A stretch of 34,067 nt of DNA from Cyclobacteriaceae bacterium. GTDB taxonomy: Bacteria > Bacteroidota > Bacteroidia > Cytophagales > Cyclobacteriaceae. Shown one piece after another: positions 1 through 34,067 of the stretch. Made by a program: the position numbers and the translations under genes. Numbering within the stretch: position 1 is the stretch's first letter; every line of letters starts with the position of its first letter. Location of the stretch: positions 1 through 34,067 of the forward strand of contig DATDPY010000125.1 in NCBI GenBank assembly GCA_035292565.1, in the 5' to 3' direction. The notes below the pieces were generated by a model. That model had not been told where the DNA came from. It worked only from the letters and a program-made list of their open reading frames with translations, and ran no database searches.

Positions 1-1
1 A

Positions 2-631
2 CTTGCGGGGATTGAGGGCGGAATCAGGGGCTTCATGCTTAAAAATATTTCGGTGTTAAAGCCTTTCATTTCAGGAAAGCTCAGAAAAGATCCGCTGGTC
101 ATGTCGACGCTTTCCAACACGGTGACCCTCACCAATATCTTTAACCCGGCAGGCTCAGCCAACCAGATAGCCCAGGAAACGACGGCATCCCTGGACTGCA
201 GGCTTTTGCCCGGATTTCCGGTACAGAAATTTTTATCAAAAATCAGGAAAAGCGCCAGCAACGAAAATGCAACAGTAAGGATAATTCACCAAAGTCAGGA
301 TGCAGGCCCCAGTGAACTGAAAGACCATTATTACAGGCTGTCGGAATCCCTGAAAAAAGCATATCCCGAATGCGAGATCATTCCGATCCTTTTTCCGGCG
401 ACCACCGATAACAACTATTTCAGGAAATACGATATCCCCACTTACGGGATTAATCCTGTTTGTTTTGATAAGGAGATCCTGAAAACCATCCACAATGAAG
501 ATGAAAGGATTTCCATCGATAATCTTGAAAAAGGAATCATGGTCTATTATGATATTCTTCAAAGCGCGCTGAAGGACCAGATGAACCTGTTGACGCGGAA
601 GGCCGATTTGCTGAATTATTCAGCTAAATAA
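2..631 (+). CDS. M20-family metallopeptidase (ArgE/DapE/ACY1-like), C-terminal part; the 5' end lies left of the window
   Basis: The frame of the 35..631 ORF stays open back to nt 2 (LAGIEGGIRGF-MLKN...), so the gene enters from the left edge. The C-terminal block TDNNYFRKYDIPTYGINPV...IHNEDERISIDNLEKGIMVYYDIL matches the conserved M20 pattern TD..F...GIP.yG..P....iHg.DErisi..L. Confidence 0.65.
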   Translation, partial: LAGIEGGIRGFMLKNISVLKPFISGKLRKDPLVMSTLSNTVTLTNIFNPAGSANQIAQETTASLDCRLLPGFPVQKFLSKIRKSASNENATVRIIHQSQDAGPSELKDHYYRLSESLKKAYPECEIIPILFPATTDNNYFRKYDIPTYGINPVCFDKEILKTIHNEDERISIDNLEKGIMVYYDILQSALKDQMNLLTRKADLLNYSAK

Positions 632-931
632 ATTGCCACCTGATTACTGGTTGACTGGTTGAATGCCCCCCTGCAGGCTGGCCCGTCGCTAAAAATGTCC
701 ACCGGACATTTTATTAACGCTCCGTCCAGTTCAATAGTTGACTGGTTACATGGTACTTGTAAAGGACGCTGAAAATTGCCAATTGCAAACTGCGTTATTA
801 TTCTGATATCAATAATCAACTAATATCCGATCTGTCATATTATTGTTTTCATCCCCCGATTTCACCCTTTCATCGAATTAATTATTAAATCATACACACA
901 ATGCCGAAATTCAGCCTGACTTGAATTCAGG

Positions 932-1972
932 ATGGTAACCGTTTTTCACAGAAGGCCCTTAAGCCGCATTGCGTTTCATGCAATGTTCTGGCTGATTTCT
1001 TTTTATATCCTTCTGTCCAATTTTTCAACCTCCAGCAAAATTCTGAATATCGATATTATATATACCCTCGTTTACCTCTTCGGCCCTTTCATTGCAGTCT
1101 ATGTAAATCTTTATTTCATGCTCCCCCGATTTTTTCAGAGAAGAAGATACTTTATTTATGCCCTTGCCATCGCAGGTCTTATTTTAATCTCAATATGGAT
1201 ACATTACCTCTCATTTGAATTCCTGATTGACATACTATTCAAAAATTACTACCTGATATCGTACATGGATACCTGGCAGGTGGCGCGCACCACAATTATT
1301 TTCCTCGGCGTCACTTCCCTGGCCCAAATGTCACTTTCATGGTTCGAATTGCGCGAATCCAGGGAAAAACTCAGGGAGGCTGAAAAGGAAAAAGCGGTTT
1401 TTCAGCTTGAGTCGCTCAGGGCGCAGATCAATCCGCATTTCCTGTTCAACAGCCTGAATTCGATTTATTCTCTTGCCCTGCAAAAATCGGATCAGGCCCC
1501 CGCCGTCATCCTGAAATTATCGGATGTACTGCGCTATGTGATTTATGATTCTGCAACCGGTTATGTTGAGCTAAAGAAAGAGATCGAATTTATCGCCAAT
1601 TATATCGCCCTGCAAAAGCTGCGGACGAATGTTTCCGACCTGGTGACCTTAAAGATTCTCGGCGAACCGGGGGACCGCAGGATAGCGCCTATGATCTTTA
1701 TCGTGTTCATTGAAAACGCTTTTAAGCACGGCCTCAAGGGGGATATTAAAAACCAGTTTATCCAAATTAACTTTACCATGGACGAACAGGGCATAGAATT
1801 TTCCTGTACAAACAATGCGGGGATGCCGGACCGTCTGAATCACGGGAACCCCAGCGGGTTTGGACTGGATAACGTCAGGAAAAGGCTTGAGTTGATCTAT
1901 AAGGGATCATATATCCTGGACATCTCCCCGGACAAGGAAGTCTATAGGGTAAGGCTGAAAATAATTTTATGA
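932..1972 (+). CDS. Sensor histidine kinase, LytS/YehU type
   Basis: The N-terminal half consists of several hydrophobic helices, followed by a coiled linker (LREAEKEK). It has the signature phospho-acceptor box AQINPHFLFNSLNSI and GHKL ATPase blocks (ENAFKHG, GFGLDNVRKRL). Its stop overlaps the next start (ATGA at 1969-1972). Confidence 0.9.
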   Translation: MVTVFHRRPLSRIAFHAMFWLISFYILLSNFSTSSKILNIDIIYTLVYLFGPFIAVYVNLYFMLPRFFQRRRYFIYALAIAGLILISIWIHYLSFEFLIDILFKNYYLISYMDTWQVARTTIIFLGVTSLAQMSLSWFELRESREKLREAEKEKAVFQLESLRAQINPHFLFNSLNSIYSLALQKSDQAPAVILKLSDVLRYVIYDSATGYVELKKEIEFIANYIALQKLRTNVSDLVTLKILGEPGDRRIAPMIFIVFIENAFKHGLKGDIKNQFIQINFTMDEQGIEFSCTNNAGMPDRLNHGNPSGFGLDNVRKRLELIYKGSYILDISPDKEVYRVRLKIIL

Positions 1973-2685
1973 ATTCTCTGAGCTGCATGATCGTCGATGA
2001 TGAGCCCCTTTCGCAGGATGTACTCAAAAAGTACATCGGTGACATACCCGGACTCCGGCTTACCGCCTGTTGTTTCAATGCCCTCGATGCCGCACAGGCA
2101 CTCCGCGAATCACCCGTCGACCTGATATTCCTGGATATCAACATGCCAAAACTCAGCGGCATCAATCTGCTCAAATCGATGGATAACCCGCCGATGGTTA
2201 TTTTCACCACGGCTTACCCGCAATATGCCGTTGAAGGCTTCGACCTGGATGCCGTGGATTACCTGCTGAAGCCGATATCCTTTGAAAGGTTCATGAAAGC
2301 GGTGAACAAGGCATTCGAGCAGAACAGCAGGAACAGCGAGACAAAATCCTCCTTCAGCGAAGGATTTATGACCATCAAATCGGACAAAAAGTTCTTTAAG
2401 ATCAACTTTTCGGATATCCTTTTTTTCCAGGCATACGGGGATTTTGTGAAAGTGCATCTTACCGATAAGGTACTCGTAACGGCCGGTACCTTGAAAAATC
2501 TTGAACAAATCCTCCCTCCACAGTTTATGCGTGTGCATAAATCTTATATTCTTTCAATCCAGCGGATCAAATATATCGAAGGGAACCGGGTATTTATCGA
2601 GCAATCCGAAATTCCTCTTGGCCCGGGGATGCGGGACATTCTTTTGAACCGGATGGATCCTTCAAAGGAGAAAGGGAATGAGTAA
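1969..2685 (+). CDS. LytTR-family response regulator
   Basis: Receiver domain (IVDDEP, DLIFLDINMP, LLKPI) plus a C-terminal LytTR DNA-binding domain (FVKVHL...MRVHKSYIL). It is translationally coupled to the kinase. Confidence 0.9.
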   Translation: MNSLSCMIVDDEPLSQDVLKKYIGDIPGLRLTACCFNALDAAQALRESPVDLIFLDINMPKLSGINLLKSMDNPPMVIFTTAYPQYAVEGFDLDAVDYLLKPISFERFMKAVNKAFEQNSRNSETKSSFSEGFMTIKSDKKFFKINFSDILFFQAYGDFVKVHLTDKVLVTAGTLKNLEQILPPQFMRVHKSYILSIQRIKYIEGNRVFIEQSEIPLGPGMRDILLNRMDPSKEKGNE

Positions 2686-3523
2686 AAATATCCTGATCAC
2701 CGGCGCCGGCAGCGGGCTTGGAAAAGAAACATCCTGCCGGCTGGCAGCCATGGGTTACAAGGTGATCATGGTTTGCCGGAACCTGGAGTCAGGAGAACCG
2801 GCCCGGCAGGACGTAATTTCAAAATCGGGAAATCCGGATGTCGACTTGCTCATCGCGGATCTGTCATCCTTCGACGGGATCCGGAACCTGGCCGGTGAAA
2901 TATACAGGAAGTATGAAAAACTCGATGTCTTGTTGAACAACGCCGGCGTATTTGTAACCAGGCTGAATTACACCCGCGATGGACATGAACTCCAATGGGC
3001 AGTAAACCACCTCGCCCCGTTTCTTCTCACCGGCCTTCTCATCGATTTGCTGGGAAGATCAACCCCATCGAGGATTATCACGGTGTCGTCTGTGGCGAAC
3101 TATAAAGGCCTGATCCATTTTGATGATCCTAACCTTGAAAAAAAATATAACGGGCTTACGGCTTACCGTCAGTCAAAGCTTGCCAACGTTCTTTTCACCT
3201 TTGAACTCGCCGAAAGAATAAAATCCAGGGGAATCAAAGCCAACTGCCTTCACCCGGGAATAGTCAGAACGCGATTCGGCCACAGGAATAATCATAGCTG
3301 GATGGGTTGGCTCTGGTATTCCTGGAAGCCCTTTATGTTCTCCGTTAAACAGGGAGCATATTGCATGGTGAAACTGGCCTCGGACCCGGCGCTGGAGGGG
3401 ATTAGCGGGAAATATTTCGATTTCGACGGAAAGGAAAAAATCCCGAACCGGCAGGCGCTTGATCCGCTGTTAAGGAATAAGCTCTGGACTATTTCCGAAT
3501 CGAGCACTGGTTTTTCATATTGA
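2678..3523 (+). CDS. SDR-family NAD(P)-dependent oxidoreductase (retinol-dehydrogenase-like)
   Basis: Rossmann motif TGAGSGLG, NNAG, and catalytic YRQSK (YxxxK). The start overlaps the response-regulator stop by 8 nt. Confidence 0.9.
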   Translation: MSKNILITGAGSGLGKETSCRLAAMGYKVIMVCRNLESGEPARQDVISKSGNPDVDLLIADLSSFDGIRNLAGEIYRKYEKLDVLLNNAGVFVTRLNYTRDGHELQWAVNHLAPFLLTGLLIDLLGRSTPSRIITVSSVANYKGLIHFDDPNLEKKYNGLTAYRQSKLANVLFTFELAERIKSRGIKANCLHPGIVRTRFGHRNNHSWMGWLWYSWKPFMFSVKQGAYCMVKLASDPALEGISGKYFDFDGKEKIPNRQALDPLLRNKLWTISESSTGFSY

Positions 3524-3534
3524 AAAAACTCCTG

Positions 3535-3663
3535 TTATTGAACAATTGATCGCAGGAAATTCCCAAGGCCAAATAAAACAGCAAGCCAGATCAGGCCTTT
3601 GACCAGGAAGAACAAAAATCCGATTACCCCAATTCGCTTAAGCCAGGATTTCAATTTGTCCAT
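3535..3663 (-). CDS. Possible 42-aa single-pass membrane peptide (below the ORF-track length cut-off)
   Basis: ATG..TAA ORF translated by hand: MDKLKSWLKRIGVIGFLFFLVKGLIWLAVLFGLGNFLRSIVQ. It has a basic N-terminus followed by one ~25-residue hydrophobic helix. It is the only coherent ORF in the 263-nt gap between the SDR and HTH genes. Confidence 0.3.
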   Translation of the reverse strand: MDKLKSWLKRIGVIGFLFFLVKGLIWLAVLFGLGNFLRSIVQ

Positions 3664-3846
3664 TGGTTGGCAATGAAAATTCTCCTATTAACCGCCCTTT
3701 TATCCGGAATTGCAAACATATTCCTTGTTTAGAATCATTACAAATAAACATGCGATAATTCACCTCAAATTTACACATCATCTCCCGTGTTGTTAAGAAT
3801 AAAAAAATTTGGATTGCATTTTTCTTATATTTCGGTTTTAAATACC

Positions 3847-4848
3847 ATGATACCCTTAATTGAATTACAGCAAAAATTTTTTAATGAAATCAATTTAAAG
3901 ATTCCGCCTAACCACTCGCTCGTTCACGAAGTGTCGGAGATCCTCGGGATCAGCGATGACAGTGTGTACAGGAGAATCCGGGGAGAGAAGGAAATGACAT
4001 TTCATGAAATATTTAAATTATGCTCGCATTTTTCGATTTCCTTCGATAACCTGATGAACCTCGAAAGCCGTAAGGTGATCTTTGAAAGCGTGGCCCTCGA
4101 TCCCGTAAACCTCCGGCTGAGTAACTGGTTCGGGATCATCCTGGAGGAGATGAAAAATATCTCGGCATCCAGGGAAGCCGAAGTAATATATTCTGCTATT
4201 GATCTGCCGGTCTTTCACCTGATGCAGATCCCGGAATTAATGGCATTCAAGATATTCTTCTGGGAAAAGACCTTGTTTCAGTTTCCGGATTATGGTGAGA
4301 AAAAACTTCAGATCAGCGATATCGATGAAAATACAAAAAAGATTTGCCGGCAGATCAACGATCAATGGGTGAAAATACCAACTACCGAAATCTGGAATGC
4401 TGATACGTTTAATATATTCCTGCGTCAGCTGGAGTTTTACTGGCTGGCCGGGTACCTCGAAAGCAGGGATGATGTACTTTCGCTTTGTGATCATCTGATC
4501 GCACTCATCGAGCATATCCGAAAGCAGGCGGAACTCGGAATGAAGTTCCTGATCGATAATCCTTCGAATGGAATTGTTAATTCATTCATCCTTTATGAAA
4601 ATGAGGTTTCCCTGAATGACAATACGATTTTGATCAAGAGAGCCCATGCATCCAAGGTATTCCTGACTTACAATGTCTTAAGTCTTCTTTCCACACAAAA
4701 TGCGGCATTTTGCGCTTATACAGAGAATTATTTGAAGAAATTGATGTCAAAATCCAACCTGATGAGTGTTACCGGCGATAAAACGCGCAATCGATTCTTT
4801 AACAAGGCCCTTAATACCATAACTGCTTTCAGGAACAGGGTTATTTGA
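3847..4848 (+). CDS. Helix-turn-helix transcriptional regulator (BetR-like N-terminal HTH, C-terminal domain unknown)
   Basis: The N-terminal segment LVHEVSEILGISDDSVYRRIRGEKEMTFHEIFKLCSHFSISFDNL looks like a BetR/XRE-type HTH; the family name is from memory. I trimmed the track's GTG start (3787) to the first ATG at 3847. Confidence 0.55.
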   Translation: MIPLIELQQKFFNEINLKIPPNHSLVHEVSEILGISDDSVYRRIRGEKEMTFHEIFKLCSHFSISFDNLMNLESRKVIFESVALDPVNLRLSNWFGIILEEMKNISASREAEVIYSAIDLPVFHLMQIPELMAFKIFFWEKTLFQFPDYGEKKLQISDIDENTKKICRQINDQWVKIPTTEIWNADTFNIFLRQLEFYWLAGYLESRDDVLSLCDHLIALIEHIRKQAELGMKFLIDNPSNGIVNSFILYENEVSLNDNTILIKRAHASKVFLTYNVLSLLSTQNAAFCAYTENYLKKLMSKSNLMSVTGDKTRNRFFNKALNTITAFRNRVI

Positions 4849-4985
4849 TTTTTTCTCCGGACAGGGAGGCTTCCTGTTCGATGTCTTCAGGTATCCGGAT
4901 GTGGCTTGCAGATATTATTGTGACGAGAGACAAGTTGACGGATAATGGGTCGTCATGAAGCCAATAACCAATAACTTAATACATC

Positions 4986-6026
4986 CTACAAATTCCCCAT
5001 CTCAAAATCAATCAGCCATCTCTTGCGCGAAATCCCTCCGCTGTATCCTGTCATGCTGCCGTCTTCACCGATCACCCGGTGACAGGGAATAATGATCGCA
5101 ATCCGGTTCATTCCGTTTGCCCTGGCCACGGCCCTGACGGCATTTTTGTTCTCCAGCGCCAAAGCCATTCCCTTATAGGTCCGGGTTTCGCCATAGGGGA
5201 TCTTCAGCAAATGTTCCCAGACAAGATTCTGGAATTGTGATCCCGGGGTCAGCAATGGAAGGTTAAAACTTTTACGGGTACCTTCGAAATATTCCCGCAT
5301 TTGTTTTTCGAGTGCTGCAAAATGTTTGTTGTAACCATATAGGATATTCGCTCCCAGCCTCACCTTCAGGTCTTTCAGCTCTGATTCCAGCATTCTCCTG
5401 TCGGTGAATTCTACAAGGCATATTCCTTCTTCAACAGCACAGGCTATCATGGGTCCCAGCGGGGTCGAAAAGCGGTGCATATTGATCACCTTCGCCTGAC
5501 CTGCCCGCGACGGAGACTCCCCGACCAGGTATTTAAAAGCATCGGAAAATCCGCTTAGCGAATCATACCCATTGTCGAAAGCCGCATCCGTTACCCTTGA
5601 GCCTGCAGAAAGCTGCTGCCAGGCCGTATTGATCCTCATCATGCGCTGGTAACCCTGAAAAGTAATACCATGGCGGGATTTAAACCAGCGCCTGACGCGG
5701 TTCGGTTCAATGTTCATATTGACCAGGTCCGAATCCGAGATTTTTACCAGGGGATCTTCTTCAATCTTTGAAATTAAATTCTGTATGTAGGAGGGGATGT
5801 TCCCGGGAGATTCCAGGGGATGGCATAGCCTGCAGGGACGGTAGCCGTTCATCATGGCTTCCCTGGCCGTTGTAAAATATTCTACATTCTCGGGTTTGGG
5901 TTTACGCGCCGTGCATGTTGGCCTGCAGAATATCCCCGTGGTCCTGATGGCAGCATAAAATAACCCCTCATAGGAGCTGTCTTTCCTTATCAGGGCATCG
6001 TACATGATTTCAGGATTAAGGCCCAT
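4986..6026 (-). CDS. ada: Bifunctional Ada: Zn-finger methylphosphotriester acceptor + AraC-type HTH + O6-methylguanine-DNA methyltransferase
   Basis: N-terminal Cys cluster FCRPTCTARKPKPENV...YRPCRLC (Ada Zn-binding domain), AraC HTH (RRWFKSRHGITFQGYQRMMRI), and a C-terminal AGT active site IIIPCHRVIG (PCHR motif). Confidence 0.9.
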   Translation of the reverse strand: MGLNPEIMYDALIRKDSSYEGLFYAAIRTTGIFCRPTCTARKPKPENVEYFTTAREAMMNGYRPCRLCHPLESPGNIPSYIQNLISKIEEDPLVKISDSDLVNMNIEPNRVRRWFKSRHGITFQGYQRMMRINTAWQQLSAGSRVTDAAFDNGYDSLSGFSDAFKYLVGESPSRAGQAKVINMHRFSTPLGPMIACAVEEGICLVEFTDRRMLESELKDLKVRLGANILYGYNKHFAALEKQMREYFEGTRKSFNLPLLTPGSQFQNLVWEHLLKIPYGETRTYKGMALALENKNAVRAVARANGMNRIAIIIPCHRVIGEDGSMTGYSGGISRKRWLIDFEMGNL

Positions 6027-6038
6027 ACTTTTTTATAT

Positions 6039-6046
6039 CAAAAGTA
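6039..6046 (-). promoter_or_regulatory. Candidate Bacteroidota -7 promoter box (TACTTTTG = TAnnTTTG) for ada
   Basis: Exact match to TAnnTTTG on the minus strand, 12 nt upstream of the ada ATG. The motif is short and will also occur by chance in AT-rich spacers. Confidence 0.3.
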
Positions 6047-6100
6047 ATTTTTGTCAAACGTTCTGACAACCGGAAATCTGACAGGGAATTTTTAATTACT

Positions 6101-6411
6101 AATCATTCTTGCCGGTAATAATGGAAATTGACAACAATTCGTTGCCTAAAATTATTTAATTCGAATAACTTTTTTCTTCTTGCCACGAATTGACCCCGCT
6201 TTTCACGGTGTACCAATGTACTGGAGGAATTCGTCCTAATGCCAAAGGCAAATTCGTGTATTCATGGTTAAATTTTTTATGTATTTGCCACGAATGACTC
6301 GAATGGCACGAATTGACACCGCTTATCGCCGTGTAAGAATTTCCTGGAGGAATTCGTATTAATGCCAAAGGCATATTCGTGTACCCGCCTGCCTGCGGGC
6401 AGGTTCGTGGC
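6101..6411. repeat. Composite intergenic repeat, locus A (ATTCGTG/CACGAAT-rich element with an internal tandem duplication)
   Basis: The left end AATCATTCTTGCCGGTAATAATGGAAATTGACAACAATTCGTT and the right end GGTTCGTGGCTAAAAATTC both recur at locus B (9548..9911). The interior holds two ~85-nt units (6182-6266 and 6305-6389) at ~85% identity. Confidence 0.8.
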
Positions 6412-6534
6412 TAAAAATTCTATCTGCCATAACTAAAGCAATCGGGCGGCAGGCAGGAATCTCCCGCTAGCCATTCCCATCGGCAGTTAGCCCGGGGATA
6501 ACATCTCAATTCTAATATTGATTTGTAATTACTA

Positions 6535-7098
6535 TTATTTCTTAAATAAGATTTCCATTTCGTGGCGAACATTCCTGGCCTGGATCAGGTGCCTTTGTTC
6601 GTGGGCCACGATGATCTCGAAAGCTTTTTCAAGTTTATATACAACGAACCTGCTCCCGGGCGATCGGATCACCACGCCGCGTGTCACCAGGTCCTCACAG
6701 GATTTTATAAAGTGAATCAATTCCGACTGGTGGTTTACAAACTGGTTAACCATATCGGCATCGATAGTGCTTGATGAGGGCTGCCAGACGGCAAAAGTTT
6801 TCGTCCTTGGTTTATAGTCTGGACCGACATATTTAAGCAATGAATTCCCGAGAAACCGGGCTATGGCTTCGCTCTTTCCCCAGAATGGAATTTTATAGTT
6901 ACCCTTTCTGACGGCATCGGCCACAGGAAAATAGGTATTGTTCACGGTGATCAGGTGATGAATAACCTGGCCAATGCTCCAGGCGTCGGGACGCGGCTTC
7001 CAGTTCAGTTTTTCCGAGGTCAGGTCCCCGAATTCATCCCTGAATGACCGGGTAATGCTTTCAATAGCGGTTTCAAGCTGAAGTGTAATGGCTGACAT
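6535..7098 (-). CDS. DinB-family (DinB_2 four-helix bundle) protein
   Basis: Typical DinB_2 signature: WSIGQVIHHLI near the N-terminus and a C-terminal AHEQRHLIQA (His triad). Confidence 0.8.
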   Translation of the reverse strand: MSAITLQLETAIESITRSFRDEFGDLTSEKLNWKPRPDAWSIGQVIHHLITVNNTYFPVADAVRKGNYKIPFWGKSEAIARFLGNSLLKYVGPDYKPRTKTFAVWQPSSSTIDADMVNQFVNHQSELIHFIKSCEDLVTRGVVIRSPGSRFVVYKLEKAFEIIVAHEQRHLIQARNVRHEMEILFKK

Positions 7099-7114
7099 AC
7101 CGTTTACGATTTCT

Positions 7115-7122
7115 CAAAAATA
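7115..7122 (-). promoter_or_regulatory. Candidate -7 promoter box (TATTTTTG = TAnnTTTG) for the DinB-family gene
   Basis: Exact TAnnTTTG match on the minus strand, 16 nt upstream of the ATG at 7098. Confidence 0.3.
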
Positions 7123-7154
7123 ATTCATTCACTGAAATCTTCAGTCAAGGCAGA

Positions 7155-9014
7155 TTAAAAACTGAAATTCAATCCGCCGAATACCGTGATGCCCGGCATG
7201 GTATAATATGTAAGTGTTTCGTATTCGGTATTGAAGAGGTTTTCGCCGCTGACAAATATCTCAGCCGTCCTCCAGAATTTATAATTTACCTTGGCGTTCA
7301 CCAGGGTGTAACTCTGGAGCGATGAGAGCGCAGGGGATGGATTTGTATCCAGTTCACTGATGTTCTCGACGGAGGTCATAAAGCTCAGCCGGTTCAAATC
7401 ATACCTGCCGCTGATAAACAGGTGGCTTTTCGGTGTTGCATATACAGGGCCATTGGCCATATCGATATAGCTGTAGGTTACGTTGAAGGCAACATCTTTC
7501 AGGCTGGCGTTCAAGGCGAATTCAATGCCTTTATTGTCAATATTTCCGGCATTCTGAAGGATGCCCTGCACGGGTACGAAAACGATCATGGATTTCCCGT
7601 TGACAATAAAACCGGTGAGTTCAAGATTCAGCTTTTTTTCGAAAAACGACTGGTGGATCCCTGTTTCATAATTCCAAACCTGCTCCGGGCTTAAATCGGG
7701 ATTATGGGGCGGGAACAGGAACAATTCCTGGACCGTAGGGCTGCGAAAACCTTTCGACAGGGAGGCCTTCCAGGTTGTGACCGGCGTAAGATTGAAGGCA
7801 AATCCACCCGACGGGATCGCGATGTTTCCATAAACATTATGATTCTGAAAACGCAATCCAGCATTCAGGGTAAGTTTGTCGAAAAGGGATTGCTGAATGA
7901 ATCCATATACCCCGGTTTCGTACACTGCCGTATCGATCAGGGAGGCATTGAACTGGATATTCTCAGCTTTTCCCCCGTACCTTGCATAATCTGCTCCGAT
8001 GGTAATATTATTCCCTTTAAAAAGCTTCGCCGATTCATACAGGTTAAGGCCATAATTTTTATCGTTGGAATGAAATCCTCCTTCCACAGGCAGGCTGAAA
8101 GCGTTGGAGATAAAATGTTCTCCGAAATTGTAGTAAAATTTCGCCGACCCGGAGAACTTTTCAAATTCATTTTCAACTGCGAATGACCAGTAGCCCCTCG
8201 TAATTTTTAGTTTATTGCCGCGAGATGCGTTTGCGGTGTCAGGTCCGGGATCCGAAGTTTTAAAGCCGGCGATATTGAAATCGGTATTGAGGCCGATGTT
8301 GCTGGTCAGATCATAATCGACTTTAAAATATGCATTGTTGATATTGAAATCCGAATTTTGCCGATGGCCGTTGGTCTCGTCATGGTTCACGGATGCAAAT
8401 ACGCTTAGCCGGTTTTTCCGGAAGCCTCCGCTGAGCATGTACTTCTGGGTACCATAGGATCCCAGTATGAGCCGGGTATTTCCGTGCAATCCTTCCTGCG
8501 GTTGGCGCCTCGTGATGATATTGACCACCCCTCCCATGGCATTGGAACCATAAAGGATAGATCCGGGACCCCGGATCACTTCAACCCTTTCAACATCCGA
8601 TGCAACATAAGAGTCCGAAAGCGGGTGTCCGAAAATTCCCATGAACTGCGGATGGCCATCGATCAGCACCAGGACGCCGGTGGTCGGGCTTCCTCCGATT
8701 CCCCTCAGGGTAATCTGCCCGGCTGCATTCTGGGCCACCCCGAAACCGGTGACCCCGCGTTCCGTAACGAATAATCCCGGTACACGGCCGTTCAATATCG
8801 GCAATATATTGGACTCTGAACTTTCGGCAAGTTGTTCCCTGTTAACAATGGATACCGCCATGGGTATATTATTCCGGTTCACCCTGGTCATGGAACCTGT
8901 GATCACAACTTCTTCGAGATTGTTGGTATCGGATAAGGAAGAGACTGGTTCCTGGGAAAAAACCGGGATGGAAAACATGAAGGGCAGGATAATAATTTGT
9001 ATGATTTTTCTCAT
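7155..9014 (-). CDS. TonB-dependent outer-membrane receptor (probable Ni/Co or other metal uptake, given nikR linkage)
   Basis: Signal peptide MRKIIQIIILPFMFSIPVFSQE, plug domain (EEVVITGS..., VERVEVIRGPGSILYGSNAMGGVVNIITR), a long beta-barrel region and a terminal aromatic residue (GGLNFSF). Confidence 0.9.
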   Translation of the reverse strand: MRKIIQIIILPFMFSIPVFSQEPVSSLSDTNNLEEVVITGSMTRVNRNNIPMAVSIVNREQLAESSESNILPILNGRVPGLFVTERGVTGFGVAQNAAGQITLRGIGGSPTTGVLVLIDGHPQFMGIFGHPLSDSYVASDVERVEVIRGPGSILYGSNAMGGVVNIITRRQPQEGLHGNTRLILGSYGTQKYMLSGGFRKNRLSVFASVNHDETNGHRQNSDFNINNAYFKVDYDLTSNIGLNTDFNIAGFKTSDPGPDTANASRGNKLKITRGYWSFAVENEFEKFSGSAKFYYNFGEHFISNAFSLPVEGGFHSNDKNYGLNLYESAKLFKGNNITIGADYARYGGKAENIQFNASLIDTAVYETGVYGFIQQSLFDKLTLNAGLRFQNHNVYGNIAIPSGGFAFNLTPVTTWKASLSKGFRSPTVQELFLFPPHNPDLSPEQVWNYETGIHQSFFEKKLNLELTGFIVNGKSMIVFVPVQGILQNAGNIDNKGIEFALNASLKDVAFNVTYSYIDMANGPVYATPKSHLFISGRYDLNRLSFMTSVENISELDTNPSPALSSLQSYTLVNAKVNYKFWRTAEIFVSGENLFNTEYETLTYYTMPGITVFGGLNFSF

Positions 9015-9021
9015 AGGTTGT

Positions 9022-9050
9022 GGTATTACTTTCTTATCGATTCGTGTTAC
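9022..9050 (-). promoter_or_regulatory. Putative NikR operator 1 (GGTATTAC-N13-CGTGTTAC), 7 nt upstream of the receptor ATG
   Basis: The same 8+13+8 arrangement recurs at 9470-9498. Read as GTATTA-N16-TGTTAC, it has the geometry of the E. coli NikR box GTATGA-N16-TCATAC. Confidence 0.5.
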
Positions 9051-9067
9051 CTTCCGGTAAAAAAAAT

Positions 9068-9469
9068 TTATTCGGCTTTGCTCATGACCAGCTTTCCATG
9101 CTTGATCCCCTTGATGCTGATTAGCCTGTCGGATAATTCTGTGAGTTTCGATGCCTGCCCTTTCAGTGCAAAAATTTCCATGCAGATATCAGGACTCAGG
9201 TGATAATGCTGAGTAGACAGAATAATGTCAAAATAATCATGTTGAATCGTGCCCGATTTCAGGGAAATATCTTTCTTATGATGATCGTAAATCAGCACTA
9301 CGGCTCCGGCCACGATGTTATTACACTGCCATTTTCTTTCAACGATGTTCCTTTCAATGAGTTGCCGTACAGCCTGCGATCGATTCGAAAATTGATTGTC
9401 GGATGCATACAAGTCAAGCGCGTCCAGTAATTCTTCCTCAAGGCTCACTCCAAATCTTGTAACCGGCAT
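9068..9469 (-). CDS. nikR: Nickel-responsive regulator NikR (ribbon-helix-helix + ACT-like metal-binding domain)
   Basis: N-terminal RHH (TRFGVSLEEELLDALD...NRSQAVRQLI). The C-terminal domain carries HYHLSPDIC, which is the HxHx5C high-affinity Ni site, plus an upstream His pair (YDHH). Confidence 0.85.
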   Translation of the reverse strand: MPVTRFGVSLEEELLDALDLYASDNQFSNRSQAVRQLIERNIVERKWQCNNIVAGAVVLIYDHHKKDISLKSGTIQHDYFDIILSTQHYHLSPDICMEIFALKGQASKLTELSDRLISIKGIKHGKLVMSKAE

Positions 9470-9498
9470 GGTATTACGTTTTTAAGATTTCGTGTTAC
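9470..9498 (-). promoter_or_regulatory. Putative NikR operator 2 (GGTATTAC-N13-CGTGTTAC), abutting the nikR ATG
   Basis: The 16 core positions and the spacing are identical to the site at 9022-9050. Confidence 0.5.
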
Positions 9499-9547
9499 GA
9501 ATTTAATTACATATTGGTATTTGGCAATAATTTATTTACAATTTTTT

Positions 9548-9911
9548 AATCATTGTTGTCCGGTAAAAATGGAAAAGGAAAACAATTCGTTATTCTGAAT
9601 TAATTAACCGTCTTTTCAGGATATTTTTTGAGTCCAAGTCCCCCTTTCAAAGATAAAGTCGAATCGAGACCCTTTTTCGTGGGTCGGGGAGTCTTTGAGG
9701 AATTTGTGGAAATGCCGAAGGAATATTCGTGCACTCACCCGTCAGTCCTGGCAAAGCAAGAAGGAAAGGGCGGGTTCGTGCAATCCCCGAACGGTTTTGC
9801 CACTAATAACACGAATTGACACAAATTGACACCGCTTTCGCGGTGTGTGGTGTCCTTTAAGATTTTGGGGGTCAGCATGTGTAAAATTCGTGGATTCGTG
9901 GCTGAAAAATC
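9548..9911. repeat. Composite intergenic repeat, locus B (same family as 6101..6411)
   Basis: The left end AATCATTGTTGTCCGGTAAAAATGGAAAAGGAAAACAATTCGTT and the right end GATTCGTGGCTGAAAAATC match the locus A termini. Interior modules GGAAATGCCGAAGGAATATTCGTGCAC and CACGAATTGACACCGCTTTCGCGGTGT (perfect 7-bp hairpin) match the locus A units. Confidence 0.8.
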
Positions 9912-9994
9912 ATTAGTTATTGGTGTAACCAGATTCCATTCAATGGACAAATCTTCAAAACGATATCTTTCCCCGGACAGTAGTGATTTTTTAA

Positions 9995-10600
9995 TTACCT
10001 GATTATCTTGATAGCCGATATTATCACCGGAGAGTTTAACATCTGGTTCGTATCAGGCAAGCGTTGAATTCTTCTAACCACTCCCATTCCCTGAATCACT
10101 TTCCCGAATGCCGCAAATCCCTGCCCGTCGGGGTTGCGTTTTCCGCCATAATCCAGTTCCGGCTGATCGTCAATGCAGATGAAAAATTCAGAGCTCGCCG
10201 TTCCAGGTTCAAGTCTTGCCATAGAAATGGTCCCGTTTTTATGCTTGATTCCTGTTTTGAGGGTCGATTCATGTTCTATCGGGGCCAACCCTGGCAGGGA
10301 GTCAACAAATCCAAGTCCGGCCTGGATCACTTCGATTTTGATTTCATTATCAGGCTGATTATCCGGTTTTACGACCCGGTAAAAACAAGCACGGTCATAC
10401 ATGTTGCGTTTAATATATTCCAGGAAGTTATTTGCGGTTACCGGGGCTTTATCGATATAAATCTCTACTCCGATTATTCCATACTTTGTCGAAATTTCGA
10501 CGACAGGATTGGATGAGCTTAATGATTTACACCTGGATGCCGAAAGGGATGTAAAAATTATAAGCAGAAAATATGCATACCTGGGCATTGAATTCATCAC
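9995..10600 (-). CDS. Cyclophilin-type peptidyl-prolyl cis-trans isomerase, secreted or lipoprotein
   Basis: Signal peptide with a Cys (SLSASRC). Cyclophilin blocks VTANNFLEY, FYRVV, GTISMARLEPGTASSEFFICI and GFAAFGKVIQGMGVVRRIQ. Confidence 0.85.
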   Translation of the reverse strand: MMNSMPRYAYFLLIIFTSLSASRCKSLSSSNPVVEISTKYGIIGVEIYIDKAPVTANNFLEYIKRNMYDRACFYRVVKPDNQPDNEIKIEVIQAGLGFVDSLPGLAPIEHESTLKTGIKHKNGTISMARLEPGTASSEFFICIDDQPELDYGGKRNPDGQGFAAFGKVIQGMGVVRRIQRLPDTNQMLNSPVIISAIKIIR

Positions 10601-10618
10601 TTTGATTTATCTCTAAAA

Positions 10619-12502
10619 TCAGTTAATGCGAAATACCTTGAAAGAGTGCGGTTTTATGGTTATTTCAAAGGTGGTGACTTTTTCTCTTTCCCGCCCCCAG
10701 ATATAATTTCCCTCGCCCGCCTGTCCGTCGATCTTCAGCCCAGAAGGAAGTTCAGTCAACCGGACATTCTCTCCTTTTACACATATCTTCACATCGGATG
10801 TCTCCGGCAGGAACGACTCGGCAATAAGCGTATTATTATCGTACAGGAACAGACTGACCTTCGACGGGCCTTCAAAATACACCTTCATATCCTGTGAAAG
10901 CACCTCACGGATCCTGCCCAGCACCTCCTGCGGATATTGATAAAGATCGGCGAAATTATCGGGTATTGTTAAAACGAAAAGTGATCCGTTCCCATATCTT
11001 GCCTGATGCAGTATCGGCCAGCCGGCAGCGCCGTCAAGCGAGGTAATGTCTTCCCATGAGTCATTGGTCAGGTATTGGATCTGCGGGATCAGGATATCTT
11101 TTTCCGATTTCACCACAATTCCCCTGCCCAATTGGAACTCATTGACCAGGGCCTTCCTCTGCGTATATTGCAATTCAACAATATCTTCAATCCCCTTACC
11201 TTCCAAAGCATAAAGTAAGCCTGAAGTGATGGTAACATTTTTGCCGGCTTCCAATCGCGCTCTGATCTTAATAACGATATCCTTGTCGAAAGCGGCGGTC
11301 TCCGTTAACAGGATCATCGATGGTTCTGCCGGAAACTCAGGCACGATATCCATGGGTATTCCTTCCATGCCCATGTAATTCTGCAAAAAATCTTCTCCTG
11401 TTGAATGAAACGGTTTGTAAGTCTTGACGCCCACGGGGCTTCCGAGCAGTCCAACGATCGCATCGGCCATCTCAACGGTATAGCCGGCGGCCCTGGCCAT
11501 CGTTGACGGTGTAACCATTTTCCCGCCGGCTGATTTAAACGGCTCCATGATTTCATCAAAATCAAATGATGTTCCTGTCCCCTGCCATTCTGCCCGATCG
11601 GTTGTTAGGATGGGCCGTTGAAGCTGACGGAAGTCAAACAGGGTTATTTCAGGGGCTTTGGCGATCAGGGTGAGCCAGAGCTGTTCGGTGTACCGGTCGA
11701 TATAACGCATGCCCCCCGTGTCGACCCAGCCTCCCCCATTGTTTCCGGGTTTCAGGTTTTCGAAATATCGGAATACCAGGTAACTCTCATATTGCTGGAG
11801 GTGCTGACCCCCTGCGTCCGGGTCCCTGGTTTCCGTTCCGGTGTATATGCCGTCGTACTGCTCCGGCCCCGCCTTCAGGTCAAAACCGAGTCCCTGGAAA
11901 TGTTCGTACCAGTTGGGATACTTGATCACAATCTTCACGTTGGGATTGACTGCCTTTGCGGGTCCGATGATAAGATCATTTCCCGCATCCCGCATCTGCT
12001 GAAGCCTGAAATCGGTCCAGCTTCTTTCCCCCTTTTCCCTGATACAAAATTCACATTTGCAGTCTGTGAAGAAAAAATCATCGAGGATCATTTCATCGAA
12101 ATGCTTAGCCGTGTATTCGGCGACCTCCCTGGCTTTTTGCCGGTATTCCGGGTTGGAATAACAATAGGTCTGGAAACGGTTCCTCTCGCTGATCGTGTAG
12201 GTGATCCCCCCTGCCGTTTCGATTCCCCTGTCTTCGAAATATTTTTTTGCGCCATTCAGGATTTTTTCATCCACCACGATGAGGTCGCGGTGGGTCTCAA
12301 GGTAAATCTTGTCGACTTTTACCTGTGAGGAGATCACGTGCCAGGCCGAATCCAGCCATTTTTTGTCAGCCATCTGCCTGACCTCATAAGCCCTGGCATA
12401 TACCGATACCCTGAAGTTTTTATAATGGCTTCCGCTTTGGGCAACTGAATTTACGATGGAAAGAACCAGCGCCAGCAGCAGCAGCGATTGGAATTTTCTC
12501 AT
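10619..12502 (-). CDS. Secreted 627-aa protein of unknown function (possibly a glycoside-hydrolase-like TIM barrel)
   Basis: Clear SpI signal peptide (MRKFQSLLLLALVLSIVNSVAQS) and a long uninterrupted ORF. I recognise no catalytic motif. The N-terminal beta/alpha alternation (VSVYARAY...DKIYLETHRD...DDFFFTD) is only suggestive. Confidence 0.6.
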   Translation of the reverse strand: MRKFQSLLLLALVLSIVNSVAQSGSHYKNFRVSVYARAYEVRQMADKKWLDSAWHVISSQVKVDKIYLETHRDLIVVDEKILNGAKKYFEDRGIETAGGITYTISERNRFQTYCYSNPEYRQKAREVAEYTAKHFDEMILDDFFFTDCKCEFCIREKGERSWTDFRLQQMRDAGNDLIIGPAKAVNPNVKIVIKYPNWYEHFQGLGFDLKAGPEQYDGIYTGTETRDPDAGGQHLQQYESYLVFRYFENLKPGNNGGGWVDTGGMRYIDRYTEQLWLTLIAKAPEITLFDFRQLQRPILTTDRAEWQGTGTSFDFDEIMEPFKSAGGKMVTPSTMARAAGYTVEMADAIVGLLGSPVGVKTYKPFHSTGEDFLQNYMGMEGIPMDIVPEFPAEPSMILLTETAAFDKDIVIKIRARLEAGKNVTITSGLLYALEGKGIEDIVELQYTQRKALVNEFQLGRGIVVKSEKDILIPQIQYLTNDSWEDITSLDGAAGWPILHQARYGNGSLFVLTIPDNFADLYQYPQEVLGRIREVLSQDMKVYFEGPSKVSLFLYDNNTLIAESFLPETSDVKICVKGENVRLTELPSGLKIDGQAGEGNYIWGREREKVTTFEITIKPHSFKVFRIN

Positions 12503-12575
12503 GATCAGAAAAATTTAAATTAAAAATCAGAAAAGGGATAATGACAGGCTAAGGTAATACCTGGCGGGTACTTAT

Positions 12576-13481
12576 TCAATTGATTTTTTGATACTCATAC
12601 CGTGTAACATGCCAACCTGATGACAGCTGGTACGTGAGCGGAAAGAGGCCGACCCAAGGGAAAAAATACCTTCTCTCCTCGATCAATAAATCGCCCATCC
12701 AGGTGTTATGCAGTAATGGTCTGATTTCGCCGGCCATGATACCATAGGCGGACAATAGATTGCCATCCGTGTTAAATTCATAATGATATTCATAGGTTAT
12801 GTCGCCGTCGAGGTTATATTGGATCACAACCGAATCCGAGGAATGATTATCTGAATACAAATATTCCTCTGCCCACAAAAGCGTGCTGTCGCCTGTTTCC
12901 TGTTCCTTGCGAAACAGCCTGTTTAAATCATCATAATAATAATTGATAATATTATCGATGTTGAGGCCATCCGGAGAACTTGTCTCTACAACCAGATTGC
13001 CCGGGCTGTTATAGAAATAATAGGTATGTGTATGTTCAAGCCCTCCCGGTTCAGATGACCAGGTATGAACCAGTTTCCCATCCGAATATTCATAATGCCT
13101 GGAAGTGTGAAGATCTCCATTGTAATAATAAAAGGATTCCCCGGTGAGATGATCTTCCTGGTATTCATAAATGACATAACTCCCCGGCTGGGGATTGCCG
13201 GATTGCCCGGCATAGGATGTTTTTTTATGTAATCGTCCGGATATGTATTCATAGGTATCATAAAACAGCAGGAGCGATGGATACTCGAAAAAAGACTCTT
13301 TGATAACCCGGCCCGATCGATCATAATCGTACGTCCGGTAAGAATGCGGATGGCCTGAATATTGGTCCGAAAAATAAAGGAGTTTTTTTATTCTGTATTC
13401 TCCTTTGGTCAGGATTATTTCTTCGTCGGTACAGGAAAAAAAACAAAAAATAATCGGCAGGGTAAGCAGAACGTGTTTCAT
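12576..13481 (-). CDS. Lipoprotein with degenerate YD/RHS-like repeats
   Basis: I trimmed the start to M at 13481, which gives MKHVLLTLPIIFCFFSCTDE (lipobox Cys). There are five to six YxYD/E..G.L repeats (YDYDRSGRVIKE, YEYISGRLHKK, YEYSDGKLVH, YYYDDLNRLFRK, YEFNTDGNLL). Confidence 0.7.
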   Translation of the reverse strand: MKHVLLTLPIIFCFFSCTDEEIILTKGEYRIKKLLYFSDQYSGHPHSYRTYDYDRSGRVIKESFFEYPSLLLFYDTYEYISGRLHKKTSYAGQSGNPQPGSYVIYEYQEDHLTGESFYYYNGDLHTSRHYEYSDGKLVHTWSSEPGGLEHTHTYYFYNSPGNLVVETSSPDGLNIDNIINYYYDDLNRLFRKEQETGDSTLLWAEEYLYSDNHSSDSVVIQYNLDGDITYEYHYEFNTDGNLLSAYGIMAGEIRPLLHNTWMGDLLIEERRYFFPWVGLFPLTYQLSSGWHVTRYEYQKIN

Positions 13482-13661
13482 GATACTCCATGAACTGTGC
13501 AATAAAATGACACACTTTCTCCACAGAAGGTTGGAAACCAAACGGATTACTGCGGATACATTGTGCACGAATTGCCTTTAACCGCAAAAAAAAGTATTTT
13601 ATCCCTGTAACCATTATTATTTCTCACGGTAATCAATTCAGAACATAACCCTTTCCGTTGA

Positions 13662-14210
13662 GTGGAAGAATTATCCGACGAAATGATCATGCTCAGGGTG
13701 AAGAAAGGCGCCCTGGCTGAACTTTCAGAATTATTCGACAGGTATCATGTGAAATTGTTCAATTTCTTCATGAAGCTGACTTTCGACAGGGCGGCCAGTG
13801 AAGACCTGACGCAGAACCTGTTTTACCGGATTATCCGGTACAGGAATACTTACGAGGGAAAGGAAAACAGTTTTAAACCCTGGATATATCAGATGGCGCG
13901 GAATTTACATGCAGATTATTACCGGCAGCAAAAAAAGAACAACGAAGTGTTCGGAAGACCGGAGATGGGGCATGAAAATATCGCGCCGGAAACGAGTCAT
14001 TTCGAAGAAGATGATTATAAAAGACTGGATTGGGCCCTTCAACGCCTGGAACCTGACCAGCGCGAGATCATCGTCATGAGCCGGTACCAGGGATTGAAAT
14101 ACGAGGAGATCTCCAGGATCCGAAACATCTCGGTTCCCGCAATCAAGGTGCAGGTGCACCGGACCATGAAAGAATTGAGAAAAATATATTTTAACCATAA
14201 AGCAAGCTGA
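13662..14210 (+). CDS. ECF-type RNA polymerase sigma factor (sigma-70 family)
   Basis: Region 2 (DLTQNLFYRIIRY...FKPWIYQMARN) and region 4 HTH (SRYQGLKYEEISRIRNISVPAIKVQVHRTMKEL). The start is GTG at 13662, or alternatively ATG at 13683. Confidence 0.85.
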   Translation: MEELSDEMIMLRVKKGALAELSELFDRYHVKLFNFFMKLTFDRAASEDLTQNLFYRIIRYRNTYEGKENSFKPWIYQMARNLHADYYRQQKKNNEVFGRPEMGHENIAPETSHFEEDDYKRLDWALQRLEPDQREIIVMSRYQGLKYEEISRIRNISVPAIKVQVHRTMKELRKIYFNHKAS

Positions 14211-14211
14211 T

Positions 14212-15024
14212 ATGAAGTGCGAAGAGGTACAGTCCGTGCTCATTGATTACATCGATGGAGGCCTCGAGGCGGAGACCAGGAAGGAAATTGACGATCATTT
14301 AAAATCATGCGAAGTCTGCTCCGGTGAATTAGCCAGGGAACGAATGATCATAGATAAGATGGCAGGTTCTGAAACCATAATCCCGGGGGAAAGGCTGCGG
14401 GCGAACTTCCATGCCATGCTGAAGTCGGAAATCGAAAACCTGGCCCGGGCCAACAGCATAAAAGAAACACCGATCCACCGGATCCTCGGGATCAAATGGT
14501 CTTCGCCATTTATGAGAATTGCAGCCGGACTGGCAATCCTGATTGCGGGGATCGCAATCGGAGTGTTCATCCGTTCAGGGTCAGGAAGACAGCAGTCCGG
14601 ACAATTGTCGGAACTGAAGATCGAAATGCAAGAGATGAAGGAGATGCTGATGCTCACCATGCTGAATGAGGAATCCGCAAGCCAGAGGATCAAGGCCGTG
14701 AATTATACCTCCGAAATCTCTGTTCCGGATCAAAAGGTCATCACGGCTTTGATCTCTACCTTGAATCATGATAAGAACGTGAATGTGCGGATGGCGGCAG
14801 CCTATTCGCTGTCCAAATACTGGGATAATACCCTGGTGAGGGATTCCCTTGTGGAATCTCTCGGCAGGCAGAATGATCCGATCATACAGATCGTACTGAT
14901 CAACATTTTCACCGATAAAAAGGAAATTAAGGCCATCAGGCCGATGCAGGATATTATTATGAATGAGAACACCATTAGTGAAGTAAAAGATATCGCAGAA
15001 AAAAGTCTGACGATTTTAATGTAA
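14212..15024 (+). CDS. Anti-sigma factor (zf-HC2 N-terminus, one TM helix, HEAT-repeat C-terminus)
   Basis: HLKSCEVC = Hx3Cx2C anti-sigma zinc motif, a central TM helix (AAGLAILIAGIAIGVFI), and HEAT-like repeats (DKNVNVRMAAAYSL..., DPIIQIVLINIF). It starts 1 nt after the sigma-factor stop. Confidence 0.8.
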   Translation: MKCEEVQSVLIDYIDGGLEAETRKEIDDHLKSCEVCSGELARERMIIDKMAGSETIIPGERLRANFHAMLKSEIENLARANSIKETPIHRILGIKWSSPFMRIAAGLAILIAGIAIGVFIRSGSGRQQSGQLSELKIEMQEMKEMLMLTMLNEESASQRIKAVNYTSEISVPDQKVITALISTLNHDKNVNVRMAAAYSLSKYWDNTLVRDSLVESLGRQNDPIIQIVLINIFTDKKEIKAIRPMQDIIMNENTISEVKDIAEKSLTILM

Positions 15025-15110
15025 CAAATATGGAAATTATTGAATTCAATGATATAAAAACGAGGGAGGATACCTATTCCATCTGCGGATTAAAAATTAA
15101 ATAAACGAAA

Positions 15111-15905
15111 ATGAAAACAATGAACAACATCATGATGCTTGCCGTCATGATTTTCACAACAACAATTTCAAATGGACAAGATTTCAAAATACCGGTCCAG
15201 AATGTTCCGGACGGGAAACTTACTCTTGTCGATTTTATGGGCGACCTACCTGTTGAAGGTTATGCAGGAACTGAGATCATCATCACCAATGTGGACGAAG
15301 AAGCTCTGATGAGTCCCGAGGAAGTTGAAAGGGCGAAAGGATTGACGCCGATCTATTCCGCAGGTACCGACAATACGGGTATCGGCGTGCACATGGAAAA
15401 GAACGGGAACCAGGTTACCCTTACCTGCCTTTACTCCATTGCAAAACGGGTCGAATTCAAAGTGAAAGTTCCCGATAATTTCTCGCTTAAAATTGAAAGC
15501 GGCTGTGAACGGACAACGGAAATTGATATAAAGAACATTAAAAATGAGATCGACATCAAGAATTGCATGTCAATTAAGCTCCGTAATGTTACCGGCCCTC
15601 TCGTCCTGGCCACCATAAGCGGTGATATTGATGTGGTATTTTCTACCGTCAACCGGGAAAACCCCGTTTCAATCTCGAATATCAGTGGAGCCATCGATAT
15701 TACACTTCCTGCCAACACGCCGGCGGATGTTAAACTGAATACGGTGACCGGGAATATCTTTACCGATTTTGATATTCCCACCCGCACGGACAAAAGCATG
15801 AAGCAGGTCGGCGGATCAAATATTGAATTCCCCCTGAACGGCGGAGGCATAGACTTCAGCATCGTCAATATTAGCGGAAATATTTACTTGAGGAAAGCGT
15901 CCTGA
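15111..15905 (+). CDS. DUF4097-type beta-helical putative adhesin, secreted
   Basis: Signal peptide. Periodic (S/T)G.I(D/F). strands (SGDIDVV, SGAIDIT, TGNIFTD, SGNIYLRK) are typical of DUF4097. Confidence 0.7.
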   Translation: MKTMNNIMMLAVMIFTTTISNGQDFKIPVQNVPDGKLTLVDFMGDLPVEGYAGTEIIITNVDEEALMSPEEVERAKGLTPIYSAGTDNTGIGVHMEKNGNQVTLTCLYSIAKRVEFKVKVPDNFSLKIESGCERTTEIDIKNIKNEIDIKNCMSIKLRNVTGPLVLATISGDIDVVFSTVNRENPVSISNISGAIDITLPANTPADVKLNTVTGNIFTDFDIPTRTDKSMKQVGGSNIEFPLNGGGIDFSIVNISGNIYLRKAS

Positions 15906-15939
15906 TCGCATGCCCACAAGAAATTAAAATTTCCATAAC

Positions 15940-16584
15940 ATGAAAAACTACTTATTGGTGATCATACCATGTCTGCTGGTCAATCCGGCAATGGCACAGA
16001 AGATGATTGAAAAACATATGAATTACAGCCAGGGAAAATCCATCCAATTGAACATACAGATCGCGGATTCGATCCGGATCATTCCCTGGGAAAAGAACGA
16101 GTTATATGTAAGGGCCGTTGTAAACATCAATGATAATCAGGACAACGATATTTACACCTGGACTTTTAATGATACCGGTTCGAATATCGAAGTATCTGCT
16201 AAAATGCCCGAAAAGGAATTTTGGTCCGATAAAAACAATGATTGCTGCTGTAACCGGATGAATGTATTTTGTGAAATCCATATTCCCGAAAATGCCCGTT
16301 ATTCTGTCGAAACGATCAACGGGAACCTGATCCTTGCCGGCAAGGGGCCGGATATCCGGGCAAAAACAATTAGCGGATTCATCGACATGACGGTTCCGGG
16401 CACTTCCGGGGCGGACCTTGAATTTAAAACGATCACAGGTACAGTCTATACCAACTTTGAATTGAAATCACCGGGAAAGCGCCATTCGGGCATGACTGAT
16501 TTTGATTTAAGTGTTAACGGAGGTGGCCGGCCGGTAAGCCTGGAGACTATTAGTGGGAATATTTATTTGAGGAAGGGGAATTGA
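15940..16584 (+). CDS. Second DUF4097-type putative adhesin (paralog of 15111..15905)
   Basis: Signal peptide. It shows the same periodic motif (NGNLILA, SGFIDMT, TGTVYTN) and the same C-terminal ending ISGNIYLRKG as the upstream gene. Confidence 0.7.
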   Translation: MKNYLLVIIPCLLVNPAMAQKMIEKHMNYSQGKSIQLNIQIADSIRIIPWEKNELYVRAVVNINDNQDNDIYTWTFNDTGSNIEVSAKMPEKEFWSDKNNDCCCNRMNVFCEIHIPENARYSVETINGNLILAGKGPDIRAKTISGFIDMTVPGTSGADLEFKTITGTVYTNFELKSPGKRHSGMTDFDLSVNGGGRPVSLETISGNIYLRKGN

Positions 16585-16615
16585 AAAGTAAGTTTTAAAT
16601 CTGGCAGGGGTTAAT

Positions 16616-16666
16616 TGAGTGTGGGGATGGGTGTGAGTGTGGGTGTGAGTGTGGGTGTGGGTTGGT
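16616..16666. repeat. G/T-rich tandem tract (12-nt unit GGGTGTGAGTGT x2.75, six G3-4 runs nearby)
   Basis: 16629-16640 and 16641-16652 are identical, followed by the partial copy GGGTGTGGG. The tract is flanked by GGGG runs at 16607 and 16623. Confidence 0.85.
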
Positions 16667-16934
16667 CCATGGCAGATTGTTTTTCTTAAGATTATGAAGG
16701 AACTTGCCGGTCTTTATGGTTGTTATCAAAAATATTAAATGATATTATCTGAATGCATTTTAATAAAACTTCGATAACGCAAAGTTTTGATTCGATTGTT
16801 CTGGTGATAAAACGTGCTAAGGAGATCATTGAAGAACATATCAAAAGTGGACGTTAGTAATGCTGTGAACTTTTAGTACGTTTTTATTGGTAACGATGAA
16901 AGTCGTTCTTCCTTTTTCCATTGCTTAAAATTTC

Positions 16935-17999
16935 TTAAACAAATCCCGCCTTCCTGATTTCCTGGTACACCTTTTCCGGCGTCAGCCAGTTCATGCAGGC
17001 AAAGTCGCCCCGGTGACAGGTTCCCTGCCCGAAAACGGTACATGGCCTGCAGTGCAGTTCTTCCTTGGTGATTTGTATATCGAGCGAGTTATTCGCATGG
17101 TAGGCCGAAAATCCCGCGTATGGGTGCGTGGCGCCCCAGATGGTAACCGTTTTCACACCTGCCAGGGAAGCCATATGCATATTGGCCGAGTCCATGCTGA
17201 TCATGACATCGAGCTGGGAAATCAGATCCAGTTCTTCGTTGAAGTTCAGGTCTCTGGCCGCGTTCATGGATCCCGGGAAATCAGAGGTCATTCGGTCGAT
17301 TTCGGCAAGTTCCTTTGGGCCTCCGCCGAAAATGATGAATCGCACATTCACGTTCTTGGCAATCATCCGCATCAGCGATTTCATGTACTCCAGAGACCAG
17401 TTTTTCAGGTGATGCTTTGAGAACGGAGCAATGCCTATCCATGACTCTTTGGCTTTTTTGGGAAATCGCTTTAAAAGCTTTTCAAGTGATTCCGGGTCCA
17501 TATTAAAATAGCTGTCGAACGGAATCCATGTTTTCAACGGCATGTGCCTGAATACATCAAGGTACCTTTCCGTGGTATGTTTCAGGGGGTGAAATATCCT
17601 GCCCTTGATGAGGTCCCTTTTGTCTTTCCTTCCCTTATCGATCCTGTATATGTGCTTTCCTTTTATACTGAACAGAAGGCAAAGGATATAGGATCTGATC
17701 ACCCCGTGGAGGTCAATTACGTAATCAAAATCACCGATTGCGGCAAGGTCTTTCGACAATCTGTACAGGCCCCTCAGTCCTGCATATTTTTCCTTAAAAT
17801 CGGCCGGGAAAAGCTGGAGCCGGTCAACATCCCTGAAAAATGCGCCGAACATGGGATTGGATACCAGGGTGATCTTTAATGTTGGGTTAATGATCAGCAA
17901 GCCCCTGAGAACGGGCAGGGTCAGCGCTACATCACCGATTGCGGAGAACCGGAGGACTACAAGATGCACCGGCCTTTCGGAAAGATCAGAATTTTGCAA
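16935..17999 (-). CDS. Glycosyltransferase family 9 (LPS heptosyltransferase-like)
   Basis: N-terminal VLRFSAIGDVALTLPVL motif, size, and a C-terminal Cys-rich tail typical of GT9. Confidence 0.8.
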   Translation of the reverse strand: MQNSDLSERPVHLVVLRFSAIGDVALTLPVLRGLLIINPTLKITLVSNPMFGAFFRDVDRLQLFPADFKEKYAGLRGLYRLSKDLAAIGDFDYVIDLHGVIRSYILCLLFSIKGKHIYRIDKGRKDKRDLIKGRIFHPLKHTTERYLDVFRHMPLKTWIPFDSYFNMDPESLEKLLKRFPKKAKESWIGIAPFSKHHLKNWSLEYMKSLMRMIAKNVNVRFIIFGGGPKELAEIDRMTSDFPGSMNAARDLNFNEELDLISQLDVMISMDSANMHMASLAGVKTVTIWGATHPYAGFSAYHANNSLDIQITKEELHCRPCTVFGQGTCHRGDFACMNWLTPEKVYQEIRKAGFV

Positions 18000-18011
18000 T
18001 GCCAGATATGA

Positions 18012-18383
18012 TCAGTAATCTTCGTATGATTTCTCCTCGATGATTTCAGACCGGGTATTCAGGTTAATGTCACGTTTGATCTTTGCACGAAGGTCATTGG
18101 TGAAATAAACCATCCTTGCCGTTTCGATAAATCCCCTTCCGAAATCCTGTTTTTTTTCATAATCCCTGATCCTGTCTTCGATTTCCCAAAGTTTTTCATT
18201 AACCTCCCTGAGCTTTTGGTAGAGGGGATCGCTTTTGTCAGGCATTTTTTCGCCCGATTTGCTCAGAATCTCATATTCGTTGCGGATATTCTTGAGTTTT
18301 TGCTGGTCGGTGATCTTCTGCAGCTTGATTTCAAGGATGGTCAATCTGTCAATAAACTCCCCGATAGACACTTCGATCTTCAT
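18012..18383 (-). CDS. Small conserved protein, DUF6165-like
   Basis: MKIEVSIGEFIDRLTILEIK...LWEIEDRIR...ARMVYFTNDLRAKIKRDIN...EEKSY matches my recollection of the DUF6165 pattern often found in LPS-core clusters. I trimmed the start to the second ATG (18383). Confidence 0.5.
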   Translation of the reverse strand: MKIEVSIGEFIDRLTILEIKLQKITDQQKLKNIRNEYEILSKSGEKMPDKSDPLYQKLREVNEKLWEIEDRIRDYEKKQDFGRGFIETARMVYFTNDLRAKIKRDINLNTRSEIIEEKSYEDY

Positions 18384-18452
18384 GAATAATGTTTTGTATT
18401 CCAAAATTAAGCATTATTGAATTGATATGCAGCCCGATGCGGCCAAACCCTT

Positions 18453-19685
18453 TCAAATTCCAACGATTGCCCGGATGATGAATTCCACACCTATTCCCGG
18501 ATGGGCAGCCATATCCCCATTAACTGCTCCTTCCAATAACCGTCTTAATTCCGGTTTTTTGCCTGTATTGTCAAAAACTCTTTCAAGAAGCCATGTATTT
18601 CCTGCTGCCCGCTGAAGCCATCTGCTCAATGCCAGGGCTCTTCCGATTTTTGCATAAACAGCCCTGTCATAAAACCTGTTTACACCGGCCGAAAAATCTC
18701 CGGCAACACCACAATTCATAATATGATCGGCTGCCAGCTTCCCGCTGTACATGGCATTCCCAATCCCCTCCCCGAAAAAAGGTTCGATGAGTGACGCCGA
18801 ATCCCCTGCAAGAAGATAATTATCCCCGGATATCCTTCTCCGGGTCATCCCCAGGGAAAGCGGAAATCCTTCGGGCCGGCCAACCATCTTTGCTTTCGCA
18901 AATCGCCTTTGCAGGTGCGGGTTGGAGGCGATCACATGTGGCATGAGTTTTTTCAGATCGGTCCCTCGCCTGGCGATCACATCACTCCTCTGGCCAATGC
19001 CCACGTTGGCGAGGTTATTTTTCAGCGGGAAGATCCACAAGTATCCCGGAATGAGCTCTTCAAGAAAATGAAATTCGATGTATCCCTCCCCGGCTATCCC
19101 TTCCACCCCTTCGTAATAACACCGGAGACCTCCTGCTAAATGTTTCTTTGGAATTTTATATCCCGATAAATCAGCTGCGATCTTCGATTGAGACCCCGTA
19201 GCAATTACCGCCATTCTTGTTTTTAACAGTTGATGATCGTTCCTGTCGGAAAAGACCAGTCGGCCATTTTCACGTTTATGTTTGAAAATTTCGACGTTTG
19301 AATAGATTTGAACGTGCTTATACCTTCTCACCTCATCCATCAGGAAGTTATCAAAGTCATATCGTGTCGAAAGGGCAAGCTCCGGTATCCTGCCATCTAC
19401 AAGACGGATGGCGGGTATGGATATTTTCTTTGCCGAAGGGCTGAAAAAATGAACGCCTTTTCCTTCGATTTTCCGGTCGAATGCAATAAATCGATTGAAT
19501 GTGTCCTGTCCAAGCTGCCTGATCACGGATATAACAAATCCCCCCAGGCAATCTCCGCAGACCTTATCCCTTGGAAATACCGAGCGGTCAATAAGCGAGC
19601 ATGGAATCCCGTTCTTTCCCAGGAAAAGTGCGGCTGATAAGCCTGCCGGCCCGGCTCCTACGATGGCAATTTCCGATTCGATCAT
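18453..19685 (-). CDS. FAD-dependent oxidoreductase, geranylgeranyl-reductase family
   Basis: N-terminal dinucleotide fold IAIVGAGPAGLSAALFLGKNG, the GDxxG-type motif LAGDSASLIEPFFGEGI, and ~410 aa length. Confidence 0.8.
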   Translation of the reverse strand: MIESEIAIVGAGPAGLSAALFLGKNGIPCSLIDRSVFPRDKVCGDCLGGFVISVIRQLGQDTFNRFIAFDRKIEGKGVHFFSPSAKKISIPAIRLVDGRIPELALSTRYDFDNFLMDEVRRYKHVQIYSNVEIFKHKRENGRLVFSDRNDHQLLKTRMAVIATGSQSKIAADLSGYKIPKKHLAGGLRCYYEGVEGIAGEGYIEFHFLEELIPGYLWIFPLKNNLANVGIGQRSDVIARRGTDLKKLMPHVIASNPHLQRRFAKAKMVGRPEGFPLSLGMTRRRISGDNYLLAGDSASLIEPFFGEGIGNAMYSGKLAADHIMNCGVAGDFSAGVNRFYDRAVYAKIGRALALSRWLQRAAGNTWLLERVFDNTGKKPELRRLLEGAVNGDMAAHPGIGVEFIIRAIVGI

Positions 19686-19790
19686 TCGTAAAATGTCCTG
19701 TTTTCCCGTTTTATAGGAGAATCGGGATTCAATCGTTAATTTAGCTTAATATTAATCAAACTATCATTTGACTATAAGGTACTTTTTGCC

Positions 19791-22403
19791 ATGAAAAAAC
19801 TCCTGATCATCCTTCTTGTCATTGTTGTTGTTCTGGTCGGTGCTGCCGTCGCCTTGCCGATCATTTTCAAAGACGATATAAAGCTTGCCATACAGAAAGC
19901 TGTGTCGGAAAATGTGAAGGCAAGAGTATATTTCGATGAAAATAAAATCGGCGTTTCCCTATTCAAAAGCTTTCCCGACCTGACGCTTACCCTACGCGAT
20001 TTCGGCGTGGTTGGCATCGACGTTTTCGAACAGGATACCTTGTTTTCTGCCAGCCGGTTTGCCATTACCGTCGATATTAAAAGTGTTATTTCCGGCAGCA
20101 ATATAAACCTGAAATCGATCGGGCTTGATAACCCAAATATTTTCGTGCTCGTGCTCGAGGACGGAACAGCCAACTACGACATCATGATCAATTCCGCCGA
20201 AGAAGCCGAAGAGGTTGAAACCGAAGACGCTGGTGAAGAAATGAAAATCGGGATCCAGTCATGGGAAATAAACAACGGGCGCATCGTTTATTATGACCAG
20301 TCCATGGATTTCATTGCCGGCCTGTATGGCCTCAACCATGAGGGCTCCGGGGATTTCACAACATCGGTTTTTGACATGGATACCCATACCGATATTGAAA
20401 AGTTATTGATGAGCTACGGCGGGGTTGATTACCTCAGGAATCAGAAACTCGTTGCTGATATCAAAATGAACATGGATCTGGATGCCATGAAATTCACATT
20501 CATGGACAACAGCGTGAAGCTGAATGATTTCGGCTTGCGGTTCGATGGATTCTTGGCTATGCCCGCTGAAGGCTTTGATATGGATATCAATTTCAAATCC
20601 GGTGAGAATACCTTTAAAAGCCTGTTCAGCCTCATCCCGGCTGCCTACATGGAAGGATATGAAAGCGTAAGAGCCGATGGGTCATTTTCGTTCGAAGGTT
20701 TTGTCAGAGGTCTTTACAGCGATTCTTTAAGCAGAATGCCAGCCTTTAAGGTCGCGCTCAACGTCCTGAATGGAATGATCCAATACCCCGATCTTCCCCA
20801 GGATATTAAAAATGTAAATATCGATTTACTGATCAATAATGCGGATGGGGTGATCGATAACACGGTGATCGATATGAAAAAATTTCATATGGAATTCGGC
20901 CAGAATCCCATTGATGCCACCCTCCTCGTGCAAAATCTCCGGGATTACAGGATGAAAGCTGCCATGCAGGCAAAATTCAATTTTGCCGATGTTCTCAAAA
21001 TTTTACCGATGGACAGTACTGAAATTGCAGGTATGCTCGATGCCAGCCTGAATGTCGACGGAGTATATGACAGCGTAAAGCATGTGATCCCGGCTAACGG
21101 AACCGCCACACTTAAAGATTTTGTATTTGTCAGCCCCGACCTCCCCCAGGGCATGAAGATAAGTTCATCAAAGGTCGATATCAACACATCCAGCATTGCC
21201 GTTGATCATTTCAATGGCAGCATCGGGAAAAGCGATATGTCGCTGAAGGGCTTCCTGAGTAATTATGTGGATTATATTTTCAACGATGATGCCGTACTCC
21301 TGGGCAAGCTCGATTTCAATTCCAAAATGTTCGATGCCAACGAATGGATGTCAGAAGATACGGAAGAGACGGATAGTCCGGAAGATACGTCAGCCCTAGA
21401 GATTGTCCAGATCCCGAAGAATATTGACTTCACCCTGAATTCTTCCATTGGTACGATCAACTATGACAACCTGGTGCTTACCGATTTTAAGGGAATGCTG
21501 ATCATCCGCGACGGCATTTTAAGCATGGACGAAGTTGGCTTCAACACGCTCGGAGGGAAATTCGCCATGGACGGATCTTACGATACGCGGGATATGGAAA
21601 ACCCAATGTTTGATTTTACATTTAATATCAAGGACCTTTCAATCCCGGTAGCTTACGAATCATTCAATACGATTCAGAAACTTGCACCGATTGCCAGGAT
21701 CATGGACGGTTTGTTCTCAACCGATTTCAAGATGGGAGGAAAACTGCAGAAAGATTACATGCCTGATCTTTCCTCCCTGGCAGGAAGCGGCCTCATCAAT
21801 ATTGCCAATGCAAAAGTAACGGGCACCCAGTCGAACCTGGTGAAAGGGATCGCCGGCGTTACCAAATTGTCCGGCGCATCAGGCGATATGACCCTGAATG
21901 ATGTGCTGATGAAAGCGGAGATCATCGACGGCAGGGTATTCACCGAACCCTTCAACGTGAAGATCGGGGAAAACAATTCCCTGGTGGCAGGCAGCAGCGG
22001 CATCGACGGGTCACTGGATTATACCATAAAAATGGATGTTCCGGCCGCCGCGGTAAATGCTGCGACTTCGCTGGTTTCCTCTGTCACCGGACAGAATTTC
22101 AATATGACTGGATCGAATATGAAACTGAACCTCGGTGTGACCGGAAACTATGCCGATCCAAAAGTTTCACTCCTTGGTGCGGAATCGGGCAGTACGGGCA
22201 CGGCGGCCAAAGAGCAACTCAAAGCAACCATCACCGCTGAAAAGGAAAAGGTCGTTGAACAGGCCAAGGTCGTTGTCGAAGAAAAGAAACAGGAGGTTAC
22301 ACAGAAAGTCGACAGTGCGGTCACACAACAAAAGGAAGCAGCAAAAGAGGAGATCAACAAGGAGGTTAATAAAGCCAAAGACAGGCTTAAAAAACTTTTC
22401 TGA
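19791..22403 (+). CDS. AsmA-family outer-membrane biogenesis protein
   Basis: Single N-terminal TM anchor (MKKLLIILLVIVVVLVGAAVALPIIF), a long beta-rich body of 870 aa, and a K/E-rich C-terminal tail. This architecture is typical of AsmA/AsmA_2 proteins. Confidence 0.75.
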   Translation: MKKLLIILLVIVVVLVGAAVALPIIFKDDIKLAIQKAVSENVKARVYFDENKIGVSLFKSFPDLTLTLRDFGVVGIDVFEQDTLFSASRFAITVDIKSVISGSNINLKSIGLDNPNIFVLVLEDGTANYDIMINSAEEAEEVETEDAGEEMKIGIQSWEINNGRIVYYDQSMDFIAGLYGLNHEGSGDFTTSVFDMDTHTDIEKLLMSYGGVDYLRNQKLVADIKMNMDLDAMKFTFMDNSVKLNDFGLRFDGFLAMPAEGFDMDINFKSGENTFKSLFSLIPAAYMEGYESVRADGSFSFEGFVRGLYSDSLSRMPAFKVALNVLNGMIQYPDLPQDIKNVNIDLLINNADGVIDNTVIDMKKFHMEFGQNPIDATLLVQNLRDYRMKAAMQAKFNFADVLKILPMDSTEIAGMLDASLNVDGVYDSVKHVIPANGTATLKDFVFVSPDLPQGMKISSSKVDINTSSIAVDHFNGSIGKSDMSLKGFLSNYVDYIFNDDAVLLGKLDFNSKMFDANEWMSEDTEETDSPEDTSALEIVQIPKNIDFTLNSSIGTINYDNLVLTDFKGMLIIRDGILSMDEVGFNTLGGKFAMDGSYDTRDMENPMFDFTFNIKDLSIPVAYESFNTIQKLAPIARIMDGLFSTDFKMGGKLQKDYMPDLSSLAGSGLINIANAKVTGTQSNLVKGIAGVTKLSGASGDMTLNDVLMKAEIIDGRVFTEPFNVKIGENNSLVAGSSGIDGSLDYTIKMDVPAAAVNAATSLVSSVTGQNFNMTGSNMKLNLGVTGNYADPKVSLLGAESGSTGTAAKEQLKATITAEKEKVVEQAKVVVEEKKQEVTQKVDSAVTQQKEAAKEEINKEVNKAKDRLKKLF

Positions 22404-22427
22404 GCCGGCAGGCTAAATCAATGAGCG

Positions 22428-22532
22428 ATGTATGGATTGAATGAACTTACACCGGGGGGGTTTATTGCCCTGGTGATAGGCATGATTATCATTTACATCC
22501 TTTATCGGATGGTATTTAAAAATAAAAGATGA
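22428..22532 (+). CDS. Possible 34-aa single-pass membrane peptide (below the ORF-track cut-off)
   Basis: Hand translation gives MYGLNELTPGGFIALVIGMIIIYILYRMVFKNKR: one hydrophobic helix followed by a basic tail. The ORF starts 24 nt after the AsmA stop, and its stop lies 7 nt before the REP hairpin. Confidence 0.25.
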   Translation: MYGLNELTPGGFIALVIGMIIIYILYRMVFKNKR

Positions 22533-22539
22533 AACTTCT

Positions 22540-22582
22540 GGTCGTAGCTTCGCGCTACGACCTCGAGCGTCTCACTACGACC
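22540..22582. repeat. REP-like hairpin(s), left of the RAYT gene
   Basis: GGTCGTAGC-ttcgc-GCTACGACC (perfect 9-bp stem, 22540-22562), followed by a half copy AGCGTCTCaCTACGACC (22566-22582). Confidence 0.85.
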
Positions 22583-22715
22583 ATTTCTGAACTGCAACTT
22601 GTAAAATTCAATTCAACCCTATAAATTGTATCCTATCAGCTATCGATCGGGCCCCCGCTTCGATAAGTGATTAGGGTTATTTATATTTATTAAATAAAAT
22701 ATTTTTCCGTCAGCT

Positions 22716-23270
22716 ATGGGAAGAAAGTATCTTATTCGCGACCAGGATGCAATCTATTTCCTGACTTTTACAGTCGTGCACTGGATTGATATCTTCACAA
22801 GAAATGTTTACAAGGAAATCTTTATTGAAAGTGTAAAGCATTGCCAGCAAAAGAAAGGCCTTGACGTATATGCCTGGTGCATCATGACAAACCATATTCA
22901 TGCCATTCTTGGATCCAGTGGCGTTATGAAACTTGAGGACATTATCCGTGATTTTAAAAGTTTTACTTCCCGGCATATAAGAAAAGAATTAGAACAAAAC
23001 TTATCGGAAAGCAGAAGCAAATGGATACTGAACCTTCTTTACACAACCGGCTTGACCAATAAAAGGAACAATGATTTTCAGCTTTGGCAGCAGCATAACC
23101 ATCCCATTGAATTATCAACGAACGAAATGATGGATCAAAGGCTGGATTATACGCATTACAATCCGGTTAAAGCGGGATTTGTCGAAAAACCGGAAGATTG
23201 GTTGTGGAGCAGTGCAATGGATTACTATGGAACCGGGAAGGGAAAGTTGGAATTAAAGTTTATTGAATAA
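22716..23270 (+). CDS. REP-associated tyrosine transposase (RAYT; IS200/IS605-like Y1 HUH transposase)
   Basis: HUH motif in CIMTNHIHAILG, a catalytic-Tyr region RLDYTHYNPVKAGFV (Y.H.NPV.AG), ~184 aa, and flanking REP hairpins. Confidence 0.85.
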   Translation: MGRKYLIRDQDAIYFLTFTVVHWIDIFTRNVYKEIFIESVKHCQQKKGLDVYAWCIMTNHIHAILGSSGVMKLEDIIRDFKSFTSRHIRKELEQNLSESRSKWILNLLYTTGLTNKRNNDFQLWQQHNHPIELSTNEMMDQRLDYTHYNPVKAGFVEKPEDWLWSSAMDYYGTGKGKLELKFIE

Positions 23271-23286
23271 TAAAATGTTAAAATTA

Positions 23287-23309
23287 GGTCGTAGCGAGAC
23301 GCTACGACC
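23287..23309. repeat. REP-like hairpin, right of the RAYT gene
   Basis: GGTCGTAGCG-aga-CGCTACGACC, a perfect 10-bp stem with the same arm sequence as the left hairpin. Confidence 0.85.
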
Positions 23310-23380
23310 AGAGATGGTTCTTTTATTTTTATTCGGTATTTTCGAGCCAGGTTCATCCCTTGTTTTTTACAATTCACACA

Positions 23381-26218
23381 ATGAAAAAAGTAATTTTATT
23401 TCTCCTGATCATTTTAGCATCATTAGCTGGTTTTTACCCGGCTGATACTGCTTTTATTGCCGCTGAAAATCATTCTCACCCTGCTAATTATGAAATCCAG
23501 ATACCACTGCCCGAACACCCCCGCCCGGATTTCGAAAGACCGGATTGGATCAACCTCAATGGCGAATGGCAGTTCAAATTCGACTCTGCAAATGCCGGAA
23601 TAGACCGGCAATGGTTTGGAGAGAAAAATGAATATCCCGACAGGATCACCGTTCCCTTTTCCTGGGGATCAAACCTGTCGGGCATTGAAGATAAAGCCGA
23701 TATTGGCTGGTATAAAAAAATGATCCGGGTTCCATCCTCCTGGAAGGGCAAGAGGATCTTCCTCGTGATCGGCGCATCCGACTGGCTGAGCAAGGCCTGG
23801 CTCGACGGCAATTACATCGGCGAATTCCAGGGTGGTTATTCGCAATTTGAATTTGAACTGACTGATCATGTAAGTCATGACACACCCCAGGATATCGTCA
23901 TCAGGGTTGATGACAGCCCGCATGCCTTTAAGCTCGAAGGAAAACAGGGGTATGGCAACGTGAGGGGAATCTGGCAAACACCATATCTCGAAGCCCGGGG
24001 AAAAAATTTTATCGAGTATATCCATTTTACCCCCGATATCGACCGCGAACTGGTGACCGTTGAAGGCCGGCTTGCCGCCCGCCCGGAAAGCGGCGCCTCC
24101 CTGCTATTAGCCATTAACGAAAACCGGGCAAATAAAAAATTGGTCGACCAGAAGCTGAATCCGGAAAGCCGGGATTTTTCTTTTTCCGTTCCGATCGATG
24201 ATCCCCGCCTGTGGTCGATCGATGATCCCTACCTCTATTCCGCAACTGCAGAGTTGGTATCAGGGAAAACATCCGTAGATAAGGTCTCCACCTATTTCGG
24301 TATGAGGAAGATTGGAACTATGAAACTTCCCGGAACCGATTACATGTATGTATCGCTGAACAATAAGCCTGTTTACTTGAAAATGACCCTCGACCAGGCG
24401 TACCACCCGGATGGATTTTACACCTGGCCTTCGGATGAATTCATGCGCGATGAGATCATCCGTTCGAAAAAACTGGGCCTGAACTGCAACAGGATCCATG
24501 TGAAGATCGACCTGCCGAGGAAACTTTACTGGGCCGACAGGCTCGGCTTGCTGATCATGGCCGACGTCCCGAATTCCTGGGGGGAACCGGATGCGTTGAT
24601 GAAAAAAGAATCGGAAACGGCTATGGAAAAGATGATCCACCGCGACTACAACCACCCTTCCGTCTTTTCATGGATTTTATTCAACGAAACGTGGGGCCTG
24701 TTTACGAAAACCGACAGCGGCCGGCTGTACCTGCCCCAAACCCAGGAATGGGTGGCTGAAATGTACAGAAAGGCCAAAGCCCTCGATAATACCCGGCTGG
24801 TTGAAGATAATTCAGCCTGCAACTATGACCACGTGATGACGGACATCAATACCTGGCACGCCTATCTTCCGGGATATGGCTGGGAAAAAATGCTGGATGA
24901 ATTCACCGGTAAAACTTTCCCGGGATCGGGATTCAACTTTGCCAAAGGATATTTGCAAACCAACCAGCCCATGCTGAACAGCGAGTGCGGGAATGTGTGG
25001 GGATATGAGGGAAGCACCGGCGATATCGACTGGAGCTGGGATTACCATATCATGATGAACCAGTTCCGCATGCACCCGAAGGTGGCAGGCTGGCTTTATA
25101 CCGAACATCACGATGTGATCAACGAGTGGAACGGGTATTATCGTTTCGACCGCTCTGAAAAGTATCCTGGTTTCGAAGAACTTGCGGAAGGCATGATGCT
25201 TGCCGACCTCCATAGCGATATTTACCTGGTCCCCGGGTCCGACCTTTGCACCGACCAGTTCCCCGGAGCGGAAGTATCCGTACCGCTGTGGATTTCTACC
25301 ATGACCGACAGGGTGCCGGCAGAGAACGCCGTCATTCATGCCAGAATGAAGTGGTGGAACGAATTGGGGGTCCCCTTCACCGATGACCTGGGAACACAGG
25401 TTGCTCCCATAAAATCCTGGGCCCTGACAGATGCAGGTACGTGGAAGATAAAGCTTCCCGACACGGAAGGACTGGCGATACTGTCATTCCGTGTTGAAGA
25501 TCCTTCAGGAAATGCCATCCATCGAAATTTCCTGACCTTTAATATTACCGATAGTAAAGAAAACAGCCTGTTTGACGTTACAGATCCTTCAGGAAAATTT
25601 AAAGTGCTTTCATTTGGACCGGCAGCCCCGGCCAGTCAGGATTGGTCCGTAAAACAATGGATTTCCATGAATGGAAAGAAGCTGAACGGCGCCGGGACCG
25701 GATATTTTGAATATCGTGTAGACATCCCTTCCGATATTGTCTTGAGCGACATTATCGAAGCGACTTTCCGGGCTGAGCTTTCCGCAAAGGAGTTGTTTGG
25801 GAAAGATGTTGGGGATTCGAAAATGGAGGGAGATTATATGCGCGGAAAAGGTACCTTCGACCCCGGCAGAAACCCCAATGCCTATCCTATGACTGACGAA
25901 AAGAAGTTTCCGTCGATCGTCACTATATCGGTCAATGGCAGAGTGATCGGAACACAGTACCTTCCGGATGATCCGGCCGATCACCGGGGAATTCTTTCAT
26001 GGCACAGCCAGCTTAAGGATCGAAAGCTCCGGGATGCCGGCTCCTACGGATACCTGGTCAGCTTGAGCATACCAACTGATGTGCTTGCCGATGCCATACG
26101 CCGCAGGATGTTCACCATCCGACTTGAAGCCAACCAGATTGGCGGAGGACTGGCAGTTTATGGGCGGAACAGCGGCAGGTATCCTCTCGATCCATCCTTC
26201 ATCTTCCGGATGAAGTAG
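23381..26218 (+). CDS. Glycoside hydrolase family 2 (beta-galactosidase/beta-glucuronidase-like), secreted
   Basis: Signal peptide from M at 23381 (MKKVILFLLIILASLAGF). N-terminal sugar-binding-domain pattern (INLNGEWQFKFD...VPFSW), and the GH2 acid/base block RDYNHPSVFSWILFNE. Confidence 0.8.
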   Translation: MKKVILFLLIILASLAGFYPADTAFIAAENHSHPANYEIQIPLPEHPRPDFERPDWINLNGEWQFKFDSANAGIDRQWFGEKNEYPDRITVPFSWGSNLSGIEDKADIGWYKKMIRVPSSWKGKRIFLVIGASDWLSKAWLDGNYIGEFQGGYSQFEFELTDHVSHDTPQDIVIRVDDSPHAFKLEGKQGYGNVRGIWQTPYLEARGKNFIEYIHFTPDIDRELVTVEGRLAARPESGASLLLAINENRANKKLVDQKLNPESRDFSFSVPIDDPRLWSIDDPYLYSATAELVSGKTSVDKVSTYFGMRKIGTMKLPGTDYMYVSLNNKPVYLKMTLDQAYHPDGFYTWPSDEFMRDEIIRSKKLGLNCNRIHVKIDLPRKLYWADRLGLLIMADVPNSWGEPDALMKKESETAMEKMIHRDYNHPSVFSWILFNETWGLFTKTDSGRLYLPQTQEWVAEMYRKAKALDNTRLVEDNSACNYDHVMTDINTWHAYLPGYGWEKMLDEFTGKTFPGSGFNFAKGYLQTNQPMLNSECGNVWGYEGSTGDIDWSWDYHIMMNQFRMHPKVAGWLYTEHHDVINEWNGYYRFDRSEKYPGFEELAEGMMLADLHSDIYLVPGSDLCTDQFPGAEVSVPLWISTMTDRVPAENAVIHARMKWWNELGVPFTDDLGTQVAPIKSWALTDAGTWKIKLPDTEGLAILSFRVEDPSGNAIHRNFLTFNITDSKENSLFDVTDPSGKFKVLSFGPAAPASQDWSVKQWISMNGKKLNGAGTGYFEYRVDIPSDIVLSDIIEATFRAELSAKELFGKDVGDSKMEGDYMRGKGTFDPGRNPNAYPMTDEKKFPSIVTISVNGRVIGTQYLPDDPADHRGILSWHSQLKDRKLRDAGSYGYLVSLSIPTDVLADAIRRRMFTIRLEANQIGGGLAVYGRNSGRYPLDPSFIFRMK

Positions 26219-26221
26219 TTC

Positions 26222-26345
26222 TCGCCACCAAGACACGAAGGCACCAGGATTCACTAAGAAATACAATCTTCATCTTAGTGAATCCCCGCCTGCCATCGCC
26301 AGACCCTGGGAATGGCGGGCAGGTTCGTGCATCAGTGATATACAT
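26222..26345. repeat. Partial third copy of the ATTCGTG-type intergenic repeat, with a 13-bp perfect hairpin
   Basis: GCGGGCAGGTTCGTG (26315-26329) is identical to 6395-6409. The region also has a CACGAAG module at 26234 and the hairpin GGATTCACTAAGA-N13-TCTTAGTGAATCC (26247-26285). Confidence 0.7.
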
Positions 26346-26435
26346 TTTCCGCACCTATAATTGTCCACAAATAATATTTAGTATAACAAATTCCTGATTC
26401 ATTCAACATGGATTACCAAAACCCGGTTTTTCTTC

Positions 26436-26443
26436 TAACTTTG
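26436..26443 (+). promoter_or_regulatory. Candidate -7 promoter box (TAACTTTG = TAnnTTTG) for the DUF1080 gene
   Basis: Exact motif match 21 nt upstream of the ATG at 26465. It lies inside the track's longer ORF (26408), which supports the shorter start that yields a signal peptide. Confidence 0.35.
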
Positions 26444-26464
26444 CCACCAAATTATTTAAACGAT

Positions 26465-27244
26465 ATGAAGAAATTTATCAATTTTTCGCTTGCTGTTACT
26501 GCTGTAATGGCTGTTTTACTTGCCTGGTCATGCAAACCTTCAGCAACCAAGGAGACCGCATCCGATACTCCCTTGGTCAATGCCCTCACACCTGAAGAAG
26601 AAGCTGCCGGCTGGGAATTGTTATTCGACGGAAGCACCCTCGATGGATGGAAAAGATTTAATCATGATACCATAGGTCCGTTATGGAGAGTTGAAGACAG
26701 TTGTATCATCGTTCAGGGCGAAGGTCTTGGCGAAGGCAGCGGCGTATGGGGAGGATCACTGATCACCCTGAAACAATACGGGAACTTCGAGCTGGTATGC
26801 GACTTCAAGGTTTCCCCCGGCGGAAACAGCGGCATATTATACCATGTGGTCGAAGGCGCCCAGTACTCCCACGATTATGTGACCGGCCCCGAGTACCAGG
26901 TAATGGATGATAAAGGATGGACGGGCGACAGCCTTCATGCAGCCCAAACTGTCGGCTCTAATTATGATATGTTCGCCGCACCTGTTACCAAAATAACCAA
27001 GCCTGTCGGCGAATGGAATTTGGCAAAGATCATCTACAACAACGGTCATGTCGAACACTGGCTGAACGGTGAGAAAACGGTTGAGTTCGAGGAAGGAAGT
27101 CCCGCCTATAATGAGGCATTTGAGAAGAGTAAATGGAATGGGACAGAATATCCCGACTGGAATAAATTCAAAACAGGTTCCATCAGCCTGCAGGACCACG
27201 GGGCTCCTATCTGGTTCAGAAATATCAAAGTAAGGGAACTATAA
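26465..27244 (+). CDS. DUF1080 (3-keto-disaccharide hydrolase-like, concanavalin fold) protein, lipoprotein/secreted
   Basis: MKKFINFSLAVTAVMAVLLAWSC signal/lipobox. DUF1080 blocks LFDGSTLDGWK, GNFELVCDFKVSPGGNSGILY, GEWNLAKIIYNNGHVEHWLNG and SISLQDHGAPIWFRNIKVREL. Confidence 0.85.
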   Translation: MKKFINFSLAVTAVMAVLLAWSCKPSATKETASDTPLVNALTPEEEAAGWELLFDGSTLDGWKRFNHDTIGPLWRVEDSCIIVQGEGLGEGSGVWGGSLITLKQYGNFELVCDFKVSPGGNSGILYHVVEGAQYSHDYVTGPEYQVMDDKGWTGDSLHAAQTVGSNYDMFAAPVTKITKPVGEWNLAKIIYNNGHVEHWLNGEKTVEFEEGSPAYNEAFEKSKWNGTEYPDWNKFKTGSISLQDHGAPIWFRNIKVREL

Positions 27245-27266
27245 GGTTTACAGACCTCTTATATTG

Positions 27267-27301
27267 AACTGCCGCGGACAAATTGTTCCGGCAGTTTTTT
27301 T
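27267..27301 (+). terminator. Rho-independent terminator after the DUF1080 gene
   Basis: AACTGCCG (27267-27274) pairs perfectly with CGGCAGTT (27289-27296) and is followed by a 7-T run (27295-27301). It lies 23 nt after the stop codon. Confidence 0.7.
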
Positions 27302-27437
27302 ATAAATATTCGATTTAAACACCCATCAATCTCACGAAGTGGACTCCGATGGAGGTGTAGAAATCTTTTTCCCCTTCAGAGTCTCCCGCCGGGCTGGGTG
27401 CGTACGCGCCGGGGACTCTGATGACCAGAAAGAAATT

Positions 27438-28214
27438 CTATAGAATAACTGATTTCCCCATTCTCCAAGTAAGTACTTCCTGCAAAGGCTTACTTACAAA
27501 GATTGACATATCAGCATTTGGAAAATAATATATTTTAACAATATCTGGATTACTGTTTGAAACTCTAAGCTCTTCAAAATTACCTAACTTCTCTATGAAT
27601 AAATCTTTATCCCAATGAGTTCCTACTACCACATTATTCATTACCCAGGATTGCTTCAAATCTAAACTCTTTTTCTCCTCAGCAGATCCAAATTCAGTTG
27701 AAAGACTTATATCGTATGTATCACTTATAACTGATTTTATGCCTTTTGATATCGCATTTCCATCATTTGCTCCCCATCTTGGGTAAAATGTAACTTCCGC
27801 TTCATAATCTCCACTTGGTAATTCGAATGTATTGATATCAAATTTAAAGGCATAAGGTGTCATATCAACCCGAATTTTTTTGTCGGCACCAATATATATA
27901 TCTTCTGGTTTCTGATTTTTTAAATTAATACTAGCCATCATTTCGACAGGTAATGGAATATTTGTCTCAATTGTATATTCTACAGTATTTGCACTAACAA
28001 CAACAGCTTTTACTTCGATCTTTAGATTTGAAGGTAATGTATTTCGAGCCCTCGGAATTACTGCTACTGAGTCTTTTTTAACTATTGGTCTTTGTTCATC
28101 AATATTTGATGTGTCCAAATCCTTACCCGAGCTTAACGAATTAATCTCTTTGGGAGATTTTGAGGAGCATGAGAACATTACAGCTATTGTGGCTATAAAA
28201 AATAATTTATCCAT
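27438..28214 (-). CDS. Orphan lipoprotein of unknown function (AT-rich island gene 1)
   Basis: I trimmed the start to M at 28214, giving MDKLFFIATIAVMFSCSSK (lipobox). The body is beta-rich, I recognise no motif, and the codon usage is very AT-rich. Confidence 0.65.
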   Translation of the reverse strand: MDKLFFIATIAVMFSCSSKSPKEINSLSSGKDLDTSNIDEQRPIVKKDSVAVIPRARNTLPSNLKIEVKAVVVSANTVEYTIETNIPLPVEMMASINLKNQKPEDIYIGADKKIRVDMTPYAFKFDINTFELPSGDYEAEVTFYPRWGANDGNAISKGIKSVISDTYDISLSTEFGSAEEKKSLDLKQSWVMNNVVVGTHWDKDLFIEKLGNFEELRVSNSNPDIVKIYYFPNADMSIFVSKPLQEVLTWRMGKSVIL

Positions 28215-28506
28215 TATATTATTGTCGAAAATAAAAATAACAAAAAATATGTTAAACTGTAATGGACATTCACTAAAAAATACAAATAATTCTTCAATAA
28301 CCATGAGCCAACTAACTATACTTATCATAACTATCGCATCAGGGTTTCGCGAGGGTGGACTCTCATGGGAGAAAAGTAATAAACCTGATGAAGCAACCTT
28401 GATTTTACATAAAGAATTATCGCTAAAATTACTATATCTTTTTCGACATGTTACTGAATATACATTAAATTTACTAACCCTTTAACCCAACGCTTTTGAC
28501 GATGTA

Positions 28507-29238
28507 ATGAGAAAGCTTACTGTTTTATTAATTATTGCTATTTTGATTTTGATTCCGAGTGTTTTATTTATTATTAATTTTAAAAATCAAATTATTTCTG
28601 ATGATATAACTGATTGGTCAGCATTTGGCACATATTTCGCCGGAACGGTTGGCACACTTATTACAATCCTCGCGATTTTAATTGTATATGTGACATTTTT
28701 AAATCAAAAAGAACAACAATTCGAAAATAGATATAATCAACTTTTAAACTCGTATTCAACTCATCTCAACTTAATACATGAAAAATGGTTAATGTTTCCA
28801 ACGCCTGTTGAATACCTTACAGGTAGGGAAATATTTGGATGTGCAGCTAATTATTTCTATCACGAAAACCCAGTTAAAAATAATTATGAAGAAAGGTTTA
28901 ATAAAATGCATCAAACACATATAAATGTATTTGGAAGTTATATTAATTTTTTATTGGAAGTTATTGATACAATTAAGAAGCGCTCTAACCTGGATAAGAC
29001 CACATCAGATTATTACTTACAGAGATTTAGTTTCACTATGTCGTTTTATGAGTTAGTATATTTTGGGTATTATTCGTTATATCATCTAAAGAGTAAAGAA
29101 AAAGAATTATTTAATACGATTTTAAGAAATTTTCTTTTTAGAATTAATATTGATTATTCAACAGAATTGCAACATCGAGAGGTAGCATTATATTTAAAAG
29201 AAAAATTGTTCTCACCGCAGAAAAAGATTAATACTTAA
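28507..29238 (+). CDS. AbiC-like putative abortive-infection membrane protein (putAbiC architecture; island gene 2)
   Basis: Two N-terminal TM helices separated by DWSAFGTYFAGTVGTL, then Q..EQQFENRYNQLLNSY. This matches the remembered putAbiC pattern (FGD.FGG..., then Q....QFE..FF.LL). The C-terminal domain is soluble and alpha-helical. Confidence 0.55.
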   Translation: MRKLTVLLIIAILILIPSVLFIINFKNQIISDDITDWSAFGTYFAGTVGTLITILAILIVYVTFLNQKEQQFENRYNQLLNSYSTHLNLIHEKWLMFPTPVEYLTGREIFGCAANYFYHENPVKNNYEERFNKMHQTHINVFGSYINFLLEVIDTIKKRSNLDKTTSDYYLQRFSFTMSFYELVYFGYYSLYHLKSKEKELFNTILRNFLFRINIDYSTELQHREVALYLKEKLFSPQKKINT

Positions 29239-29322
29239 TCCTCCTATTAAAAAAAAGTATAATTTATATAACAGAAATTCAGAAAACCTTTTCCTCCTTT
29301 GTGTTATTTAAAATTAACGACG

Positions 29323-29886
29323 ATGGACTTCAAAAAACATTTAATACAAGCCTATTTAGGGATAGACTTTACCGCTCAATTTATTGCAATGAAAAAAAGT
29401 TTACCTAATACAAGCTTAGAAGATTTCTATCAAGCTTGGCAAAGAAAAAACGGGATATCTCCGATTCAAGATAAAAATGAAATCTTTACACCTGGGTTAT
29501 TCTTAGGTTATTTATATGTAGCTGTCGTTTTGTTTCAACAAAGCAATGAAGATAAGATTCCAAATACACCAATTAATAAATTAGATAAAACCCTTTGGGG
29601 TAATATATATATTAATTCCAAAATAAATTCTGGAAAAAATAAGCAATGGAAACAATTTAATTGGAATTCTATTAATGAAACAACCATAAAATATATTATT
29701 AGAAGAATTAGAAATTCTTTATCACATTTTAATTTCATAATAGATGATGACTGGTACTTCACCTTTTATGATGATCCTGATAAGAATAATAAATATGAAA
29801 AATCCGAAATATCTATTAAATTTTCATTTGATGATTTAGCATTTAAATTTTTACCTACCTTGAATAGTTTTTTAATGAACGAGTAA
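29323..29886 (+). CDS. Small HEPN-like protein with an Rx4H motif (putative RNase; island gene 3)
   Basis: IIRRIRNSLSHFNF contains RNSLSH (nt 29710-29727), the canonical HEPN R-N-x3-H catalytic signature. The protein is ~187 aa from the ATG at 29323 (the track start at 29299 is TTG). Its size is typical of stand-alone Abi-type HEPN proteins. Confidence 0.55.
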   Translation: MDFKKHLIQAYLGIDFTAQFIAMKKSLPNTSLEDFYQAWQRKNGISPIQDKNEIFTPGLFLGYLYVAVVLFQQSNEDKIPNTPINKLDKTLWGNIYINSKINSGKNKQWKQFNWNSINETTIKYIIRRIRNSLSHFNFIIDDDWYFTFYDDPDKNNKYEKSEISIKFSFDDLAFKFLPTLNSFLMNE

Positions 29887-30045
29887 TAAACGTCACAAAA
29901 CATGTCGGTATGGCCAATTCCTAAATCTTATTTCTTGATTTCTTCCGAAATTCTTTCTAGTTTCTGTTCCAGAATAATGATTGACCATTTATATCCGGTA
30001 ACGGCTTTATCGACCTACCATTGGCTGTAATAGTTCCATAAGGAG

Positions 30046-30681
30046 ATGAGTTACCTTAATAGAGTATTAAAATGGATATGGGAAGGAAAGTATTTATACA
30101 TACTTATTATCCTTTTATTATTGGTATTATTAGCAGACAATATATGTATCGACGGACTCGGAACGGCTGATAATATTCGAATTTATGGATTACTTCTACA
30201 ATTGACAGGCGCAATGATAATTGTATACTCATTAAAGGAAAAACTAATTTTATTCAAAGGACATGGTCTTGGAACATTTCTACTAAATTATTTTAAAACA
30301 TTCCCTAAAACAGAAAAGAAACGAATTTTAGAAACGAAGGGTAATATAAAAGGATCCTCAATTGTGTCAGGGAATGCAAGAGTTCTGAAGAGACCAATTG
30401 AAGACCTTAAAGACATCATTCGATACTTTGATGAGGAAATTCAATTTCTGCATAAACAACTAATGAAGACAAAGGCAGAATTGAAAAATGACATTACGAC
30501 AGTAAAAACAAACTTAGATGAAGTAAGAAAAAGGTTAGGAAAACAAATAGAAGATACACAACAATTAATTTCGGACTCAACAATATCAAATGTATGGGTT
30601 GACTTATTTGGGATTTCAATTATTTTTATTGGACTAATATATGGAACGATTCCTGATCTTGTAGAGAAGATAATTTGGTGA
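30046..30681 (+). CDS. 3-TM membrane protein with a central coiled coil (island gene 4), function unknown
   Basis: TM helices at about residues 17-31 (YLYILIILLLLVLLA), 44-63 (IRIYGLLLQLTGAMIIVYSL) and 183-203 (VWVDLFGISIIFIGLIYGTI). A heptad-like charged segment lies between them (IEDLKDIIRYFDEEIQFLHKQLMKTKAELKNDITTVKTNLDEVRKRLGKQIEDTQQL). Confidence 0.6.
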   Translation: MSYLNRVLKWIWEGKYLYILIILLLLVLLADNICIDGLGTADNIRIYGLLLQLTGAMIIVYSLKEKLILFKGHGLGTFLLNYFKTFPKTEKKRILETKGNIKGSSIVSGNARVLKRPIEDLKDIIRYFDEEIQFLHKQLMKTKAELKNDITTVKTNLDEVRKRLGKQIEDTQQLISDSTISNVWVDLFGISIIFIGLIYGTIPDLVEKIIW

Positions 30682-30888
30682 AATACTTTTATAGCCAACA
30701 CGCTGACGATTATGGGAAAATGATTATTCGATATTCTTAATAAAAGTATTAAATTGAATAAAAGTTAAATATGATTTGGAGAATAATGTGGTAGTCGTAT
30801 TTCCCCCTATCAGAATCTCTACCATGCCCTCTGTCGATCCAAAAATCTTTCCTATCTTTCCGGATCTTAATTTCATAAACCAAATGCT

Positions 30889-31815
30889 TTGATCATGAAC
30901 TCCCCCCTCCAAAGAAGAAAATTCATCAAATCCCTGGCGGCCCTGCCCGCGGCGGCGGCCCTTTCTTCACTGCCGCGTTCCGCCGGATCCATGCCAGCGG
31001 TTGCAAACGCGAATCCCTCCCGATGCGGACTGAAAATCGGTCTGAATGCTTTTTCATTTAACGACCTGCTCCTCGGCGGCAAAATGACCATCGATGAGGT
31101 ATTGGATTACTGTGCAGAACAATGCATCGATGCCGTCGACCTCACCGGGTATTATTTCCCCGGATATCCGGCTGTTCCACCCGATGAATACATATATCAT
31201 GTCCGCAAAAAAGCCTTCCGGCTCGGCCTCGAGATCAGCGGCACCGGCGTCAGGAATAATTTCACGGAATCCGACGAAGGCAAAAGACGGGCGGATATTA
31301 GCCTGATCAAATACTGGATCGAAGTCGCAGCCAAGCTCGGCGCCCCGGTCATCCGGGTCTTCGCCGGTGAGCCATCTACGGACCAATTTGACTGGGACCA
31401 GGTTGCGAAAAGAATGGCGGGAGAACTGAAGGAGTGCGTCGGATACGGCAAAGCTCACGGGGTGGTGGTGGCCATACAGAATCATAATGATTTCATCCGC
31501 ACAGCGGCACAGGTAAAAAAAATCATGGCCCTGGTGGATTCCGAATGGCTCGGCCTTCACCTCGATATTGGGAGTTACCGCGAAGGCGACCCCTACGAGG
31601 AGATCAGGGCTTCGGTTTCCTATGCCGTTAACTGGCAGATCAAGGAAAACGTATATTTCAACGGAAAAGAAGTGCCGACCGACTTCGACAGACTGACCGG
31701 CATCATCCGGTCTTCATCTTACCGGGGCTACCTCCCCCTCGAAACCCTCGGGCCGGGCAATCCGAAAATTAAACTGGCGGCGATGCTGGAAAAACTGAGA
31801 AATGCATTAAATTAA
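30889..31815 (+). CDS. Sugar phosphate isomerase/epimerase (xylose-isomerase-like TIM barrel) with a Tat signal
   Basis: Twin-arginine leader QRRKFIKSLAALPAAAALS. TIM-barrel blocks (GLNAFSF, IEVAAKLGAPVIRVFAG, VVVAIQNHNDF, LGLHLDIGS, YRGYLPLE). Confidence 0.8.
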   Translation: MIMNSPLQRRKFIKSLAALPAAAALSSLPRSAGSMPAVANANPSRCGLKIGLNAFSFNDLLLGGKMTIDEVLDYCAEQCIDAVDLTGYYFPGYPAVPPDEYIYHVRKKAFRLGLEISGTGVRNNFTESDEGKRRADISLIKYWIEVAAKLGAPVIRVFAGEPSTDQFDWDQVAKRMAGELKECVGYGKAHGVVVAIQNHNDFIRTAAQVKKIMALVDSEWLGLHLDIGSYREGDPYEEIRASVSYAVNWQIKENVYFNGKEVPTDFDRLTGIIRSSSYRGYLPLETLGPGNPKIKLAAMLEKLRNALN

Positions 31816-31833
31816 TCTGCGTAAATTTTTTTA

Positions 31834-33552
31834 ATGATGAAAGCAGCGCTGCATCGATGTTTCTTTTATCCGGTTCTCTTTTTATTCATACCCTTATTTC
31901 CATCCTGCACCGATCAACCGAACGTTGAAAATCCGCGGCCCAACATTCTCTGGATCGTTGTTGAAGACATATCTCCCTATATCGGAGCCTATGGAAATCC
32001 GGAAGTGAAAACTCCCAATATCGACCGCCTCGCATCCGAAGGCGTGAGGTATACAAATGTACACACCACCGCCGGCGTATGCGCCCCCAGCCGATCCGCC
32101 ATCATTACGGGAATGTATCCCATGTCGATCGGCACCCAGCACATGCGTACGCTCGGGGATTCCAAATACTCGGGAGTTCCGCGGTATTCTGCAGTGATTC
32201 CGGAAGATGTAAAATGCTTTCCCGAATACTTGCGCCTGGAGGGATATTATTGCACCAACAATGAAAAGCAGGACTACCAGTTCGAAGCCCCGGTAACCGT
32301 CTGGGATGTGAACGGCCCTACAGCTTCGTGGAGGAACCGGCTGGATGGAAAGCCTTTCTTTTCGATATTCAATTTTTCAGTCACGCATGAATCCCAGTTG
32401 TTCAGCAGGCTCGATGACAGCCTCACCGTTGATCCGGCAAAGGTTACCGTTCCCCCGATTTTACCGGACACTAAAACAACCAGGATTGACATCGCCAGGC
32501 TTTATACCAACATCGAAATCATGGACAGCCAGGTCGGGGAAATCATCGACAAGCTGAAAGAGGACGGGCTGTATGACAACACCATCATCATCTTCTACAG
32601 CGATAACGGAGGCGCCATTCCCTGGACGAAGAGGGAAATCACGGAACGTGGAACCCATATCCCGTTCATTGTCCGTTTTCCGAATGCAACGAACGCCGGG
32701 ACCACCAACGATGAACTGGTCAGCGCGGTTGATTTCGCACCGACGATGCTTTCCCTGGCCGGGATAAAAATTCCGGAATACATGCAGGGCCAGGCCTTCC
32801 TCGGGGAACAAAAATCCGCCACGCCCCGGAAATATGTTTTTGCCGCCCGCGACAGGATGGATACTGAAACAGACAGGGTAAGGTCGGTGACCGACGGAAG
32901 ATACAGGTATGTCTATAATTATATGCCGGAGAAGCCTTTTTACCAGGATATTCAATACAGGATCAGCATACCCGGCATGCAGGAAATCCTTTCGATGAAG
33001 GAAGAAGGAACCTTAAACCCGGTGACGATGACCTGGTTCAACACCAAGCCCGTCGAAGAACTTTATGACGAAGTGAACGATCCGTGGGACCTGAAAAACC
33101 TCGCCGGCGATTCCGCTTACCGGGAAAAACTGAATGAACTCAGGACCGCATTCCAGGAATGGACCAGCACTGTGGGCGACCTGTCTGAAAAATCCGAACA
33201 GGAAATGATTCGCAGGATGTGGAACGGAAAAGACCGGGCTCCCGCAACTGAGCTTCCGGAAATTCAGCGGATGAACAACGGCGTGAAGATCACCTGCCGG
33301 ACCACCGGAGCTTCCATAGGGTACCGGATAATCAATGTCGCACAACCCGATGCTGTCAGGATGGAGCCGGAGATGTCGTGGGACTTCGGCGTAATGAACA
33401 GGCCGGAACTTAAAGGCAGGGATTTGCCCGTGAAACCATCCTGGAATTTATACCGGGAAGGTGAAACGATCAGCCTTCACCGGGGCGATACGTTAAAAAT
33501 AAATGCTATGCGCATCGGCTATCTGCCGGCTGTGATGGATTTTGTTTTTTAG
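31834..33552 (+). CDS. Formylglycine-dependent sulfatase (arylsulfatase family), lipoprotein/secreted
   Basis: CAPSRSAIITG (CxPSR formylglycine motif), NILWIVVEDISP metal-site block, lipobox FPSC, and IIIFYSDNGG. Confidence 0.9.
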   Translation: MMKAALHRCFFYPVLFLFIPLFPSCTDQPNVENPRPNILWIVVEDISPYIGAYGNPEVKTPNIDRLASEGVRYTNVHTTAGVCAPSRSAIITGMYPMSIGTQHMRTLGDSKYSGVPRYSAVIPEDVKCFPEYLRLEGYYCTNNEKQDYQFEAPVTVWDVNGPTASWRNRLDGKPFFSIFNFSVTHESQLFSRLDDSLTVDPAKVTVPPILPDTKTTRIDIARLYTNIEIMDSQVGEIIDKLKEDGLYDNTIIIFYSDNGGAIPWTKREITERGTHIPFIVRFPNATNAGTTNDELVSAVDFAPTMLSLAGIKIPEYMQGQAFLGEQKSATPRKYVFAARDRMDTETDRVRSVTDGRYRYVYNYMPEKPFYQDIQYRISIPGMQEILSMKEEGTLNPVTMTWFNTKPVEELYDEVNDPWDLKNLAGDSAYREKLNELRTAFQEWTSTVGDLSEKSEQEMIRRMWNGKDRAPATELPEIQRMNNGVKITCRTTGASIGYRIINVAQPDAVRMEPEMSWDFGVMNRPELKGRDLPVKPSWNLYREGETISLHRGDTLKINAMRIGYLPAVMDFVF

Positions 33553-33609
33553 TTTCAGTTCCAGGACTTAATACGTATAATTTTTTTATCTTTATCGTAA
33601 AGAATCATT

Positions 33610-33876
33610 ATGGATTCCAAAATAACGTTGTCCTTCAATTCAGATATTATCAAGAAAGCGAAAAAGTTTGCTGAAATAAAAAATATCAGCCTTTCCCGTC
33701 TCACGGAGTTTTTATACAGGCAGATCGTTTCCGGAAATTATCATAGCCTCGAGGATTTCCCAATAGGTGATTGGATAAATAAATTATCGGATGGGGAAGC
33801 CGTATACCGGGTAAAGCCACGAACCAGAAAATCAATGAAAAAGGAATATCTCCGTGGAAAACACCATCTCCGGTAA
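33610..33876 (+). CDS. DUF6364-like small antitoxin candidate
   Basis: MDSKITLSFNSDIIKKAKKFAEIKNISLSRLTEFLYRQI resembles the RHH-like N-terminus of Bacteroidota DUF6364 proteins (family name from memory). It ends 8 nt before a PIN ORF. Confidence 0.55.
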   Translation: MDSKITLSFNSDIIKKAKKFAEIKNISLSRLTEFLYRQIVSGNYHSLEDFPIGDWINKLSDGEAVYRVKPRTRKSMKKEYLRGKHHLR

Positions 33877-33884
33877 AACTCAGG

Positions 33885-34067
33885 ATGAAAGTCTTTCTTG
33901 ATGCGAATATTCTCGTCTCCGTACTCAACAAGGAATATCCCGTTTTCAGTTATTCTGCGCGCCTACTGCAATTGGCTTTGACAAAAAAATTTCAATTGTA
34001 TACATCGCCCATCTGTCTTGCCATTGCCTTTTATTTCGCCGAAAAGAAAAGTGGCCGCAAGAAGGCT
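33885..34067 (+). CDS. PIN-domain (VapC-like) toxin, N-terminal 61 codons; runs off the right edge
   Basis: This ORF is not in the track because it has no stop. ATG at 33885 gives MKVFLDANILVSVLNKEYPV..., with the classic PIN start (hydrophobic-x-DAN/S-hydrophobic, first catalytic Asp). Confidence 0.6.
   Translation, partial: MKVFLDANILVSVLNKEYPVFSYSARLLQLALTKKFQLYTSPICLAIAFYFAEKKSGRKKA

Follow-up and report, generated by a model that had tools for sequence, protein, structure and literature searches.

AbiC and AbiP are single-gene, membrane-anchored abortive-infection (Abi) proteins that have been grouped together as AbiC/P (PMC13064643). Among HEPN proteins, members of the pEK499_p136 family are reported from defence neighbourhoods, R-M and Pgl among them (Anantharaman et al. 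2013, PMC3710099). In the archetype from E. coli pEK499, the HEPN gene lies 12 nt from a partner gene, whose 257-aa product is soluble. HEPN toxins usually require a neutralising or sensing partner. Tha, encoded by S. aureus prophages, is a defence protein that has a HEPN domain and an RNSIMH motif and is activated by a phage structural protein (PMC11087260); it shows that a HEPN-domain protein can serve as an anti-phage effector. Finally, HEPN-TM is cited in PMC11087260 and PMC12948488 as a known anti-phage system of phage-inducible chromosomal islands. The pairing of a membrane protein with a small HEPN RNase, the general logic to which the original prediction for the locus described here appealed, is thus already on record.

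The locus lies in a contig of a Cyclobacteriaceae bacterium, of which we analysed 34,067 nt (hereafter, the window). Four AT-rich ORFs are found at 27421-30870, all of them at the coordinates originally predicted, and the abrupt drop in base composition that had drawn attention to them is real: G+C is 0.297 (29.7%) in the island against ~0.46 across the remaining window, more than 4 sd under the background of 1-kb windows outside the island (mean 0.459, sd 0.034, minimum 0.377). GC3 separates the island genes (lipoprotein 0.24, ORF2 0.23, HEPN 0.22, ORF4 0.24) from the flanking ones (GH2 0.58, DUF1080 0.52, TIM 0.63, sulfatase 0.62) too. The flanking genes had been named correctly, as Pfam recovered GH2, a 3-keto-disaccharide hydrolase/DUF1080 (E 9e-48), a TAT-signal xylose-isomerase-like TIM barrel (E 1.2e-22) and a sulfatase (E 9e-40); the host locus is a sugar-degradation cluster on a Cytophagales chromosome. 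The upstream DUF1080 gene does have its own intrinsic terminator on the plus strand (27266-27302), a hairpin at 27266-27297 followed by U7 (-18.4 kcal/mol, z -5.94, with none of 200 shuffles equally stable), and it bounds the native operon on the left, ahead of the G+C drop. As in the original prediction, the island yielded neither an integrase nor a transposase in the Pfam scan. It is the composition by itself that suggests an insertion of foreign origin, since we found no empty site, no flanking repeats around the island, no attC site, no RNA element in the island with an Rfam match at gathering score, and no Pfam integrase in the nine ORFs at 23360-33876 (ORFs upstream of 22716 being outside that scan).

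The first plus-strand gene, ORF2 (28507-29238, 243 aa), belongs to the AbiC/AbiP family (putAbiC, PF16872) as a divergent member, an assignment made indirectly but strongly by profile and transitive homology. Direct comparison of ORF2 with PF16872 and the PADLOC models gave nothing at E<=1, but a profile built from ORF2 and two homologues retrieved 808 relatives, and PF16872 was matched by 30 of 81 ORF2 relatives. The closest full-length relatives (P0020, P0021 and P0022; E 1e-55 to 1e-40 against the ORF2 profile) score 30.3, 31.9 and 28.8 bits with PF16872, whose cut-off is 22, and PADLOC on the 81 relatives matched the more distant ones as AbiP (18/81) or AbiC (13/81). Alignment of the ORF2 family with a canonical putAbiC set, itself taken from the ORF2-profile matches, gave 99.8% in hhalign (E 5e-29) over 184 columns that include the C-terminal domain. 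The AbiC-like character that had been proposed for ORF2 therefore holds through its relatives and not through a direct match. Its two TM helices are also evident, as strongly hydrophobic N-terminal segments at 1-31 and 39-68; the AF2 model (pLDDT 75.7) is all-helical, with helices at 2-30 and 37-94 and eight more behind them, and found no match in Foldseek. By hydropathy and AF2, ORF2 thus shares the AbiC/AbiP layout, in which an N-terminal membrane anchor (of two TM helices, the number found in AbiC) precedes an all-helical cytoplasmic domain. It differs from AbiC and AbiP in being too divergent for a direct match and in coming from Cytophagales, whereas these come from Firmicutes. AbiC is 344 aa long, so ORF2 is shorter. 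By kinship to AbiC and AbiP, single-gene abortive infection would be its candidate role, and in the one informative context outside this organism an ORF2 homologue is also a single gene.

The second gene, ORF3 (29323-29886, plus strand, 187 aa), encodes a stand-alone HEPN protein of the pEK499_p136 family. It matches PF18736 with E 3.5e-11 and 43.5 bits (cut-off 26.6) over profile positions 25-142 of 152, in agreement with the precomputed database Pfam annotation. As originally predicted, the protein carries a HEPN motif of the Rx4H type, R130-N-S-L-S-H135, encoded at 29710-29727; the ORF is full length and the catalytic motif intact, and ORF3 is a putative RNase. The motif region aligns with that of the E. 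coli pEK499 archetype (RNSLSHF and RNSVAHF, respectively), but BLAST against the archetype aligns this region only, and no close ORF3 homologue was found among 5.8 billion proteins. ORF3 shares an RNSxxH-type motif with Tha too, although Tha is longer (301 aa), has an additional N-terminal region and belongs to another HEPN family. Unlike the archetype, ORF3 lacks the tightly linked partner, no homologue of the 257-aa protein being found in the window. A solitary HEPN gene is somewhat unexpected, because HEPN toxins usually have partners and the pEK499 archetype has a linked one.

ORF4 (30046-30681, plus strand, 211 aa) was predicted to be a membrane protein with a long coiled coil, and hydropathy and heptad pattern agree. 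Strongly hydrophobic segments are located at 10-41 and 179-210, with a weaker one at ~47-62, and a helix of ~60 residues (121-180) shows the heptad pattern of a coiled coil; the order is N-terminal TM helices, disordered linker, coiled-coil helix and C-terminal TM helix (AF2 pLDDT 59.1). In profile libraries we found only sub-threshold matches of coiled-coil type, such as PADLOC LeoC (E 0.003). With 14 homologues at 44-73% identity, ORF4 belongs, as judged by homology, to a small unnamed family of Bacteroidota. Everywhere, genes of this family have a G+C content 5-13 points below that of their host loci. In addition, alignment of upstream regions revealed a conserved 11-mer, TTGGCTGTAAT, at 30021-30031 on the plus strand (14 nt ahead of the ORF4 start), common to ORF4-family genes in otherwise unrelated loci. 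It has 17 matches in 1.83 Mb, four of them upstream of ORF4-family and two upstream of ORF2-family genes, and is likely a regulatory element, predicted to travel with the ORF4-family gene. Upstream gaps are at least 200 nt in the six contexts with a readable gap, while that of L013 is only 25 nt. Low G+C, the upstream 11-mer and long gaps are as expected of a mobile singleton, and a conserved upstream motif of its own fits an autonomous gene.

The fourth gene (27438-28214, minus strand) diverges from the other three and encodes an orphan predicted lipoprotein of 258 aa. The internal Met at 28214 is the most likely start of translation and would yield the signal peptide MDKLFFIATIAVMFSC with lipobox Cys16. 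The protein had no match in Pfam, PADLOC, NCBIfam, PHROGs or PDB sequences, and by tblastn over the collected loci it is present in identical contigs only. A defence role for the lipoprotein and for ORF4 is not supported, location being the one argument for it.

The original prediction took the plus-strand genes for one undescribed three-gene anti-phage system, and set as its own test that homologues of the three co-occur elsewhere. Judged from the ORF2 and ORF4 sides, no context is shared, and by that test the single-system claim is not supported. ORF4 homologues are singletons in seven contexts (L008, L010, L011, L012, L013, L148 and L150), where the neighbours differ from case to case and include neither a HEPN nor an ORF2 homologue (0/7). 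On the ORF2 side, judged from one informative context (L001), the homologue has a TPR protein on one side and an unrelated lipoprotein-like ORF on the other, with neither a HEPN nor an ORF4 homologue near it (0/1). A tblastn search with all four proteins over the collected loci confirmed the lack of co-occurrence: the ORF2-ORF3-ORF4 trio is confined to contigs of the same organism that are 100% identical. The fallback offered at the time, three stacked single-gene units, fits better.

We therefore favour, with moderate confidence, the reading of an accessory islet, foreign in composition to the Cytophagales chromosome that carries it and made up of independent single-gene units and not of one multi-gene machine. 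It is probably an ordinary stack of single-gene accessory genes with a putative anti-phage role, and ORF2 and ORF3 belong, by their sequence relationships, to families already tied to abortive infection. The units would be transcribed independently. By analogy with lactococcal AbiC and AbiP, ORF2 would act alone at the membrane, its two TM helices anchoring the helical cytoplasmic domain, and would block late phage gene expression or early-transcript turnover. ORF3 would be a latent RNase that cuts RNA once infection triggers it, like single-gene HEPN defences such as Tha. ORF4 would be a separately mobile membrane coiled-coil gene with its own upstream element, and the lipoprotein an orphan in the islet.

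An alternative that we consider unlikely is that ORF2 and ORF3, with or without ORF4, form an abortive-infection module of two or three genes, specific to this lineage and of the HEPN-TM type, recently assembled from parts that also exist alone, in which the membrane protein senses infection or restrains the RNase and the effector is the HEPN RNase. The three genes are close, co-oriented and alike in composition. Neither intergenic gap contains a terminator-like site, the only one in the ORF2-ORF4 stretch being inside the HEPN coding sequence (29490-29508), and no recognisable Bacteroidota TAnnTTTG promoter precedes ORF3 or ORF4, so the three genes may be co-transcribed here. The habit of HEPN toxins of having partners speaks for a joint module as well, and the joining of the 2-TM module of the ORF2 family to varied C-terminal domains (AAA_17 in P0032, for example) suggests modular use. 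HEPN-TM, entered in DefenseFinder as FS_HEPN_TM, offers a recognised defence design for it (PMC11087260, PMC12948488): membrane-protein genes lie on both sides of ORF3, at 84 and 159 nt. The likeness is one of general design, a small HEPN gene adjoining a gene for a transmembrane protein. Against a joint module, the pairing of HEPN and membrane genes is conserved in no other genome examined (0/1 and 0/7 contexts, as above). The 84-nt (ORF2-ORF3) and 159-nt (ORF3-ORF4) gaps are long for a tight operon such as that of the pEK499 archetype and do not point to translational coupling; a conserved element of its own lies upstream of ORF4, AbiC and AbiP work as single genes (PMC13064643), the pEK499 partner homologue is missing, and PADLOC 2.0 on the four island proteins found no significant match and no multi-gene system. 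A type III toxin-antitoxin module (ToxIN/AbiQ type) was considered as well and rejected, since no tandem RNA repeats lie upstream of the nuclease gene; the sole tandem repeat, 2.5 copies of a 6-mer, is inside ORF2.

It is also improbable, in our view, that the islet has nothing to do with defence and consists of AT-rich envelope and orphan genes, either horizontally acquired or fast-evolving, plus a decaying or addiction-type remnant of a HEPN toxin. Envelope proteins without functional annotation account for three of the four products, the neighbourhoods of ORF4 homologues are mostly housekeeping and not defence islands, no known defence system adjoins the islet, and the negative PADLOC result speaks for this explanation too. 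However, the family of ORF2 includes the experimentally validated AbiC and AbiP, and the defence contexts reported for the pEK499_p136 family (PMC3710099), like the intact motif and full length of ORF3, argue against it.

A further combination, which we think quite improbable, splits the islet in two: ORF2 and ORF3 would be a newly assembled two-gene abortive-infection module, with an AbiC-type membrane sensor controlling the HEPN RNase, and the ORF4 family would be, separately, an undescribed mobile membrane defence or stress cassette of Bacteroidota that consists of a single gene. That the co-oriented genes are integron-like cassettes in an attC cluster without integrase (CALIN) is highly improbable and largely refuted, since, although they are small, co-oriented and AT-rich, with homologues scattered as singletons and a short conserved motif ahead of ORF4- and ORF2-family genes, no intergenic region contains an R''/R' pair (RYYYAAC...GTTRRRY), intergenic folding is like that of shuffles on both strands (z -1.3 to +0.5), and the searches for an integrase and for flanking repeats described above were negative.

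If the favoured reading of independent single-gene units is true, the locus adds little: a very divergent AbiC/AbiP member from Cytophagales and an outlier within a HEPN family that is already known. Bacteroidota are a phylum with few tested defence genes. The locus also illustrates why neighbouring genes seen in one genome only should not be taken for a system. Were ORF2 and ORF3 interdependent, they would hint at AbiC-type signalling, and the AbiC/P family would gain a defined effector partner. In either that case or another, the locus would matter more: the second is that the ORF4 family, sporadic, AT-rich everywhere and with its own upstream motif, proves to be a new mobile membrane effector. 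Elsewhere in the window we also observed a DUF6364-PIN pair and a Y1 transposase.

The AT-rich island at 27421-30870 is best interpreted as a small islet of foreign composition, made up of single-gene units that are independent of one another: an orphan lipoprotein (27438-28214, minus strand) and, on the plus strand, a divergent AbiC/P-family protein (ORF2, 28507-29238), an outlying pEK499_p136 HEPN protein (ORF3, 29323-29886) and a sporadic membrane coiled-coil gene (ORF4, 30046-30681). The four ORFs lie where the original prediction had placed them, and the drop in composition that it described was confirmed. The G+C content of the island is 0.297, compared with 0.46 in the remainder and 0.444 in the whole window, while 1-kb windows outside it have a mean of 0.459 (sd 0.034, minimum 0.377). 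Third codon positions agree, with a G+C of 0.22-0.24 in the island ORFs versus 0.52-0.63 in the flanking GH2, DUF1080, TIM-barrel and sulfatase genes. Pfam searches bore out the annotation of these neighbours, finding GH2 domains, a 3-keto-disaccharide hydrolase/DUF1080 domain (E 9e-48), a TAT-signal xylose-isomerase-like TIM barrel (E 1.2e-22) and a sulfatase (E 9e-40). The terminator predicted after the DUF1080 gene is there too: a strong hairpin (-18.4 kcal/mol, z -5.9) with U7 after it. Between this terminator and the 3' end of the lipoprotein gene we observed a G+C-rich imperfect inverted repeat (27364-27433, 26-nt arms, 73% complementary), which may be the terminator of the lipoprotein gene; its folding is not clearly better than that of shuffled sequences.

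We looked for the empty site, the DUF1080 gene directly followed by the TIM-barrel gene, among related genomes. Relatives of the DUF1080 protein, with best identities of 60-71%, assign the organism to Cytophagales (Cyclobacteriaceae, Chryseolinea and Ohtaekwangia-like MAGs), and a scan of genome contigs with this protein returned 80 loci from Cytophagales and other Bacteroidota, at identities up to 71%, none of which contained the empty site. GH2-DUF1080 synteny is conserved in five loci at 50-56% identity; the genes that come next are unrelated in all five, so relatives this distant offer no empty site. In metagenomes, the TIM-barrel protein found matches of at most 61% identity and no synteny. 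Exact-protein look-ups with ORF2, DUF1080 and TIM recovered only contigs of other assemblies whose DNA is 100% identical, with the island at the same place. Because these look-ups gave only identical, island-carrying contigs and no empty site, it is from composition alone that we infer a foreign origin.

Traces of a particular vehicle were sought in several ways. No integrase or transposase had been noticed in the island originally, and Pfam detects none; the island contains no tRNA gene. No meaningful direct or inverted repeats flank it, and a short GTGGACTC-type repeat is no more frequent than expected by chance. IMG/VR holds no relatives of ORF2, the HEPN protein or ORF4, and matches to PHROGs were all sub-threshold; tblastn against PLSDB plasmids returned nothing for the HEPN protein and only short matches in the transmembrane (TM) region for ORF2. 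Integron-type cassettes were rejected, as the intergenic regions lack attC-like R''/R' pairs and fold no better than shuffles.

Searched directly against Pfam, PADLOC, NCBIfam and PHROGs, ORF2 gave no match above noise, and its close homologues form only two clusters (58-60% identity). A three-sequence profile, run against 1.84 billion representatives, retrieved 808 proteins at E<=1e-3. Pfam PF16872 (putAbiC) matched 30 of the 81 relatives scanned (best E 3.9e-23), and the three nearest full-length ones (E 1e-55 to 1e-40 against the ORF2 profile) exceed its gathering score, the domain lying in their C-terminal cytoplasmic half. With PADLOC, the AbiP model matched 18 relatives (best E 1.9e-19) and the AbiC model 13 (best E 3.3e-9). 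Profile-profile comparison of the ORF2 subfamily with a canonical putAbiC set, itself drawn from the ORF2-profile hits, gave 99.8% probability (E 5e-29) over 184 columns covering the two-TM module and the C-terminal domain. Judged by sequence, ORF2 is a divergent AbiC/AbiP-family protein; the call of an AbiC-type N-terminus was right, and applies to the whole protein. ORF2 has two strong TM segments, and AF2 predicts it with confidence as entirely helical (pLDDT 75.7); Foldseek found no match for the model (best E 0.8 in PDB and 1.0 in BFVD). According to a 2026 review, AbiC/P is a single-gene group: AbiC, which has two TM helices, lowers the amount of major capsid protein that the phage makes; AbiP, which has one, is an RNA-binding protein that perturbs the turnover of early transcripts; and for neither could a function be read from the fold (PMC13064643). 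One relative (P0032, 429 aa) carries an extra C-terminal AAA_17/AAA_33 kinase-like domain, which suggests that different effector or sensor domains are joined to the two-TM and putAbiC module; other long relatives have 409-445 aa.

The HEPN assignment of ORF3 (187 aa, ATG at 29323) also held. It matches PF18736 (HEPN pEK499_p136) at E 3.5e-11 and 43.5 bits, above the 26.6-bit cut-off and over profile positions 25-142 of 152, and contains the motif R130-N-S-L-S-H135. No close relative was found among 5.8 billion clustered proteins, in IMG/VR or in PLSDB plasmids. The family archetype from plasmid pEK499, annotated as a HEPN family nuclease, scores E 1e-49 against PF18736 and reads RNSVAHF where ORF3 reads RNSLSHF; Tha, a HEPN-domain defence protein, has RNSIMH (PMC11087260). 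The pEK499 locus (L147 31727-33013, corresponding to NC_013122.1 111726-113012) has, 12 nt downstream of the HEPN gene, a gene for a 257-aa soluble protein without a Pfam family, and lies between a vapBC pair and an IS66 element. These two genes look like an uncharacterised two-gene module, and no homologue of the 257-aa partner is present in the window. Operon partners described for the pEK499_p136 family are R-M genes, ARTs, Macro, NamA-like nucleases and Pgl components (Anantharaman et al. 2013, PMC3710099). A type III toxin-antitoxin arrangement with an RNA partner was rejected for the island.

ORF4 has 14 homologues at 44-73% identity, one of them from Aquiflexum sp. In the family libraries it gave only sub-threshold matches of coiled-coil type, including PADLOC LeoC (E 0.003), which maps to the coiled coil and was discounted as an effect of composition. 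In the AF2 model of ORF4, which is poor (pLDDT 59), TM helices are followed by a disordered linker (85-117), then by a long helix (121-180) and a last TM helix at the C-terminus; hydropathy and heptad patterns give the same layout. For the lipoprotein, 258 aa long from 28214 and with Cys16 in its lipobox, searches of Pfam, PADLOC, NCBIfam, PHROGs and PDB sequences gave no match. The island is a real feature, and its annotations were right for two of the four genes, ORF2 and ORF3. Membership of their families suggests an anti-phage role for these two proteins; such a role finds no support for ORF4 or the lipoprotein.

The genes had been proposed to form one undescribed anti-phage system. In tblastn searches of every fetched locus, the four island proteins co-occur only in identical contigs. 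In the informative context of an ORF2 homologue (L001), the gene is preceded by one for a TPR protein and followed by a lipoprotein-like ORF that is unrelated, with neither a HEPN gene nor ORF4 present. Homologues of ORF4 were surveyed in seven different contexts: between a BNR-repeat protein and UDG (L008), between arginine-biosynthesis genes and HTH_17 with a DUF433/DUF5615 pair (L010), after a 187-aa protein (L011), and beside a 197-aa unknown protein (L012), an ABC transporter (L013), small unknown genes (L148) or GyrI-like and SnoaL genes (L150). This test, which we regard as decisive, is negative for a single three-gene system, L001 and all seven ORF4 contexts being without the other genes. 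The 187-aa protein of L011 was rejected as a HEPN protein, being of equal length but unrelated. In the same locus (5135-6049) the next gene downstream of the ORF4 homologue encodes a PD-(D/E)XK REase-ARP nuclease (PF20796 E 5e-72, PF22558 E 8e-39); among the neighbours surveyed for this family, it alone is defence-like.

A narrower proposal is a functional pairing of ORF2 with ORF3. In general design it resembles HEPN-transmembrane (HEPN-TM), in which a membrane protein likewise adjoins a small HEPN RNase. That design is not undescribed, as PMC11087260 and PMC12948488 already cite HEPN-TM as an established anti-phage system. We consider the pairing unlikely; if true, it would represent a new variant of the HEPN-TM theme. 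The plus-strand genes may be co-transcribed in this organism, since promoter and terminator scans were uninformative: sigma-70-like sites are no commoner than in shuffles, no Bacteroidota TAnnTTTG box lies upstream of these genes, and no terminator-like site separates them.

Independent units are also what the ORF4 family indicates. Its genes are preceded by gaps of at least 200 nt in six readable contexts, with L013 (25 nt) as the exception; the L012 contig begins 32 nt before the homologue. In every case their G+C is 5-13 points lower than that of the host locus. In four unrelated loci (the window, L008 2135-2145, L148 1160-1170 and L150 1379-1389), a conserved 11-mer (TTGGCTGTAAT at 30021-30031, upstream of ORF4; consensus TTRGCKGTAAT) ends 12-17 nt ahead of the start codon. 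Together, gap, 11-mer and low G+C are what characterises a single gene that is mobile and autonomous. A similar 11-mer lies upstream of both ORF2 homologues (L001 2941-2951, L002 191-201); the looser form that covers both families, TTRGCKRTMAT, corresponds to no TAnnTTTG box or attC site and has 17 matches in 1.83 Mb, six of them at ORF4- or ORF2-family genes. Its sharing between the two families could be chance (rough p 0.02-0.05, for a motif defined post hoc).

Elsewhere in the window, the GH2 gene is closely preceded by a patch of lower G+C (0.36-0.43), ~4 kb from the island, in which a 184-aa ORF (22716-23270, plus strand) encodes a Y1_Tnp protein (PF01797), a tyrosine transposase of IS200/IS605 or REP-associated type. 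Near the window end, a DUF6364 gene (PF19891, E 3.5e-16; 33610-33876, plus strand) overlaps an ORF beginning MKVFLDANILVSVL (33873-34067, plus strand), which has a PIN/VapC-like N-terminus and runs off the end; the two, where G+C is 0.35-0.41, are probably a toxin-antitoxin pair.

Follow-up and report, generated by a model that had tools for sequence, protein, structure and literature searches.

A divergent pEK499_p136-like HEPN protein, likely a ribonuclease, encoded by a solitary gene on an AT-rich islet of a Cyclobacteriaceae bacterium

The window analysed here is the whole stretch of 34,067 nucleotides of contig DATDPY010000125.1 (assembly GCA_035292565.1, Cyclobacteriaceae bacterium; positions 1 to 34,067, forward strand). 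It carries, at 29,323-29,886 on the plus strand (stop codon included), a gene for a 187-residue protein of the pEK499_p136-like HEPN family (Pfam PF18736). The product is judged likely to be a divergent HEPN ribonuclease of this family, carried as the single-gene cargo of a small islet and with the function of an effector in conflict or defence or of an addiction toxin, probably without a dedicated antitoxin.

Results

Reading frame and motif

The gene was delimited from the open reading frame listing, the PF18736 match, the hhalign comparison and the AlphaFold model described below. The reading frame starts with ATG at 29,323, continues for 187 codons and is closed by TAA at 29,884-29,886. 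An in-frame TTG at 29,299 would lengthen the protein by 8 residues, and the ATG was favoured over it because homologues align from about residue 5-9. The GC fraction around the gene is 0.26-0.29, and a reading frame of 187 codons is unlikely to be open by chance in such AT-rich DNA. The codons AGA AAT TCT TTA TCA CAT at 29,710-29,727 (plus strand) encode R130-N131-S132-L133-S134-H135, the predicted catalytic Rx4H motif, which sits within IKYIIRRIRNSLSHFNF (residues 122-138). The initial annotation, which had described a short, AT-rich gene at this place with RNSLSH encoded by these eighteen nucleotides, was found to agree with the sequence in position, length and composition.

HEPN proteins are recognised by Rx4-6H in which the arginine is directly followed by N, D or H, i.e., by a polar residue (PMC3710099), and R130-N131...H135 has this form. 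The motif alone is weak evidence, because Rx4H arose in 4.1% of 100,000 shuffled versions of the protein (R[NDH]x3H in 0.7%); homology and conservation were therefore taken as the real test.

Family membership

The protein matched PF18736 (HEPN pEK499_p136) with an E-value of 3.5e-11 and 43.5 bits (gathering cut-off, 26.6), the match spanning residues 51-177 and profile positions 25-142 of 152. A fast word-indexed homology search with the single protein returned the self-match alone, and the relatives were obtained by an exhaustive HMMER search of 1.84 billion representatives (threshold, E<=1e-3), which gave 46 proteins, the best of them 44% identical; among about 15 billion proteins, too, the nearest is 44% identical at most. 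PF18736 was matched by all of the 41 relatives that were aligned, and the profile built from this alignment retrieved 113 proteins, every one of which is annotated as PF18736 and several of which are named 'HEPN family nuclease' by NCBI.

The family namesake, WP_000528932.1 ('HEPN family nuclease'; Escherichia coli plasmid pEK499, NC_013122, 111,726-112,226), scores 168 bits on PF18736, and it was aligned by hhalign with the profile of the relatives over 130 columns (Prob 96.4%, E 1.1e-9) with the RNSxxH residues in register. The direct comparison by BLASTP covered 23 residues of the motif region (30% identical, E 0.001). The window protein differs from the namesake further in an insert of about 17 residues and in the pair Q72-Q73, which stands in place of K-E. 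The likeness to the family as a whole extends to the motif form R-N-[AS]-[LI]-x-H, to the order of conserved blocks (PG..L..LY, WG, RRxRNxxxH, F.D), to a single domain in a protein of 166-200 residues and to residence in mobile DNA with toxin-antitoxin and mobile-element genes.

Weak secondary Pfam matches to other HEPN families were noticed among the relatives. Three members matched HEPN_MAE_28990 (best E 0.0023), while Csm6 HEPN and RiboL-PSP-HEPN were each matched by one relative; these may be counted as minor, independent support for the link to the superfamily. No NCBIfam model matched the window protein. Membership of PF18736 is regarded as established because of the Pfam score, the hhalign match to the namesake and the family-wide conservation given in the next section, and by these sequence comparisons the protein is a very divergent member. 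The initial annotation had called it a HEPN protein and had listed pEK499_p136-like proteins among the candidate families, and this assignment is borne out by the match above the cut-off, the hhalign probability of 96.4%, the invariant motif and its position at a helix end. The pEK499_p136-like family itself was already described in the HEPN survey of 2013 (PMC3710099); that the family as a whole is assigned to HEPN is based on profile comparisons reported there and on the motif.

Conservation of the motif

In the alignment of the 41 relatives R130 and H135 were invariant, and N131, G93, F35 and D150 were conserved in at least 90%. When 150 family proteins were aligned, R130 and H135 were found in 150/150 and N131 in 149/150 (99%), and RNxxxH as a string was present in 153 of 156 family proteins; conservation of RNSLSH among homologues, on which the initial annotation had made its reading depend, was thus observed for R, N and H. 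The other conserved positions in the 150 proteins were D150, W92 and Y65 (95%), G58 and P80 (94%) and G93 (93%). In the family block RRxRNxxxH the motif is preceded by basic residues, and this block reads RRIRNSLSH in the window protein.

Within the family the window protein falls into a divergent, AT-rich sub-branch, a small one with about 28 representatives, and shares with its closest relative, P0002, the extra insert of about 17 residues (approximately 103-119) ahead of the motif helix. The second long helix ends in a K-E pair in 84% of the family, and this pair may provide the auxiliary acidic residue of HEPN sites; Q72-Q73 takes its place in the window protein. Since Q73 is found in 19 of the 150 members, P0002 among them, it was regarded as a trait of the sub-branch and not as decay.

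Predicted structure

A model calculated with AlphaFold from the single sequence was poor (pLDDT 51) and was discarded for one based on the 41-sequence alignment (pLDDT 91.9, pTM 0.86). The latter contains four long helices, at residues 3-26, 57-78, 122-134 and 169-185, and a further one at 32-42, with a mostly irregular insert (79-121) between helices 57-78 and 122-134. The motif stands at the C-terminal end of helix 122-134, in keeping with the initial annotation, which had placed it inside a predicted helix. Strands 138-140, 145-150 and 163-168 form a three-stranded beta insert (residues 138-168; 29,734-29,826, plus strand) that connects the motif helix with the last one, and D150 lies within it. 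The order of the helices and the position of the motif agree with the published description of HEPN domains, in which helix-2 is followed by an insert and by helix-3 with the motif at its end, and Csx1 is an example of a protein with a beta-hairpin behind the motif (PMC3710099).

When the model was compared by Foldseek with the PDB and with the viral predicted structures of BFVD, no match at E<=0.001 was obtained to a solved HEPN domain, with its four-helix up-down bundle, or to any other structure (best E about 1, TM <0.3). Small helical bundles with inserts may be difficult for Foldseek. Sequence and profile searches of the PDB chains gave no relative either, apart from a chance motif match, IRNSLEHA, in the unrelated solved integrase domain 2kd1.

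The neighbourless model, together with the lack of any solved structure or biochemical test of a PF18736 member in the literature searched, leaves some room for the reading that the protein is not a ribonuclease, i.e., that another fold uses R-N-x3-H, for example for ligand or nucleotide binding, or that this copy is catalytically impaired. The substitution of Q-Q for K-E at the end of helix 2 could be taken in the same sense, and the 2kd1 string demonstrates that such motifs occur outside HEPN proteins. Against it, R, N and H are strictly invariant among proteins only 23-45% identical, as would be expected of a catalytic site; the placement of the motif and the order of the helices agree with the HEPN description, the secondary Pfam matches of the relatives are to other HEPN families, and the Q73 variant marks a sub-branch. 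This reading is considered unlikely, and a HEPN ribonuclease is preferred.

The AT-rich islet

The gene lies in an AT-rich islet of about 3.6 kb (27,245-30,888; GC 0.26-0.32, about 0.27), whose flanks have a GC fraction of 0.45-0.52 and which is presumed to have been acquired horizontally. On one side of it are genes for a GH2 glycosidase and a 3-keto-disaccharide hydrolase, and on the other side genes for a xylose-isomerase-like TIM-barrel protein and a sulfatase. The hydrolase shares 60-71% identity with proteins from genomes of Chryseolinea, Cyclobacteriaceae, Flammeovirgaceae and other Cytophagales, which marks the host as a Cytophagales-like bacterium of the Bacteroidota. The synteny downstream of its locus was kept in 0 of 80 related loci; consequently no empty site was found and the ends of the islet are undefined. 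Neither direct or inverted repeats nor tRNA genes were detected at the islet above chance.

Four reading frames make up the islet. A 296-residue frame on the minus strand is without a family match and is probably that of a lipoprotein starting at an internal methionine. The HEPN gene is preceded on the same strand, across a gap of 84 nt, by a gene for a 243-residue protein (28,507-29,238, plus strand) with hydrophobic stretches at residues 1-31 and 39-68, and is followed, after 159 nt, by a gene for a 211-residue protein (30,046-30,681, plus strand) with hydrophobic stretches at residues 10-41 and 179-206 and a coiled-coil-like middle. The Kyte-Doolittle profiles of both flanking products thus accord with the earlier description of the gene as lying between two membrane proteins. 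No significant family match was obtained for any of the three islet neighbours in Pfam, PADLOC, NCBIfam or PHROG; the best for the upstream protein was a weak one to the phage protein family phrog_8999 (E 4e-4), and the downstream protein gave weak matches of coiled-coil type, the best of them to PADLOC LeoC (E 0.003) in its coiled-coil part.

The spacers beside the HEPN gene folded no better than shuffled sequences (z +1.25, +0.16 and -1.33), so that no attC-like structure was seen there, and no integrase was found among the window ORFs scanned near the islet; the gene in the window is not an integron cassette.

Genomic settings of the relatives

The close sub-branch was examined member by member. 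The gene of P0002 is convergent to genes for a DNA methyltransferase and a HATPase; that of P0003 lies among small ORFs without assignment and a contractile-injection tube gene; that of P0004 has gyrB before it and a Phd/PIN pair after it; that of P0005 adjoins a DUF6887 gene; and that of P0012 is preceded by radical-SAM genes and followed by a weak PIN match. P0006 (locus L095) is encoded on an AT-rich insert, about 700 bp long, in DNA of higher GC content. Before it lies a 91-residue ORF whose nucleotidyltransferase match is sub-threshold (Polbeta, E 0.072), and after it a gene fragment which we take, judging by the translation alone, to be a truncated oxidoreductase. Downstream of the P0006 gene a 216-residue protein without a Pfam match has hydrophobic ends like those of the 211-residue product in the window. 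It was considered as a counterpart of the latter and rejected, the resemblance being judged coincidental because the two have no sequence similarity and because the 216-residue protein heads a polysaccharide gene cluster.

Among more distant members, the Thiovibrio copy lies on an island with HigB/A, HicB and Phd/YoeB genes, the Pseudomonas copy adjoins prophage-type genes (Phage_base_V and HP1_ORF34 matches) and a gene for a DUF6161 protein, and the Chloroflexi copy adjoins a tyrosine recombinase. The pEK499 copy is placed between VapBC pairs and IS elements, with a gene for a soluble 257-residue protein 13 nt downstream; no relative of the latter was found beside the other PF18736 members examined. 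These toxin-antitoxin, prophage and restriction-modification settings agree with the table of PMC3710099, in which R-M, ART/Macro, NamA and Pgl associations are given for the pEK499_p136-like family. At locus L100 the PF18736 gene is the first cassette beside a genuine integron integrase (TIGR02249, 441.6 bits; cut-off, 265). Behind it come a strongly folding attC-like hairpin (z -3.4) and a series of small ORFs on the same strand, so integron cassettes are one of the forms in which PF18736 genes travel.

A further 37 HEPN loci came from a metagenome scan, and 43 loci were clustered in all. Of the 114 ORFs lying no more than two genes away from the HEPN gene, 101 were singletons. The recurrent neighbours were tyrosine recombinases (5 loci, 2 of them near-identical) and IS1595 transposases (2 loci) and nothing else, and no partner gene recurred across the 43 loci. 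The family thus has the habit of a solitary, mobile gene.

The neighbouring membrane proteins

The initial annotation had put forward the membrane proteins on either side as candidates for restraining the putative RNase. Expressed as a module, the three co-oriented AT-rich genes would be membrane-anchored, with the membrane proteins either perceiving a signal or keeping the RNase in an inactive state. The common strand, the gaps of only 84 and 159 nt, the shared aberrant composition and the strong hydrophobic segments of both neighbours speak for such an arrangement, as do, in a small way, the matches of the upstream protein to a phage protein family and of the downstream protein to LeoC. The comparative data point the other way. 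Homologues of the islet neighbours were found in none of the 43 HEPN loci. The genes beside the closest HEPN relatives (P0002 to P0006 and P0012) are unrelated. The upstream protein has two homologues, of which the one with usable context (L091, 58% identical) is without a HEPN gene, being preceded by a TPR protein and followed by a 161-residue protein that is not of the HEPN type (hhalign Prob 0.2%). Hydrophobic products were not enriched next to the HEPN genes, amounting to 19 of 70 at the first position on either side and 11 of 44 at the second, a proportion close to that which membrane proteins generally make up in genomes. In the islet, searches for sigma-70 and Bacteroidetes-type promoter motifs and for terminators gave nothing above chance, and no such signal marks out an operon.

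Restraint by the membrane neighbours, as suggested in the initial annotation, is therefore without comparative support, and a membrane-anchored module of the three genes is held to be very improbable. More specifically, the trio might constitute an undescribed membrane-anchored abortive-infection module in which two orphan membrane proteins gate a PF18736 RNase; the first of them would have two transmembrane helices at its N-terminus, the second a coiled coil between transmembrane helices. We regard this as more improbable still; if it were true, recent assembly would account for the lack of conservation elsewhere.

Search for an antitoxin

That no MNT nucleotidyltransferase or other recognisable antitoxin is adjacent to the gene had been remarked upon in the initial annotation, and it was confirmed when the neighbouring ORFs were searched with Pfam, PADLOC and NCBIfam; in particular, no nucleotidyltransferase domain was found by Pfam or NCBIfam in the three ORFs neighbouring the HEPN gene. 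The protein might nevertheless be one half of a conventional toxin-antitoxin pair, as the toxin, with an antitoxin that escaped recognition; candidates would be a small unannotated ORF, an RNA of the antisense or repeat kind, or a gene in another part of the genome. It is common for HEPN toxins to have an antitoxin as partner, e.g., MNT in HepT/MntA (PMC7641770, PMC11586414), and both the 257-residue protein 13 nt behind the pEK499 namesake and the 91-residue ORF with its weak Polbeta match before the L095 relative would be compatible with a partner. On the other side, in addition to the flanking ORFs being free of MNT and other antitoxin domains, the intergenic ORFs are short and unconserved, the islet contains neither tandem repeats above chance nor an Rfam match of note, the flanking spacers are without significant structure, a recurring partner is absent from the 43 loci, and relatives of the pEK499 partner were not found beside other members. 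A hidden pair of this kind is thought quite unlikely, and a gene without a dedicated neighbouring antitoxin remains the preferred description.

Discussion

Comparison with known systems

With HepT/MntA (type VII) the window protein has in common that both are small HEPN proteins with Rx4H for which the role of an RNase toxin is either predicted or demonstrated. They differ in that the window has no adjacent MNT gene, no HepT Pfam match and no convincing small ORF in the spacers; since there is no MNT in the window, there is no candidate enzyme for neutralisation by AMPylation, and the locus is not a HepT/MntA module. In the model, moreover, the link between helix-3 and helix-4 of the window protein is predicted to carry the three-stranded beta insert, and HepT may have none at this place. 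The pEK499 locus is different too, in that its soluble 257-residue downstream partner is absent from the window.

Stand-alone HEPN proteins of abortive infection and defence, such as those of the AbiV type and Butters gp57r, are likewise single small proteins with a HEPN motif that can protect against phage without a dedicated antitoxin. Gp57r of the mycobacteriophage Butters is weakly HEPN-like and is reported to act as a one-gene antiphage system and to be non-toxic alone, and its HHpred probability against pEK499_p136 is only 55% (10.1101/2023.01.03.522681). It may serve as the closest functional analogy for a solitary HEPN protein that is tolerated; the likeness is one of function and not of demonstrated homology, and no Abi model of PADLOC matches the window protein. 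The integron-cassette HEPN proteins (PDB 3jrt; PMC3710099) resemble the PF18736 relative at L100 in being carried by integrons; they belong to a separate HEPN family, and the gene in the window has neither an integrase nor an attC-like structure beside it.

Proposed function

HEPN enzymes cleave RNA independently of metal, the histidine activating the 2'-OH and the arginine and the polar residue stabilising the transition state, and 2',3'-cyclic phosphate ends result (PMC3710099). By analogy with characterised members, the window protein is most likely a metal-independent endoribonuclease in which H135 would be the general base for the ribose 2'-OH, with R130 and N131 serving to stabilise the transition state or to bind the backbone, and cleavage would leave 2',3'-cyclic phosphate ends. 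The active site would be composed from the motifs of both subunits of a dimer. In the structures of HepT, Csm6 and Cas13 the active site is formed across the dimer in this manner.

The gene would be the single-gene cargo of the small AT-rich, presumably horizontally acquired islet, and its role is probably that of a conflict or defence effector resembling abortive infection, or of an addiction toxin. No defence-protein model of PADLOC-DB 2.0 matched the protein, and no relatives of it or of its neighbours were found, with the queries used, in phage and plasmid records (tblastn) or in two viral-contig scans; the case for a defence role is therefore a contextual one. A dedicated antitoxin encoded next to the gene is probably not what restrains the enzyme; the harmlessness of the latter would more likely result from low expression, narrow substrate specificity or the requirement for a trigger.

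Significance

The result is a divergent addition to a known family and not a new kind of system, and it consists mostly of confirmation and annotation: a very divergent Bacteroidota member (at most 44% identical to any other) is added to the HEPN family described in 2013. The sole mildly surprising element is a fold that is predicted with confidence and has no detectable structural neighbour. Because R-N-x3-H is invariant, the predicted fold is neighbourless and the mobile gene habit is partnerless, PF18736 is a reasonable target for learning how hosts tolerate HEPN nucleases that come without an antitoxin.

AT-rich islet around the HEPN gene

The HEPN gene of the window lies in a 3.6-kb AT-rich islet (positions 27245-30888; GC content, 0.26-0.32 versus 0.45-0.52 in the flanks) with carbohydrate-utilisation genes on both sides. 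The four ORFs of the islet are essentially without relatives and without family assignment, and a search for flanking repeats, tRNA and recombinase at the islet found none. Upstream, at a distance of about 4 kb, the islet is preceded by a gene for an IS200-like Y1 transposase (22716-23270, + strand; PF01797, E value of 3.9e-10), around which the GC content dips locally (0.377 at 22501-23500).

The 243-aa membrane protein encoded upstream of the HEPN gene (28507-29238, + strand) had only two homologues, 58-60% identical, in a collection of 5.8 billion proteins, and weakly matched phrog_8999, a phage family of unknown function (E value of 4e-4). Its N-terminal two-helix region is reminiscent of putative AbiC-like proteins, but no match of this kind was obtained with Pfam. 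Searches of Pfam, NCBIfam, PHROGs and PADLOC with the 296-aa ORF at 27438-28328 (- strand) yielded no hit. Read from an internal Met, its product begins MDKLFFIATIAVMFSCSS... and resembles a lipoprotein signal peptide that includes a lipobox Cys; the true start is therefore likely to lie about 38 codons further downstream than listed.

Predicted structure of the HEPN protein

The alignment-based AlphaFold model of the HEPN protein (mc4dfab3a3040; 29323-29883) was confident (pLDDT, 91.9), and Foldseek found no neighbour for it in PDB or BFVD. PF18736 is without a structural representative, and its assignment to HEPN is a prediction based on profile comparisons and the motif.

Genes adjacent to other PF18736 members

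In locus L095 (259-1260), about 700 bp of AT-rich DNA carrying the gene for the close relative P0006 is inserted amid GC-richer sequence, and directly upstream is a 91-aa ORF with an SDVDVLI-type motif and a sub-threshold match to Polbeta nucleotidyltransferase (E value of 0.072). This ORF is possibly an MNT-like antitoxin, either paired with the HEPN gene or a remnant beside it; it was the sole such case (1 of 43 loci). In Thiovibrio frasassiensis (JAPHEH010000001.1; 4841-6594 of locus L006), the gene directly upstream of the PF18736 gene weakly matches DUF4145 (E value of 0.001), another HEPN family according to a 2013 survey (PMC3710099), and both genes lie within an island of HigB/A, HicB and Phd/YoeB modules. 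In pEK499 (NC_013122, 111726-113012; 36727-38013 of locus L090), a soluble 257-aa hypothetical protein is encoded 13 nt past the family's namesake gene; it had no Pfam match and no relative adjoining other PF18736 members, and could be a lineage-specific partner of the namesake.

PF18736 gene as an integron cassette

In the metagenome contig Ga0307428_1000736 (L100, 2633-5109), a divergent, bona fide integron integrase gene (TIGR02249, 441.6 bits) adjoins the PF18736 HEPN gene, which occupies the first cassette position. Past the HEPN stop codon comes an imperfect, attC-like hairpin (GTCTAAC...GTTATGT; z, -3.4), and beyond it a series of small ORFs, all on the same strand. Related recombinase fragments were present at the equivalent position in three further loci (L113, L114 and L115). 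Given the integrase, the first-cassette position and the attC-like hairpin of L100, integron cassettes are a further form in which PF18736 genes travel.
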